Source of the DNA: Lingula anatina
Lineage: Eukaryota; Animalia; Brachiopoda
NCBI GenBank assembly: GCA_051362555.1
Contig: CM120643.1
Span: forward strand, 14,854,644-14,918,643
Reading direction: 5' to 3'
Length of the DNA stretch: 64,000 bases
In this document: piece by piece, positions 1 through 64,000 of the stretch
Layout: each line of letters starts with the position of its first letter
How positions within the stretch are numbered: position 1 is the first letter of the stretch
The notes under the pieces: model-generated
The model's database searches: none
What the model was told of the DNA's origin: nothing
The model's input: only the letters and a program-made list of their open reading frames with translations
Position numbers and translations under genes: made by a program

Positions 1-710
1 AGAGGCCGAGAGTAACTTCCAGACTAGTCAGTAGTTTTCAATATGCTCCAAATGTACACCCCGAGTAACCAAGATTACTAGAAATGAAAATCTAACTCTG
101 CCAATAAAAGAAGGACCGCATAAGGCGTGTAGACAATAGCGTTTATGTTCCAGTAACCTCTGAAACGCAGGTTGTAAGTGCCAGATTCGCACCCAGATAA
201 AAGCATCATAAATCACCTAATGTCTAGGGGTGCCTAACCGCTTGAAAAAACATAACATTGATTTAATTCATCGTTAATTCCTCGTGGATGGCTATTTTGG
301 TATCTCATCTCGCCATGTAAACATAAGGGCAATGTTATTTCTGAACTGGAAAGAAGAACCTCGTCAAAATATTCGGTGGTTTGGCAATTCATTTTAAGTT
401 TTGCTAAAGACGATGCAAAAACAACTTGTGATTGCCCAGGGCAAAACAATGGCAAATCCCAAGACGCAGTTGAAATTAATTTGACCCTTGCAGTAGTTTT
501 TAGTAAACCCATCACTCATTTATAGACTGGTTGCGATTGCTAATATTATTTTTTTTATTCTTTTTATTTTTAATAGCATCACTGAAACATTGCCATCGCA
601 ATTTGTAACTAATTCAGCGTCTCAGAATTTTGGTTGCTGCACTCTCGAGCACCCAGGGTATAAGAGATTACTGGAAACTTTTCAAGTCCGGTAACACGCA
701 GAGGTGCGTT

Positions 711-899
711 TATGAACGCATTCATAACAGCGGACTAACAGATCTGCGGATCAAATATGGCCACCTATTAAAAACTTTGCCTCCTAATTCCCGATTAGAC
801 ACTGAATAGATTCCCCGCGGGGATTACGTGACAATCATTCAAGTGAGTTGCCATATTTCATCCGCGGATTTGTAAGTCCGCTGTTCTGAATGCGATTTA
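711..899. mobile_element. MITE family B (Harbinger-like termini)
   Basis: Imperfect TIRs cgcattcataacagcggactaac / gtaagtccgctgttctgaatgcg. Related copies at 30388-30618 and a fragment at 23861-23906. Confidence 0.7.
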
Positions 900-1172
900 T
901 ATTCATGGTGAGTTTCCGGTGACAAGTGAAACTCAGGGTTCACGGTAGACGAAAATAAATTAATGTTAAATGACAGCGCCCTGCTTTGTCGGCAAATTAG
1001 AAAGTTTGTGTACGTAAATATATAAATATTCATCCATAGCAACGAACTGCAGGACTGTGAACCTCCATATTGCAATATACTTAACTTTTTCTAAAGATGA
1101 TATTATAGTTGTCCGTTTTAACGTTTAAGCTCATGCTTACATGTACTTGATAAGAACTACACATACCAAGAC

Positions 1173-1375
1173 TATGGGCGCATTCCCATAGATTTTAGAT
1201 CGATCTATCCCCGCGGGGAGTCTCACTAGATTACTTTCAGATAATCCGACTTAAATGTCCGTCCCGCCTACTACAAGCTGTAAGGGTGTAATTAACTTTC
1301 GTGTCCGCCCGGCTGACAGCTATTTAGCGTGAACCCCCAGGGAGTTAGGTCGATCTAATGTATGGAAATGGGGTG
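1173..1375. mobile_element. MITE family A (~200 bp), copy 1
   Basis: TIRs attcccatagattttagatcga / tcgatctaatgtatggaaat. Near-identical reverse-complement copy at 34915-35127 and a diverged copy at 36229-36460. Confidence 0.85.
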
Positions 1376-3668
1376 TTTTACATCACTACAGGTAAATTAC
1401 AGCAATTCTCTTTGTTTGTTAAACTACGTGTATAAATACTTGAAAACATATCACGATTAACAGTACAGATGAAACATTTGATGTTGAAAAATACAAAACT
1501 ATGGGAAACATCTGGTCATTCCCCAATTATTGAGAAGCCTGGATAAACAATAATTGAGCAGAAAGATTTTACATTTACACCTCGTACAGAACTGCTCTTC
1601 ACCCGGCTTGAACCACGGGTCATTGCTCTTCTTCTGTGTTAATGAAGTTTTCTTAAACGACAAACGAATTCCTTCTCTCGAGAGTCCTGCATGGAAATTC
1701 ATTATTACCAGACACTCCGTGTTGAGTCATACATATTTTAGGCACGCAGTAGTGTTCGGTCGTGATACATTTGACGTAACGAAGAGCTATGAGTCATAAT
1801 ACCGTATGTTAAAACAGCCGATGATTTTCAAATAAAAAATACATGTATTTCCCATTTGTATATTAGAAACGGGAAAACCGATGTATTTCTGTAATCTACA
1901 ATTCATACAGCGTATATAATAAAGGGATAATGCCCTCTCGACTCTCTCTGATACAGACAGAACGTACCAAACGGGAAGGCGAGCGTGTGTACGATTCGTG
2001 ATTGCAAGGATTTTTTTCCTTCGTTTCATAAAATCGTGGTTTGGCCCGTTTATTCGGTGCTTGCAATAAGCAAGCCTGTGTTTGACGAATTTGATTCTTT
2101 CTTGCTTTTTACTGGACTTATCCACATATTGTTATGCAAATTCTTCATATATATTTATTGACTGGTTTAAAATTTTAGAAAATATTCATATCTCAATGTT
2201 TAAAGTCATTGAAATAATTGAATAAGTGCTATGGGTGAGACGAATACCAGGATTTTATTGATTGTAGTGCTTTATTTATTTTAATAGAATAACTTTAAGC
2301 TTGGGTAATCTAATATTAAACCAAGCTTGGCGACATCATGTTAAGATGGCTGCGAGGTACCAGAAACAAGAGGTCCAGTCTCGTTTCTCGTTTGAGAATC
2401 ATGCTCATTAAATCCCACATTAACGTCCGGCAACCCCACAGGTCAAATATAAACTGAATATTTTAGATATGACAAAAGTGGGGCAATTTAGAATTTTTAC
2501 TTTGTTGCATCATACAGAATCGGACATTTGGCCACACATTTATGTAATGTGACGAACAGTGGATACTGAACTAGGATTTCCCAATGCCATTCCCAGACGA
2601 CCACTAGATTCCTTAACACGCCACAAGTCTCAGGTTACAGACGCCCTCGGTAATATAATACAATAAAGCAAATTAATAATGGATTCCCTATAAACGCGGT
2701 GTATTAATTGTATATGTCACAGATCCTGCCTTCTGGTTGACATTAAAGACGACACCAATTTTCCCAACTTAGACATGTCAAGACCATGAGGTTAAGAAAA
2801 GTTCAGTGATATCAATATCAACTATTATTCATGAAATTTGCTTCCAGGAAAGTAACAAGATCTTTAATGCGAAGAACACCGATACAGGGTATGTATTCAT
2901 GTTTTACAAAAACTCAGTGTATTTTCTATATATTCTTACATTACCTTTGTCTGTTGTCCGTATTGTGTTTTTCTGCTCATTTGATCGCTGCAGAGGTTCA
3001 GGATAAACGGTCGGAGCCTGGAAAGATCATTACAATGTGAATTTCATTTGTATTACTACACAAAATCCAATGAAGTGGTTGGTTTTTATTATTAATCTTT
3101 GATTTTATGAACCTTTATTGGTAAAAAAAGTTTTTCCATGTCTTTTATACCTTTGTACGTCTACAGATGGGAGTTCTTTGCCTGTGGAGGACTCAATATC
3201 CAAGTAATAAAACAATTTTATGACGCAGTTTGCTTGATTCTCTAACGCAATTTGCCTCGGCTATCTGTTCCTTTTCCCACATTCTTTCCTTCAATCATTT
3301 ACGAAGTAACTTAAATTAGAGATACCATCGCCCCAAATCACGAGAATTATATTCCTAATAAACCCCGATTGCCCTGAGCTTACTGGAACAGATTGGTATT
3401 GGCTTACGTAGACGAGGCAGGACGCTTAAACAACATTTAATTGAAAAAATTATGTAGTATCGATTGACATATATCTACGTCACTATCTATCTGCGAAAGG
3501 TCATGGTTAAGCTACCCGCAGCATTAAGTACTCAATGTTCGCCGTGTAACGGTAGATCGAGCTCTGGCAGCGCAGCGAGAACAGATCGCTTCCTAAGAGT
3601 AGTAAAACACTGAATACTGGTTGTGCACGAGGAAGCTGACAGCCGTTGTGGACATTTTTTTTCCTGTC

Positions 3669-4386
3669 ATGTCTCGCCCGGTCTCACGCTCCGGCAGTGA
3701 TCGCTCTCGGAAACGTTCACCACGACCAAGCGTCGACGAGGGGGTGGTTGTCGAACACAGTCCCAATTCCAGTCGCGGATCGTCCTCCAGCGCCGACAGC
3801 CTGGCACCGCCGCAGTACTCAGCGCGGGAGAGACTCGGCTTGTCGCCGGGTATAAGGCGGGCGCATCACGGGAGTGTTGGCGGCTCTGGAAGTCGCAGCC
3901 CCCTGCTACCTGCGACCCGTCTGCAAAGAAAGCAGCCGACGTGGCGGTCGCAGTCCTGCAGAAAACCCAGCAGACGACACCTTGAAGTGCCCCGTGAAAC
4001 GTGCCAGAAAAGGCGCAACAGTCTGCCGGACGCATACGACATAGACGACGAAGGGCACATCTCGGATGATGCAGGAGGGGAGTTTTACCGAGTCAGAAAT
4101 TTCACAGTTTCGCGCAAGGGTTTATTCAACAGGGGGGACTCCTACAAACGTAGGGTGCTTCTGCCTCAGCCGACGCTGGGAACCGGTGAAAGCAGTGACA
4201 GTGTTTTCGCAGACGACGAACCGCCGGTTTCGCCACGTGCATCGCCACGCGACAGTCGAACGTCAAGCACGGCGGCAGACCGTGTCTTCAGGGTGGCGGT
4301 CCTGGGGACCCCTGGAGTAGGAAGAATGTCCCTGGTGCGACAGTTTACGACTTCCGAAGACGTGGCTGCAAGGGGAACGCATTCGG
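3669..4386 (+). CDS. RGK-family (Rad/Gem/Rem-like) small GTP-binding protein, coding exon 1 of 4 (gene span 3669-24441, 432 aa)
   Basis: ATG at 3669 in a GC/CpG-rich ORF. Ser/Arg-rich N-terminal extension, RVRNFTVSRKGLFNRGDSY motif typical of invertebrate RGK-like proteins, beta1-G1 'FRVAVLGTPGVGRMSLVRQF'. GTAAGT donor at 4387 (phase 1). Confidence 0.88.
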
Positions 4387-5417
4387 GTAAGTTAATTGAC
4401 TTTGTGCTCTAGGCTGACGAAGTTATACTTAAAATCGGTCAAGCATTGGACACTTTTATCCAAAAGGCATCGGTGAAATAAATTCATTTGTCGTTATGCA
4501 GTTGTACTCCTTTTGGAGTATGATTAAAAGAGAACAAAAGAAAGTGCGAAAACACAGACACATTTTAGCGGTTCCTTTTTTGAGATTCATTATTTCTTTA
4601 ATTAATTCATTTTTACACCGTGTCCATATTAGTGGGTCTTCTTGGGGCGGTGCATTATTCATAGTCCTTAATTTTATATATAATATTATCTATATCACCA
4701 TTAAGTAATTTCAAGTTATCATTAAGGTTTTTGCAAATAGGACATCGCGATATATATAGGCTGTTTACATTAATTGGATTTTCACAAGAAAGGAGAGCAC
4801 CTGTAAAATGCTTTCTTTGCCTAGGTCAATTGTACCCAATCTGATACTTTCATCTTCCAACACAGCAGTATATTTTGATCTATTTGTCAAAAGATTATGC
4901 TCATCCGTGCACAAAAGACACTTTTGCCGCAAGGAAATGGTTGATAAATGTATGTCATACGCATGAGTTCAATAGGAAATGTGCGTTAGAAAACACATTT
5001 GTTGCCCATCGATAATTCTGTACTGAAAAAAAAATGCAGCAGCAACAAGTGTACGAAGCTCGCGGGTGCAAATGCCCTAGCAAAAGATTTTTCAAACACT
5101 GCCCGAAAGGATCTGATCAGAAAGTAGGTACATTTTTGTTTCCAGAGGGCAAAATATCGATGAGGAGTTTGACCCTTCCGATTAGCATGTGTCTAAGTAA
5201 AAAACACGTGAAAATGCTAAAAGAGTGAAGTGTATGCATTATTGATAAGCTGTGTATTGAGTTCTTTACCGTTGTCTGTCTACGGGGTATCGCAATATTT
5301 TTCCGATTAAAGTTTGTCGCAATGTGTTTTTTTTTAATGGTAACGGCATACTTAAAATGATGTGGGTTCCGCGTGAAACATTCATCAAGCGTCTGCATGG
5401 ATATTATGATGTTTATA

Positions 5418-5470
5418 GAATAACGTGAAATACGTAAGAACAGCTCTAAAACAGAAGCCATAAAACACAT
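5418..5470. repeat. Short dispersed repeat, inverted copy at 8101-8152
   Basis: atgtgttttatggcttctgttttagagctgttctt.cgt.tttcacgttatt is present in opposite orientations. Confidence 0.75.
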
Positions 5471-7509
5471 AAATTTTTCATTTATAGTCCTCGGAGTGCA
5501 TCTGAATTCCCCTTTCGAAAGGATAGCTATCACAGCTAAGATAAGACATGGCGAAATCGAGAGAAACCAGACAGACACATAATCAGGGGGGAAATTCGTG
5601 ATCTGTTAACTAAAATAAACAAAACATTTCCCTATTTTCAAGTATACACTATCTTGTATAGGTATCGCTGCTGTAGGCAAAGCTGGGAAAGGATTTAAAC
5701 GCAGTCAAAGCGGATTTACCATGAGACGCGATGCGGTACAGATTAGTTAGATGCCCAGGCAGATCGCTGTCCCGGAGATTACACTATGTATAAACGATAC
5801 CGCATTTCCTAGCAATATATTTTTGTCGAGTGTTCGATAATAGCTTTTATCTGTTGGTAAAACGTGTAATTTAGCGGAAAGGGCGTTTTTGCATCAGTGC
5901 TTTTTTATCAACAAAGGAATTTAATAATCACCCAAAATGACTCAGATCATACTAAACAGGGCATAAAATTCATCTTCAGAGGAAGGGTATTTTTAACAGT
6001 CAAAATACTGTACAATATTTGGGGTAATACTGGACAAGAACATCACCGTCTAACTAAATCCTGTTGCAGGTGAATCAAAAGGCAAAGCAGTCGGGGAGTG
6101 GGGGGGGGGGGGGAGGGACTGATGGGGCACCCCAAGTGCTCCTCTGTCTTGTTTTCTCTGAATCTGCGAGTGAAAAAACACCACTTTAAACACCTGTTCG
6201 CAATTAGGTTCACTTACCACCCCCGCTCTTGTTAGTCACATCGAATCTTGTTTATTACAAAACTAACCAACTCTTATTACACACATCGATACCAAAATAG
6301 CAGCAAAGTATCAGATAAAATAGCTGAATTAGAAATTGACCTTTTAAAAGTGTTCCACTTCGCTTCAGTGGATAAGTCTAAGTTCGCAATAAAGTCTCAC
6401 TGTTTATTTTACCCTCATGGGAAAGCAATTTATACATGGCATATTATCATACAGTCTCACATCTGCGAATGCGAATGTATAGCGCAAATAGATAAATAAT
6501 TAGTAAAAAAAATAGCTAACTAGAAACGTTGCACCATGGTATGTAATAGACGGTTTTGCAGGCCTACATTTTTCGGCGCTCTGAATAATGGGAATATAAT
6601 CTGTTTTTTAATTATTTTATTTATTTATTTATTTATTTATTTATTTTTGTCGATAAATTCCCGTTTATACATGTATGCACAGATAGCGAATACAAGCTTC
6701 AAATTGGCATTCTAATCAGTAGCCTATAGCATTTTTTAATTACACTGATCTGGCTTGAACATGTATTTCAAGATTAAATCGTATATCCACTTTTCAGAAG
6801 TCCCGTAGCGTCTTAGTTCTAATTCGTTTTTGTTCAGAAAATAGAATGCTATTTTTTCATAACTTCGGTCAATTAGGAACATTGGTAGATAGATGTAACT
6901 CGAGTTCAGACGAGGTGCACCCTTAAGAAGTTATATAAATTCTTAGAAACCTCAAGTCGCACCCAATAGGAAGCGAGATTATTAACGCCAGTCTGTCTGA
7001 AAGTTGTTTAAATCTGATATATGACAACCTCATCGCACCTTCCATCCAACCTTCTTTCCAGGAAATTACTCTTTCTGCATCTTAGATTTAGGAAAATGCG
7101 CTTACTTCAACGTAACATAAGGAGATTAGCGATTCGATATCATTTTTGTCTAATTGAAGGGTTGCTACAGCGAAGTCAGTAAAGTAGCACATTTGTATAA
7201 CAGCAGACAAAAATAACATAGTTGTATCAGAATTACGGTCTTTTTTTCAATCGAAAGCAACAGCGAGTGCAGATAGTAGTAATTGCTTGAAACCTCGGTG
7301 CATTTTCTTAAGACTGTTACCTCAAAAGTCTGACGCAAGGTATTATTTTTAGTAACGCCAATGCTGTGAAATGTCTAAAGTGATGATAAAGAATAGTGCG
7401 TTTTCTTACTGCCGCCATTTTTAATTTTTGAGCATCATGCATGGTACACTTATTTTGAAACAGGGAAACAAAGTTGTCCTGTAAAATGTAAACATTCCTT
7501 TTTCAATTA

Positions 7510-8065
7510 AGTGCTTTCGAGAGAAAAGGGTCATTTTTATCCTTTAGCAAAGTGTCACATATTCAACAAAACAACATTGTTAAGGAACCCACTGCAATTC
7601 CTCGGATTTTGACGTTCGCCAGACAGCCTTGTGTCTTTCAGAGAAATGTCCTTTTTGCTTGGGGTGTTTAGCAAAGTGTTACGTTTACAGCAAAACAACA
7701 ATGTGAAAGAATCCATAAAAGGACAATCCCTTGGATCTCAACAATCGCCAGACAACCCTGTGTCTTTTTGAGAAAGGTACTGTTTTGTTTAGCAAATTGT
7801 TTCGTGGACAAGAACCCATTGAAGAGCAATTCCTTGAATTTCAACGATCGCCAGACAGCATTAGGTGTTTTTAAAATTGGGTCATTCGTACAGGCTATTT
7901 GGGTTATTTTGCAAAGTTATGTTAACAACAAAACAAAATAATGAAAGAATCATTGGAAGTGCAATTCCTTGAATTTCAGCATCGCCAGACAGCACTAAAG
8001 TGTTACGTTTACAACAAAAGATAACTTCAAAGAGACGCGTGGACGCGCAATTTCTTGATTCTCAA
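7510..8065. repeat. Degenerate tandem repeat, ~120-bp unit, ~4.5 copies
   Basis: Recurrent ttagcaaagtgttacg...caaaacaa...gcaattccttgaattt...tcgccagacagc blocks at roughly 7544, 7668, 7789, 7909 and 7997. Confidence 0.8.
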
Positions 8066-8387
8066 AAAAAGCCAAGAAGCGCTCAGTTAGTTTTTGGTAA
8101 ATGTGTTTTATGGCTTCTGTTTTAGAGCTGTTCTTGCGTCTTTCACGTTATTATAAATGCTGGTTACTCAATATCACTGACAACGTTATCAAGTTGAAAA
8201 GTCGACAGAAACTCTCGGTTTTCGACAAAAAATACTTCCGTAAACAAATATCATTTAGTGACAAGAACTTAAAATTGAGATCGGTTTCGTAAAAAAAACA
8301 TATTCTCTGTATTTGAAGTTTTGTCCAGGATCCGGTAGTGTTGTTTGTGGAGGATCGATGCTTCTTGTTTATCACCCCGATTTTCAG

Positions 8388-8497
8388 CCATCACTAGAAA
8401 ACTCACGTTAAATATCGACAGCCCCATGCCGTTAACAGTGATCTTTGAAACTCCGGGTGCCACCATTTCCGCCGTGCGGAACAAGAAAACGAGCATG
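8388..8497 (+). CDS. RGK-like GTPase coding exon 2 (beta2-beta3/G3 region)
   Basis: ttttcag acceptor and GTGAGT donor. 110 nt, phase 1 to phase 0, exactly bridging exon 1 and exon 3. Peptide AITRKLTLNIDSPMPLTVIFETPG aligns with the RGK 'ERTLxVDGExxxLxxxDxWE' segment. Confidence 0.75.
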
Positions 8498-9148
8498 GTG
8501 AGTGATAACACTGAGATTTATGGGCGTGCTCTAAATCAGGTTCGACATCCACTTTAACAGGTGTGAGGGCTACTACGCTTGGCTATGCGTTAAGAACCCA
8601 AATACCAAGCTTGTCTATCTGACTATGAAGACGTACAAGACTGACCGCTACATGGATTCTTTAAAGGTTTGACCGACATGTGATGACGTCTGGCCTTATT
8701 ATATGTGGCATGAGTGACCGCAAAGATGTTTTCAGCCTATAACTCTCAGAAATAAATGAGCTGAGTTACGGATATAAAAAAACTATAACCACTAAAGAAA
8801 ACTACTAAAACGCCAACACATAATTTTATGGGCTTCAAATGCATATTCTGTAATCTTTGGAGTTCGCAGAGAGTGCCATTAAATATAACCAACATGTACG
8901 TTGCATAAAACACATCTATGCTCAAGGTATGAGCGAAAAAAACCAATAGCATGAAATTAATAGGAATAAGGCCACAAGAGGATCTGTCTTTTCATTTCAA
9001 ATCAGCCAATTAGAGCCAATCCAGAACCTGTTCATCCCTATTGATGTCAACCTTCATACGGAAGGTAAGGCAAGCAAAGTAACGAGTATAAGTATGAAAC
9101 TTGCATCTGTAGTTCCATGACAGTCATCTTGGTTCCGGATCGTCTTGG

Positions 9149-9310
9149 CGGGGGCATCCTTATATTTCGGGGGTTTATTGTTCCGAGGGTCCAATATTCC
9201 GAAGATTGTAGGAGCCTAGTTAAAAAAAATAGGTCGCTGTGCCGGGCTCCGATATTCCGAAGGGTAGTGGGTCCGATATTCCAAATGCCTCTTAGTCCGA
9301 GGGTCCGAAA
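9149..9310. mobile_element. Partial non-autonomous element with reiterated ttccgagggtccgatattccga motif
   Basis: GC-richer island with repeated gtccga/ttccga subunits. Only one end is recognisable. Confidence 0.45.
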
Positions 9311-10954
9311 GATGTTATTTAGTACCATGATATTGTTGTTGAAATTAAAGGAGGGCGCACGAGGTCTCAAACTGAAGCAGATTTCATTGCTTGCGATGTC
9401 AAATCCTTTTTTCACCTGCAAGGTCAAATGATGAAACATTTCTCTCTCTTCTATTCTGTACGAAAGACGTTTGAAGCGTCTGTATATTGTTTAAGACAAG
9501 CTGGCTAAATTTAGGTACCATGACAAAGGCCACTAAGAAATACATTTTGTCGTGATAGGTGACTCAATTATGGGTTGAGTGTTATTTCATACGACATTCA
9601 TGGCCGTGGAAAAACTTATTGCAGCTATCATATATTAAACTACATTTGTCACGAACGCCTCTGTATATGTAGATCAAGTGTGTTTCTCTTGTACAGCATC
9701 AACATGGCTTAAGCGTGAACATTATTTCTTGGCCGTGAACGTTTTTGTTGAGATTGGAACAGTATTCCAGACACAGCGTGCAAATGATTGCACGAGATAC
9801 ATGTAAACTGGCAAAACGTCAGTATTTGATTCGCGAAATGAGGGGGTTTCACTTTCATTACTTAACAGGCCGTATGATACCTTTGGGTATCAGTAAAGGA
9901 TATGAGCATTTTAAACAATGGAAATGTTGTACGTCGCCTCCTTAAATTGTTGATTGCAATGCATTCCATCGTCACACTCGCGCCATTAGTAGATTGCCTA
10001 CATGTAAAAGACGTTCATTTTAACCAAATGCGCGTAATTGTAATTGGCATACCCAATAAAATCAATACCCTCTGGAACTAATGGTTACACTGTATGGCAA
10101 AAAGGTCTTTGGAAATCGCATTTACAGGGCTTCAAAACGAGATGTCTCTTCTACGACATGTTTCGTAATGAAACATGAAGCAATTATTGAAGAAGAAACG
10201 TGTCTAAAAAGAAAGAACCTATCAAGCGATTCAGTAAAATTAACGCCATAAAGCTCCGTGCAGATGAATCATTGCCAATTGCCTCGATTGCCAGTTTGAT
10301 TGCACCAATTAAAGAACACGAGTTGCAACGCGTGACATAAAAAGTGATCAGTTGTCAACAGACGGGTTTTCGTATATAATTTTGCATGGCGTATTGTTGC
10401 AAACCGCGAATAATGGCGTGGATCGGTGAATATCAGCAATTCAACGATAGCCAACTACAGAAATGCTCAAACTCGTACAATTCATTGAACAAAAGTATTG
10501 GTTCCCAGGGTCTGTCTCGGGCCTCAATTTAACGGTTGATCCGGTGGAGCGGGCGCAATGGGGCACAAGGCTATTCTTTAGCTTCTATGGCACCCTGTTC
10601 TCTCTCACACACACCCCAATCCCATCTCCCTTGTCCTACCCTCCACGCCAAAAATCCTAGATCTGCCAGTGTTTTTGAAACTCAAAGTACACGAAATACA
10701 CGTCGACGTCACTTAATAGTGAAAAGGGTTGTTATGCGGTTCTGCAAATGTTACTACAGGTACATAAAATTGATGCTGCAAGCGGTCTAGTCTAGTCATA
10801 TGCTTTCGTTTTTGATTTCATTATTGCCCTACGACAACCTCAGTCTATTATCAGATACAGGAAATCCGTTAGGAAACCCCAGCTAGAAATATGCATCTTA
10901 GATCTTCTACTGATGCTACGCAACACATCTTGGCATCCGCCAATAAATCATATC

Positions 10955-10993
<39 letters not shown>

Positions 10994-11001
10994 TGTGTGT
11001 G
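10955..11001. repeat. Compound microsatellite (CT)n(GT)n
   Basis: Direct reading. Confidence 0.95.
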
Positions 11002-14000
11002 CTTATTTTTGTTTGTGAAAAGGCAAATAAAACAGCGTTCAATGTACCACCTGTATGTACATGCAGGCAATACAGCTGATATCTATATCCTTTGATCTTC
11101 TAATTACCCGCATGTTTTTCTTATTATCTATTGAGTAAGGTATGGAACGCAAACCTCATTTTATCATGAAACCAGATCACGTGCTGCCCTTCACCAATTC
11201 CTGTTTAGAATCCAATTTTTTTCCTATATTTCAATTAGGACAAATTAAAAGATAAAGTCTACAGACTAAATGCCCTCTGCTAGCAAAGAACGATGTACGT
11301 GACAAAGCGATCAATATAATATCGAATATGTTTGACGTCCAAGACCATGTTAGTCACCTCATTCGGCTTGTAGGGAAAGCAAGAAAGTGACCGTTGGGCA
11401 ATAAAAGTGGTTTAACATTTAGTTATGTAGCTTTGAGCTTCCCTGCTCATATATATCTCTCTTTTTAAATCCCCTCTCTTCTCTCTCCCCCTTGTGTGTG
11501 TATTTGATGAGCACCAAGACGTAAAAAAAGGCACACGAGGGTTTTTTAAATTGCGTTGAACACATGGTTCCTACGTCCAACTGTCACAAGGGATGGTATA
11601 AAGCTTTAGAGATAATTGAAAAGCAACGGGCTTTTTTTTCGATAGATAATTAAATTAAGTGCCTATTATGCTTCCTTTCCAGTTAGTCCGAACAATGGCT
11701 GACGATTATTTAGAGCATCTGCACTATAAGACTTGTAATGTAGGATTTATCATTACAGAATTAGAATAAAAAGGTGTGATGATTGCATATGGCAGGATAA
11801 AGCTCTGTCCCGAAATACATTGCCTTATACGCTGAACCAAACGCCTCTCTGGTGGTACATGTACTAATGATAACGTGGCTTTCGGCAGTCTTATCAAAAC
11901 ATCAGTGTCTCCATCTCTTAAAACGTTTAGATTACTTACTGTAATGGGACCCATGGTGTAATGGCGGATTATAGATTTGACGTCAGTAATTTTGTTCTAT
12001 CGACAAACATAACATCCACCATATTTTCAAGCTAAGGCGAGTCTTATTCCAAAGCTATTGCTTAACGTTTGTTCCTCAGATCGCATTGTTTGCCACCTAC
12101 CCCCACACAGTCACTCAATCACACACACACACACAAAAACACACACACACACACACACATAAACAGATACACACTCAGACGCACATAAACAAAGGCACAG
12201 GGGTACGCGTAAGCCGCTCTCCCATCTCCCATCACCCTCCCCCTCCCTCCCTCCCTCGTCCTTAAAGCTATTTGGGTTTTTGGATAATTACAATTTGCAT
12301 CAGGTGCTTCGTTTACCTTTGTCTACCACCTTAAATTAGGAGTGAAATTAGTCAATCAACCTGAGTAATATTCATGCACACTTTAAATTAACAAGTGGCA
12401 CGAAATATATGACGTATAAAGAACAATGTCCTGGAATAGTTCGTGCAGAGACTCAGTGAAATTTGCTTTAATGTTTGAAACTCGAGAGGAAGGAATGACA
12501 TTGTTTGCGTCAGTCAGAATTATTTTATAGAGATTCGTTCAAAGAGTTTTCGGCATTGCTTTTGATGAAAGAGAAAAGCCACGAGACGGAGCCAATGTCT
12601 CTGGATCTGTCATGACGTAAATACGTGTACCACATCACGAAGTTTTGGGATTAATTTACAACAGTGCGACTGTCAATTGCTTCTCTTTTGTCATTATTTC
12701 CTAAAATTAGCTAGTGTGTGTTGCTGTGTAAGAGTAGCGATACCGCAAATGGGTGCTCAGATAATTCTACCAATTTGTGAATCATTCGAAAGAAGCTTAG
12801 TTTATAAGCTGCTGGTTGATCGGATTCCTTGATAGTCCAAGTTATTTTCCTATTAGTACGTCATATAGTACTGATGATTAGCAAGCAATCAAAATAATTG
12901 GTATACACATTCGCAAGCGTCCATGTCAACAAGATGACAGACCAAACAGACAAGAAGACGTACTTTACTATTTTCCAGAAACCTAAAAGTTTAGTTCGTT
13001 TACGAATAGGTTACATTTTACTGGTCAGTAAAATAAATAGACGGGTCCTGATGTGGGTGGACAGTAAAACGGACAGCTAGACATACCAGCACAGAGAGAC
13101 AAGTAGGCATTAAGCAAAACAGACAGACATAAACAAGACAAAAGTGTGATAATATAAATACAAGTAGGTCACATTCACTGATAAAATATTCTGTAATATT
13201 ATATACGTGCAATACATTTGTCTTTACTCACTATCACAGAAATGCATCGTAAGGGTTGTTAATATTTCAAAATCGCGCATGTTGCCAGAAGTGTAACTTG
13301 AATCATTAGGTACAGCCACAGTGTTAACGTTGATAAGCAATCAGACAAAAATATCTCTTTCCGTACTTTTTACATTTCAACCACAGTAGAATACGTCTTT
13401 GAAGCGTCATTCCGCTTTATATTTCAAATCGGAAAGGACATCTTTTAAATATCCGAGTTGCATGGAAACCGCTAAAATGTTCCCGAAGCACATAGAAACC
13501 CTATGCATTTATACAACCGCTGTGCCGCTTTACATAAACAGCGAAAAATTAATCGAAAATTTTTAGATGCATGTTCCCCATTGGTGCATGCTGTTCAGAT
13601 ACCCATTTATGGGGTTTGATTAAATCGAAATATAGGCCTACCCACTGAGATAACAAAAAAATGCATAAGCTGCGTTTACGCCGCACGTCGGGCGATGAGC
13701 GGTTAGCTTTCACTAAACCTTTGGGCAACTACATCATCGCGCTGATGGTTTTATTCGACGAGAGTCACATTCATTGTGATCTCTTGTGCATATCAAACTT
13801 CGTTAGATCAGTTTGATGAAAGACTCGACTTATTCCACGCCAAATATTTCAACAGGGTTTGACCTTGAGAGCAGATGAACGTACAGCTTACCACATGTTA
13901 CCACTTTTGGCATTCCAGGTTTTTTTGACAAGGCAAATCATAAGTATGGCCTCAGCTGCAGGACAGAAGTAGTTAGCTGATTTTTCGTGTAAATGGCTGC

Positions 14001-16837
14001 TCTCTTTCAACTTCTTATTTATTTCCTATAAGTTTTAAAATGTTATAGGCTAGAGGGGGAAAGGTTGCCGTTAAATTTCACGCTATAGGCCTCCTGTTAC
14101 GTTGGAGGTGCGGGATATGTTGTAAATCACCTCGACCTTCTACCAAAAGGTTAATATCGTATGACTACTGTTGGCGCTAGTTTACAGAATGTATGTTTTA
14201 GATTAAGTGGGAACACAGTGCTTTTTATATTTTTGTAGACGCTCTAATGTGTTAGCTACATAGAGGTGATCATGTAGGCCTACGTTGGGCGTAAAGGGTT
14301 TAATCCCTGTATGAGTTTCCGTCCTTTATATCATGCCATACGTAATAATGCTTTGACCCAAAAGACAGAGTATGGACCAAACCGTTGGTGAAACAAGTTT
14401 CTTCTCTGTCCAGACACTGTGCATTTGATTTCCAGACTTGTTGCACATTGGGAATGTACTGACCCGCAATGCTAAAGTTTAAGCAATAAACTGCCCCTAT
14501 AGCACCTCTTTGCGTCAAGCCACACACGTAATATGGTCAAATATATGAGTCGGGGTTGAACCACCGAGTGTTAATGATCTTTTGGTTGTAAACATATATA
14601 TTTCATTACCATTCCCATAAACCTCCAATTACGGTCTATACCGTAAGCACTACATACAAGATTGTCTACTTGTGCGTTTTAATTAACTTTTCTTTTGTCA
14701 AATTTATTAAGGTACGTACCCATAGGTTACATGCTATTAATCCCAGTGTTACAACGGTGCCTTTTATCTTTGTCTATTAACTCTGCACATTGATACCTTC
14801 AAATTGCGTGTACAAGACAAATGAATATTTAAACATATAGAGTTATAGATGACTTACATGTATCTACACTTGATACGTTGATGTTGTAACCTACACACGC
14901 ATGCACATAATGAAGAGACAGTTTGACATAAATTCGAAGCATACTGTACATTATGCAGTAAAACATCCTGCATTACAACGCGTTGTTTTTCTAAGTCTCA
15001 GAATTGCCTATTACTACTGGTGCCAGTTCCATAAAGAAACTTAGACCCGAAGCTGAATTGTTAATGATTTTTAGGCTCCTGATGATAGTCTTATGCCCCT
15101 AACCCCATTGGACTTGGGGTACTAACTGCTTCGTACCTAGGATCGCATGCAAGCACTTCTCATATAAACACGATTAAGGTCCAAGCACTAACAGGCTACA
15201 ACCCATTTTGGGGTGTCCCACTAATACTGACATAGCGGTTCCCACAGACATACTCAACAGGGACCCACAGCGGACCCACACAAGATTCTCAGCTCCTATT
15301 TTTTAAACATCACGGCTACTCTTCAAATTATTTCTTTTGACCAATGAGAAATTATTTAACTAAAGCTGCTTCTCTGAAGCGCCCTCTTGTTGTTCCACCC
15401 CTGTCCCGCGCCTCAGAGATAAATGGGATAAATGGGAATTGAAGGCTACCATCTACATGCCGTTACCAGTCACGCTCTGGGTTTCAGCGGTCACATGAAC
15501 AGAGGTATACTGATATTAGGTGCACATGTAAGTTTCCAGAAATTTCTGAATATCGGGCATCCATAACACGTCCTTGCCAGAAACTCTGTCGAAATTGGAA
15601 TATTATCGTTAAACATTCAAAATACACGGAGAAGTGCCTGTGTGTGTTTTTAGAGAAAACCGGGAACTGAAACCGATAGTGGTCTGTTAGAACAGATAGA
15701 AACTCCTTAGAAGACCCATGCGTCACTTAATTCAACATGTACAAACCGTTGTAAAGACAGGTGGTTAACGTAAAGATTGAGTGATATGAGTCTTTTAAGT
15801 AATTAAAAATTAACTACGGTGATATATCATGAGCAGTTTCAAATTATTTAAGGAAAGTCAGTCAAAAGTGAAGTCCTATTTAATATTTCAAAAGGTGCGT
15901 TGTTGCATGCGGGTATTACAACAGCGCGAATGTTCAGATAGATAAATTGGTGTAAACGACCATGATGCCCTAGTAGTGCACACGTTGGTATTTTAAAATT
16001 GGTATTAAAATCGCCAGAATGTCCAGATGCATAATACATTAGTATAAATATCCAGAATTTCAGGATAGATAAATATGTTGAAACTGATTGTGGTCAAATG
16101 CGTACCATTCTCATCAAAAAGCATAGTAATTGACCATACCTTAAAAATTAGCAATGCAAAACATATAATTAAGTTCCACAAAACAGAAAGAACGGTGAAT
16201 GTACTTAAAGTACTTCCGCCAATGTGTATTGGGACTAACTCGTTTCTATCTTAGGAATATGAAGGAACTGTTAATATCATTACGTCTGTCGTCTCTTTTA
16301 TTCACTATTCTTCTCACACTTTATTCTATGTGGGCCATACTAGATTTACACGGGTCTCACTGGGATTTGTTGTGACTATTGGGTAATACCCGTATGAACA
16401 GAGCACTGCGTGTAATAATACGATAACTCGAAGCTGCTAAAAGAAAATATAGTGGCGACACCTTTGGGAAATATGCAGACTATTTCGCAAATAAGATGAC
16501 GGAAAAACATCGTTTTGTATCGAAAATCTACATCAACATATGTGCCCTGGTGTACAATAATCGTGATTTATACGTGTACATAGGCGACATTTATTTAAAC
16601 CTGGGCATGTGGTGGGTGCAGTGAGGTTTTGAATAACACTCAATTCAATCTAAAAAAAGCAGGTAATTATTGACACAAAAGAGATATAATAAAGCTTACG
16701 AATTGATGAATAACGCAAGTTATATGTTTATTTTGTATTTTAGGGAACAAAACTTCAGACCTATCAGTTTCAGTACTTTTAGACGGACGGGAAACAGAAA
16801 TGCAGTTCGTGACATCCACGCTTGAAGAGGTAATGGT

Positions 16838-16852
16838 CTCTCTCTCTCTATT

Positions 16853-16888
<36 letters not shown>
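16838..16888. repeat. (CT)n microsatellite
   Basis: Direct reading. Confidence 0.95.
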
Positions 16889-16889
<1 letters not shown>

Positions 16890-18291
16890 GGAACATTTTG
16901 GTATTACATAATGCGTGTCCTACCATGTTACATTCAGGCTGTGTATTGCACCTTTTGCAGGAAAAAATAATGTTCTGTAAAAAAAGATATCGTAGAAATC
17001 CATTACAGTATGTGTACCTGAATAGTGACAATGTAGTCATTAAATATACATTAGAGAAATGAAGAGCAACACAAAATACTGTGAACTTCATTAGTGTGAA
17101 CAATTAGTCCACATGACTTTCTGGCCCAGTGAGTTATACTGGCTTGTGTTTAGTAAAAGGTTAACAATGCCCGTTACACCCGTATGGACCAACACATTAA
17201 TTTTCCTAGAAGTTTCCACAAGTCTCCTTTTACAACAAGGTATTTATGAGAAGAACAATGCATAAAAAGTTTTTTTTCGAGTTTTGAAATGGCTAATTTT
17301 ACCAGCGACAGTGAAATTCACCAGTCCCCGTCTCCATTACTAGGGTGGCTAAAAATTGGACACTAGGAACTAAAACCGGGTTCATGGATTGTAATTCTTG
17401 GACAGATTCTGTATGTTTGTGGGAATGAGTGTTGCAACCCACAGGAAAATTAAAGTACGTTGCATGCTTGTCAGTAAGCTAGAAAAATAATGCACAAACA
17501 CTTACCTACAGGAGTTGGTCGATACTTTAAGAACCAAATTGTAGCCTACTTTGACAAAAGAAAATTCTGTAGTTACCCTTTTAAATGGCCTGTTGAGGGT
17601 GTCTTATTAACACAAATAAATGCCAAATGTTTTGGTCCAGTAGTTACTTATCTTAGTAAAGTACTACGGATTTATCTAGAATATAAGTAGATCAAAATCA
17701 GTGGTCCCAAAGTTGAAGCCAACTTTCTCTCTAAAGGCTTTTTGTGTGAAAACGACCCTTGAAGAAAAAAAACATACTATGGTATAGGGATTAGGATATT
17801 TCTCCTGGTAACCGACCAAACCAGCGCAGTAAATCTGCGGAAATGCCAGACCATGTCCCTCTTCTGTCAAAGCCTAGCCAGAGCTATCGAACTAAATTAT
17901 GAAACTCTCTTTTTTGTTCTTATCTGGTGAGCAAACTGAGGAAATGCACATCACGGATATCCTGCTTGTTACGATGGCAGATCCAGGGGGCGGGTACGTA
18001 CGACCTCTCGCCCCTCCTCCTCACCCCCAAGCTTTCAGCACATTTCTTTCTCCCAAAAACATAATCGAAAATTAAAAAAAAAAACCTAAGCCATTTTCCA
18101 GACTTGTGCCCCACATAAAATTGTTATATTGCCCAGCGAAACGAAGCAAAACTCCCCTTTAGGTATTATCCCAGATTCCATAGCGTATTTTACTTATTGT
18201 CACCAGCTGCAAATGCAACTTATGTATAATTGACAAACTATTTCATATTTTTCCTTTTTTATTTTTATCAATATTATTTTTTGTATTTCAG

Positions 18292-18469
18292 TGCCGCGAT
18301 AAAGACGTGGACGCCTACATTGTCGTCTACGCTATAGCCGATAAGTGTTCATTCCAATACGTCTCTGAGATCCTTCAACGGTTACGCCAGACGGAGGGCG
18401 AGCACTGCGCTATCATCCTCGTGGGGAATAAAAGCGATCTCGCGAGAACGAGAGTTGTGAGCACAGATG
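18292..18469 (+). CDS. RGK-like GTPase coding exon 3 (G4 box)
   Basis: Polypyrimidine tract and tttcag acceptor. DAYIVVYAIADKCSF...IILVGNKSDLARTRVVS (G4 NKxD). GTAAGT donor at 18470 (phase 1). Confidence 0.92.
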
Positions 18470-21400
18470 GTAAGTTTTTCCTTATATTCTGTCCGCGTGT
18501 GCAATATGATGGTATTGAAGTAATGTTAAGAAGAAGGCATTTAAGCTAATTTTGGTAAATGAATCTAATAATCACATTTGGCAATGAAGCCCAACGATTT
18601 ACTGTATGCACGGGTTTGATGTTATTTTACAAAAAAATATGCGTGACCTGGTTTGTAGGGCCTACCCAAAACACCTCAAATTCAGGCAAACAGGGGGGAA
18701 ATACACATAAAGAGAATCTGCGCTAGTGAAGGTACTTGCTTTTTATAGCACAATCTATTAAGATGATCTGACAAATTAGAAGAGACCGAAATGCGTGTTT
18801 TTCAGAAACAAGATATCTAATTACTCACAAATCGTTCAAATGCATCAGATTACACCGTATTAATCATTTTGATTTACTCAGTGCATTGTTGCCAGCGCTA
18901 TACGACATAATTTCGAGACCCTCGTTTCAAAAGGTACTTCCGCAGCGATCGATTTGCTGCTTTAATCACTAGCTGTAAAGAACTGTGCGAATTGGAAGTA
19001 CTTAAGTATTGCATGGCGGTTCGTCGGAGATAGCGTTCATGTTGCGAAAAAAAGCTTTAGATAGACACAGTCCTCCAGTGTAATAGCTGCTGGCCCCACT
19101 GCATGTGTGCTGTTAGTAGTGGCATAATATCTTAATAAAAGAGAGAGAATTAGATGGTTGCAAATGGATTTTTGCAATAACGCTCGCTGTTTGACATGTA
19201 ATAGTCGGGTTTCTAATAACTTTGGAAGAGGGAAATGTGTGAATTATTTCTATGCTGAAAGTGCATTACGGGTAACTAATGCTATCAATCATATACGTTA
19301 TCTAACTGCATGACTACATGTAATTACTCAGTTGCGTAGGAAGCAGTTTTAAAGTGGGCACTGCCATTCAGAACAGAGATTAACGACGGGGACGTCAATT
19401 TATCCCTTTCCCGCTAGCTGTTTCTTTCACTTACATGACTGGCGTTGTTGCAAAAACTGGGGAATAACCCCCTCCCACCCGTAGAGGACGCCTTTAATCC
19501 ACCTACGTGTACTTTGTAGTTACCAAGACACACAGATGCCTAACATTTTAATGGCATATTCCTGCTGCCGTGTGGACTGGGAAATCAGGGAGACCAGGAC
19601 CCAGTTTCACAAAAAAAAGGCTACATGGTCTAATGGGCACATTTTATCCTATCAGAACTGACTTAAGTTTGTTTTTTGTTTGTTTGTTTGTTTTTTTTTT
19701 TTTTTTGTTGTTGTTGAGAGGCATCAAATAAACACATAACCTACTAATGCTTAGGCAATGTCATGATATAATGGATATTTTGAAACACTCTGTAGATACA
19801 CTGAGACCAGTACACCCTTAACGTTCAATTCCACTGACGTATGACGGCACACTTTAAAGGGGGCACCTTGGTTGGTTGATGACTTAACGACTGAATTAAT
19901 GCAGGCAATCAGGAAATGTTCTGCGGTGTCATTTTATGATTAGGAAATGATTTGGGTTAATAATTCTGGTATTTGCAGTAACTACTAAATAAATTCGACG
20001 GCATGAATTGGTTATTTTCCCGCTAAATTTGTTTCGCAAATTTTACTGAAGAGCGTTTATTCGAACGTTTGGAAAGGTAATTGGCTTCGTGTCAAAAAGC
20101 TCATCTTTGTGACTGCCTGTAAAACTTGAAAAGGTAAAATATTAGACAAAATTTAAAACAAATTATAATGAGCTACCCTAAATTAGTTCAAATGCCAAGC
20201 AGTGAACATGGTTATCATTACGTATGGCTAGAGTCGATATTGTCATAGCTGACTTCTACAATACGTATGTATGTGAACCTGATAACAAAACGCCCTCGAT
20301 TGTCGTCAAATAAATACACGACAGTATGAGCTAATCCTTTTCCCTTCTAATTGGTGGGGGTAATCTGTTAATCTGCTTTTTTCCAAAATGCCCTCAATCA
20401 ACACCATAATTACCAGTAATCGCATCTGTAAAATCTAGACATTCCTTTGGCGTGTATTTCTAGTACAACCAGTTTGCGTTATTTGCTAGTATTAATAATT
20501 AATCACATCAGTTGCCAAGCAAGTAAAGAGTGCCATTATGTGGTTGAGAAATCAACACTGGAACACGTAGAAACAACATTTGCGTGACGTGAGTAAGCCA
20601 GAAAACACCTGAAAACACCTGGGAAATTCTCCACGGGCTGGCGTAAACGACACTTGTTGTTCCCAGTTATGTTTTAGCTGACGCAGGTGTTTATTCACTT
20701 TTTTTTAATTTATGATCGAAAATAAATGCTGGCCAGAGAATTCGTTTCATGGCCATCACTACTTTCTCCTCTCCAAACTTGTAACTTTAGGCATCATTAG
20801 TTGTACGGATGCGGTAGTTTTTTATTGTAATTGGTTTGTTCGTTTATATACAGGGGCATTTAGCTTAGGTCACATTACAAAACCAATATACTTAAAAGTC
20901 GTCAGCTGCCGTAAACTTACGTCACATATAGCAAAACGTCTTCAAATAAAAATATAGGAAACTTCATTAATGGTAGGTCGCATATGTCAAGTCCTGCATT
21001 TTCCGTTATTTTAAAGAGGGCGTCACTTTCTGGGGCCTAAAATAAATAAAATGATAATTTCAAATCATTTGCAGTTATTTTTGACCATTTTGATCACAAG
21101 AGTTACGGGTGATGTGATCCTTGTATGGCGGGAATATTGCAGGTGTATACCCTATACCTCCGTCAAGAACAGAGTGCAGAAAGCACCAATGACGTTACTT
21201 TTGTAACAAGCATTACATTGGGCGGAAGACTACACTTGCTCCGTTGGCACCAAGCTGAAAATCAGCTCATTTTAAGTAAAACTTTATGGAAAATGAGGAA
21301 TGTTATTTTTGTTATTGCTGTTAATTCGTATTTTTTATTCTTTATCTTGGTGGATCTTTTTACCAAAGTGCCTCATAGAGTCACAGGGAAGATGAAATTT

Positions 21401-24148
21401 AGGTTACCCGTATTAAATAAATAAATAAATATCCAGTTTGTAGCCAAATGCAAATGGCTTCAAATGGTCTTTCAATTCATTTTCAGACCTCAGAAATAAC
21501 TGTTCCCTTAAAGTCACAAGGCAACACCTTCCAGTTTCCGTAATACACTCCGTTGCAGTTATCGACTCGCGCAGTGCATCTGCACCAAACACGGTTCCTC
21601 TTAGCAAACAGAACAAATCCTGAGATTATAATGATTGATTATCTGCTTCATGTACCAAACAAGTTTTTGCGGGTTATTCCGGTTGCAACTTGGAAAAATC
21701 ATGTTCGCTGCTTACAAAACGGCTATAGCCTCGAGATTGTTCTACTTCAGTTTAAGATGAGGCTATAAAGGCTTTGGTAGTTTACCAAGTGCCCAGTATA
21801 ACCATGTATCTCTTCTTATGATACAATATTTCTTTTTTTAGACAACAACCAGTCTATATCTTGTTGCAAAGTGGACAAACGTTGCTATCATAAGTTTAAG
21901 ACCAGTTTTCGGCCTATAGGTCTTTGAAGCAGGTCCCAGATCCTGTCTCGTAATCTAGACCTAAAATGTGTGGTGCGTTTGTGTTTGTGCGCGTGTGCTT
22001 GTGTGTGTGTGCGTGCGTAAGTGTGTGAAACGGACAGTGGTTACTGAGAACAGTTTGTGTTGACTACAAGTACACGCCACTGATTCAAATAATTTCAAAA
22101 TTGAAGCCAGGCGGTACACACTATTCCAGATAAGAGGACTATACTTACTGTGTGATATCTGCCCAGTAACGGACCATTTATCCATTCGATCACTAAAATC
22201 GGATACGGCATTGTGATATTGTTGGAGAACAGTTTCAGCAAATCAGAGCTGATCTGATGGTCTGACTGGTTAGGCAGCTGTGTGCGCGCTATCTAGAAAT
22301 CGATAGAAAACCACAAACAATTATCTTCATAGTGAACTGCGTTAAACTTAAAGCTACATGTATGCCTGCGTCCGCTGTGTGTCATTAAGACGGCGATTTG
22401 CGGTTATATTGTAGATAACATCGAACTTCAGTCAGTAATAATCAAATTACACCAGAGATACACCAATCAGATAGAACGGCAAACCCGGTTTCTTACAAAT
22501 CGCTACTATATACAATGCCTAGTTGGAATTCCAAGTACCTATTGGTAACGGCAATGATGAAAAATAGCGACACAAAAGGCAATCCAGTTTTTTCAAATAA
22601 CATAAATGCCTTAATTCGAATCAATTCGAAAATCAGAACAATCAAATGATAACGTGTATTAAATCAATGAACAATGCATTCAAATTAATTAAGGGCATCT
22701 CCAGGGATGTAAATTTGAATTGACTGACAATGTCGTCAGTTTCTGTGAATAACTAATTTGAATTGACTAGCAATATCTTTAGATAATTTTCTTGCTCGAA
22801 TCCTTAAACGAAGTGTGCACTGGATCGACAGTTATAAAAAGCTAGTTGGATATGCGCGAGATTAATAACAAGGGTTTAGGTAGATGCTGTTAGTGAGAAA
22901 CGCCTTATTTTTTATCTGAGTACGGATTAAAATGCATTGTGTTGTACCAGCAATAGGTGTCCCGGTTTTAATATTCCACCCAACATCACATCCTTGCATA
23001 CCAAAGCGTCATGTTGGTTTTGAGGTTGACGTTTGTGTGAAAAACCACACTCTTAAATAGAACGATAATGAACCTGTGATTCACAGAAATCCGCCTTGTT
23101 AGGTAATTCTTGGAGACAGGTATTTCGTTTGAGTTAGATAATTAGAGAAGCGTTTATATCTTTGATAAGCAAGTCATCGCAGGGTACAGGTAGGTGGAAT
23201 CTGGAAATGGCGGCCGTAAAGGAGTGTTGAAGACTGTGTGGCAGTAAAATAACACTTAAGCAAGTACCAATGAAGGCCATTAATTATCAGTGGCGGTAAT
23301 TACTTACCGAGGGTGAGATCGTATGGACGAATATGAGAAAATTTCCGCTAAATTAAATTGATGGTGATACCTGTATTTCCTAGAAGACTTCATTGTTAAA
23401 AAGTATTTGGGCATGTTCGAGTTTATTGTAAATCCCAATTAAAATATAACCTTGATATTCATGTCATATAAAGTTCTTATGGTTCTTCCTTTTTTTTAAA
23501 TCTCAGTTCCAAGCAAGATATTCGCACACGCAAACAAACATCATTTCATGACGAGAAACATCTGAAGGGTGATGTTACCTACTTCCTCTCACAGATGGGC
23601 TCTTAATTAGTTTGTTTGTTTGTTTGCTTGTTTTGAAGGTTGATAACAAACCACTGGAAAATTCTATCATGTTCAAACATTGGCTAGAGCAATATTAATT
23701 TGTACATGTTTCCGACCTAAACTCTGATCCTTAGTACAATAAAAACAGATAAGTTCCTGATGTTCTTCAGTTTTTGAATTTTGGTGCGAGTAACAATAAG
23801 TAATACTGAATTCACTGGACCAAACATGGTTCGTACCATAACCGTTGTCAAGGGCCTGATTGGCCCCATTCAGAATAGGGGACTAACTAGTCCGAGGGTC
23901 AAATAGTGTCATGTTTTCGTTTTTTTCTTTTTCAAGTTATCATTTCTTCTTTGGCCACGCCATGTCGCGAGTTCGTAAACTCCATACGCGGGTATCATCT
24001 AGCTTCCTATCAAATTGATAATGTTATAAATTAATCTGGTATTTTATAAATCAACTTTGTAAACTATTTGTTTATCCATTATATTTATTAATACATTTGG
24101 TAAAGATATAATGGATATTTACTAAAATAACCATTTTTCTTTTTGTAG

Positions 24149-24441
24149 CTGGAAAGAAACTGGCGTCAATATTCAACTGCAAATTTATCGAGACATCAGC
24201 TGTCCTTAATCACCACGTTGACGAGCTGCTAGTGGGGACGCTGAGTCAAATTAACAGGAGAGAAATGCAGGTTGACGCCATTGTGAAAAGAGACGCTGCG
24301 GAGGAAGACAAATCTCTGAAAGAAAAAAATCGCATTTTCTCGAGCCTTAAGGCCGCCAAGGGACTTCTTAATAAACTGTTAAGAAAAGGACCCTCCTCTA
24401 ATTCATCAACGCCTTCAGACACAAAACTCAGCATGCGATGA
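24149..24441 (+). CDS. RGK-like GTPase coding exon 4 (G5 box and basic C-terminal helix)
   Basis: ttttgtag acceptor, phase 1. GKKLASIFNCKFIETSAVLNHHVDELLVGTLSQI is the characteristic RGK G5 segment, followed by amphipathic basic KAAKGLLNKLLRK. TGA at 24439-24441. Confidence 0.92.
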
Positions 24442-26395
24442 GAAAGGCTATCAAAGTCTTATCAATCCGACAGTACGCTGTCGGGTTCTTGAGAGATTGA
24501 TTGTTAACGTTATTATCAAATGCATTATCACATCCATTTATCACCGTCACTTTTACATAACTTGACAGCATCCACAAAAGACACATTAGTTAATTGACTG
24601 CGTCTTCTGCCTAATTATACTTTAGTGTCTTTTTACTGCCTTAAGTTTTACAAAGTCTACCGCCGCAGGTACCTCCATTGCCTTTTCCTTCGTTATCGAT
24701 TACCTATTTCTTTGCAACTCACCTGAAGTGGTTACAAGCGGCCCTTCTTTGTGAGTGCCCGGATGATTATCTTGCAAGCAAGATAAAGTGAACTTAAATT
24801 AGCGAACACGGAACTAAGGTTTTCACCAGGAATTCTATTTTCAGAACAGATACAGACACTTAACCGTCATCTGCATTAGCAACATTAGTGAAAGTCATAT
24901 GCACTGTAACTTTACTAGCTAATAGGAAGGTCCATCTGGTATATGGAGTTTTCTGACGAATGTCGTTACTCCAGATTTACTGACACTCGAGTTATATTTT
25001 AGAACTTCCTTCTTTTCTGTTGAGAAATGTAACTCTTTCCCAGCATTGACTCTGTCCCTTGATCTTTTCTTGGATTATACATGTGTCATTTGTTTTTCAT
25101 GAAGTGTCATAAACAGTGACAATGAAAGACACGTGATTTTGCAAGATTTTGAGAAAGCTGACCTGGAAAATCCCCAAATGGATAACTGTTTGTGAGATAA
25201 AGCTCGGACAAGCTTAATGGGACCGTGAAGAGAAAATGGTATAATATAAATAATATGATTATAATATAAATATATAAAAGGATTCAATAAGCTTTACACC
25301 CGCAAGGTTTAAGGGGAGGTTATTTTTCATAAAGTTGAACATGTACATATTCCAATTGTTATTTGGTTAACTTATTATTCCGTGTTGTATTTTTAAAACT
25401 TTCACCGTCTTCTTCTGACGGATTTGTTGTTATCATTATTTTAAACACAATACGCACGTTGTCGCGTTGTATTATTTACATATCCATGTAAGTTTCATTA
25501 ACAGATCATTCACTTTATTATGGGGCTCTGTACATACTAGTTTTAATCACACTGTCATTTATTGTGGGTTTATTTAAACTAGATATTCCACCTACCGGTA
25601 AAGGCTCTGGCGGACCCAAGACCATGTCTGTCTGATGGGAAAACATAAAATGGACACAATACTATAAATGTAGGGAGCCCACGGATGGTAAAATTGAATG
25701 GCTTGCTATACTACATGTAGCACTACTTGGGGGAGGTAGAATGGTGGATAGGCTTTTTTTTTATAATATATAGAAGATATAAGGGGTGAGTGACCCGCCG
25801 TTCCCTTAATTCCTGAAACAGCCATCATAGAAATTGCAGTATATACTTATTCACATACAAGTGTCAGTACAAGTACAAAACGTGTAGTGAAGAGAAAGAT
25901 TCAAGACAAAGAAGCAGACAAAATATTTTTATTTTTCTTTCTCGTGTATAAACGGAGCTATATGTTTTACCTGGTATTGTATTTTAATGATCATGGTTGC
26001 CCATCCACTGCAGGCAGATCCTGCTGGGGTTTTTTAAAGGTTGGATGTAAACAATGATATAATATCACAAGCCTCAAAGGGATAGTCAGTGATTTGTTTT
26101 TGATCTGTTTTTGTGCTTGTTACACCACTGTTTGGGGTGGAGGGGGGGTTCGAGGCTATGGAGGGAGGGGGGCGTGTCACCACCCTGGAACAAAATTTAA
26201 CGTGTTTGGTATGAATCTACGCTATGTTTTCGTTCACTGGGACTAGACTTTAGTTAACCTGACACTTGAAAAAAAGGGGCAAATGTCGGCTGTTATAAAA
26301 TTGTATCTTGCAACCTCTCGTCTTCTAATTTCTGATAAGCACACATATATTTATGTTTACAAATATATATACATACGAATATATTTATATTCTGC

Positions 26396-26401
26396 AATAA
26401 A
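26396..26401 (+). terminator. Candidate polyadenylation signal of the RGK-like gene (~2 kb 3' UTR)
   Basis: AATAAA followed within ~30-50 nt by a GT/T-rich tract. No transcript evidence. Confidence 0.3.
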
Positions 26402-26504
26402 TGCTCAAATGTGTTCACACAATCTTGTCAGTTTTATTTAACCTTTTTGAAAGTTAATATTTATGATTATAAATATTGTTCAAACCATTAAATACGGATA
26501 TAAT

Positions 26505-26820
26505 TTAACACCAGCTGAAATTAATTTCATACCGTTAGCTTGCGACCGACATGGCCTTAATCAGACTGATCTGACTTATTACTCGCTGGCCGCAAGGTTG
26601 TACAGCTGCTAGGACCCTCTTGTAAATGTCAGGTATATCGCCCCCTGCCCCTAGCTTCATGAGTGGCTGGTGACGGCTGCTGTTGATTGCCTCCCGTATC
26701 TTCCGTGGCCGCTATACCACCCAGCGGTCAGCGAGTAATAATAGTTATAATTCTGATAAAGGCCTACGTCCATGTTGGCCGCGAGCTCACGGTATGAAAT
26801 TATTTTCAGTTTTCGTTAAA
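26505..26820. mobile_element. Non-autonomous element with ~50-80 bp imperfect TIRs
   Basis: ttaacaccagctgaaattaatttcataccgttagcttgcgaccgacatgg versus ccatgttggccgcgagctcacggtatgaaattattttcagttttcgttaa. Confidence 0.75.
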
Positions 26821-27394
26821 TAATTATCATATATGATCCAACTACCGAGCTAATACATATGTTTGTTCAATTGCTCAAATTATGAAAACGAGATTAAAAA
26901 AAAACCCATGTTGATGCTTGTTGATCATTATTTTTATTCGGCATAAAGTAAAATAAATAAATGAAATGACGTTTACCTTACGTGGTTGCCAGTGGAGAAG
27001 AAATGATAAAATGCCTCAGCCTAACGCGTTGTCTTTCACAAATAGTGTTTTGTATCATTTTCAAGTAGAACGGATTAAGGTCAAACTGGCCAAACAATGT
27101 GTTTGTTTTATTTTAGTTTAAGTTCAAAAGCATGCTCTGTATTGTTAACTTTTTTTAACTTGTTATAAGTTAAAAGATGCAGATTAAACCATTCAAGGGG
27201 ACTGGTCTGGATGATAATGTGCATCACATATATTTGCGTGCAAACATGCGATTCAGGCACAAAAGAATCTCCATGTAAATTACATTCTTCTATGGCCTCT
27301 CATCACATTGATTAAACTGTCAACGAATCTTTGGAATAACACTCAATTTAACACGGCGTTTTTTGAAGGTGACAAATTGTTGCACGGCTGCTTT

Positions 27395-27461
<67 letters not shown>
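27395..27461. repeat. Compound microsatellite (CT)n(AT)n
   Basis: Direct reading. Confidence 0.95.
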
Positions 27462-27464
<3 letters not shown>

Positions 27465-29036
27465 CATCTGGGGGCTCGGTCTGATGTGTCGCTTGTTGTT
27501 GATAGAGTGCCAAATGACATCTGAGGCGTTTTGATCCAGGCACGCTGAAACGCCATTATTCATTTGAGCTGGTTGTTAAACAAACCCAGCATTGGCTCTG
27601 TTTCAAAAGACTTGAAATATCAACCCGCAAAAAGACTACCAATTTAAAGCGTTCATCCAAACACCTTACTTACCTTGCTTGTTTTTCGTTTACTATCATG
27701 TCTGCATGTTTTACCCAATAATGAAGAAAAATCTACATGTACCTACTACGAAAATAAATTCGGTTTAGAAAGGAAAACCTTTTTACAGCAACAAAGCATA
27801 TGTTTTGCTTGGTCTAATCAACAAAAACACAGAATGGCAAACGTTCAAAATTCGATATCCTCAGATCTCGTACTTATATGAGGATTTCTTTTCCGATTGA
27901 AACACTACGGAAGCAGCTTTGAAATGAAAGGGCAATGGAAGAAAGTAGATGAGCTTAGATACAGAGGTTAACTAATGTTTCACCCTTGACTGTAAATAAA
28001 GAAGAGAGAGCTCCCAGACGTCCGATAAGCGATGAGATAAATTAACTGGAGTTCTTGGTGCAGAAAGGTCATCTTGTTTAATTTACCTTTTTTTATAAGC
28101 AACGTGATAAATTTCACTCCTACACCTAACGATAAATAGCTTGCTAGGCAAGTATGGTTGTGTATATCAAATAATAAAGCAGGGGATGCGCTTAGACTTA
28201 ATGCAATGCCATTGCTTTATAGCTAAGAGAGTGAAGGTCTGTTAACAGTCAATTATTATTATTATTATTATTATTATATTCAGCTGAAATTTGATTAATT
28301 AGATTAACCTAAAAAAAGTAATTAAAGTCACGCAGTACTTGTTGGACCTTTATAGAGTAAAATAATAATTTACTTGATAATTTCGACAAGTTCAATTTAT
28401 CAGTATACTGCATATGTAAAATCAATCCAAAATTGTTCAGAAGATATTATCTAGAAACCCGTTCCTGAGTTCTTAAATTTCTAGTTTTACCGTCAAGAGT
28501 GAAATTTACCAGTCCCCGTACACATTTAGATACTGGTATGGTGTCTAAAAAACTAAAAACACACGAGGAGTGTATAGATTGTAACTTGGTAAAAAATATC
28601 TTTGATTGGCGATAAAGGGAAAGTGGTAACTTTCACGCCAATGTATTTCGCTATATAAATCCCAAGTCTCATGAGTGCGTGCCTTAATATTTTGTCAACT
28701 TCCGGTACACGCTGAGCCACGACCACGGAACTGAGACTCCAGTGACTGTTTAGGTTATTCCTAAAACAAGAATTCATCCATAAAACACCCCATCTGCATT
28801 TCTAACTGACCGTTCGTAAACCCCAAGTCTGCTATGCTAATATACGGAATCCTTATGACCTGGGAAGTTGCAAAAGGTCTTAATCGGAAAACCTGCGGCA
28901 AAGCATGTCCATAAAAGGTCTGTCAATCAGCTTTAAAGAGGAACTAAAGCCACCAAAACGTAATTATGATTTCCAATAGCTTTGGTGGCATCACCGGACG
29001 ATTTAGGTGGCTTCTTTCACACTATGCATATTTGGG

Positions 29037-29037
<1 letters not shown>

Positions 29038-29077
<40 letters not shown>

Positions 29078-29104
29078 TGATGATGATGATGATGGTGATG
29101 ATGA
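29038..29104. repeat. Compound trinucleotide microsatellite (AAT)n(GAT)n
   Basis: Direct reading. Confidence 0.95.
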
Positions 29105-30387
29105 AGTGTTTTGGAAAAATGTGCTCCGCATTGGCGTCAGCGCTGTACATATATGGTATAGAAATAGAAGTGGAATGAGTTTCCAATAGATTCCACAAAT
29201 CGGCGCGAAGCTGGACACCGAAGGACCAAAACTTTCACACGCCTGCACACATACGAAGAGGGTTAATGGCCTTTTGAAAGAGACAAGTGGCAAGTTATAA
29301 TCAATAATCCTCACCATGGGAGAGGCTAAATTGTTTTGGAACCACCAGTTCATCAAAATGAGGTGATAATATTACTGCACAATTCATGAGAACACAGTGA
29401 ACATATGTCTCGCAGCTGTGGTGGTTCAACGCACTCTTGATGCAGCCACTGCAAAAAGGTCCAAAATGTATTTAAGCGTATTGAAATAAATGAATATCAT
29501 AATCTTATATGCATATTATATATGAGTTAATGTTTTTTCCACTCCATCCTAAAGGAGACATTGGCCAAAATCCCTGCTGTAATTTGGTATAGATATTTAT
29601 ACTGGCATATATCAACAAATTGCAGCGTTTAGAAGCACAACTTCTTAGGTAGCTAGTTTACCGCAAAACGCAATTATTCTTATTTGTCATCTATTATTGG
29701 AATATTTCTTTGGATATATGATTTGTTCTAAATACCACTCAGAAACGGCAACCAACGAGTGTCACTACCTGTGCAGTTAACAAAGACAGTACCACTGTTC
29801 GTAATACCACAGTTCAGAGTACCGCATTGATGTTTTTCAGATGGCGACGGCGATTGCATTTTCCCTGGAATCACCAAGATTCTAAAAAGCCATTTAGTGG
29901 ATTATAGTAGTTTATCGTATCATGATTTGTTGAGTGACCAAACTTAAGTCATTTTATTCTTTATTTCATTTCATTTATCTATTGTGAAAAGGGGGTGCTG
30001 CTGCTATTACAACAATTTGTAGTGGGCATTTTGCAATTAAAGGCAAAGAACACAGGAAAAGGATGCCCTTCACTTGCATTCGGTCCCACACCGAACCTCC
30101 TCGTTCTTGCATGAGAAAAGCTTGTTGTTATTTCATCGTTATCGAACATCATAGTCATTGCATAAATTTGTCGTATTTTCATATATTATTAACTGTTTGG
30201 TCACTGGAAGCCATTGAATAGTCGGCTGCCGTAGATTGGAAACCGTGGAACGGTTTGCACATGTATTACCCTAAGACTTCAGTAGGATAAAGATATATTA
30301 ATACACAGACATAAACCATAGAGCACTGAAAGAATGCAGAGCCCCTCCATAGGAAAATGAAAATGATAATAAAATTAGATTAAGATA

Positions 30388-30618
30388 ATATGGCGACCCA
30401 CTAAAAATTTTGGCGTATGTGTTAGTCCGCTGTTCTGGATACGCTGCACTCAGAACAGTGGACTAACTAGTCCGCGGGTCAAATATGGCGACCCACTAAA
30501 AGCCTGTCGTTTAATCCGCTAATAGACACTGAAAAGATTCCACGTGGGGAAGTATTCAAATCGGTTTGCCATATTTGAACCTCGGACTAATTAGTCCACC
30601 GTTCTGAATGCGGCCATA
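30388..30618. mobile_element. MITE family B copy plus adjacent partial copy
   Basis: cactcagaacagtggactaactagtccgcgggtcaaatatggc / gccatatttgaacctcggactaattagtccaccgttctgaatg. Homologous to 711-899. Confidence 0.75.
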
Positions 30619-31850
30619 CTTTAGTCAAAATTAAGGTGCTAGGTCTGTTTTACAAATAGAAATGAATTATGTTTTATGCTGATGGTTATTTGGTTTTGGT
30701 GAGATACTGCTGATTTATCCTCGATAAAAGTAGAGCAAAACTACAACCTTTCAGCACCCAGCTTTTTTAATAGCCAGTAAAAATGTAACAGAAGCTATTG
30801 TTTGTTTTATCCGCTGGCTATAATTTGCAAGTCTTACTTGTTTTGAAATGTCTATTACCAGGTATCGCTTCTGGGAATCTAACCTTTGGTGAGATCCTTC
30901 AATTAAACCCTTGTCTTACATCAGGAGCACGGTTTCTGAGAATTCGAAGCAGGTAAATAATTACCTCGTGCACGTATATTATATTTCCCACCAATTTTTA
31001 GTGAGTGAACAAAAAGCAGCTGTGTTAACCGTAAGACAGCGAAGGGACACTGTTAATTAAAGTAAAGGAGATTGGAATCCTGTTGATTGTCTATCAGGTT
31101 AAAAGATAAACACGCCTCCTCTTGTTTTTAACGCACTCATATACTACCAGCTTTTCTGTTTTTCTGTATTCTACTCAACGTCCTAAGAAGGGGTGGTAAT
31201 CTGTTAATCTGATTACATTCAGCAAGAGTCCCTGTAGAGATGTGCACACAAGAGTGCACACAAGCTGGTATACGCTAGGTTCATCTTTCATCGTGAACGC
31301 TCCCTAAGTCGATGACAGTAATGGTCTATATCCCATCAAGCACTGCGCTGAAGCCACCTTATACTGGGATCCATTTCTCAAATGAACATTAGCCAATAGG
31401 CCCTCCATATTCTAAACACATAGACTAAATTTTTAGTCTAATTTGATCCAATATAAATCAGTGTTAGTAGTAAAATTATACGAAGCAATGCCCGTTTTAA
31501 AACTGGGAAGATGCGACAATGTATTTCAGGTAAAACTTAATTTATGAAGACCGTTGAAAAAATAAGACCAAATAATTGATCCAAAAAGTACGAGCAATGT
31601 TCAAAGTAAAAGATGTCTTTGAAACCAGCCTATGTTTCATACCAACAGCGCTGCCCCAAAGGTTTTCTCCCTAATCACAAAAATAACGCCCCATAGCTTT
31701 TCCCGATTGCTTCCAGTAATCAAGTCATAATGTCATTAACCTACCAAGGTACCGTATTTGAAGTGTGCATGCCGTCATACGTCAGTGAATGGGACATTAG
31801 GGTTACATCGGTGCCAATGTAACAGCATTTATATCTATACGTTTACAGGG

Positions 31851-32042
31851 TGTGACGACCCGATATGTCTGACAGGCCAGATATGTCCGACAAAAAAGAG
31901 CCAGTTGTGTCCGACACTTCTGGCTCTTTTTTGTCGGACATATCTGGCCTGTCGGACACATCTGGCTCTTTTTTGTTGGACATATCTGGCCGTCTCTGGT
32001 CGTAGGACATATCTGGCCTGTCGGACATATCGGGTCGTCACA
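31851..32042. mobile_element. Palindromic MITE with TGTGAC...GTCACA termini, built from gccagatatgtccgaca subunits
   Basis: TIR tgtgacgacccgatatgtc / gacatatcgggtcgtcaca, flanked by the direct repeat CAGGG (31846-50, 32043-47). Confidence 0.85.
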
Positions 32043-32312
32043 CAGGGTGTATCTAAATATCAGTTTTATATCACAACATGCTTTTGTACCAAATGTGTGC
32101 TTATCAGATACTTCTCTCTTCCCGTAGTAGTAGTAATCTACATGCAGCTGATGGCAATGGAAGATGTTTTGCTGTGTCAGCCATGGATCTTTTTCACCAA
32201 AAGGTTTAAGTTCTTTGCTTAAGCTTAGACTGCTAAAATCGGATATTCGATTATACAAGATCGACTCTGCGATCTTTCTTTTTTATAAATGGGCTGTAGG
32301 TCAGATATCCTT

Positions 32313-32352
<40 letters not shown>

Positions 32353-32574
32353 TTTTATCTGTTGATTAACGCCTCCACATGGTCATTTTGTTAGAATCAC
32401 TTTTGTTTAGTGGCCACATTCAGAGTTTGAACTGATTTCGTTTAAAAAACGAGTCTATATTTTCAACAAGGATTCATTTTAAAAAGCTAAGTCTGTACAA
32501 GTGTACCATTACCAAGGATAGGGAATGCGTTGTATAACAAGCAGACAGAAAGTTAAAGGGAGCTATGACTATTT

Positions 32575-33040
32575 TAGTCAATTTTTACAGGTTGTGTAAT
32601 TGAAAGCATTCTAGCGTACGGAATTATAATATGGTATAGCGGAACAGCTGGGGAGGAAAGGAAGAGATTAGCAAACGTTGTAAAAACTGCAAGCAGGATT
32701 ATCGGGCAGGATCTCCCCAAGCTGGAAGATATTTTTAAAGACAGGATGGAGAAAAGAATTGTCAACACCATGAAAAACTCTTTCCATCCTGCATCATCTC
32801 TTTTTACGTTTTTACCAAGCAACAGTAGACTTTTAACTTTTAAAGGCAGTAAACGCTTTTTAAACAGCTTTTATCCAAGTGCAGTGACGCATTTTTAATT
32901 TGATCTCAAAACTAAATTCTTAATTTATTTATTGTATTATTTTATTATTTTACTCTGTATACTGCTCCAAAAGGAAAATGATTTCCGATTTTTATAATTG
33001 GCTAAATAAACTCTTATCTCTTATCTTATCTTATCTTATT
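32575..33040 (+). mobile_element. 5'-truncated LINE 3' end, Rex1/Babar-like
   Basis: My translation: CVIESILAYGIIIWY...LANVVKTASRIIG...HPASSLFTFLPS...RFLNSFYPSAV* (stop 32896-98), the Rex1-type RT C-terminus. Followed by AATAAA and a (TCTTA)n tail. Confidence 0.85.
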
Positions 33041-33349
33041 AATACAGTGCAGCAAGAATGCTGAAACTGATTAAACAAGTCAAACGACCCTTAAATCGTT
33101 GATTTTGAACATCTTTTCCCGTGTGAATAATTTGGATAGAAAGCCTTAGCCAGTTAACAAATAATCTTAATTGCAAAATTCGTGAGCACTCCGAGTGCTT
33201 GCCAGACTTCAATAAATCCTTCAGTGTCTTTTTTCCTTGTTCTCTTTTTAAAGTACTGCTACTAGAGAACTTGTACAAACAACGCCCAAAGGTGAAGTTA
33301 CGTTAATGTGGTATCAATACCTTAGATTTAAATAGGTAATAACAAGATT

Positions 33350-33580
33350 CATGGCAACCTCGGATGAGGAAGTAAAGGCGTTTCTAGGAATTCCAATTAC
33401 ACGTCTACTCTTTATTCGTATTGCTTTTAGTTATCAGATTCATGTTTTTCAGTGTTTCCAGTGTTTCCAGAGATTCTTGGTCTACTTTAGATTAACGTGT
33501 AATACCTGCACATGATAAATGACCCTATATGGAATGACTTTTTTTACCGATGAAAGGGGATCGTATAAGTTCAGTTATAC
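33350..33580 (+). mobile_element. Possible highly decayed piggyBac transposase relic
   Basis: Peptide ATSDEEVKAFLGIPI resembles the piggyBac 'T..E+KAF+G+' motif. Weaker downstream pieces FQRFLVYFRL and YKF are in the expected order. Confidence 0.35.
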
Positions 33581-34914
33581 AACATTTCAATGTTTAAGTT
33601 CATGTCAAAAAAGCTCACTCAGCACATCCTATCTGGGGTTTCATTTTTTTCTCTTTTCTCAGAATTAAGACACGTCAAATAACGGCCATCTTATTCAACA
33701 CGGTTAGACTTCTTCTTGGCAACTTTCCTTGGCAGGTGAATCAAATGAACAAGTGGGTTAGTACATTTCCATTCGCGTATAGGTCTTAACGTTTCTATCG
33801 GGAAGTTTTCCACTGGTACATCTATCTTGAAATATATGTACTAGATTAAAACAGGTTGTGAATAATTAAAATGTAAACAAATAGTTGTCATGCACTGTGC
33901 GGATTTGTAGGAAGGCATTTAAAATACCTACAATGTTTAAGAGAGACGAGACCAGATCTGTCTATTTTTCTTTAAACACTTTTTGACATATTCATCATTC
34001 CTACACAGCGGCTAAGATGAATTCTTACACTCACATTTATTCTCATATTTCACCTAGAATGCTTGTATATTGTGCCCTAGATTATTCAAATTAAATCAAT
34101 GCAATATGGAATAAATCCAGGTTCCAAGCAATCCCGTTCAAACTAACAAAGACTGATTTGGCTGTCGGTCACATAAACACTGCCATTACAGAAACATTGC
34201 ATCTGCAACAGTGCATGGGTTCATAAAGTTTTATCAATTATGTTATACTTTTCAGTTATCACTCTTTAATGTGCTTCTGTAGTCCTCGATAAAATTTTTT
34301 TTTATCATTAAGCTTATTTTAGCATAATTCTTCCCATTGTGTTCGAGTTTCCAAGTGCGTGTATCAGACATACTAAAACTTCGTGTCGTCCTTCACTCAT
34401 GCTCAAGGGCTCTACTTCATTAAGTTTCAAAAAGTTGGATCGAGACAAACGCAATCATTTTTCCGTCCATGTGTCTTGCGCGTTATATATGTGTACGGTT
34501 CTTGTTATTTGGAAAGAACGAAATCGCTGCCACCAACAAAACAGGGTTCTGTTTTGTAAATCTTTATTTCTAAGAATAATTCTCAAGTCAAATGTACATG
34601 TTTCTGTATCTTTTACTAAACAATGTCTCTGGTTATCTTGCTGTACTGCTGTACTTCTAACTTAAACAACTACTCCAACAACTCAACTACAATAAACTAA
34701 CTGGAACTATATTTAGTAGCCTAATATCCAAATGTCGAAAATAATTGAAAGGATGGATATCATCATTTACATCGTAATTGAGTTTACCGCGCCGTCATTG
34801 GGTTTGTCATACATAAAAAACCAGTCACATCGTAATTGAGTTTATCACGCCGTCATTGAGGCTGACATGCATACATGCTTAGTGTGCCAGCGCCTGTATC
34901 CTGCATTCAACTAT

Positions 34915-35127
34915 CACCCCATTTCCATAGATTAGATCGACCTACTTTAGATCGACCTAACTCCCTGGGGGTTCACGCTAAATAGCTGTCAGCCGGGCGG
35001 ACACGAAAGTTTTACCCTTACAGCTTGTAGTAGGCGGGACGGACATTTAAGTCGGATTGTCTGAAAGTAAACTAGTGAGACTCCCCGCGGGGATAGATCG
35101 ATCTAAAATCTATGGGAATAGAGCCTA
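34915..35127. mobile_element. MITE family A, copy 2 (inverted relative to copy 1)
   Basis: Reverse complement of 1173-1375 with a small internal duplication of ttagatcgaccta. Confidence 0.85.
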
Positions 35128-35176
35128 TCAGTAGCCCTAGGTGATTTTACACGTTATTGCATATGTTCCAAGCGAG

Positions 35177-35643
35177 CCTCAGTCAACACACAAGGACGGG
35201 TCCCGTTTGTGGCCGATATGAGCTGTGGGATACCAGATGCATTTGTCCATGAGCTCCATGGGACAATGCGGGTCTCTTGTGGGCAAGCCCAGATGGGCTA
35301 AAATAAGGGTCCCATATAGGACCGATATGGTCCAACGTAGGCTAATGCATTTTTTTTTTATTTTGCTGGTACAAGGCAACCTTTTATCCAACCAATCTAA
35401 TATAATAATAAACTTCAGTTTAGTCCAAATGGGCTTAAACATAACCAATAAATAGTTCTCGAAAACAGACGCCAGAAGTCGCCACGTTTACCAGTACACA
35501 ATGCATTGATCACCCATGAAACAGGCCCATGTGGGGGCCCATCAGGGACCCAGATAAGATCAAGGAGTTTAACCTCTGCCCAGATCTGCCCAATAAGACC
35601 CCCACCTACCCATCTGGGCCCGAGATTAGTGCGCTGACTTGGG
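35177..35643. mobile_element. Non-autonomous element with CCCAG-like termini and subterminal atggg/gggccc motifs (CMC/EnSpm-like)
   Basis: cctcagtcaacac ... gcgctgacttggg ends. GC-rich reiterated motifs in both arms. Confidence 0.5.
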
Positions 35644-35708
35644 TGTTATCTGGACGATGATGTAGTGGTCTTATGCAAAACATGAGACGTCTCAGCATAC
35701 TACAGTGT

Positions 35709-35971
35709 AGACCCAGTTTCATCAACACTGGATGGTACTATCCTATGAAAAACAATGTCCAGTGGATAAAATCGCTATCTTCTGGACAATTATTCTTACA
35801 ATTAAGGTCATTTTAATCTCTAGATAGCAATTGGTAACATGAATAAGTATCTAGTGTTTGTCCAACTTTTGTTTTATTCACTTGATAACTGTCCAGAGGA
35901 TAACATTACTATTCCATTCAATGGAAAGTGTTGTAGGATATCGCTATCCAGTGTCGATGATTTTGGGTCCT
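35709..35971. mobile_element. MITE
   Basis: TIRs gacccagtttcatcaacactggatggt / gctatccagtgtcgatgattttgggtc. Confidence 0.65.
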
Positions 35972-36228
35972 GTTGAATGTATTCACCATTTAGCAGTCAC
36001 TGAAATCACACGGTCAGGTCACGCCAGCTCTGTACATATTACTTCTAAAATTATACCCGATCAATCATAAGTGAGCAGCTAGCAAGCTGTCTTGGGTTTT
36101 TCAATTTCGGTTCTGTTGCTTGCCCACGTAAACAGTAATTATAAGAATTCACTGGTGGATTCGGGATTTCGCTTAGATGGTGAGATGACACAAGGATGAA
36201 AATTTGTCAGTGCGTACGGCACCTTCAC

Positions 36229-36460
36229 TATGGGTGTATTCCCAGAGATTTAGATCGATCTAGAGATTTAGATTTAGATCGACTTAACTCCCTGGGTGTT
36301 CACGCTAAATTGCAGTCAGCCGTGCTCGCACCATGGTTAATTACCCCCTTACAGCTTTTAGTAGGCGGGACAGACGCTTAAGCCGGCTAAGCTGACAGTA
36401 ATCTAGTAAGACTCCCCACTGGGATAGATCGATCTAAAAATCTATGGAAATGGGGTCTAT
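36229..36460. mobile_element. MITE family A, diverged copy 3
   Basis: Same TIRs and internal blocks (aactccctggg..ttcacgctaaat, gtaggcgggac, agactcccc) as copies 1 and 2. Confidence 0.8.
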
Positions 36461-38248
36461 GATACATGCATGAAGGGCCTAGGGATGGAAAATGGCTTTT
36501 TTTCTGGTTTTGCTCATTTTATTAAGAGGGAGAATTAGTTTAATACTATTTCTAGGGAATTAAGCTGATACTTAAGTAGTATGTCCCCGCTTTGCTCTAT
36601 CCTCCATATTCACTTCATTTCACTTAAATATTTATTTTTAATTCTTCTTGGGTTTATTTGTGACTACGGGATTGATAAGTTAGTGTCTTAGCCTACATAG
36701 TTTGTTTTACATGTACAAGTACCAGTATGTCTCTCTCTTGGACAAATAATATTATTATAAACTAAAATCTGCCATTATCTCAACACAATGAAAAACGGAG
36801 ATAGAATGTTAAAATCCGCACTCGACCCTAACTCCACATCCAGCCTTAAAAGCTTACCTTTTACATATAAAAAGCTATAGTAGAAGAAAATGACTCGATG
36901 CTCTTTATCACGACATGCAAAACCGAATATTTGTCGTTCCTATTGTTAATTTTACGTGTTTAGTTATTCAGTCGTGATGGACAGATCCAAGGGAAACGTT
37001 CAAATACATAACAAGAATGATAAAAGGTATTTCCTTATTTCGTTTGAATCACCAACGTTTGTTTGTGCGCGTGTAAGCATTTGTGTATTGTCCGTGTATA
37101 AATATATTTGCGTGTCCTGTGAATGTGCTGTGTTAGTACGTGTGCTGTCTCTGTACGTTTATGTTTGCTGTGTGTTTGTTAGTTCTGTGTGTGTGTGTGT
37201 GTGTGTGTGCGTGCACGTGTGTGCGCACGTGCTGTATAATGCAATTTATCCGACCTTTACCGGCAGCACACATTCTTAAATTTTGATTGTGGTTCAAGTT
37301 CGCAAGCTCTCCTACTGCAATTCACAAATCTTGTAGGAAAGTTATGAAAAAGAGTGGCATGTTTTACACAGTTTTGAATATAGTGAAAAGGATTTATAAG
37401 CGAAAAAATCAATAATTTCGTACTGCTACTGCGTCTAGGCTTTTTTCAAATTGTGTGAAAAATAACAATACTTTCAAATAAGCATTAGTATTTGACCTTC
37501 AATTTGAATATGATAGATATTTGTAATTTTTGTTGATATCATTAAATTTATAGTAAAGGCAGTTTTATGCTATAAAATTTTAACTTTTGACCTCCACCAA
37601 TGCAAATTTTAATACTGGGGCTGAAGTAGTGACATGAAGTAGTGCCCTGATATTAAAAAATAAATCGAAAAGATGTTAACATTATTTTTTGTTATTGAGA
37701 TCGTCTTGTACAAAAGGTGTCCATCTAGAAGCTAGCATCTGTAGATTTAAGTCTACTGCAATTTATACCTCATCACCTCGTGTTTCAACGACTACTGGAG
37801 ACTAACATCTATGATGCTGACAAAAGCTGATAAATTTTCTGTGATCTCTGAATCTCAGGGTCTGTGTCATAAGCCGATGGCAGAATATACGTGGAACCGT
37901 TTTGTAGAGGAATTCCACACCGAGTTTCCTGAGGCCCATTTCACTGAATACAGCTATCTGGCACATAAGACCAATGTCTGTCGGTCTTGGCATGACTTCA
38001 GCTATAGTTTGGCGGTTGTCAGAACTCATTTACCCCAACAATCCACTGCCTCCGAGACAGGGTGAAGCATATCAGCAAATAAACAAGCTGCCTCACGTAT
38101 CATTTATCAAGACCGATGACGGATGGTTTAAGGCACAGTGAGAAATAGAGCTTAATTTTACATAAACTGATTTTCATAGAAATTTAAGTAATTTTCACTC
38201 AATCACAGAGGCACACCTTATCCAAAACAACTACCAAGTATTTTTTAA

Positions 38249-38782
38249 AGGGATAATAACTCTTCCGTATGAGATCTATATTTCACAATAAAAACATTGT
38301 TAACAAATCATAGAAATATAATACATTCTGTTTTACCACGAAAAAAGGTAGTTATAGCTATTATTCTGATATCTGAGCTTGTCATCGGACCAAGATAAAA
38401 AGTTTTTTTTTGTTATAATCTCTTAAGGGACTATAATCTTAAGAGATTATAACAGAGTATAGCCATCAATGGAGGTCACTTGGTCTGAAGACAAGCTCAG
38501 ATATCAGAATAATTGCTATAACTGCCGTTTCTATGGTAAAACAGAATATATTATATTTCTATGAGTTGCTCACATCGTTTTTATTGTGAAATACAGATCT
38601 CATGCGAAGACTTATTATCCATTTAAGAGATTATTACAAAAAACGAACTTTTTAGAAAAAAACACAGGGACTTACTTTGAATACGTAGAAATGGATTCAT
38701 TAAACATTGGTAAGTATGGGAAAATTGTTGTTTACTCCAGGAAAATTCATTTTCTGGCCAAAACGAAAGAGTTATTAGTCCT
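38249..38782. mobile_element. TTAA-flanked (Kolobok-like) non-autonomous element containing a nested partial copy of itself (38427-38622)
   Basis: TTAA|AGGGATAATAACTCTT ... AAGAGTTATTAGTCCT|TTAA. Arms match the simple copy at 42551-42916. Confidence 0.85.
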
Positions 38783-39225
38783 TTAATTAAGTTCTCAATT
38801 TCGTCTTTTCTCGCATCAAAATGTGCTTTAGGAAAATTGGTTTACCTTTAAACTGCAGCTTCTGCAGTACAGAAGAAGGGAAGTTAAAGAACACTAAATG
38901 CACCGTATACTTCAGCAATTACATCAAAAGTCTAAACCCAATACTGATGACCTATTCAGAATATATCACTAGCGATCGAAATTACAATTGTGATGACGAA
39001 ACCGGCAGGCAGTTTATCTCATTTTTCAAATATAATTGGGATTACAAAATGAGTGTATGAAACTTAATTCTTTCCTACAAATTGTTCATACTGCTTGAAC
39101 AAGCATTGTTCCAAATTGGGTGCTTGCTGCTGGGCAAAATACAGTGGAACTCTGTCAGTCGTAAAGATCTCAGGAATTACTTGGAAAATACTACACATCC
39201 TGCTCTTGATAATTGACGCGTTTTG

Positions 39226-39466
39226 TAGGGGAGACTGAAGCTAGTTGGACCCCGGGGTAAGTTCGCCCCCATCAAGTCTCTTTAATAAAGTTACTTTAAG
39301 ATACTAAATTATTTCATTTGGACTCACTGCCGACGCTTTATTAGCACTATTGGATACGGTCACTTTACAAAATGATGTGATCATTTCTTTACCCCACAGT
39401 TACTTTGTCATAAATTGAGGGGGGGGTCAACTTACCCCGGGGTCCAACTAGCCCCGGTCTCCCCTA
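39226..39466. mobile_element. MITE with ~45-bp TIRs and TA ends (Tc1/mariner-pogo-like)
   Basis: taggggagactgaagctagttggaccccggggtaagtt / aacttaccccggggtccaactagccccggtctccccta. Confidence 0.85.
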
Positions 39467-40018
39467 TTGTATTGTATTGTAAATGAACAGTCACGCCCAT
39501 AAGGTATATTTAGATACCAACTATCTCTTACCGGTATCCATGGTCTCCCCAATAATTCACCAGTTTCTGTCTGGCAATTCTAGACAAATTCGCTTCTGTG
39601 ATGGAAATTGAGCTGTGTAGTAATGTAATTCATAATTCTGAAATTAAAAAAATTTAAAAAATTAAAAAATTAAATAACGGTTCGCTATAATTCAGTTTTG
39701 CCATTTAAAGATATGACACTCAGTGTAGCACTTAACCATATGTTTAATTTCTTTGTGAATTATTTATTGTGATAATTGTTGTTGAAGTGTGATTCAAGAT
39801 GCTTTCAATTCTTCAAAAATTGAACACGGAGTTGAAACATGTATTATTGTGATATTCACGATCTGGTCAAGGCACGTTTGTCGCTTTACCCACCGAATGT
39901 TTGGCCCTCACATATAGCATAAGATATCTTTCAGCGGAGGAACCTCCACAGAAAGGACTGCTCTCCCTATTCGCCGGGTAGGCACCCTTATGGGAGCACA
40001 AACCGGTACAATTTCACC

Positions 40019-40049
<31 letters not shown>

Positions 40050-40629
40050 CAGTAAATATCAATGAGCTCGCTCAGTGGCTCATCCAAGAAGAGTAATAAA
40101 GGCGTTATGAAGCTTGTGTGGTTTCGAAAGGTGGATACACAATATACTGAAAAGACAGCTGTGAATTTAAATTTTGATCCCCTTTCCTTTATATGCTCAC
40201 TTGCATAATTAAAGGGCCTACTTGATAACTAAGTCCAAACACAATGCACAAGAAATCTAGAAAGCGATTGTTGACAGTTATTTTTTTAAGTTTCAAGTAA
40301 TTTAACAGTAAACGTAACTGCTTTTCTTAGTGTTTCCTAATTTCTTTTGAGCAGTGTATTTTAATAAAACACATTACGTGCAACGTGAGTCTCTACAAAT
40401 ATTAACTTGATACATCGTATTCTGCAGAAATATATATACGGAAATAGTTAATTACACAAAAAGTTGGAAGGAAACATTTTTGTCGCTTAAATTATCACAC
40501 ACGAGAACAACACGTTAATCACTAAGATGCCTACATGGAGCCATGTACTAGGTTGTAATAGGCTTAGAGAATCAACCAATACAATGAATTCCTAATGTAT
40601 AATCAGTCATGCCATACAGTGTATTACGG

Positions 40630-40637
40630 TATAAATA
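40630..40637 (+). promoter_or_regulatory. Candidate TATA box of the + strand GPCR
   Basis: TATAAATA ~90 nt upstream of the ATG, in a 'catgccata...aa.cacg' context that is echoed upstream of the - strand paralogue (~54880-54910). Confidence 0.3.
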
Positions 40638-40718
40638 AAACACGCCTTTCCTTTCTTCTGTGCACTTGAAAAGTTCTTCTTCTTCTTCTTCTACTTCTTC
40701 TCATCTAAAGCTGGAGTC

Positions 40719-42155
40719 ATGGTGTTTTTCATTTTTCCTGTTTGCATCTTGCAACTGACATTTTTTCAGATAAAGAATTTGTTTGGTGAGAACCCTATTT
40801 CGCGGCGAGTGGGTAATATTCAAGTCCTTTCAGGATGTCATTTAAATCTTACAAGGCAATTGTACCACCAGATGACATTAACATCTGGATTACCAATTGG
40901 CGCAAGGGAAGTCGCACTGAAAATGATGGGCTCATCGTGTCTTTTGAATTACACCACTATGTTGGACACGGGACGTGGGGTTATTATAATAACAGGAGTT
41001 GAAGGAGAAAATTGCACTCAGCTGAAAAAAATTGCAAAAAGAAGCACTTTTGTTGACTTCAGGAAAACGGTCGACGGCTTGATACTAGCAGGCCAAGAGC
41101 GCATATCTCAAATCGTCCACGATACCGATAATGAATGGAAAAGTCTTTCAGGCGATCACTGGAACCTAACACAAGGTAATAACTACACGGCTGACTATAC
41201 AGAAAACAAGCGTGTGTGTATCAAAGCGTCACCCAAGAAACAACATTTAAACGTTAAACTTGACGGTTATTCATCAGTTTTGAAAACGGTTTACGAAGAC
41301 CAATATTTCTTTTGCTCACCAAGTGTTTCAAGCCGACTGACGGACAGTTTTCGAATGGCTGACTCTCTGTTCTCCAATAGCACATATTCTGAATATTGCG
41401 GGATCGTGAAATTGCCGAAAGTGCTTTTCACGGCCATGGTGCTGTACGGGGTGAATGAAGAAGAGTGCCTGGCCGGAAATACACTAGGCAATGAAGAAAC
41501 CAGCAATAAGTTGTATCTTTGCATACGGCAAAATTTATCAGAGCGTTTAAGTAGTAACCACGAATCAGGTCACCTCTGTCCATTCCGACCCAGTGTACTT
41601 CCGGGGGAGGTTTTAAACAACACGTGGGAAGTAGCAAAGCGCGTGTGCCCAATGGATGTCGATGACACCAATGGGCGTATCCTGGAAATGGTTGTAAAAA
41701 GTGATCCCCTTGAGTGTTTAATCTGGTTGTCCAGCGGTTCAACTTTGAAGATAAAAAAGATTATGGCAGCTTTAAGAGTATATTTATATGCTGTTTATGC
41801 TCTCAGTCCGTTGTCCTTTTTGAGCAACATTATCCTCGTCGTTGTTGTTGTAAACGGTGAAAAAAGACTCAAAGGAAAGTCAGAAACCAAGTCATTCCTG
41901 ACCTGCACCCTTGGCATAGCACACTGCCTTAGGGCGTTGAATGAGTTAGTGATTGCAATAGTGACCCAATCAAGCCAGACAGAAAATTTCGTCGGAATTA
42001 CGGTTGCCGTTTGCAACGTGCTGTCCAGTACAAACATATTCACCTCAGACTGGGCCGCAGTTCTCATCTTCACCATAACACTTGACAGGTTTCTTTTCGT
42101 CTGTTTCCCGTTTAAAACCAATTACATATGCTCCAGAAAAATTCTGTTCAGATCG
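40719..42155 (+). CDS. Orphan class A (rhodopsin-like, peptide/FMRFamide-receptor-like) GPCR paralogue A, exon 1: signal peptide, Cys-rich ectodomain, TM1-TM3
   Basis: 479-codon open frame with a hydrophobic N-terminus and many NxS/T sites. TM1 ...SNIILVVVVV, TM2 LGIAHCL, TM3 C...TLDRFLFVCFPF. GTAAGT donor at 42156 (phase 0). Full-length paralogue on the - strand. Confidence 0.9.
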
Positions 42156-42550
42156 GTAAGTTTTAGAGACTTGATGTAATGAAAGGTACAATTCGCGGCT
42201 CCTCAAATACCTTCGATATTTTTACTTTCTTTTTGTACGACTACCCTTAAATATCACGTAATACATCCTTAGATTAATGGATTTGCCAACTTTGCTTAAT
42301 AATTGCATTCATTATCATTACGATAAGACAATTAAGACAACGACAAGATGGGATAAATCAAAACAAAGACCAGTGATTAATCATAATCATAGGGTTATAG
42401 TATGTCCAAAAGTCGTTTTCAAGCTCTGAGATCCTTGATTATACATGTATACACTGGAGAATTCAGTATTAATCTAGACCACACAATGATAAAAACAATT
42501 CAAATAGCAGATAAAAACAATTAACCGTAATGTCTTGTTTTGCTAGTTAA

Positions 42551-42664
42551 AGGGATAATAACTCTTCGTTTTGACCAAAAAATGACTTTTCCTGGAGTAA
42601 ACAACAATTTTCCCATACTTACCAATGGTTAATAAATCCATTTTTACATTCAAAGTTAGTCCCT

Positions 42665-42717
<53 letters not shown>

Positions 42718-42916
42718 CTAAAAAGTTTTTTTATTATAATCTCTTAAGAGATTATAACAGAGTATAGCCATCAATGGAGGTCACGTGGTCTAAGGACAAG
42801 CTCAGATATCAGAATAATAGCTATCACTGCCATTTTATGGTGTATTATATTTCAATGAGTTGTTCACAATGTTTTTATTGTGAAATATAGATCTCACACG
42901 AAGAGTTATTATCCCT
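42551..42916. mobile_element. TTAA-flanked (Kolobok-like) MITE in the intron of GPCR paralogue A
   Basis: Perfect TIR AGGGATAATAACTCTTCG, TTAA on both sides, central palindrome ttataatctcttaagagattataa, expanded poly-T. Confidence 0.88.
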
Positions 42917-43118
42917 TTAAACTTAAGAGACAAGGAGTGCGGATACTCCCAAAGCGAGGTGGAGCGTGTCCAATGTTACCACTTAGATATGCCTTTAATA
43001 AACACTGCATGATGTCTTCCTATGTTTATCAGCTACCATAATCTTATATTGATAGAAAACGTAACCTTCCTTATATTATAAACCAGTATCTGAAACTGAA
43101 ACTTTTTCATTTACGCAG

Positions 43119-43646
43119 ATGGTTTTTGTCGCAGCAGCAGCATCTGGAGCCGTGGCCCTTGCAAGCTTAACCTACACCGACGCCCCGTGTGTCTTAGTCC
43201 TTGATGAATACAATGAATGGCAAAGGCGTTTGAGGATTATAACAGCAATACGCATCACCGGAAGAGCCATGATGTTACTCACCATTACCGTAATGAACTT
43301 CAAGATAATACGTTTAATCTGGTTCCAAAGAAAATGTCGAAAAGAACTCACATCTGGAAGAGGGGGTGAAAAAAAGGCAAAAGAAATAATAAGCACTCTG
43401 TCTTTGTTGGCTTCGTCTGTTTGTTTTCTGATTATGTGCACGGCAACTGTCATTAGTATGGTTGTAATGCAATATGCAGAGGGCGACAAAATCCATTATT
43501 TTGTGAACTTTCTCTTTTATAGTGGTAGAATTGGCGAGTTGTCGTACCATGCTTTCAATTTACTTGTTTTTCTGATAAGTGGTTCAGAATTTAGATCACA
43601 GTTCAAGGAGTTATTCAGTCGAAGCGCAGCCAATGCACGAACCTAA
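43119..43646 (+). CDS. Orphan GPCR paralogue A, exon 2: TM4-TM7 and helix 8 (total 654 aa)
   Basis: tttacgcag acceptor, phase 0. Four hydrophobic segments, ECL2 Cys, TM5 MNFKII, basic ICL3, TM7/H8 FNLLVFLISGSEFRSQF. TAA stop. Confidence 0.9.
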   Translation: MVFVAAAASGAVALASLTYTDAPCVLVLDEYNEWQRRLRIITAIRITGRAMMLLTITVMNFKIIRLIWFQRKCRKELTSGRGGEKKAKEIISTLSLLASSVCFLIMCTATVISMVVMQYAEGDKIHYFVNFLFYSGRIGELSYHAFNLLVFLISGSEFRSQFKELFSRSAANART

Positions 43647-45486
43647 GGCCTGTTTACACTACACCCAATACGGTACTGCTCAACCTAGGTTAGAAGTCTG
43701 GCTTAAACAAAAGAAGTTCGTCTGTTAAGTCATGCTGTTATATAGTTCTCTAAACTAGCTAACAAGAGTCCATATTTGACCCATATTGTGTTCATTTGGA
43801 TTTCGAAAGTTTCACCGAACATCTTTGTTGTCAAGCTAAGTTCAGATTCCTGAATATTTGGAACTTAGCACCTACTAATTAGTTAAAATGACTATAATCG
43901 TAAGCTTTGGTGGCTAAAAACGTTAGTCATAGTCATGTGATTGAGAAATAAACTGAGGGAATCATGCATCTTCGTTCCCTGTATATCTGTCAGTAGCTAC
44001 TTTTGGTTTTCCTTTCTTCAAAACTTCCATATGGACATGGACTAAAGGTTATCTCTACTCTCTCCACGCTATTGTGTGTCCTTTTTGTAAACAAAATTAA
44101 ATGAAGCTAATTACTATGAATACACATTTACTTTTGTTACATGTATACAGTATATTACTTTATTGCTACATGTATATTACATGTATATATATATATATAG
44201 GTTTGATTAAGGTAAACATGAATATGCTCTCGGGGTAGGAGCTTCTTAGACCTAGGACTGGCTTGAACCAGATAAACTGTGATGTCGTGTGTAGGATGAG
44301 AGACATTGAAAGGCCTAGAGACATTTAATGAGAGCGAGATATTTCCATCATCTTAAACCGTCATTAGGTTTTGCCATTTTCTGTCAGCATTATATCTGTG
44401 TAAATTTGTTATTCAAATACATTGGTTCGAAGAGAATTTCTTCTGTAATTTACAATAGTGATGAAATGCAGAGAACTTATTATGGTCGGATTTTTTTTTT
44501 TTGGGGGGGGGGGGGGGTGGAACAGATGGGAGAGTTAGTTTTCATGAAGTCAGCAGATTATTCTTACTGATAAAGCTGATAAAATGTGTCAATATCTCGC
44601 AGTCCCTAAAATTTTACAGTATTGTTTTATGGAAGCAGCAGTAATGTCTATGTTATGATTACGAGGCTTTGGATGACAAGGGGGTAATAAAGGTATTTAT
44701 AAATCTTTTTAAGGCTCACAAATTCTAACTATAGTTTTAATTGGTTTTACATTATTAGCATAGGTAACTTAAATTCGTGTAGGGGCACACAACTTTTAAA
44801 TGTATATTGTTTGTATTATTCCAGACCACTTTATTAATAAAATAGTTTCAACCTTTAGACATGACTTGTTTATCCTTTGTTTTTCCGTCGACACCAGCTA
44901 TGAATGATTTATCATCACATTTCCACGCCGTGAGTTGGGATAAATACTCTTGACCAGCGTAGGAAGTTGCATGGCGACCCATTATAATTTCTGCACCTGA
45001 CCTATCTTTAAACACCGGCTAGCGAAATAAAAGACAACCGTGCTGTATTCGACATACGGGCACCTCATGTACGAATGCGTTCTACGCCTCGCTGCGCTCT
45101 CCGTAAACGTTAATATAACCTAAAAACATAACGGTATAATTACGCGCTGTGTTTGCTGGGAATGTTAACTGAAAGTTACGGCCGAATTACTGCATATCGA
45201 GTCCAAACTCACATCGTGAATCCTGCATGATTGAAAATCGGGTCGACTTTTTTTTCAATTTCTTTTCAAGTTTTAATACTATGAAGCAGTATCTACTGAA
45301 ATCATGTACCATGCTAAACTTATAATTCTCGATTTTTTTTACTTCAAATTGCAATTTACAATCTTCTATATGAGCAACAAGTAACGTCTTGTACAGAATG
45401 TGAAAATTAAGCATTGAATATTTACTTTCAAAGTGCTGGACAAAACATCTGTAATATTTCAGGACGATATTACGTAGAAGTGGACT

Positions 45487-45740
45487 TAATGAATGGAAAA
45501 GTCTTTCAGGCGATCACTGGAACCTAACACAAGGTAATAACTACACGGCTGACTATACAGAAAACAAGCGTGTGTGTATTAAAGCGTCACCCCGGAGGCA
45601 AAACTTGACGGTTATTCATCAGTTTTGAAAACGGTTTACGAAGACCAATATTTCTATTGCTCACCAAGTGTTTCAAGTCGACTGACGGACAGTTTTCGAA
45701 TTGCTGACTCTCTGTTCTCCAATAGCACATATTCTGAATA
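45487..45740 (+). pseudogene. Duplicated internal fragment of GPCR paralogue A ectodomain exon
   Basis: Near-identical to 41129-41395, except for a few substitutions and a 21-nt to 7-nt replacement (frameshift). Confidence 0.9.
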
Positions 45741-45939
45741 AATAAATATGAACACTTCTATCATTTTCATCTTCATAACATTTTTTTTTTTCATTTTATA
45801 TATACAGATAGAAAGTAATTTCAAATTTCCCAGGGAGGGGGGTTCAATCATTTTTCCTTTGCAACTATTATTTTGAGACATTTTTTTCAGTCGTTATAGT
45901 GGAATATGCAGAGAGTGCACAATCATGGAGCTCATAATT

Positions 45940-46220
45940 TTTTTACCTCCGCCAAGGAGGTTATGTTTTCAACCCTGTTTGTTTGTTTGTCTGTCTGTCA
46001 TCAACACAACTCAAAAAGTTATGGACCGATTTTGCTGAAAATTTCAGAAACTGTCAGAAGTGGGCCAAGGAACAGATGATTAGTTTTTGGTGGTGATCCG
46101 GATCAATAATCAATCAATAATCAATAATCAAAAATATCGAAAATTTAGGGGTGAAACGGCATTGGATGGAGACTTTGTTGCCTTGGCGGAGGTCTGCGCT
46201 CTCTGAGTGCTTTTCAAGTT
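45940..46220 (+). mobile_element. Helentron-associated interspersed element (HINE/DINE-1-like)
   Basis: Subterminal IR acctccgccaagg / ccttggcggaggt, (GTTT)n(GTCT)n microsatellite, 3' stem-loop gcgctctctgagtgc, T-rich ends. Confidence 0.88.
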
Positions 46221-46566
46221 GACGCTTGAAATAGATCATTTTAATTCACAAATTAGTTTATTGTCAGGGATGTTTCTTTCATCACCAAAACACAAAACAT
46301 ACAAAAATATATAACACCTTATCCAAAACCATTGAGAAAAGTGCCATCTATATAAACCTGTTTTAAATTAAATAATATGTTTACTGCTGTATTTCTCAGC
46401 AACATTCAGAGATAGAAACTGGTGCATTTATGGCGAGATGCTAAACAAGCGTTAATCGTTATCGATAACAAATTAGTCCTTAGGGACGTCATTCTTCTTT
46501 AACAATACAAAACATAGCAAGTCAAATTACAAAAGCAAGATGTATAGTATTATGAAAATTTATATG

Positions 46567-47243
46567 AGTAAATTTAAGCTACTAGGAGTAACTCTGACCC
46601 TTGATCTCAAGTGGACAGAACATGTGCAGTTAATTTATTCAAAGTCTTGTGCCAAGCTTTTTTATCTCAGGCAGTTGAAAAGGGCAAATCTGGCCACTGA
46701 GGATCTAATAGTTATATATCAATCGATAATTAGATCAGTCCTAGAATATGCATGTCCTGTGTGGGAGCCTGGTCTTACAGCCGAACAATGTGAATGCTTA
46801 GAATCTGTTCAAAGGAGAGCTCTTAGAATTATTTACCCATTTTATACTTACAAGGATGCCCTACAGGCTAGTAATCTCACCTCTCTGAGGGAGAGAAGAG
46901 ACGTTTTATTTAAGAACTTTTTACAAATATCAAGAATTTTAATAAGCTACACCATCTGTTTAAACAAAAGAACCCAAGAAATCTCAGGGTCAGCAACAAA
47001 TTTTTAATACCAAAAGTGAAAACGGAGCGTTTTAAATCATCTTTTATAATGCACAGTTTTTTAAATTTCATGTAAATTACTGCTTCAAACTGTCTTATAA
47101 GTCTTGTTTTAAAGCTTTGGTCCTTAAGTTTACAATTTTTAGTTAATTTTAAAATACCTTATGATTTTACTATTTAAGACACATTGTAAAACTTCAACCT
47201 TTAGGTTGCGATTTTAGCAAATAAATTATTATTATTATTATTA
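46567..47243 (+). mobile_element. 5'-truncated CR1/L2-group LINE (RT C-terminal part and tail)
   Basis: KLLGV...LKWTEHV...LFYLRQLKR...YQSIIRSVLEYACPVW...LESVQRRALRII, then a frameshift, a 3' UTR, AATAAA and an (ATT)n tail. Confidence 0.9.
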
Positions 47244-47599
47244 AAGCAGCCTTTGGGGTTTTACATCTGTCGGGATTTCACTGCCTTCTTCCAACGACAA
47301 GCAAGCCTTTTGAGCCGATGTTTGTTTAAGTGTTCCAGCACTTTAAAGTTTCAAACATAGATTTAATAATCTCGTGATGAAAAATTATTTGTACCTTCGC
47401 TTGTATCGTCATCAGAATTTGTATGATGTCAATCATTAATAATAAATACTAAGTAGTGTTGGATTTAGATTAATGTATACATTATATACTAGATATATTA
47501 AGGCATATTTAGTATTATTTGGACTTGTCTTCCTTCAAAAAACCTCAAGTTTCGTTTTCATTTTCTAATTTCCATAAATTATCAATCTTTCATCCCAGG

Positions 47600-48710
47600 T
47601 TAAAAAATTGACTGACTTTTCTGAAGGGATACAATCACAACCAGGTACGTTCAAGCACCACCCCAAACGGGCTTTTTGACGCATATAGATCACACTGGCC
47701 GCTTTCATAAACACACAATTCAACAGGCATTATCAGATGCGAATTCTCCATTCCTATGATCAAATCTGCGTGAAAATTCGCCGCAACTTGACACAAATCA
47801 ATGCCCGACAAATGAAGGTGTGAACTAACATCAACCGGTTGATTTGCTCTTACACGAATATTGGGCACAACTAACACACTTGCCTGCGGTGTCATCACTA
47901 GGAGACATAAATCTATACAATAGCTGAATGAATAGTTCTAAAACTATCTAAAGTGTTTAGATGCCATTCTAAGCTCTCACTGGTGTTTAAACCGAGACAG
48001 GAAGCTAATAACTGAGACTTAAAGGTTGAATTCGATCCAGTATCTAATAACAGAAAACAATTAAGACAGAATTAGCATAACGATTAAGACATAAACGATG
48101 TCTTCTTACAAGTTCAAGACGTCTACGAACATCCAGTACCTTAAATTCATTGCATCGAAAAAGTCTTTGCAACGGTCTACACACAACACAAGGAGAAAGC
48201 TTGTTGGTCACACTGGATGGGCAAGGTTGGGACTGATTTGACTGATATCGAGCCGTGCATGAATAGGTCATGGGTTAACCAGTGGCCTTACTAGTACTAC
48301 TCAAAGCATAAACAGATTTGTCTCCATAAACTGGGTCATTGGCAATGCCGGTGTGACAGGAATGGTAGTCCTAGGAATGAAAGTCCGGGGTCCCATATGA
48401 TTAGTAGAGGGTAGGGTTAGTTGGGGTATTGGGGTTAGAATATGGGACGAATGTCACCTGTAAAAAGTAATGGGAAACGGACTACGGTACCTAGCGGACT
48501 TCAATTCCAGTCACACAGGCCATTATCTAGATGAAATCAACAAATTCACAAAGTCTAGATATCTACCCATCACAGTTTTCACTTTCAAAGCTTTCTAACG
48601 CCATTTCTTAGAAATTTTGGATTTACGCCTCTTTAAAAATTTCCAAAATAAACTTTTGATTGTCAACTTCGGGTATCAAACTAATATGGCTACTTAAATT
48701 TAGCTGCAAT
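47600..48710 (-). mobile_element. BEL/Pao LTR retrotransposon relic (gag and post-protease region)
   Basis: Fragments EVDNQKFILEI..KWR, IANDPVYG, the gag knuckle CVVC...LFRCNEFK...RRLELVRRHRLCLN, and DLIIG...YASKSPFG occur in BEL/Pao order, with stops and deletions. Confidence 0.8.
48352..48515. mobile_element. MITE with TGTGAC termini nested in the BEL/Pao relic
   Basis: tgtgacaggaat / attccagtcaca TIRs, flanks CCGG / CAGG, internal gggtagggttag motifs. Removing it restores the in-frame gag peptide IMAGIANDP. Confidence 0.75.
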
Positions 48711-49110
48711 TATGAGGGCCAGGATAAGACGGAAACATCTAAAAGGATAATGTACATGTCATTTTAACGAAATATCGATATAAAGATGATGACTTCAATT
48801 AACTAACATATATCACCTGACCTATTTACTCCCTTAAGGTGACGACGATTTACTTAGGTGACGACGAATTACTTATATCTTCCATATCGATATAAATTAA
48901 CAACTAAATTCACATTTACAAAATGTTCTATAAAGTTACTTTCTTACGTACTGAAGAGAACAACCTGATTGCGTCCAGCACTAGTATGCACTGGCTTATA
49001 TGGCTGCTGCAACTAAAAACTACTCAAATATTCATAAAATGATGATATACGATGATATGCGTTAGTTGTGACTGCGTGACTAAATTGTCGCCGTCAACAA
49101 CAAAGCTGAC

Positions 49111-49689
49111 TAATGCCCCTATTTCACACAGACCACGAATCCCATGAATCGCCAGGAATTGACAAATTTCAGGATTCTTGAGATTTTGCAAATTTTCTGG
49201 CCTAATTCGACACGCTGTACGATTCAGTTACGATACAGGTGCGATATTGTTACGAATATTCGTGGGATTCGGCTGGAATCGCACGAATATTGTCAAAAAT
49301 TCACTACGATTTTTTGGAATCGGGAGTTCGTGGCCAAAATTTTAAACAGCTCAAAATTTTACCACGAATTCCCGATTGATCAAGAATTGCCAGAACTGAC
49401 TACGATTATATACGAATCTGTTAAGGACTTCACGAACTGATTACGACAACCACGAATCCTGAAATTTGTCAATTCCTGGCGATTCGTGGGATTCGTGGTC
49501 TGTGTGAAATAGGGGCATCAAAGTTTTTGCCACGAATTCCTGTTGGTCAAGAATTGCAAGAACTGACTACGAATATATACGAATCTGTTAAGAACTTCAC
49601 GTACTGATTACGATTCAACCACGAATCCTGAAATTTGTCAATTCCTGGCGATTCGTGGGATTCGTGGTCTGTGTGAAATAGGGGCATTA
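49111..49689. mobile_element. Foldback MITE with ~65-bp TIRs (PIF/Harbinger-like) and a tandemly duplicated right arm
   Basis: taa|tgcccctatttcacacagaccacgaatccc ... gggattcgtggtctgtgtgaaataggggca|tta. The right arm occurs twice (ending ~49518 and 49689). Reiterated acgaat motif. Confidence 0.88.
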
Positions 49690-50169
49690 GGCATATTGAT
49701 ATTTTACCCCCTCCCCTCGAATGTTGAGTGCCTACATATAACTAAAACACAACAGGTACCATCGATTTTACAAATTATCTGGTCATATCTGGAGATAGCT
49801 CTTTCAAACTAATGCGTTGGCATCAAGCACTGCTTCACTCGATCTGCCCTGTTTTACATATCATGATTATTTAATGCATGACAAGAAAAGAAAGATAGCG
49901 CATTTGAAAATGGGCACATCTGCCAGCTCTGTGAAGACTGTTTTATTTTTCGTTTAAAAAGTGTTTCCGTGAAACACGTTGCACCCAACCCGAGTTTCGA
50001 ACAACATCGACTCGTGATATCCTGTCATTTTGCTCATAGTTCAACGCGAAAACATTTAAACATGAAAAAGCGGTAGCAATCATTTAGTCGTTCATAATGC
50101 TTTTCAATAAATTATACTGCTTTCTGAGAGTAGGCGCTAAGCCCAAGGTATCGGCCAATCAAGATGACA

Positions 50170-50425
50170 TTCAATTATTCATGTCATTCTCAGAGAACGT
50201 TCATGGTTTTGTCCATTATTTTGTTATCATTCCTTAGTGCACTAAAAACTACTTCGACTAGCAACTCTAAGCTGTGGGGCTCTACATTTTTCATGTTTTT
50301 ATCATGCAACTCTCATTTTAAAGAGCATAATTTGTTTTGTGAGAATCCTATTTCACGGCGTGTGGGGAATATTTAAGTTAAGTCCGTGACGTCAAAGAAT
50401 CTTTGAAATCAATAGGGGCATCGTC
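50170..50425 (+). pseudogene. Decayed 5' fragment of a further GPCR paralogue (upstream region and N-terminus)
   Basis: Encodes NLFCENPISRRVGNI, matching NLFGENPISRRVGNI / NLFSENPVSRRVGNI, then a stop. Start codon lost and signal region frameshifted. Upstream 'gtcattct...ttcatg' resembles the paralogue B upstream region. Confidence 0.75.
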
Positions 50426-51250
50426 AGCACGCAACTAAAAACTTATAATCAAACTGTTATCAGGTGAACACGCGATCTCGTTTAAAATCTGATCATCCAT
50501 TCCAATTGGTCACGATCTACATAGATCTTCGCATACTGTTTTTATAATAGTAATGTTTACTGTGCACGAAATGGCAATCTGAGTAGTCGATCTGAGGCTG
50601 TTTTCTAGGCAATGTCCCAGAAGACGTATTTGATCTGATCATACATAAATTTTGGTCACGATCTACATTTACTGTTTTTTTATATACATAATGACAATGT
50701 TTATTGGGAAAGAAATGGCACTGCTGCAGTCAACAAGAGACAATGGACCCTGCTGTGTACTTTGCAATTTTCCAGGAGAAGACTTGAGTGTTGGACGAGA
50801 GCTTTTATAGGCATAGTTATCTTTCAAGTTATGTGAAAATGTTGAAAACTTTATAATAAACTACAGGGCACAGTATGAATTTCAACAGAACATTTTCAGT
50901 GACAACATGGTTATGGGAATACAATAATTAATAACGCAATAAAGTATATAATCTATAAAGAAATTGATGTTTACAGGAGTACACGCACAGTAATTAAATG
51001 ATCACACACTTAACTCTAACTTAATTCGCATTTTCTTGAACTTTGAGTTCATTTACTGAGTTAAAGTCATTATAGGTAAACAATCGCTTGAAAAACATTG
51101 ATAAAAACAACATGTTTGGTAAATTGTTGGAAACCCAAATAATAAACCGCTGATTATATACATACTCAATAAACCAAATGAATTTCACTTATTGAGGTCA
51201 AACTTCTAATTGCGGTTGAGCAATGCATTATAAGATGCCGCGTTGGTCGT

Positions 51251-51775
51251 TCATGCACTGGGTGCGTTTCGACAAAACAATACCTTGAACTGTGACCTAA
51301 ATTCCGAACCACTGATTAGAAACACCAGTAAGTTGAACACATGGTAGGTCAACTCTGAGATTCTACCGATAAAATACATGTTGAAAACATACCCAGGAAG
51401 GTCTTTCGTATGTACATATGATGTCACAACCATACAAATAACAGAGGTTGTGCACATAATAAGAAAACTAAAAGACGAAGCCAACAAAGACACGGTACTT
51501 ATTATTTCTTTGATCTTGTTCTCATTTCTTCTTCCAGACGTAAGTTCTTTTCGAGATTTTCTTTGAACCCAGACAAAATGTATTATCTTGAAGTTCATCC
51601 CGGTTATGGTGAGTAACATCATGGCTCTTCCTGTGATACGAATTGCTGCTACAATCCCTAAGCGCCTTTGTAACCCTTGTAGGTATTCCCGAGCAACAAA
51701 CACACACGAGGCATCAGTGTAAATTAAACTTGCCAAGGCTACGGCCCCAGATGCTGCTGCTGCGACAAACACCAT
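51251..51775 (-). CDS. Orphan GPCR paralogue B, exon 2 (total 659 aa)
   Basis: ttttcgcag acceptor. MVFVAAAASGAVALASL...FNLLVFLISGSEFRSQF as in paralogue A. TGA stop. Confidence 0.9.
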   Translation of the reverse strand: MVFVAAAASGAVALASLIYTDASCVFVAREYLQGLQRRLGIVAAIRITGRAMMLLTITGMNFKIIHFVWVQRKSRKELTSGRRNENKIKEIISTVSLLASSFSFLIMCTTSVICMVVTSYVHTKDLPGYVFNMYFIGRISELTYHVFNLLVFLISGSEFRSQFKVLFCRNAPSA

Positions 51776-53373
51776 CTGCGAAAATGAAACAAGGCAGCAA
51801 AGTTGTCAAATGTACATACAGAAAGCAGAAAAAGGATGCACAAAATACATTAAGGTCATTTCATCAATTTCGATACAACATATCATTGCTTAACAGCATA
51901 ATAACCAATTTGAAATATAGGCAACATGGACATCAGTATGTTTAAAGATTATCCTCTGAAAATGACAATTTGTGAAAAATGAACATTAAAAAAAAAAAAT
52001 AAAAATAAAAAAAAAAAAAAAGCTTCAAAAAGGGACGTAATAAGGCTGGTTTTCTAAAATCCAGCTGTATTTTAGCCATAAGAAGATTTTCTTTTAGTTA
52101 GAGCATAATTAGGAACATTGATCTCCTTTAATACGGCTTTAGACAGTGCACAAAAAAGGTTATCGTCAATCATTAAGCAATATTTATATTTATGTTATAA
52201 CACAATACTTAAAGATGCTCAATTACAAAAGCCGACCAAATGTCACCAGATATTTTTTTAATAGTATAATACCAAAAGACATCGTTTCATATCACTTGAA
52301 AAATGATATTTGACATGATTTTTCGGCTTGCTTTCCATGCTGTGCGTAAATGGGGCAGATAAGTGGGTTAAGTTCACAACCAAAATTTTAAAGATACAGT
52401 TTAAAACTCTCTAATTGCTGATCGATTACTAGTGATTAATTCAGTTTATCCCTTGGCATGTTAACTTTATTTGAGTCGTATAAGAAACTAATAGAAATGG
52501 TTTATATGTGTTACTGGAATCCATGCCCCACCGTCACTCGGTTCACATGCACCTTTAACAGCAGAATGGCGACTGATTTTTAATTATGTACTACAGGTAA
52601 CATGGACATTCAGAAACTGTAACGAGCATGAGGCTTGGGGTCTCACATTAAAAATGCCAATATGTAAAAATGAACATTTCATTAAAAACCTGCACAAGTT
52701 CATGAAATTTAGTCAAACAAAGATATTTGATCTGTATTTAAGCGCTATAAATCACTTCCGTAAGTTTGAGTTTAATAAGGGCAAATTACTTTGATTGTGT
52801 ATCGTTAGACAGTGCACAAAATTAGTATTTTAGTCAGCTTTGATGCAATTTTACGTAATACTGAACATCATAATCGCCACCAACTTTTTATATATACTGT
52901 TGCTTATATGGATAATGAAAATGTAAATGGCAAAGGGTTTCAGCCCCATTTGTGGGGTTCAAAGTCATTATGTCGGTAATTAAGAAGCATCAGGTACTGA
53001 TTCATGTTAAAAAGATGCGACCTTTGGTACCGAATAGAAAAATTTTAATTTTTAAAAAAGCGTCATCATTTATCCATGGCGGACCCAGGGGGATACAGTG
53101 AGCCACAAACACTGTATTCAAACTCGTTTTCCATCTCTCACCATTGAAGGATTTAATTTTTTAGGATTTCACGTGTGTGTATATGTGTGTATTATAATTT
53201 TTCATTTACTTATTTTTTTACAACTCACAAAGTTAAGAAGTTTCATAAATACATAGATCACTAAAGAGATAAACAAGCCTCGCTTATCATCATCACGCTC
53301 AGTAATACTTTCAGAAATTACAAGAACCTCTTATGAACTTTCCCAATCATAACTTCACAACTAAAGTACGTAC

Positions 53374-54828
53374 CGATCTGAAGAACGTTTTTCTGGAGCA
53401 TATGAAACTGGATTTGAACGGGAAACAGACGAAAAGAAACCTGTCAAGTGTTATGACGAAGATGACAACTGCAGCCCAGTCTGCGGTGAAGAAATCAAAA
53501 ATGCCCATTACGTTGCAGGCGGCTGAGGTAAGCCAGGAGGGATAGCCTGTCTGATTGGCAGTGTTCACAATTGCTATCGATAATTCACTCAACGCCCGAA
53601 GACAGTGCGCTATTCCGAGAGCACACGTCAAGAAGGACTTGGTTTCTGATCTTCCTTTAAGTCTTTTTTCGCCCATTAGAACAACAACAACGAGGATAAT
53701 GTTGCTGAATAAGGACAATGGAATGAGAGCATAAACAGTATACAAATATACACTTAACGTCCTGGTCATATTTTCTGTGACTAAATACATACGCTTGGAC
53801 GACCAGAAAAGGCATTCTTGTATATTGTTTTTTATTGACATTTCTAGAACACGTGGTTTGATGTTCTCCACGTCCATTGGACATACACGCTTTGCTAGTT
53901 GCCACGTGTTATTCAAAACTTGGGGCGAAAGGATATTAGGTCGGATAAGACAAAAATTGACTTTTTCGCTATATCTCTGAAAAATATTTGGTAAATTTTG
54001 AAAATCTTGTCGAAAGCAAAGATATAACTCATTACTGGTTTCTACATTTCCTTGTTTATTTCCGGCCAGGCACTCTTCTTCGTTCAACCCGTACAGCACC
54101 GTGGCCGTGAAAAACTCCTCTGACATCTCAACGATCCCACAATATCCATAATATGTGCTGTTAGAGAACCAAGAGTCAGTCAACATCAAACTGTCTGTCA
54201 GTCTGTTTGAAAACTTCGGAGAGCAATAGTAATATCTGTCTGTGAAAACGGTTTCCATTTCATCTGATAAAGCAGAATCATGATCGCCATGTACTTGTAT
54301 ATCATGGTTTTCTCGCGATGCTTTGATACACACACGTTTGCTTCCAGTAGAGTTAGCAGTAGAGTTATTACCTTGTGTAAGGTAACGGTGACCACTTGAA
54401 GTATTTTTCCCTTCATTATCGCGTTCAGAGACGATTTGAGACAGGTGCTCATGGCCATCTTGTTTCAATTCCTCAATCGTTTTCTTAAAGTCGACAAAAG
54501 TACTTCTTTTTGCGCTGTCACTCAGCTGAGAGCAATTTTCTCTTTCAACTCCCATCAAAACAATAGCCCTGCGCCTGGGGTCCAACATATTTGTGAAATT
54601 AAATAGACACGCCGTGTCCATTGTTTTCAGGGCGACTTCCATAATGTCGATAGGTAAACCTGTTGTTGCTGATATCTGGTCGTGCAACTGCCTTGTAAGG
54701 TTGAAGTGGCATGCGGAGAGGACGTGAATATTTCCCACTCGTCGCGAGACAGGATTCTCACTAAACAAATTTCTGATCTGAAAAAATGAAAGTTGAATAA
54801 TGCAAACAGGAATAATGTAGAACACCAT
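53374..54828 (-). CDS. Orphan class A GPCR paralogue B, exon 1
   Basis: 485 codons, homologous end to end with 40719-42155, with all ectodomain Cys and TLDRFLFVCFPF conserved. GTACGT donor at the same codon position (after FRS). Confidence 0.9.
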
Positions 54829-55209
54829 GGCTTAGCGTTAAGCGCAGTAGGAGATTCTAACTCGCTAAAGAAAGAATATGCAAAACGTGCTTTTTTAAAT
54901 ATGGCATGAATTATTGTAAGAATGACTGCCATTGGCAAATACCATCAACTAATCACAAGCTCCAAGACAGCAATATTCACATACATGAGTATTCATTCGT
55001 CTATCCACGTTTCTACATTTACAAATGTAATAATAATAATAATAATAATAATTTCACAAAAAAAGTTGCACACTAGTTCTTTCGATGATTGGAGATAACA
55101 TATTCAACAAATTAGATTTGAGCTGGCTGACATATTCAACATATAAAGGCTCTCCACTTCTCGTCTTACCCCCTTAGTAAGCAAACGCAACCTATGAAGT
55201 GAACTGCAG

Positions 55210-55348
55210 TGAAGCTCTTCACAGATTCGTATATATTCATAGTCAGTTCTTGCAATGCTTGATCAATCACAAACTGATTACGATTCAACCACGAAACCTG
55301 AAATTTGTCAATTCCTGGGGATTCGTGGGATTCGTGGTCTGTGTGAAA
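55210..55348. mobile_element. Rearranged fragment of the 49111-49689 element
   Basis: 55210-55269 matches ~49540-49600 in reverse. 55273-55348 matches ~49603-49678 forward. Confidence 0.8.
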
Positions 55349-55559
55349 ACAAAATTAAAATGATCTTTGCGAGAAAAGTTAAACAGTGAAATAAGAAACC
55401 CCAATATGCTTATGGATTTTCCTCGATTTTCACAAATCCAATATGTACTTTCCATGTTTATTGTGGTCATGAATGTAAAAAAACATATAAAAAGCTTTAA
55501 ACGTGTTTTATTGTTCTGTCACTGATATTCAAACGTTTAAAAGGACACCTAGTGTGACA

Positions 55560-55731
55560 CCTGGCCCCGGTTTCAAAAAAAAAAAAAAAAAAAAAAAACT
55601 TATGCCAGGTTCCCTGGCTAAGACTTAATTACAAAGGTTACATGATCACATGGGTATTTCTTACCCTATCAGGAGCAGTGTAACAGCACTCTTAAGGAAA
55701 TCCTAGTCAACTAAGCCAGGGAAAAGATTTA

Positions 55732-55779
<48 letters not shown>

Positions 55780-55795
55780 TGAAACCTGGACCTGG
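55560..55795. mobile_element. MITE (Harbinger-like) with complementary poly-A / poly-T tracts inside the TIRs
   Basis: cctggccccggtttca(A)n ctta ... taag(T)n gtgaaacctggacctgg. Confidence 0.75.
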
Positions 55796-56199
55796 TTGGA
55801 TAGAAAAGACATGACATTTACTCTTTTTGAAAATAGAAACTGAAAACAGCTAGTTTATACAGATGATATTTAGGAATGACAGGCCGCGGCGAAAGCTTTG
55901 ATGCAGCTGGTCAAAATTTTTATTTCAAGAGGGTACCATCGGTGTGATTTTTTTCAGAAATCGAAAGAATGGTATGTGAAAACCAAAAGGCCAATTTATA
56001 TCAACTCACTTGTTCGATTCATCAAAATTGCCCGTAAACATATTAAAAATGATGTTTGTTCAACCTGCCATCTCACGTAGAAACACTGCATGGTGCATGT
56101 TTTAACTTTTTTTCTTTGAAGGAAAATAAAACAACCCTTTATCTGTTGCTGGAAGGAGTAAACATATACCCGCATATCTGCAAGAGTAGCAAAATAGCT

Positions 56200-57824
56200 C
56201 AATAGAGGGTACCGGAAGAGACGGATTGTGCCGGAAGTGATGTGTAGTGGTGTAAGACGTAAAGCTGAATGGTCATTTTTAGCTGGAGGTAAATGGGAAT
56301 GAAGACGTGGGCTTATAGAAAAAAAGCATTTATTCTAACAACACGATAAAATAACATTTATCTTTATGCATTTGGGGCAGAGAAAATAATAGGAGCATGA
56401 TATGAAAACGTGTCACGGAACTTAAAGGTGAAAAATCGTGCTTAATAAAGGTTACCGGAAGAGAATAGAATTGTGCCGGAAGTGTGATGTCATGTGACGT
56501 CAAGTGGTGTAAGACGCGAAGCTGAGTGGTCATTTTTAGCTGGGGGTGAACGGGAGTAAAGGCGTGCACTCGGAGAAAAAATCAGTTTTTCCAACAACAT
56601 GGAAGGATAACATTTCTTCTTTACGCATTTTGGGCATACAATACTGGTGGAAATAATAGGTACATGATATGAAAACGGGTCACGGAACTTGAAGGTGCAA
56701 AATCGTGCTCAATTTGCAGTCAATTTGTTTTGAATTATATGCTGCATCGACCGCCAGCACGACAAAGAGCGTCAAGGGGAAAGAATTCCCGGGAAGCTAT
56801 TTTAAATCGTTGTCATGTGGAAGTTTTGCATGTATGCAATGTGTTATGCCCATATCTAAGTATTTTGGGGTGTTTTGTGGTATGTGCTGCAATTATAACG
56901 ATGTTTTAGAGTCTTTGAAGGACCTTCCAAGCAGGCATAGTTGCGTTGGATCAACGTTGAAAACAGGTTGATACGTTGAATTGCCGTTGATCTACCTAAA
57001 TTCAACGTAAAATCAACGTTGATCCAGCCACGTCGAAACACCGTCATAATGTGACGTTGCCTCAACGTTGTATTTTGGTCAATGACACAACCTTGCAGTT
57101 ATGGATTGTAATTTAAAATATTAATTATTGAAAACGTGATACTTTGTTTATCAATACTATAACTAAATTTATCAAAATAATAACAAAATGGTTTTAAAGA
57201 AAATGTGACAGTTGTTTTGTGTCTTTAGTTAACTAGTGAATTTTCTTAGCTTGTTATTCAGAAATACATTCCAAAAAACTGAATTCCTTGCAAGGTCAGC
57301 TAACATTAGGATGAATAAGTTGCTGTAAATATGATGGAATTAACAGTTCTTGGTAACCTGTTATAGATAGACAGGTTGAGGTGACTGTGACTTTGTTATA
57401 TATATATATATATGAGAAAAGAAATATATATTAATCTAAACCTTGGAAATTTTAACTTAAAGGCCATACATTTATACCCTACATATATTTAGCCATCAAA
57501 CATGTCCTACTGCTAAACACATCCAGGCTAATTTCCCGCTGGGTGGGGTTGATATAACATTGTTTTCTGATGTTGATACAACGTTGTTATCTGAGGTTGA
57601 CACAACTTTCAAGTCCAACATTTATTCAATGTCTTCTCAACGTTATGATTCAACGTTGTTTCAACGTTAAAACAACATAATTTGCCCGCTGGGTTGTGAA
57701 AACCAGGAAGTAGTTTGCAACTGACAACTTAACCGTAGCGATCCACGACTTCTTTGCAAAGATGTATCCTTTGTATTGTGACAATTTTTAGATGTTTATT
57801 TGTCCATCTGACATAAAATTCCAC
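56200..57824. repeat. Long dispersed repeat (left copy, with an internal tandem duplication and a 767-bp insertion); inverted copy at 61378-61937
   Basis: 56483-56926 plus 57694-57824 is the reverse complement of 61378-61937. 56200-56445 duplicates 56445-56710. Confidence 0.88.
56927..57693. mobile_element. Non-autonomous CMC/EnSpm-like element with 2-bp TSD (TT) and reiterated caacgttg motifs
   Basis: ccaagcaggca ... tgcccgctggg termini. The empty site is visible in the paralogous repeat at ~61495-61510. Confidence 0.82.
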
Positions 57825-59083
57825 ATGTCTTACAGTCGGTTTCCGGCCTACTTAACCCAGAACGAGGCTCTCATGTAGGACTAGGGTAAAACAATCGGTT
57901 GCACCCATTACTGACAATGTTGAAATGATGAACTTCGATCGTTCAAATCAAACGTACCAGTAAACAATTAATTGTGACAGCCGTTTATTCATCTACACTT
58001 GGGTATTTAGCGTAAGTCCAGGGCCATCAGGAGGATTTGCTAGAGGTGATGGTGATTTTATCAGCAATAATACCAACACTTCTCCAACGGGCTGCAATTT
58101 ACACCAGATACATGTTGTAATAGGCATTTCTTTTATTGTCTGTATCGTAAAAATCACCAATAACTTACAAGTTTTTATCTTTAGTTTTCATAACTGGAAA
58201 TAATTTGAAAAACAGCAATAATGCTCTTTAAATGTTCTACTTTTCTTTATTTTTGAATAAAAGCCTCACTTAAATCTTTATAAGTTGTCAAAATCTAAAA
58301 ATCTTTTTTGACTCTCATGCTAAATGAAGTTCATGGTGTCTTTTTTCATAAAATAATATACATTTATAAGGTAGTGATTTCATTTCCATTTTACAAACAT
58401 CAGACTCAATATCACAATACAAAGTATGATCTATAAAAATCCGAATTGAATGCATATTTAACCGTCATAAATCACAATAAAACTTGTTGACATTAAATTT
58501 ACATTTTATTTCTATCTATGAGGTATGTAAGAAAGGAGTTATAAAATTCCTTGGCGTACGCTGTAAAGATGCATTCTTAATAAACATGTGTACAGTAAAA
58601 ATGAATTGGAATTTCTATGATATAAAACCTGTAAGCAAATATAACAGTAATGTCCAAAGGATAAAAACACTGAATCCGTAACAAAAATTTGATTGCTGAG
58701 TGTTTTTTTTTTATATTTGCTGTAAACTTGAGCATGAGTTAATAGATTTTACCCAGCAAACAGTTCCACCCGCTTGTTTCTTCCAGTTCATTTGTGCATT
58801 GATAGCCTTTCTTGCGTTCTATCCTCTGGTTGAAAGTGGGCAACATCACAAAGAGAAAGTATTAGTTATCTGTTCCAATAGCACATTATTGCCATTAATG
58901 CACTTTATAGTACAATAATTAAATGATTTATTGAGTATTTAATTTTTTTATTCCTGTCCATGTTCTCAATTAATTCTGTCCGCGGCTACATGGGTATTCA
59001 AAAATTACTAGAAAAAATTGTTCAAATTCTCAAAATGGCATGTACTTTTAGTAATAACAAAGCCAATGCAACTCTTTACCTGG

Positions 59084-59132
<49 letters not shown>

Positions 59133-59179
59133 AGAACTGTCATTGCAGCTCAAGGCCTTGTCAACAGTTCTTTGGCCAA

Positions 59180-59846
59180 AATAGCTTTAAAAACCGCGGA
59201 TGAAAATTTATGGAAAATTAAGATGTGGGACGACAAAAAGTGCACAAATGGCAATAAACTACGAACATATAGAACATTTAAATGTGAACTTGTGACAGAA
59301 TCTTACTTGCATAATAACTATCTGACTAGAGCACAACGACGGACTTTTGCTTCACTCCGCTGTGGAAGCGCACCCCTCAGAGTGGAAACCGGGCGTTACT
59401 CTAATACACCACTAAAAGAGCGCATATATGCGTTTATTGTTCTTCTAAAGAAATAGAGAGTGAGAAACATTTTTTAATTAACTGCGAGCTCTATAAAGAC
59501 GTCAGAGAAGACCTTTTTAGCCATGCAAATCAAATAGACGAATATTTTAATGTTTTTAATGACTATGAAAAGTTTATATTTCTTATGCGAAACGACCAAA
59601 TACAATTTTATACAGAGATCAAAAGTACACACAATGATGTAGAAAAGAAGCAAAGCTAACAACAAAGAGAGACTTTGAAAAGTTTTATTTATAATATTCT
59701 TTTTATGTGTTTCATTGATAAGTAACAATTTTAATGAACTTTTATTAATTTTAAATGTAGTAACACAGGTTTTAGTCTCTCATAACCCTTATTAGGGTGG
59801 CTTTTATTTATTTAAAACGTGAGACGTTAATAAAATTATTATTATT
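59180..59846 (+). mobile_element. 5'-truncated LINE 3' end (RTE-X-like C-terminal region)
   Basis: NKLRTYRTFK...ESYL...ASLRCGSAPLRVETGRY..PLKERI, then frameshifted C..EIESEKHFLINCELY (CCHC-type finger), AATAAA and an (ATT)n tail. Confidence 0.82.
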
Positions 59847-60097
59847 ATCAGGCCTACCCAACTACCAGACTACCATTACACAGTATCAGACGCGACACCG
59901 CTCTTGCCTAGTACGCGATGTGATAGTGACGATTCTCAGCGGGGTTGAAAAGCATTGCATCACCACTCAAAATTTGTTCAGGGTATGACACTGTGTGATG
60001 CAATCTGACACACACCTTGAAAACGGGAAGTGTGGTCTGATCTACCGGTGAATTCTGGATCATTCGGTGCCGAGTCTGGTAGTTGGGTAGGCCTGAT
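59847..60097. mobile_element. MITE inserted in the LINE (ATT)n tail
   Basis: Perfect 25-bp TIR atcaggcctacccaactaccagact / agtctggtagttgggtaggcctgat, with tatt on both flanks. Confidence 0.88.
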
Positions 60098-61377
60098 TAT
60101 TATATTATTAAATATAATTACAGTGTAAGAACGGTGCATTTCAATCGCTGATAAATTCGGCATCAGTGCTAGAAAAGGTCTTTGGTGGCCATTTCCTGAC
60201 ACTGAATACCTATGTTGATATAATTAAACAGTTGTCAGGTTTTATTATCTACCGGTGTGAGAGATACAGACGATCAAATTTCATCATTTTAACATTGAGA
60301 GTAATGGAGCTTACTGATTGTTTTGCCCTAGTCCGGGCGTGGCGGCTATCTTGTGACGTCATGCCGACTGGGAAATATGATCACACTAATACACCTATTA
60401 CATGAGGTATACAGTAATCAGTGACAAAAGCCAAGACAGAGGTGACATTCTGAGAGCCTCTTATCTGAGCTAAAAATTACAATTACTGGATTGGCATTTA
60501 ATGGTATTTTACAGCAAATTACCTGTCAAAATGGTCTTGACTTGCACTTTGGTTGCTATTCAGTGGCTTATGGGTAATTAATTGTTCATTATAAATTATG
60601 TTACTTTTAATTTTATGTTGGCTCCTAAGAGCTAAAGAAAACAAAACAAAAATAAATAAATAAATAAAACAAAAATAAATACATTACACCTAGTTCCTTT
60701 CAAGTTGATTTAGATAAAGTAAGTTTATAATCTAATAATATGAAAAATAAATAATGTGCTCTTGGTAAAGCAACAATATTAAACACAGAATGATGCAAAA
60801 AGTGAGTACTAGTAATCATGTTCTGACTAAGATTTTTGTGAGATCAATGTACAAGTAGAAGGAGCTCTGTCATTTTGGACAATGCCAGAATATCAGTTTC
60901 TGGGTTTCTCACCTTGCTGCAAGGGCACTGCTCGATTTCACTAGACATTTCCACACTATTTCACTTTTAAAATCTTAATAGCATAGAAAGAAAAATGTAC
61001 AATAAAATGTGATGCATTCATCGGACAAGTATAACATTTCAATGGTGAAAGTAAGCTTTTCACTGATAAGATCTTCTCAAAAAGATGAAAAGAGAATTCA
61101 GGTGAGCCGATCACAAAGCTGACAGGTAATTACGACTAGCTTAAGTTTTTAATATACAGTACTCAGTTGGAAAAGCGCTTCTGACAGGTAGATAAGATAC
61201 AACATGACCAGTTTCTCAAGCAATTGATTGCCAGCCTTAGGCAATTGATGGCCAGTCTCTTTTGCTTGTGATTGTTTTAGCTCGGATTAGAGGCTGTTAG
61301 AACATCACCCTTTTCTTGGCATTTGTCACTGATTAGTGCCTACCCCGTTATAATAGGTGAATGAGTGTGATTATATG

Positions 61378-61937
61378 TGTGGAATTCCATGGCAGATGGA
61401 CAAATAAACATATAAAAATTGTCACAATGGTACATCTTTGAACAGCAGTCGTGGATCGGTACGGTTCAGTTGTCAGTTGCGAACTACTTCCTGTTTTCAC
61501 AAAGTCCTTCAAAGACTCTTAAACATCGTTATAATTGCAGCACATACCACAAAACACCCCAAAATACTTAGATATGGGCATAACACATTGCATACATGCA
61601 AAACTTCCACATGACAACGATTAATAGCCTCCCAGGAATTCTTTTCCCTTGACGCACTTCTTCTCCCTTGTCGTGCTGACGGTCGATGCAGCATATGTTT
61701 CAAAACAAATTGACTGCAAATTGAGCACGATTTTAAACCTTCAAGTTCCATGACCCGTTTTTATATCATGCACCTATTATTTCCACAAGTTTTCTCTGCC
61801 CAAAATGCGTAAAGAAGAAATGTTATCTTACCATGTTGTTGGAAAAACTGATTTTTTTCTCCGAGTGCACGCCTTTACTCCCGTTCACCCCCAGCTAAAA
61901 ATGACCACTCGATCAGCTTGACGTCACATGACATCAC
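61378..61937. repeat. Right, inverted, uninterrupted copy of the 56483-57824 repeat
   Basis: Block-by-block reverse-complement match. Confidence 0.88.
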
Positions 61938-62483
61938 GTGAATTATGTGAAGGAAGGGTACAGTTTTTTCTTAAATGACAGGCCTCGGATGCGAAACCGA
62001 CCCTTTAGTGTGGGGTTCAGTTTTGTCTAGGGCAGTTGGTGCCATCTAGTGCAGTTTAGAACTATGATTCAGTTCTTCAAAATTCTAATATCAAGAGGGG
62101 AATATTGGTGTGATTTTTTCCAGAAACAGAAGGGGGTGGGGGTCAAAATTTGTAAAATACAGGTTTCCCCAATTCAGATGTTCCTACAACATTATTTTCT
62201 AAAATGTAATGTTTTAAGATGATTGTTCAGGTATCTAAATATATCTGTAAAAAAAAAAGACGAAAAAAGACAACGTCATTTCATTTGGATTTGTCACATT
62301 TCTCAAAAGCATGTTTATTTACATTGGAGCTTTTTGGTGCTAACTAGTAAGACAAAGAATTCTCAGCGAAATCAATATAAAAACATTCTTTTGATGTGTA
62401 CAATATAACTTAGGCATTTGGTCAAATTTTATTAAATATAACTGTACAGTTATTGATTTATTATCTTACCTCTTTACACGTCT

Positions 62484-62507
62484 TTGTTTCCCGACACTTT
62501 TTCTAAT

Positions 62508-62591
<84 letters not shown>

Positions 62592-62703
62592 CTGGCTAAG
62601 ACGTGGCGACGTTTTCAAATAGGGTCTATTAGCACTTAGAAAAAGTGTCGGGATATATATATATATATATATATTCGCTCTTAGAAAAAGTGTCGGGAAA
62701 CAC
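62484..62703. mobile_element. Small TIR element with internal (TA)n arrays and a duplicated right TIR
   Basis: tttcccgacactttttctaa / ttagaaaaagtgtcgggaaa (twice), separated by (TA)n tracts. Confidence 0.7.
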
Positions 62704-64000
62704 ACATATAAAGACTAGGAACCGAACAAATTAGTCTGTTCTCTCCATTTTAATTTAAAAAGTCCCTACAGCTGTTTCGGCCCGGAGGCTCTGATTATAA
62801 ACGGTCGTATGTGTTGTTTCTCAAACAATTTTTATTTTCTTCAGGGGATTTCAACTAAAAGTATATCTTTGGAAATCATCATAATATGCATTTAACAGTA
62901 GCTTGAAACCATTATAATAATAATAAATTATAAATAACTATATCCTCAATGGGCAAAATGTAAAGTGTGAAAAAAGATTGGGACCTAGCACGGAAACGAG
63001 TGACACACCTTAAAATATGTAGTTTGCCTGACTTGAAAACAGATTCTACAGAATACCAGAATATCTCGAATTAACGCTGGTCAAAATTCACATTAAAGGT
63101 AACGTGTTTGATCATCACGCTTTGCCGGGAAAAAAGAAAAAATTACTCATCATCTACAAAGGATAACAATTATTAATTGGCCAGACACGTAGAAGGTGGT
63201 TAAAGGTGTACCATGAGAATCCGATATTTATACAGCAAACAGGAATTTTCCTAAAAATTTCTGAAATCATTCCGTATCCATATCTTCAACGTATACCCTA
63301 TCCAAAACCGTTGAGGAAATCACGATCTACTGCTTTAAACCGTTTATGAGTTATTGGGTTCAAAATTTTTAATAAAATCCAGAGAAGAAAACTTATTACT
63401 TGCGTGACGCTAGACAAGTACGAATAAAAAAAGAATATATGCATTTTGATATTTAAAGCATCACTTACAGTCGTGACTTCTTTTTTATACTTCAGTACAA
63501 TACACGTCACGTAACAAACAGGATGTGGAATATAATGTAGGCTATTGTCCAAATCTTTTCATCTGACAGGAATTAACTTCCATAGATCTATGATGACGAC
63601 ACGCAAAACTTTTGGTCCAGTACTTGTTGAAATCACGGAAAGTATCAAGTTTCATACAAGTGACCTATACCTGGCTGTCAATCATCTGCAACTCTACAAC
63701 ATTGGCCAAAAAGATTGTCCCACCCAAGCTCCATGTGCTTTTGTTTACAAATGACCACACCTCACAGGTTTACATTGCTGTAAACAATGCTCCTACCTGA
63801 TTAATCGTTCAGAAAATACAAAATAGCATTGAAAATAGGCTATCTATATTTTATAACATTAATTCAGATTTGAAGTGTCCACCCCCTCAAATCCGGTGTT
63901 TCACTGTGATTTGCACAGAGGCAAAGAAATGTGTGTTAAATTATAAAAAGACATCGCCAAAAATCACCACATTTACACAAAGTTAGCATAAGGATGTGCT

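What the first reader, a model, noticed from the sequence alone, without database searches (positions are those of the whole stretch)
40776..41750. Unassigned ~330-aa Cys-rich ectodomain fused to a peptide-receptor-like 7TM
Seen: both paralogues have a hydrophobic leader and then a long, NxS/T-rich region before TM1. All 11 Cys are positionally conserved (GCH/ACH, SCL/ACL, ENC, RVCI, FCS/YCS, YCG, EECL, YLC, LCP/FCL, RVCP, ECL) while the linkers diverge and carry indels. Known: class A receptors with large ectodomains usually use LRR, LDLa or CUB modules, and FMRFamide-receptor-like/srw-type receptors have short N-termini. I recognise none of these modules, nor a GAIN/GPS, Frizzled CRD or Venus-flytrap signature. 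Inference: a lineage-specific receptor family with an undescribed disulfide-bonded ligand-binding or adhesion domain.
Basis: partly seen in the sequence, partly recalled or inferred. Interest (0 to 1): 0.8.

Follow-up and report, generated by a model that had tools for sequence, protein, structure and literature searches.

The report
GPCR pair with unknown outer domain
Two neighbouring genes in an invertebrate (likely the lamp shell Lingula) join a divergent rhodopsin-class receptor to a conserved outer part of about 330 residues that matched no known domain in the libraries searched, and that part likely serves as a disulfide-held, sugar-coated capture module for a large ligand.

Summary
Two intact two-exon paralogues (654 and 659 aa) carry a leader, about 325 residues of ectodomain and a class A-type 7TM. 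All 11 ectodomain Cys align, and the ectodomain is under purifying selection (dN/dS 0.40, CI 0.30-0.55). Leader, ectodomain and TM1-3 lie in one open exon. 'Cys-rich' is overstated: 3.4%, against 2.9% in the 7TM. The Cys lie at least 18 residues apart, which excludes compact EGF, LDLa and GPS-type modules. No true relative was found in Pfam, PDB sequences or 1.84 billion proteins; the single hit is a repeat artefact. New here: a suggestive two-fold internal repeat (19% identity), two decayed extra copies nearby, loss of several class A activation motifs, and trace transcription of gene B only (3 of 8 runs; gene A 0 of 8). AlphaFold failed (pLDDT 30-34), so a new fold is untested. Best reading: a lineage-restricted peptide/chemoreceptor-type GPCR with an orphan ligand-capture ectodomain. 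The scan noted analogous, non-homologous receptors on other DNA (an annelid-like genome, Naegleria).

The parts
40719..42155 (+). Gene A exon 1: leader, ectodomain, TM1-TM3 and most of ICL2 (residues 1-479), ending at a GT donor
   Evidence: Pfam Srsx 28.5 bits at residues 365-477
40719..40787 (+). Gene A hydrophobic leader, predicted signal peptide (residues 1 to about 23; cleavage site inferred by eye)
   Evidence: hydropathy; 43 of 51 nt identical to B
40791..41288 (+). Gene A ectodomain, first half (residues 25-190; Cys40, 74, 99, 167)
41289..41753 (+). Gene A ectodomain, second half (residues 191-345; 7 Cys); suggestive distant repeat of the first half
42156..43118 (+). Gene A phase-0 intron (GT..AG) that holds repetitive elements; splicing inferred, not seen in reads
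43119..43646 (+). Gene A exon 2: TM4-TM7, helix 8, short tail, stop
   Evidence: Pfam Srsx model positions 152-257, E 4.5e-4
53374..54828 (-). Gene B exon 1 (residues 1-485): leader, ectodomain (about 53776-54756), TM1-TM3
   Evidence: Pfam Srsx 31.1 bits; trace RNA reads in X1 and X3
51776..53373 (-). Gene B phase-0 intron at the same codon position as in gene A
51251..51775 (-). Gene B exon 2: TM4-TM7, helix 8, stop
   Evidence: trace RNA reads in X1, X2, X3
45487..45740 (+). Broken recent partial copy of the gene A ectodomain (residues about 138-225; 92% nt identity; 13-nt deletion)
50275..50378 (+). Decayed 5' remnant of a third copy (leader and first ectodomain residues; 78-80% nt identity to A and B; frameshifted, no ATG)

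Best explanation
These are two intact duplicate genes for a divergent rhodopsin-class seven-helix receptor whose roughly 325-residue outer part is conserved and matches no known domain, and that part likely acts as a glycosylated, disulfide-held capture module that binds a large extracellular ligand and passes the signal to the helix bundle in a few rare cells. Shown: gene structure, one open exon from leader to TM3, purifying selection, conserved Cys and sequons, class A anchors (N1.50, C3.25 with a partner Cys in ECL2, DRF), local gain and loss of copies, trace transcription of gene B. Inferred: signal-peptide cleavage and extracellular location; disulfides (five pairs plus one spare Cys); two distantly related lobes from an internal duplication; a protein, peptide or glycan ligand; G-protein coupling; a sensory or recognition role like that of srw/srsx-type lophotrochozoan receptor expansions.
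For: Ectodomain dN/dS 0.40 (95% CI 0.30-0.55), close to the 7TM's 0.33, at dS about 0.7. 11 of 11 Cys conserved and sequons enriched. Pfam 7TM_GPCR_Srsx above its curated cut-off on exon 1 of both genes. No Pfam, NCBIfam or PDB-sequence match for the ectodomain. HMMER over 1,835,955,588 proteins gave 1 hit at E <= 0.001, which is a sum of weak scores over 8 tandem repeats; its best single stretch is 10.8 bits. Two remnants lie between the genes. Gene B has reads on the ectodomain, the TM1-3 end and exon 2, all with the first mate on +, as expected for a minus-strand RNA if the libraries are of the usual stranded kind. Lineage-specific srw-like receptor expansions are described in lophotrochozoans (PMC4862687 and PMC11682238, passages).
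Against: No ligand, partner, tissue or signalling evidence. Gene A, the subject of the finding, had no coding-exon coverage in 8 of 8 runs laid, although only about 6-30% of each run was read. No read across an intron was listed for either gene. Several class A activation motifs are missing (His at 2.50; no W4.50, P5.50 or P6.50; NPxxY reads NLLVF; numbering by eye). 7tm_1 stays under its cut-off on single exons. The best solved-structure match of TM1-3 is the thyrotropin receptor, not a peptide receptor (E 0.002). The internal repeat is not significant by hhalign (P 0.062). The profiles held only 2-4 sequences, so remote homology to a known fold is not excluded.
Confidence: 0.55

Rival explanations
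1. The ectodomain is a known extracellular fold (for example SEA-, Cache- or periplasmic-binding-like; names recalled as leads) that has diverged beyond sequence detection.
For: The search profiles held 2-4 sequences; both AlphaFold models failed (pLDDT 29.6 and 33.6), so the fold was not tested; the Atlas was unavailable; even the 7TM part found no relatives in the word-limited searches, which shows how divergent the gene is.
Against: No Pfam or PDB-sequence hit for the whole ectodomain or its halves beyond noise (best: MGT5A_N E 0.021 in 1 of 4 halves, Artemis E 0.075).
Confidence: 0.35
2. The genes are highly degenerate LGR or glycoprotein-hormone-receptor relatives whose LRR solenoid and hinge have decayed.
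For: 8 of the 10 PDB rows for TM1-3 are TSHR, FSHR or LHCGR constructs (E 0.002-0.04); ectodomain length is similar; an acidic residue sits at 3.37; the one library hit is a repeat protein that looks LRR-like by eye.
Against: No LRR motif enrichment (1 and 1 matches against 1.3 and 1.2 expected; 0 and 0 for a second pattern); no CC pair, CxC or FxPC (P10-like) motif; TM4-7 gave no GPCR in the PDB search; Srsx scores above 7tm_1; the ICL2 and TM7 ends look FMRFamide/srw-like (recalled motifs).
Confidence: 0.06
3. They are atypical, non-signalling receptors (decoy, scavenger or adhesion molecules): the ectodomain binds, but the bundle no longer couples to G proteins.
For: Loss of D2.50, W4.50, P5.50, P6.50 and NPxxY; C-tail of only about 10 residues after helix 8.
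Against: DRF, C3.25 with the ECL2 Cys, N1.50 and a helix-8-like segment are kept, and the 7TM is under purifying selection (dN/dS 0.33); divergent chemoreceptors often lose such motifs (general knowledge).
Confidence: 0.15
4. The apparent leader is an intron end (TTTTTTCAG) and the real N-terminus comes from an upstream exon, perhaps with further domains.
For: A phase-0 acceptor look-alike sits at nt 43-51 of both genes; the leader's dN/dS interval includes 1 (0.21, CI 0.03-1.12).
Against: 43 of 51 nt identical without indels, against 21 of 51 for the real intron ends (binomial P 9e-6); ATG at the same place in both genes; similarity stops at the ATG.
Confidence: 0.08

Closest known systems
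srw/srsx-domain, FMRFamide-receptor-like class A GPCR expansions of protostomes (Pfam PF10320; planarian Srf/w, PMC4862687 passages; bivalve srw/srsx/srx candidates, PMC11682238 passages)
   Same: Best Pfam family of the 7TM; DRF and C3.25; lineage-restricted, locally duplicated, very low expression
   Different: Carries a signal-like leader and a 325-residue ectodomain; the passages read report no such ectodomain; short N-termini for this group are recalled, not tested
Glycoprotein hormone receptors and LGRs (TSHR, FSHR, LHCGR; bioRxiv 10.1101/2021.08.03.454894 passages)
   Same: Class A 7TM with an ectodomain of about 350 residues; best but weak PDB match for TM1-3; a working model of ectodomain capture relayed to the bundle
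   Different: No LRRs, no hinge CC motif, no P10-like motif; Cys evenly spread
Adhesion GPCRs and class C receptors (large ectodomain on a 7TM; PMC2246102 and PMC4302439 passages)
   Same: Large glycosylated N-terminal region ahead of a 7TM
   Different: 7TM is class A-type; no GPS (CxCxH) motif; no 7tm_2, 7tm_3, GAIN or Venus-flytrap Pfam hit
Earlier scan note e1-7275514 (annelid-like genome; class A 7TM with a novel giant ectodomain; unreviewed AI note)
   Same: Peptide-receptor-like class A 7TM with an unannotated disulfide module
   Different: There a mucin array plus about nine small modules; the sequence look-ups found no look-alike of these genes

Membership tests
Class A (rhodopsin-like) GPCR | Seven hydrophobic helices | tested here: met
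   Six segments pass the hydropathy threshold in A; the seventh is covered by the Srsx match to the model end, positions 152-257 of 257
Class A (rhodopsin-like) GPCR | N1.50, C3.25 with an ECL2 Cys, D/E-R-Y/F at the end of TM3 | tested here: met
   N370, C432, C503 and DRF (R457) in A; the same in B
Class A (rhodopsin-like) GPCR | D2.50, W4.50, P5.50, P6.50, NPxxY | tested here: not met
   H402 at 2.50; no W or P at the others; NLLVF in TM7 (numbering by eye from recalled motifs)
Class A (rhodopsin-like) GPCR | Pfam 7tm_1 above its gathering cut-off | tested here: inconclusive
   20.0 and 26.2 bits against 30.5 on exon 1 alone; the exons were scanned separately
Class A (rhodopsin-like) GPCR | G-protein coupling | not testable with these tools
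   needs an assay
srsx/srw/FMRFamide-receptor-like group | Pfam 7TM_GPCR_Srsx above its cut-off | tested here: met
   28.5 and 31.1 bits against 24.1
srsx/srw/FMRFamide-receptor-like group | Phylogenetic nesting in the clade | not testable with these tools
   no relatives were retrieved for a tree
LGR / glycoprotein hormone receptor | LRR ectodomain | tested here: not met
   no Pfam LRR hit; motif counts at chance level
LGR / glycoprotein hormone receptor | Hinge with a P10 tethered agonist before TM1 | tested here: not met
   no FxPC or CC motif in either ectodomain; feature described, motif letters recalled
LGR / glycoprotein hormone receptor | LGR-type 7TM | tested here: inconclusive
   TM1-3 best match TSHR, E 0.002; TM4-7 no GPCR match
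Adhesion GPCR | GPS/GAIN motif and 7tm_2 | tested here: not met
   no CxCxH or W..GC motif; no Pfam GPS, GAIN or 7tm_2 hit
Compact Cys modules (EGF, LDLa, TSP1, Frizzled CRD, nine-Cys domain, Ly6) | Closely spaced Cys (CC, CxC, CxxC, short gaps) | tested here: not met
   shortest Cys-Cys gap is 18 residues in both genes; no Pfam hit
Any known extracellular fold (SEA, Cache, CUB, periplasmic-binding) | Structural match | tested here: inconclusive
   models at pLDDT 29.6 and 33.6; searches with the second model are uninformative

The most novel reading that the evidence does not exclude
A chemoreceptor-type class A GPCR independently acquired a two-lobed ectodomain of a new fold, made by internal duplication, that captures protein or glycan cues. 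This would be a brachiopod invention parallel to the LRR ectodomain of LGRs and the Venus flytrap of class C sensors, diversifying by gain and loss of copies.
Probability: 0.25. Interest if true: 0.72.

Novelty: new variant of a known kind. Interest (0 to 1): 0.5.

Why it matters
Large ectodomains on class A GPCRs are usually built from recognisable modules. A conserved ectodomain with no detectable relative on a chemoreceptor-type 7TM would be a new ligand-binding module and a separate route to sensing large ligands. It also shows that public gene sets miss such receptors: neither gene was recovered from the protein collections searched. The weight is limited: two genes, no fold, ligand or tissue, and orphan ectodomains on invertebrate 7TMs have come up before in this scan.

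Full report
Observation. The window is animal DNA of about 37% GC with microsatellites. The finding's coordinates are residues 20-344 of an ORF starting at 40719 (+). A paralogue starts at 54828 (-), so the two genes face each other. Each gene has a GT donor after the codons for FRS and an AG acceptor before MVFVAAA, in phase 0 and at the same position, giving proteins of 654 and 659 residues. This splicing is inferred from sequence; no read across it was listed. All 11 ectodomain Cys align, plus Cys9 in the leader. Against 56% background identity the chance of 11 of 11 is 0.0018, and N-glycosylation sequons number 8 and 9 against 3.4 and 4.2 in shuffles. Cys make up only 3.4% of the region, against 2.9% of the 7TM part, so 'Cys-rich' overstates it.

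Is the region coding and attached to the 7TM? Leader, ectodomain and TM1-3 lie in one open frame in both genes, and the indels are whole codons. Ectodomain dN/dS is 0.40 (bootstrap 95% CI 0.30-0.55); the 7TM's is 0.33; the middle stretch, residues 121-200, is looser (0.57, CI reaching 1.06). The leader ends in an acceptor look-alike, but it is 43 of 51 nt identical between the genes, against 21 of 51 for the true intron ends and 19 of 51 upstream of the ATG, and gene B has an in-frame stop just before the ATG. I read it as a coding leader and likely a signal peptide; no signal-peptide predictor was available.

Expression. I laid 8 of the 9 listed RNA runs, about 6-30% of each. Gene B had trace coverage in 3 of 8 runs, all from study P1: X1 on the ectodomain (54025-54625, depth 0.5) and exon 2 (0.48); X3 on the TM1-3 end (0.37) and exon 2 (0.72); X2 on exon 2 (0.11). 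That is a few reads each, all with the first mate on +. Gene A had no coding-exon coverage in 8 of 8 beyond 0.03 in single bins (letter counts). This fits a rare-cell receptor but does not show one, and gene A may be silent in these samples.

The 7TM. Pfam gives 7TM_GPCR_Srsx above its cut-off and 7tm_1 below its cut-off on exon 1. N1.50, C3.25, an ECL2 Cys, DRF and a helix-8-like end are kept. His stands at 2.50, W4.50, P5.50 and P6.50 are absent, and NPxxY reads NLLVF (numbering by eye from recalled motifs). Both genes keep several charged residues in TM2, TM3, TM5 and TM7, which may form a polar pocket (inference). TM1-3 match the thyrotropin, FSH and LH receptors weakly (best E 0.002); TM4-7 match no solved GPCR. 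Word-based searches found no 7TM relatives, so no tree could be built.

The ectodomain. No Pfam, NCBIfam or PDB-sequence match beyond noise was found for the whole region or its halves. HMMER over 1.84 billion representatives gave 1 protein at E <= 0.001. It is a Styela tandem-repeat protein whose score is the sum of 8 weak stretches, the best 10.8 bits, and I reject it. That library does hold RefSeq animal proteins. The shortest Cys-Cys gap is 18 residues, with no CC, CxC, CxxC, GPS-like or P10-like motif, and LRR motifs are at chance level. The compact Cys modules, LRR/LGR and GPS architectures are therefore not met. AlphaFold with 2 and 4 sequences failed (pLDDT 29.6 and 33.6), and fold searches with the second model are uninformative. 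Whether the fold is new is open.

A suggestive internal duplication. Residues 25-190 and 191-345 align collinearly at C40/C199, GVEGENC/GVNEEEC (C99/C250) and KRVC/KRVC, at 19% identity. A two-by-two profile score gave P 0.0185 in 2000 shuffles, and 1 of 4 single-sequence pairs reached P < 0.05. 24 of 32 non-independent settings gave P <= 0.05, and the 8 unshifted semiglobal ones did not. hhalign gave P 0.062. I chose the split after seeing the motifs, so this is a lead at roughly even odds.

Locus dynamics. Between the genes lie a 92%-identical fragment of gene A's ectodomain with a 13-nt deletion (45487-45740) and a decayed 5' end of a third copy (50275-50378). This points to local gain and loss of copies. 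Earlier unreviewed notes call this genome the brachiopod Lingula; I did not test that.

Mechanism. Most likely (0.55) the leader sends the N-terminus outside, the ectodomain folds as a glycosylated, disulfide-held module, possibly two-lobed, that binds a large ligand, and the signal passes to a divergent class A bundle in rare cells. Gene structure, selection and motifs are shown; ligand, fold, coupling and cell type are inferred. The best-documented analogy is the LH receptor, where a large ectodomain binds hormone and a hinge fragment activates the bundle (bioRxiv 10.1101/2021.08.03.454894, passages), but the defining LRR and P10 features are absent here. Rivals: a known fold beyond detection (0.35; compatible with the same function), a non-signalling decoy (0.15), a different N-terminus (0.08), a degenerate LGR (0.06).

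Literature. Passages read: PMC2246102 (amphioxus adhesion GPCRs with known domains in new combinations), PMC4302439 (sponge-specific rhodopsin clusters), PMC11682238 (bivalve srw/srsx/srx candidates), PMC4862687 (planarian Srf/w expansion) and PMC4595640 (Lingula genome; 0 occurrences of 'GPCR' or 'G-protein' in the main text; supplements not read). Nine searches listed nothing on this family. The scan's notes hold analogous but non-homologous cases; sequence look-ups found no look-alike.

Verdict. A real, conserved, orphan ectodomain on a chemoreceptor/peptide-type class A GPCR pair: a new variant of a known kind. Interest 0.5, limited by the lack of a fold, a ligand and relatives.

Noticed in passing
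window 3669-24441 (+): Ras-family GTPase gene in at least three exons (3669-4412, about 18298-18480, about 24154-24441); it looks RGK-type (Rem/Gem/Rad) by recalled motifs; Pfam Ras E 2e-11 on the middle exon.
   Followed up: partly
window 45487-45740 (+) and 50275-50378 (+): Two decayed partial copies of the receptor gene between the intact paralogues.
   Followed up: yes
window 46540-47007 (+) and 32578-32898 (+): ORF fragments that look like the C-terminal ends of LINE-type reverse transcriptases; the first hits Pfam ALKBH8_N weakly (E 1e-4) and has divergent-copy RNA reads in X7 and X9.
   Followed up: no
window about 42547-42920, 45940-46220, 49100-49650, 51787-51824: Short interspersed repeats with high RNA depth from other copies, some inside the receptor introns.
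   Followed up: no
window about 31850-32050: Short tandem repeat array that reads as repeated ICPT/LACRT-like units in several frames.
   Followed up: no
gene A residues 402-626 (window 41922-43560, +): Charged residues conserved in both paralogues within TM2, TM3, TM5 and TM7 (H402, R405, E409, D443, R524, R528, R619, E622, H626 in A; numbering read), a possible polar pocket.
   Followed up: no
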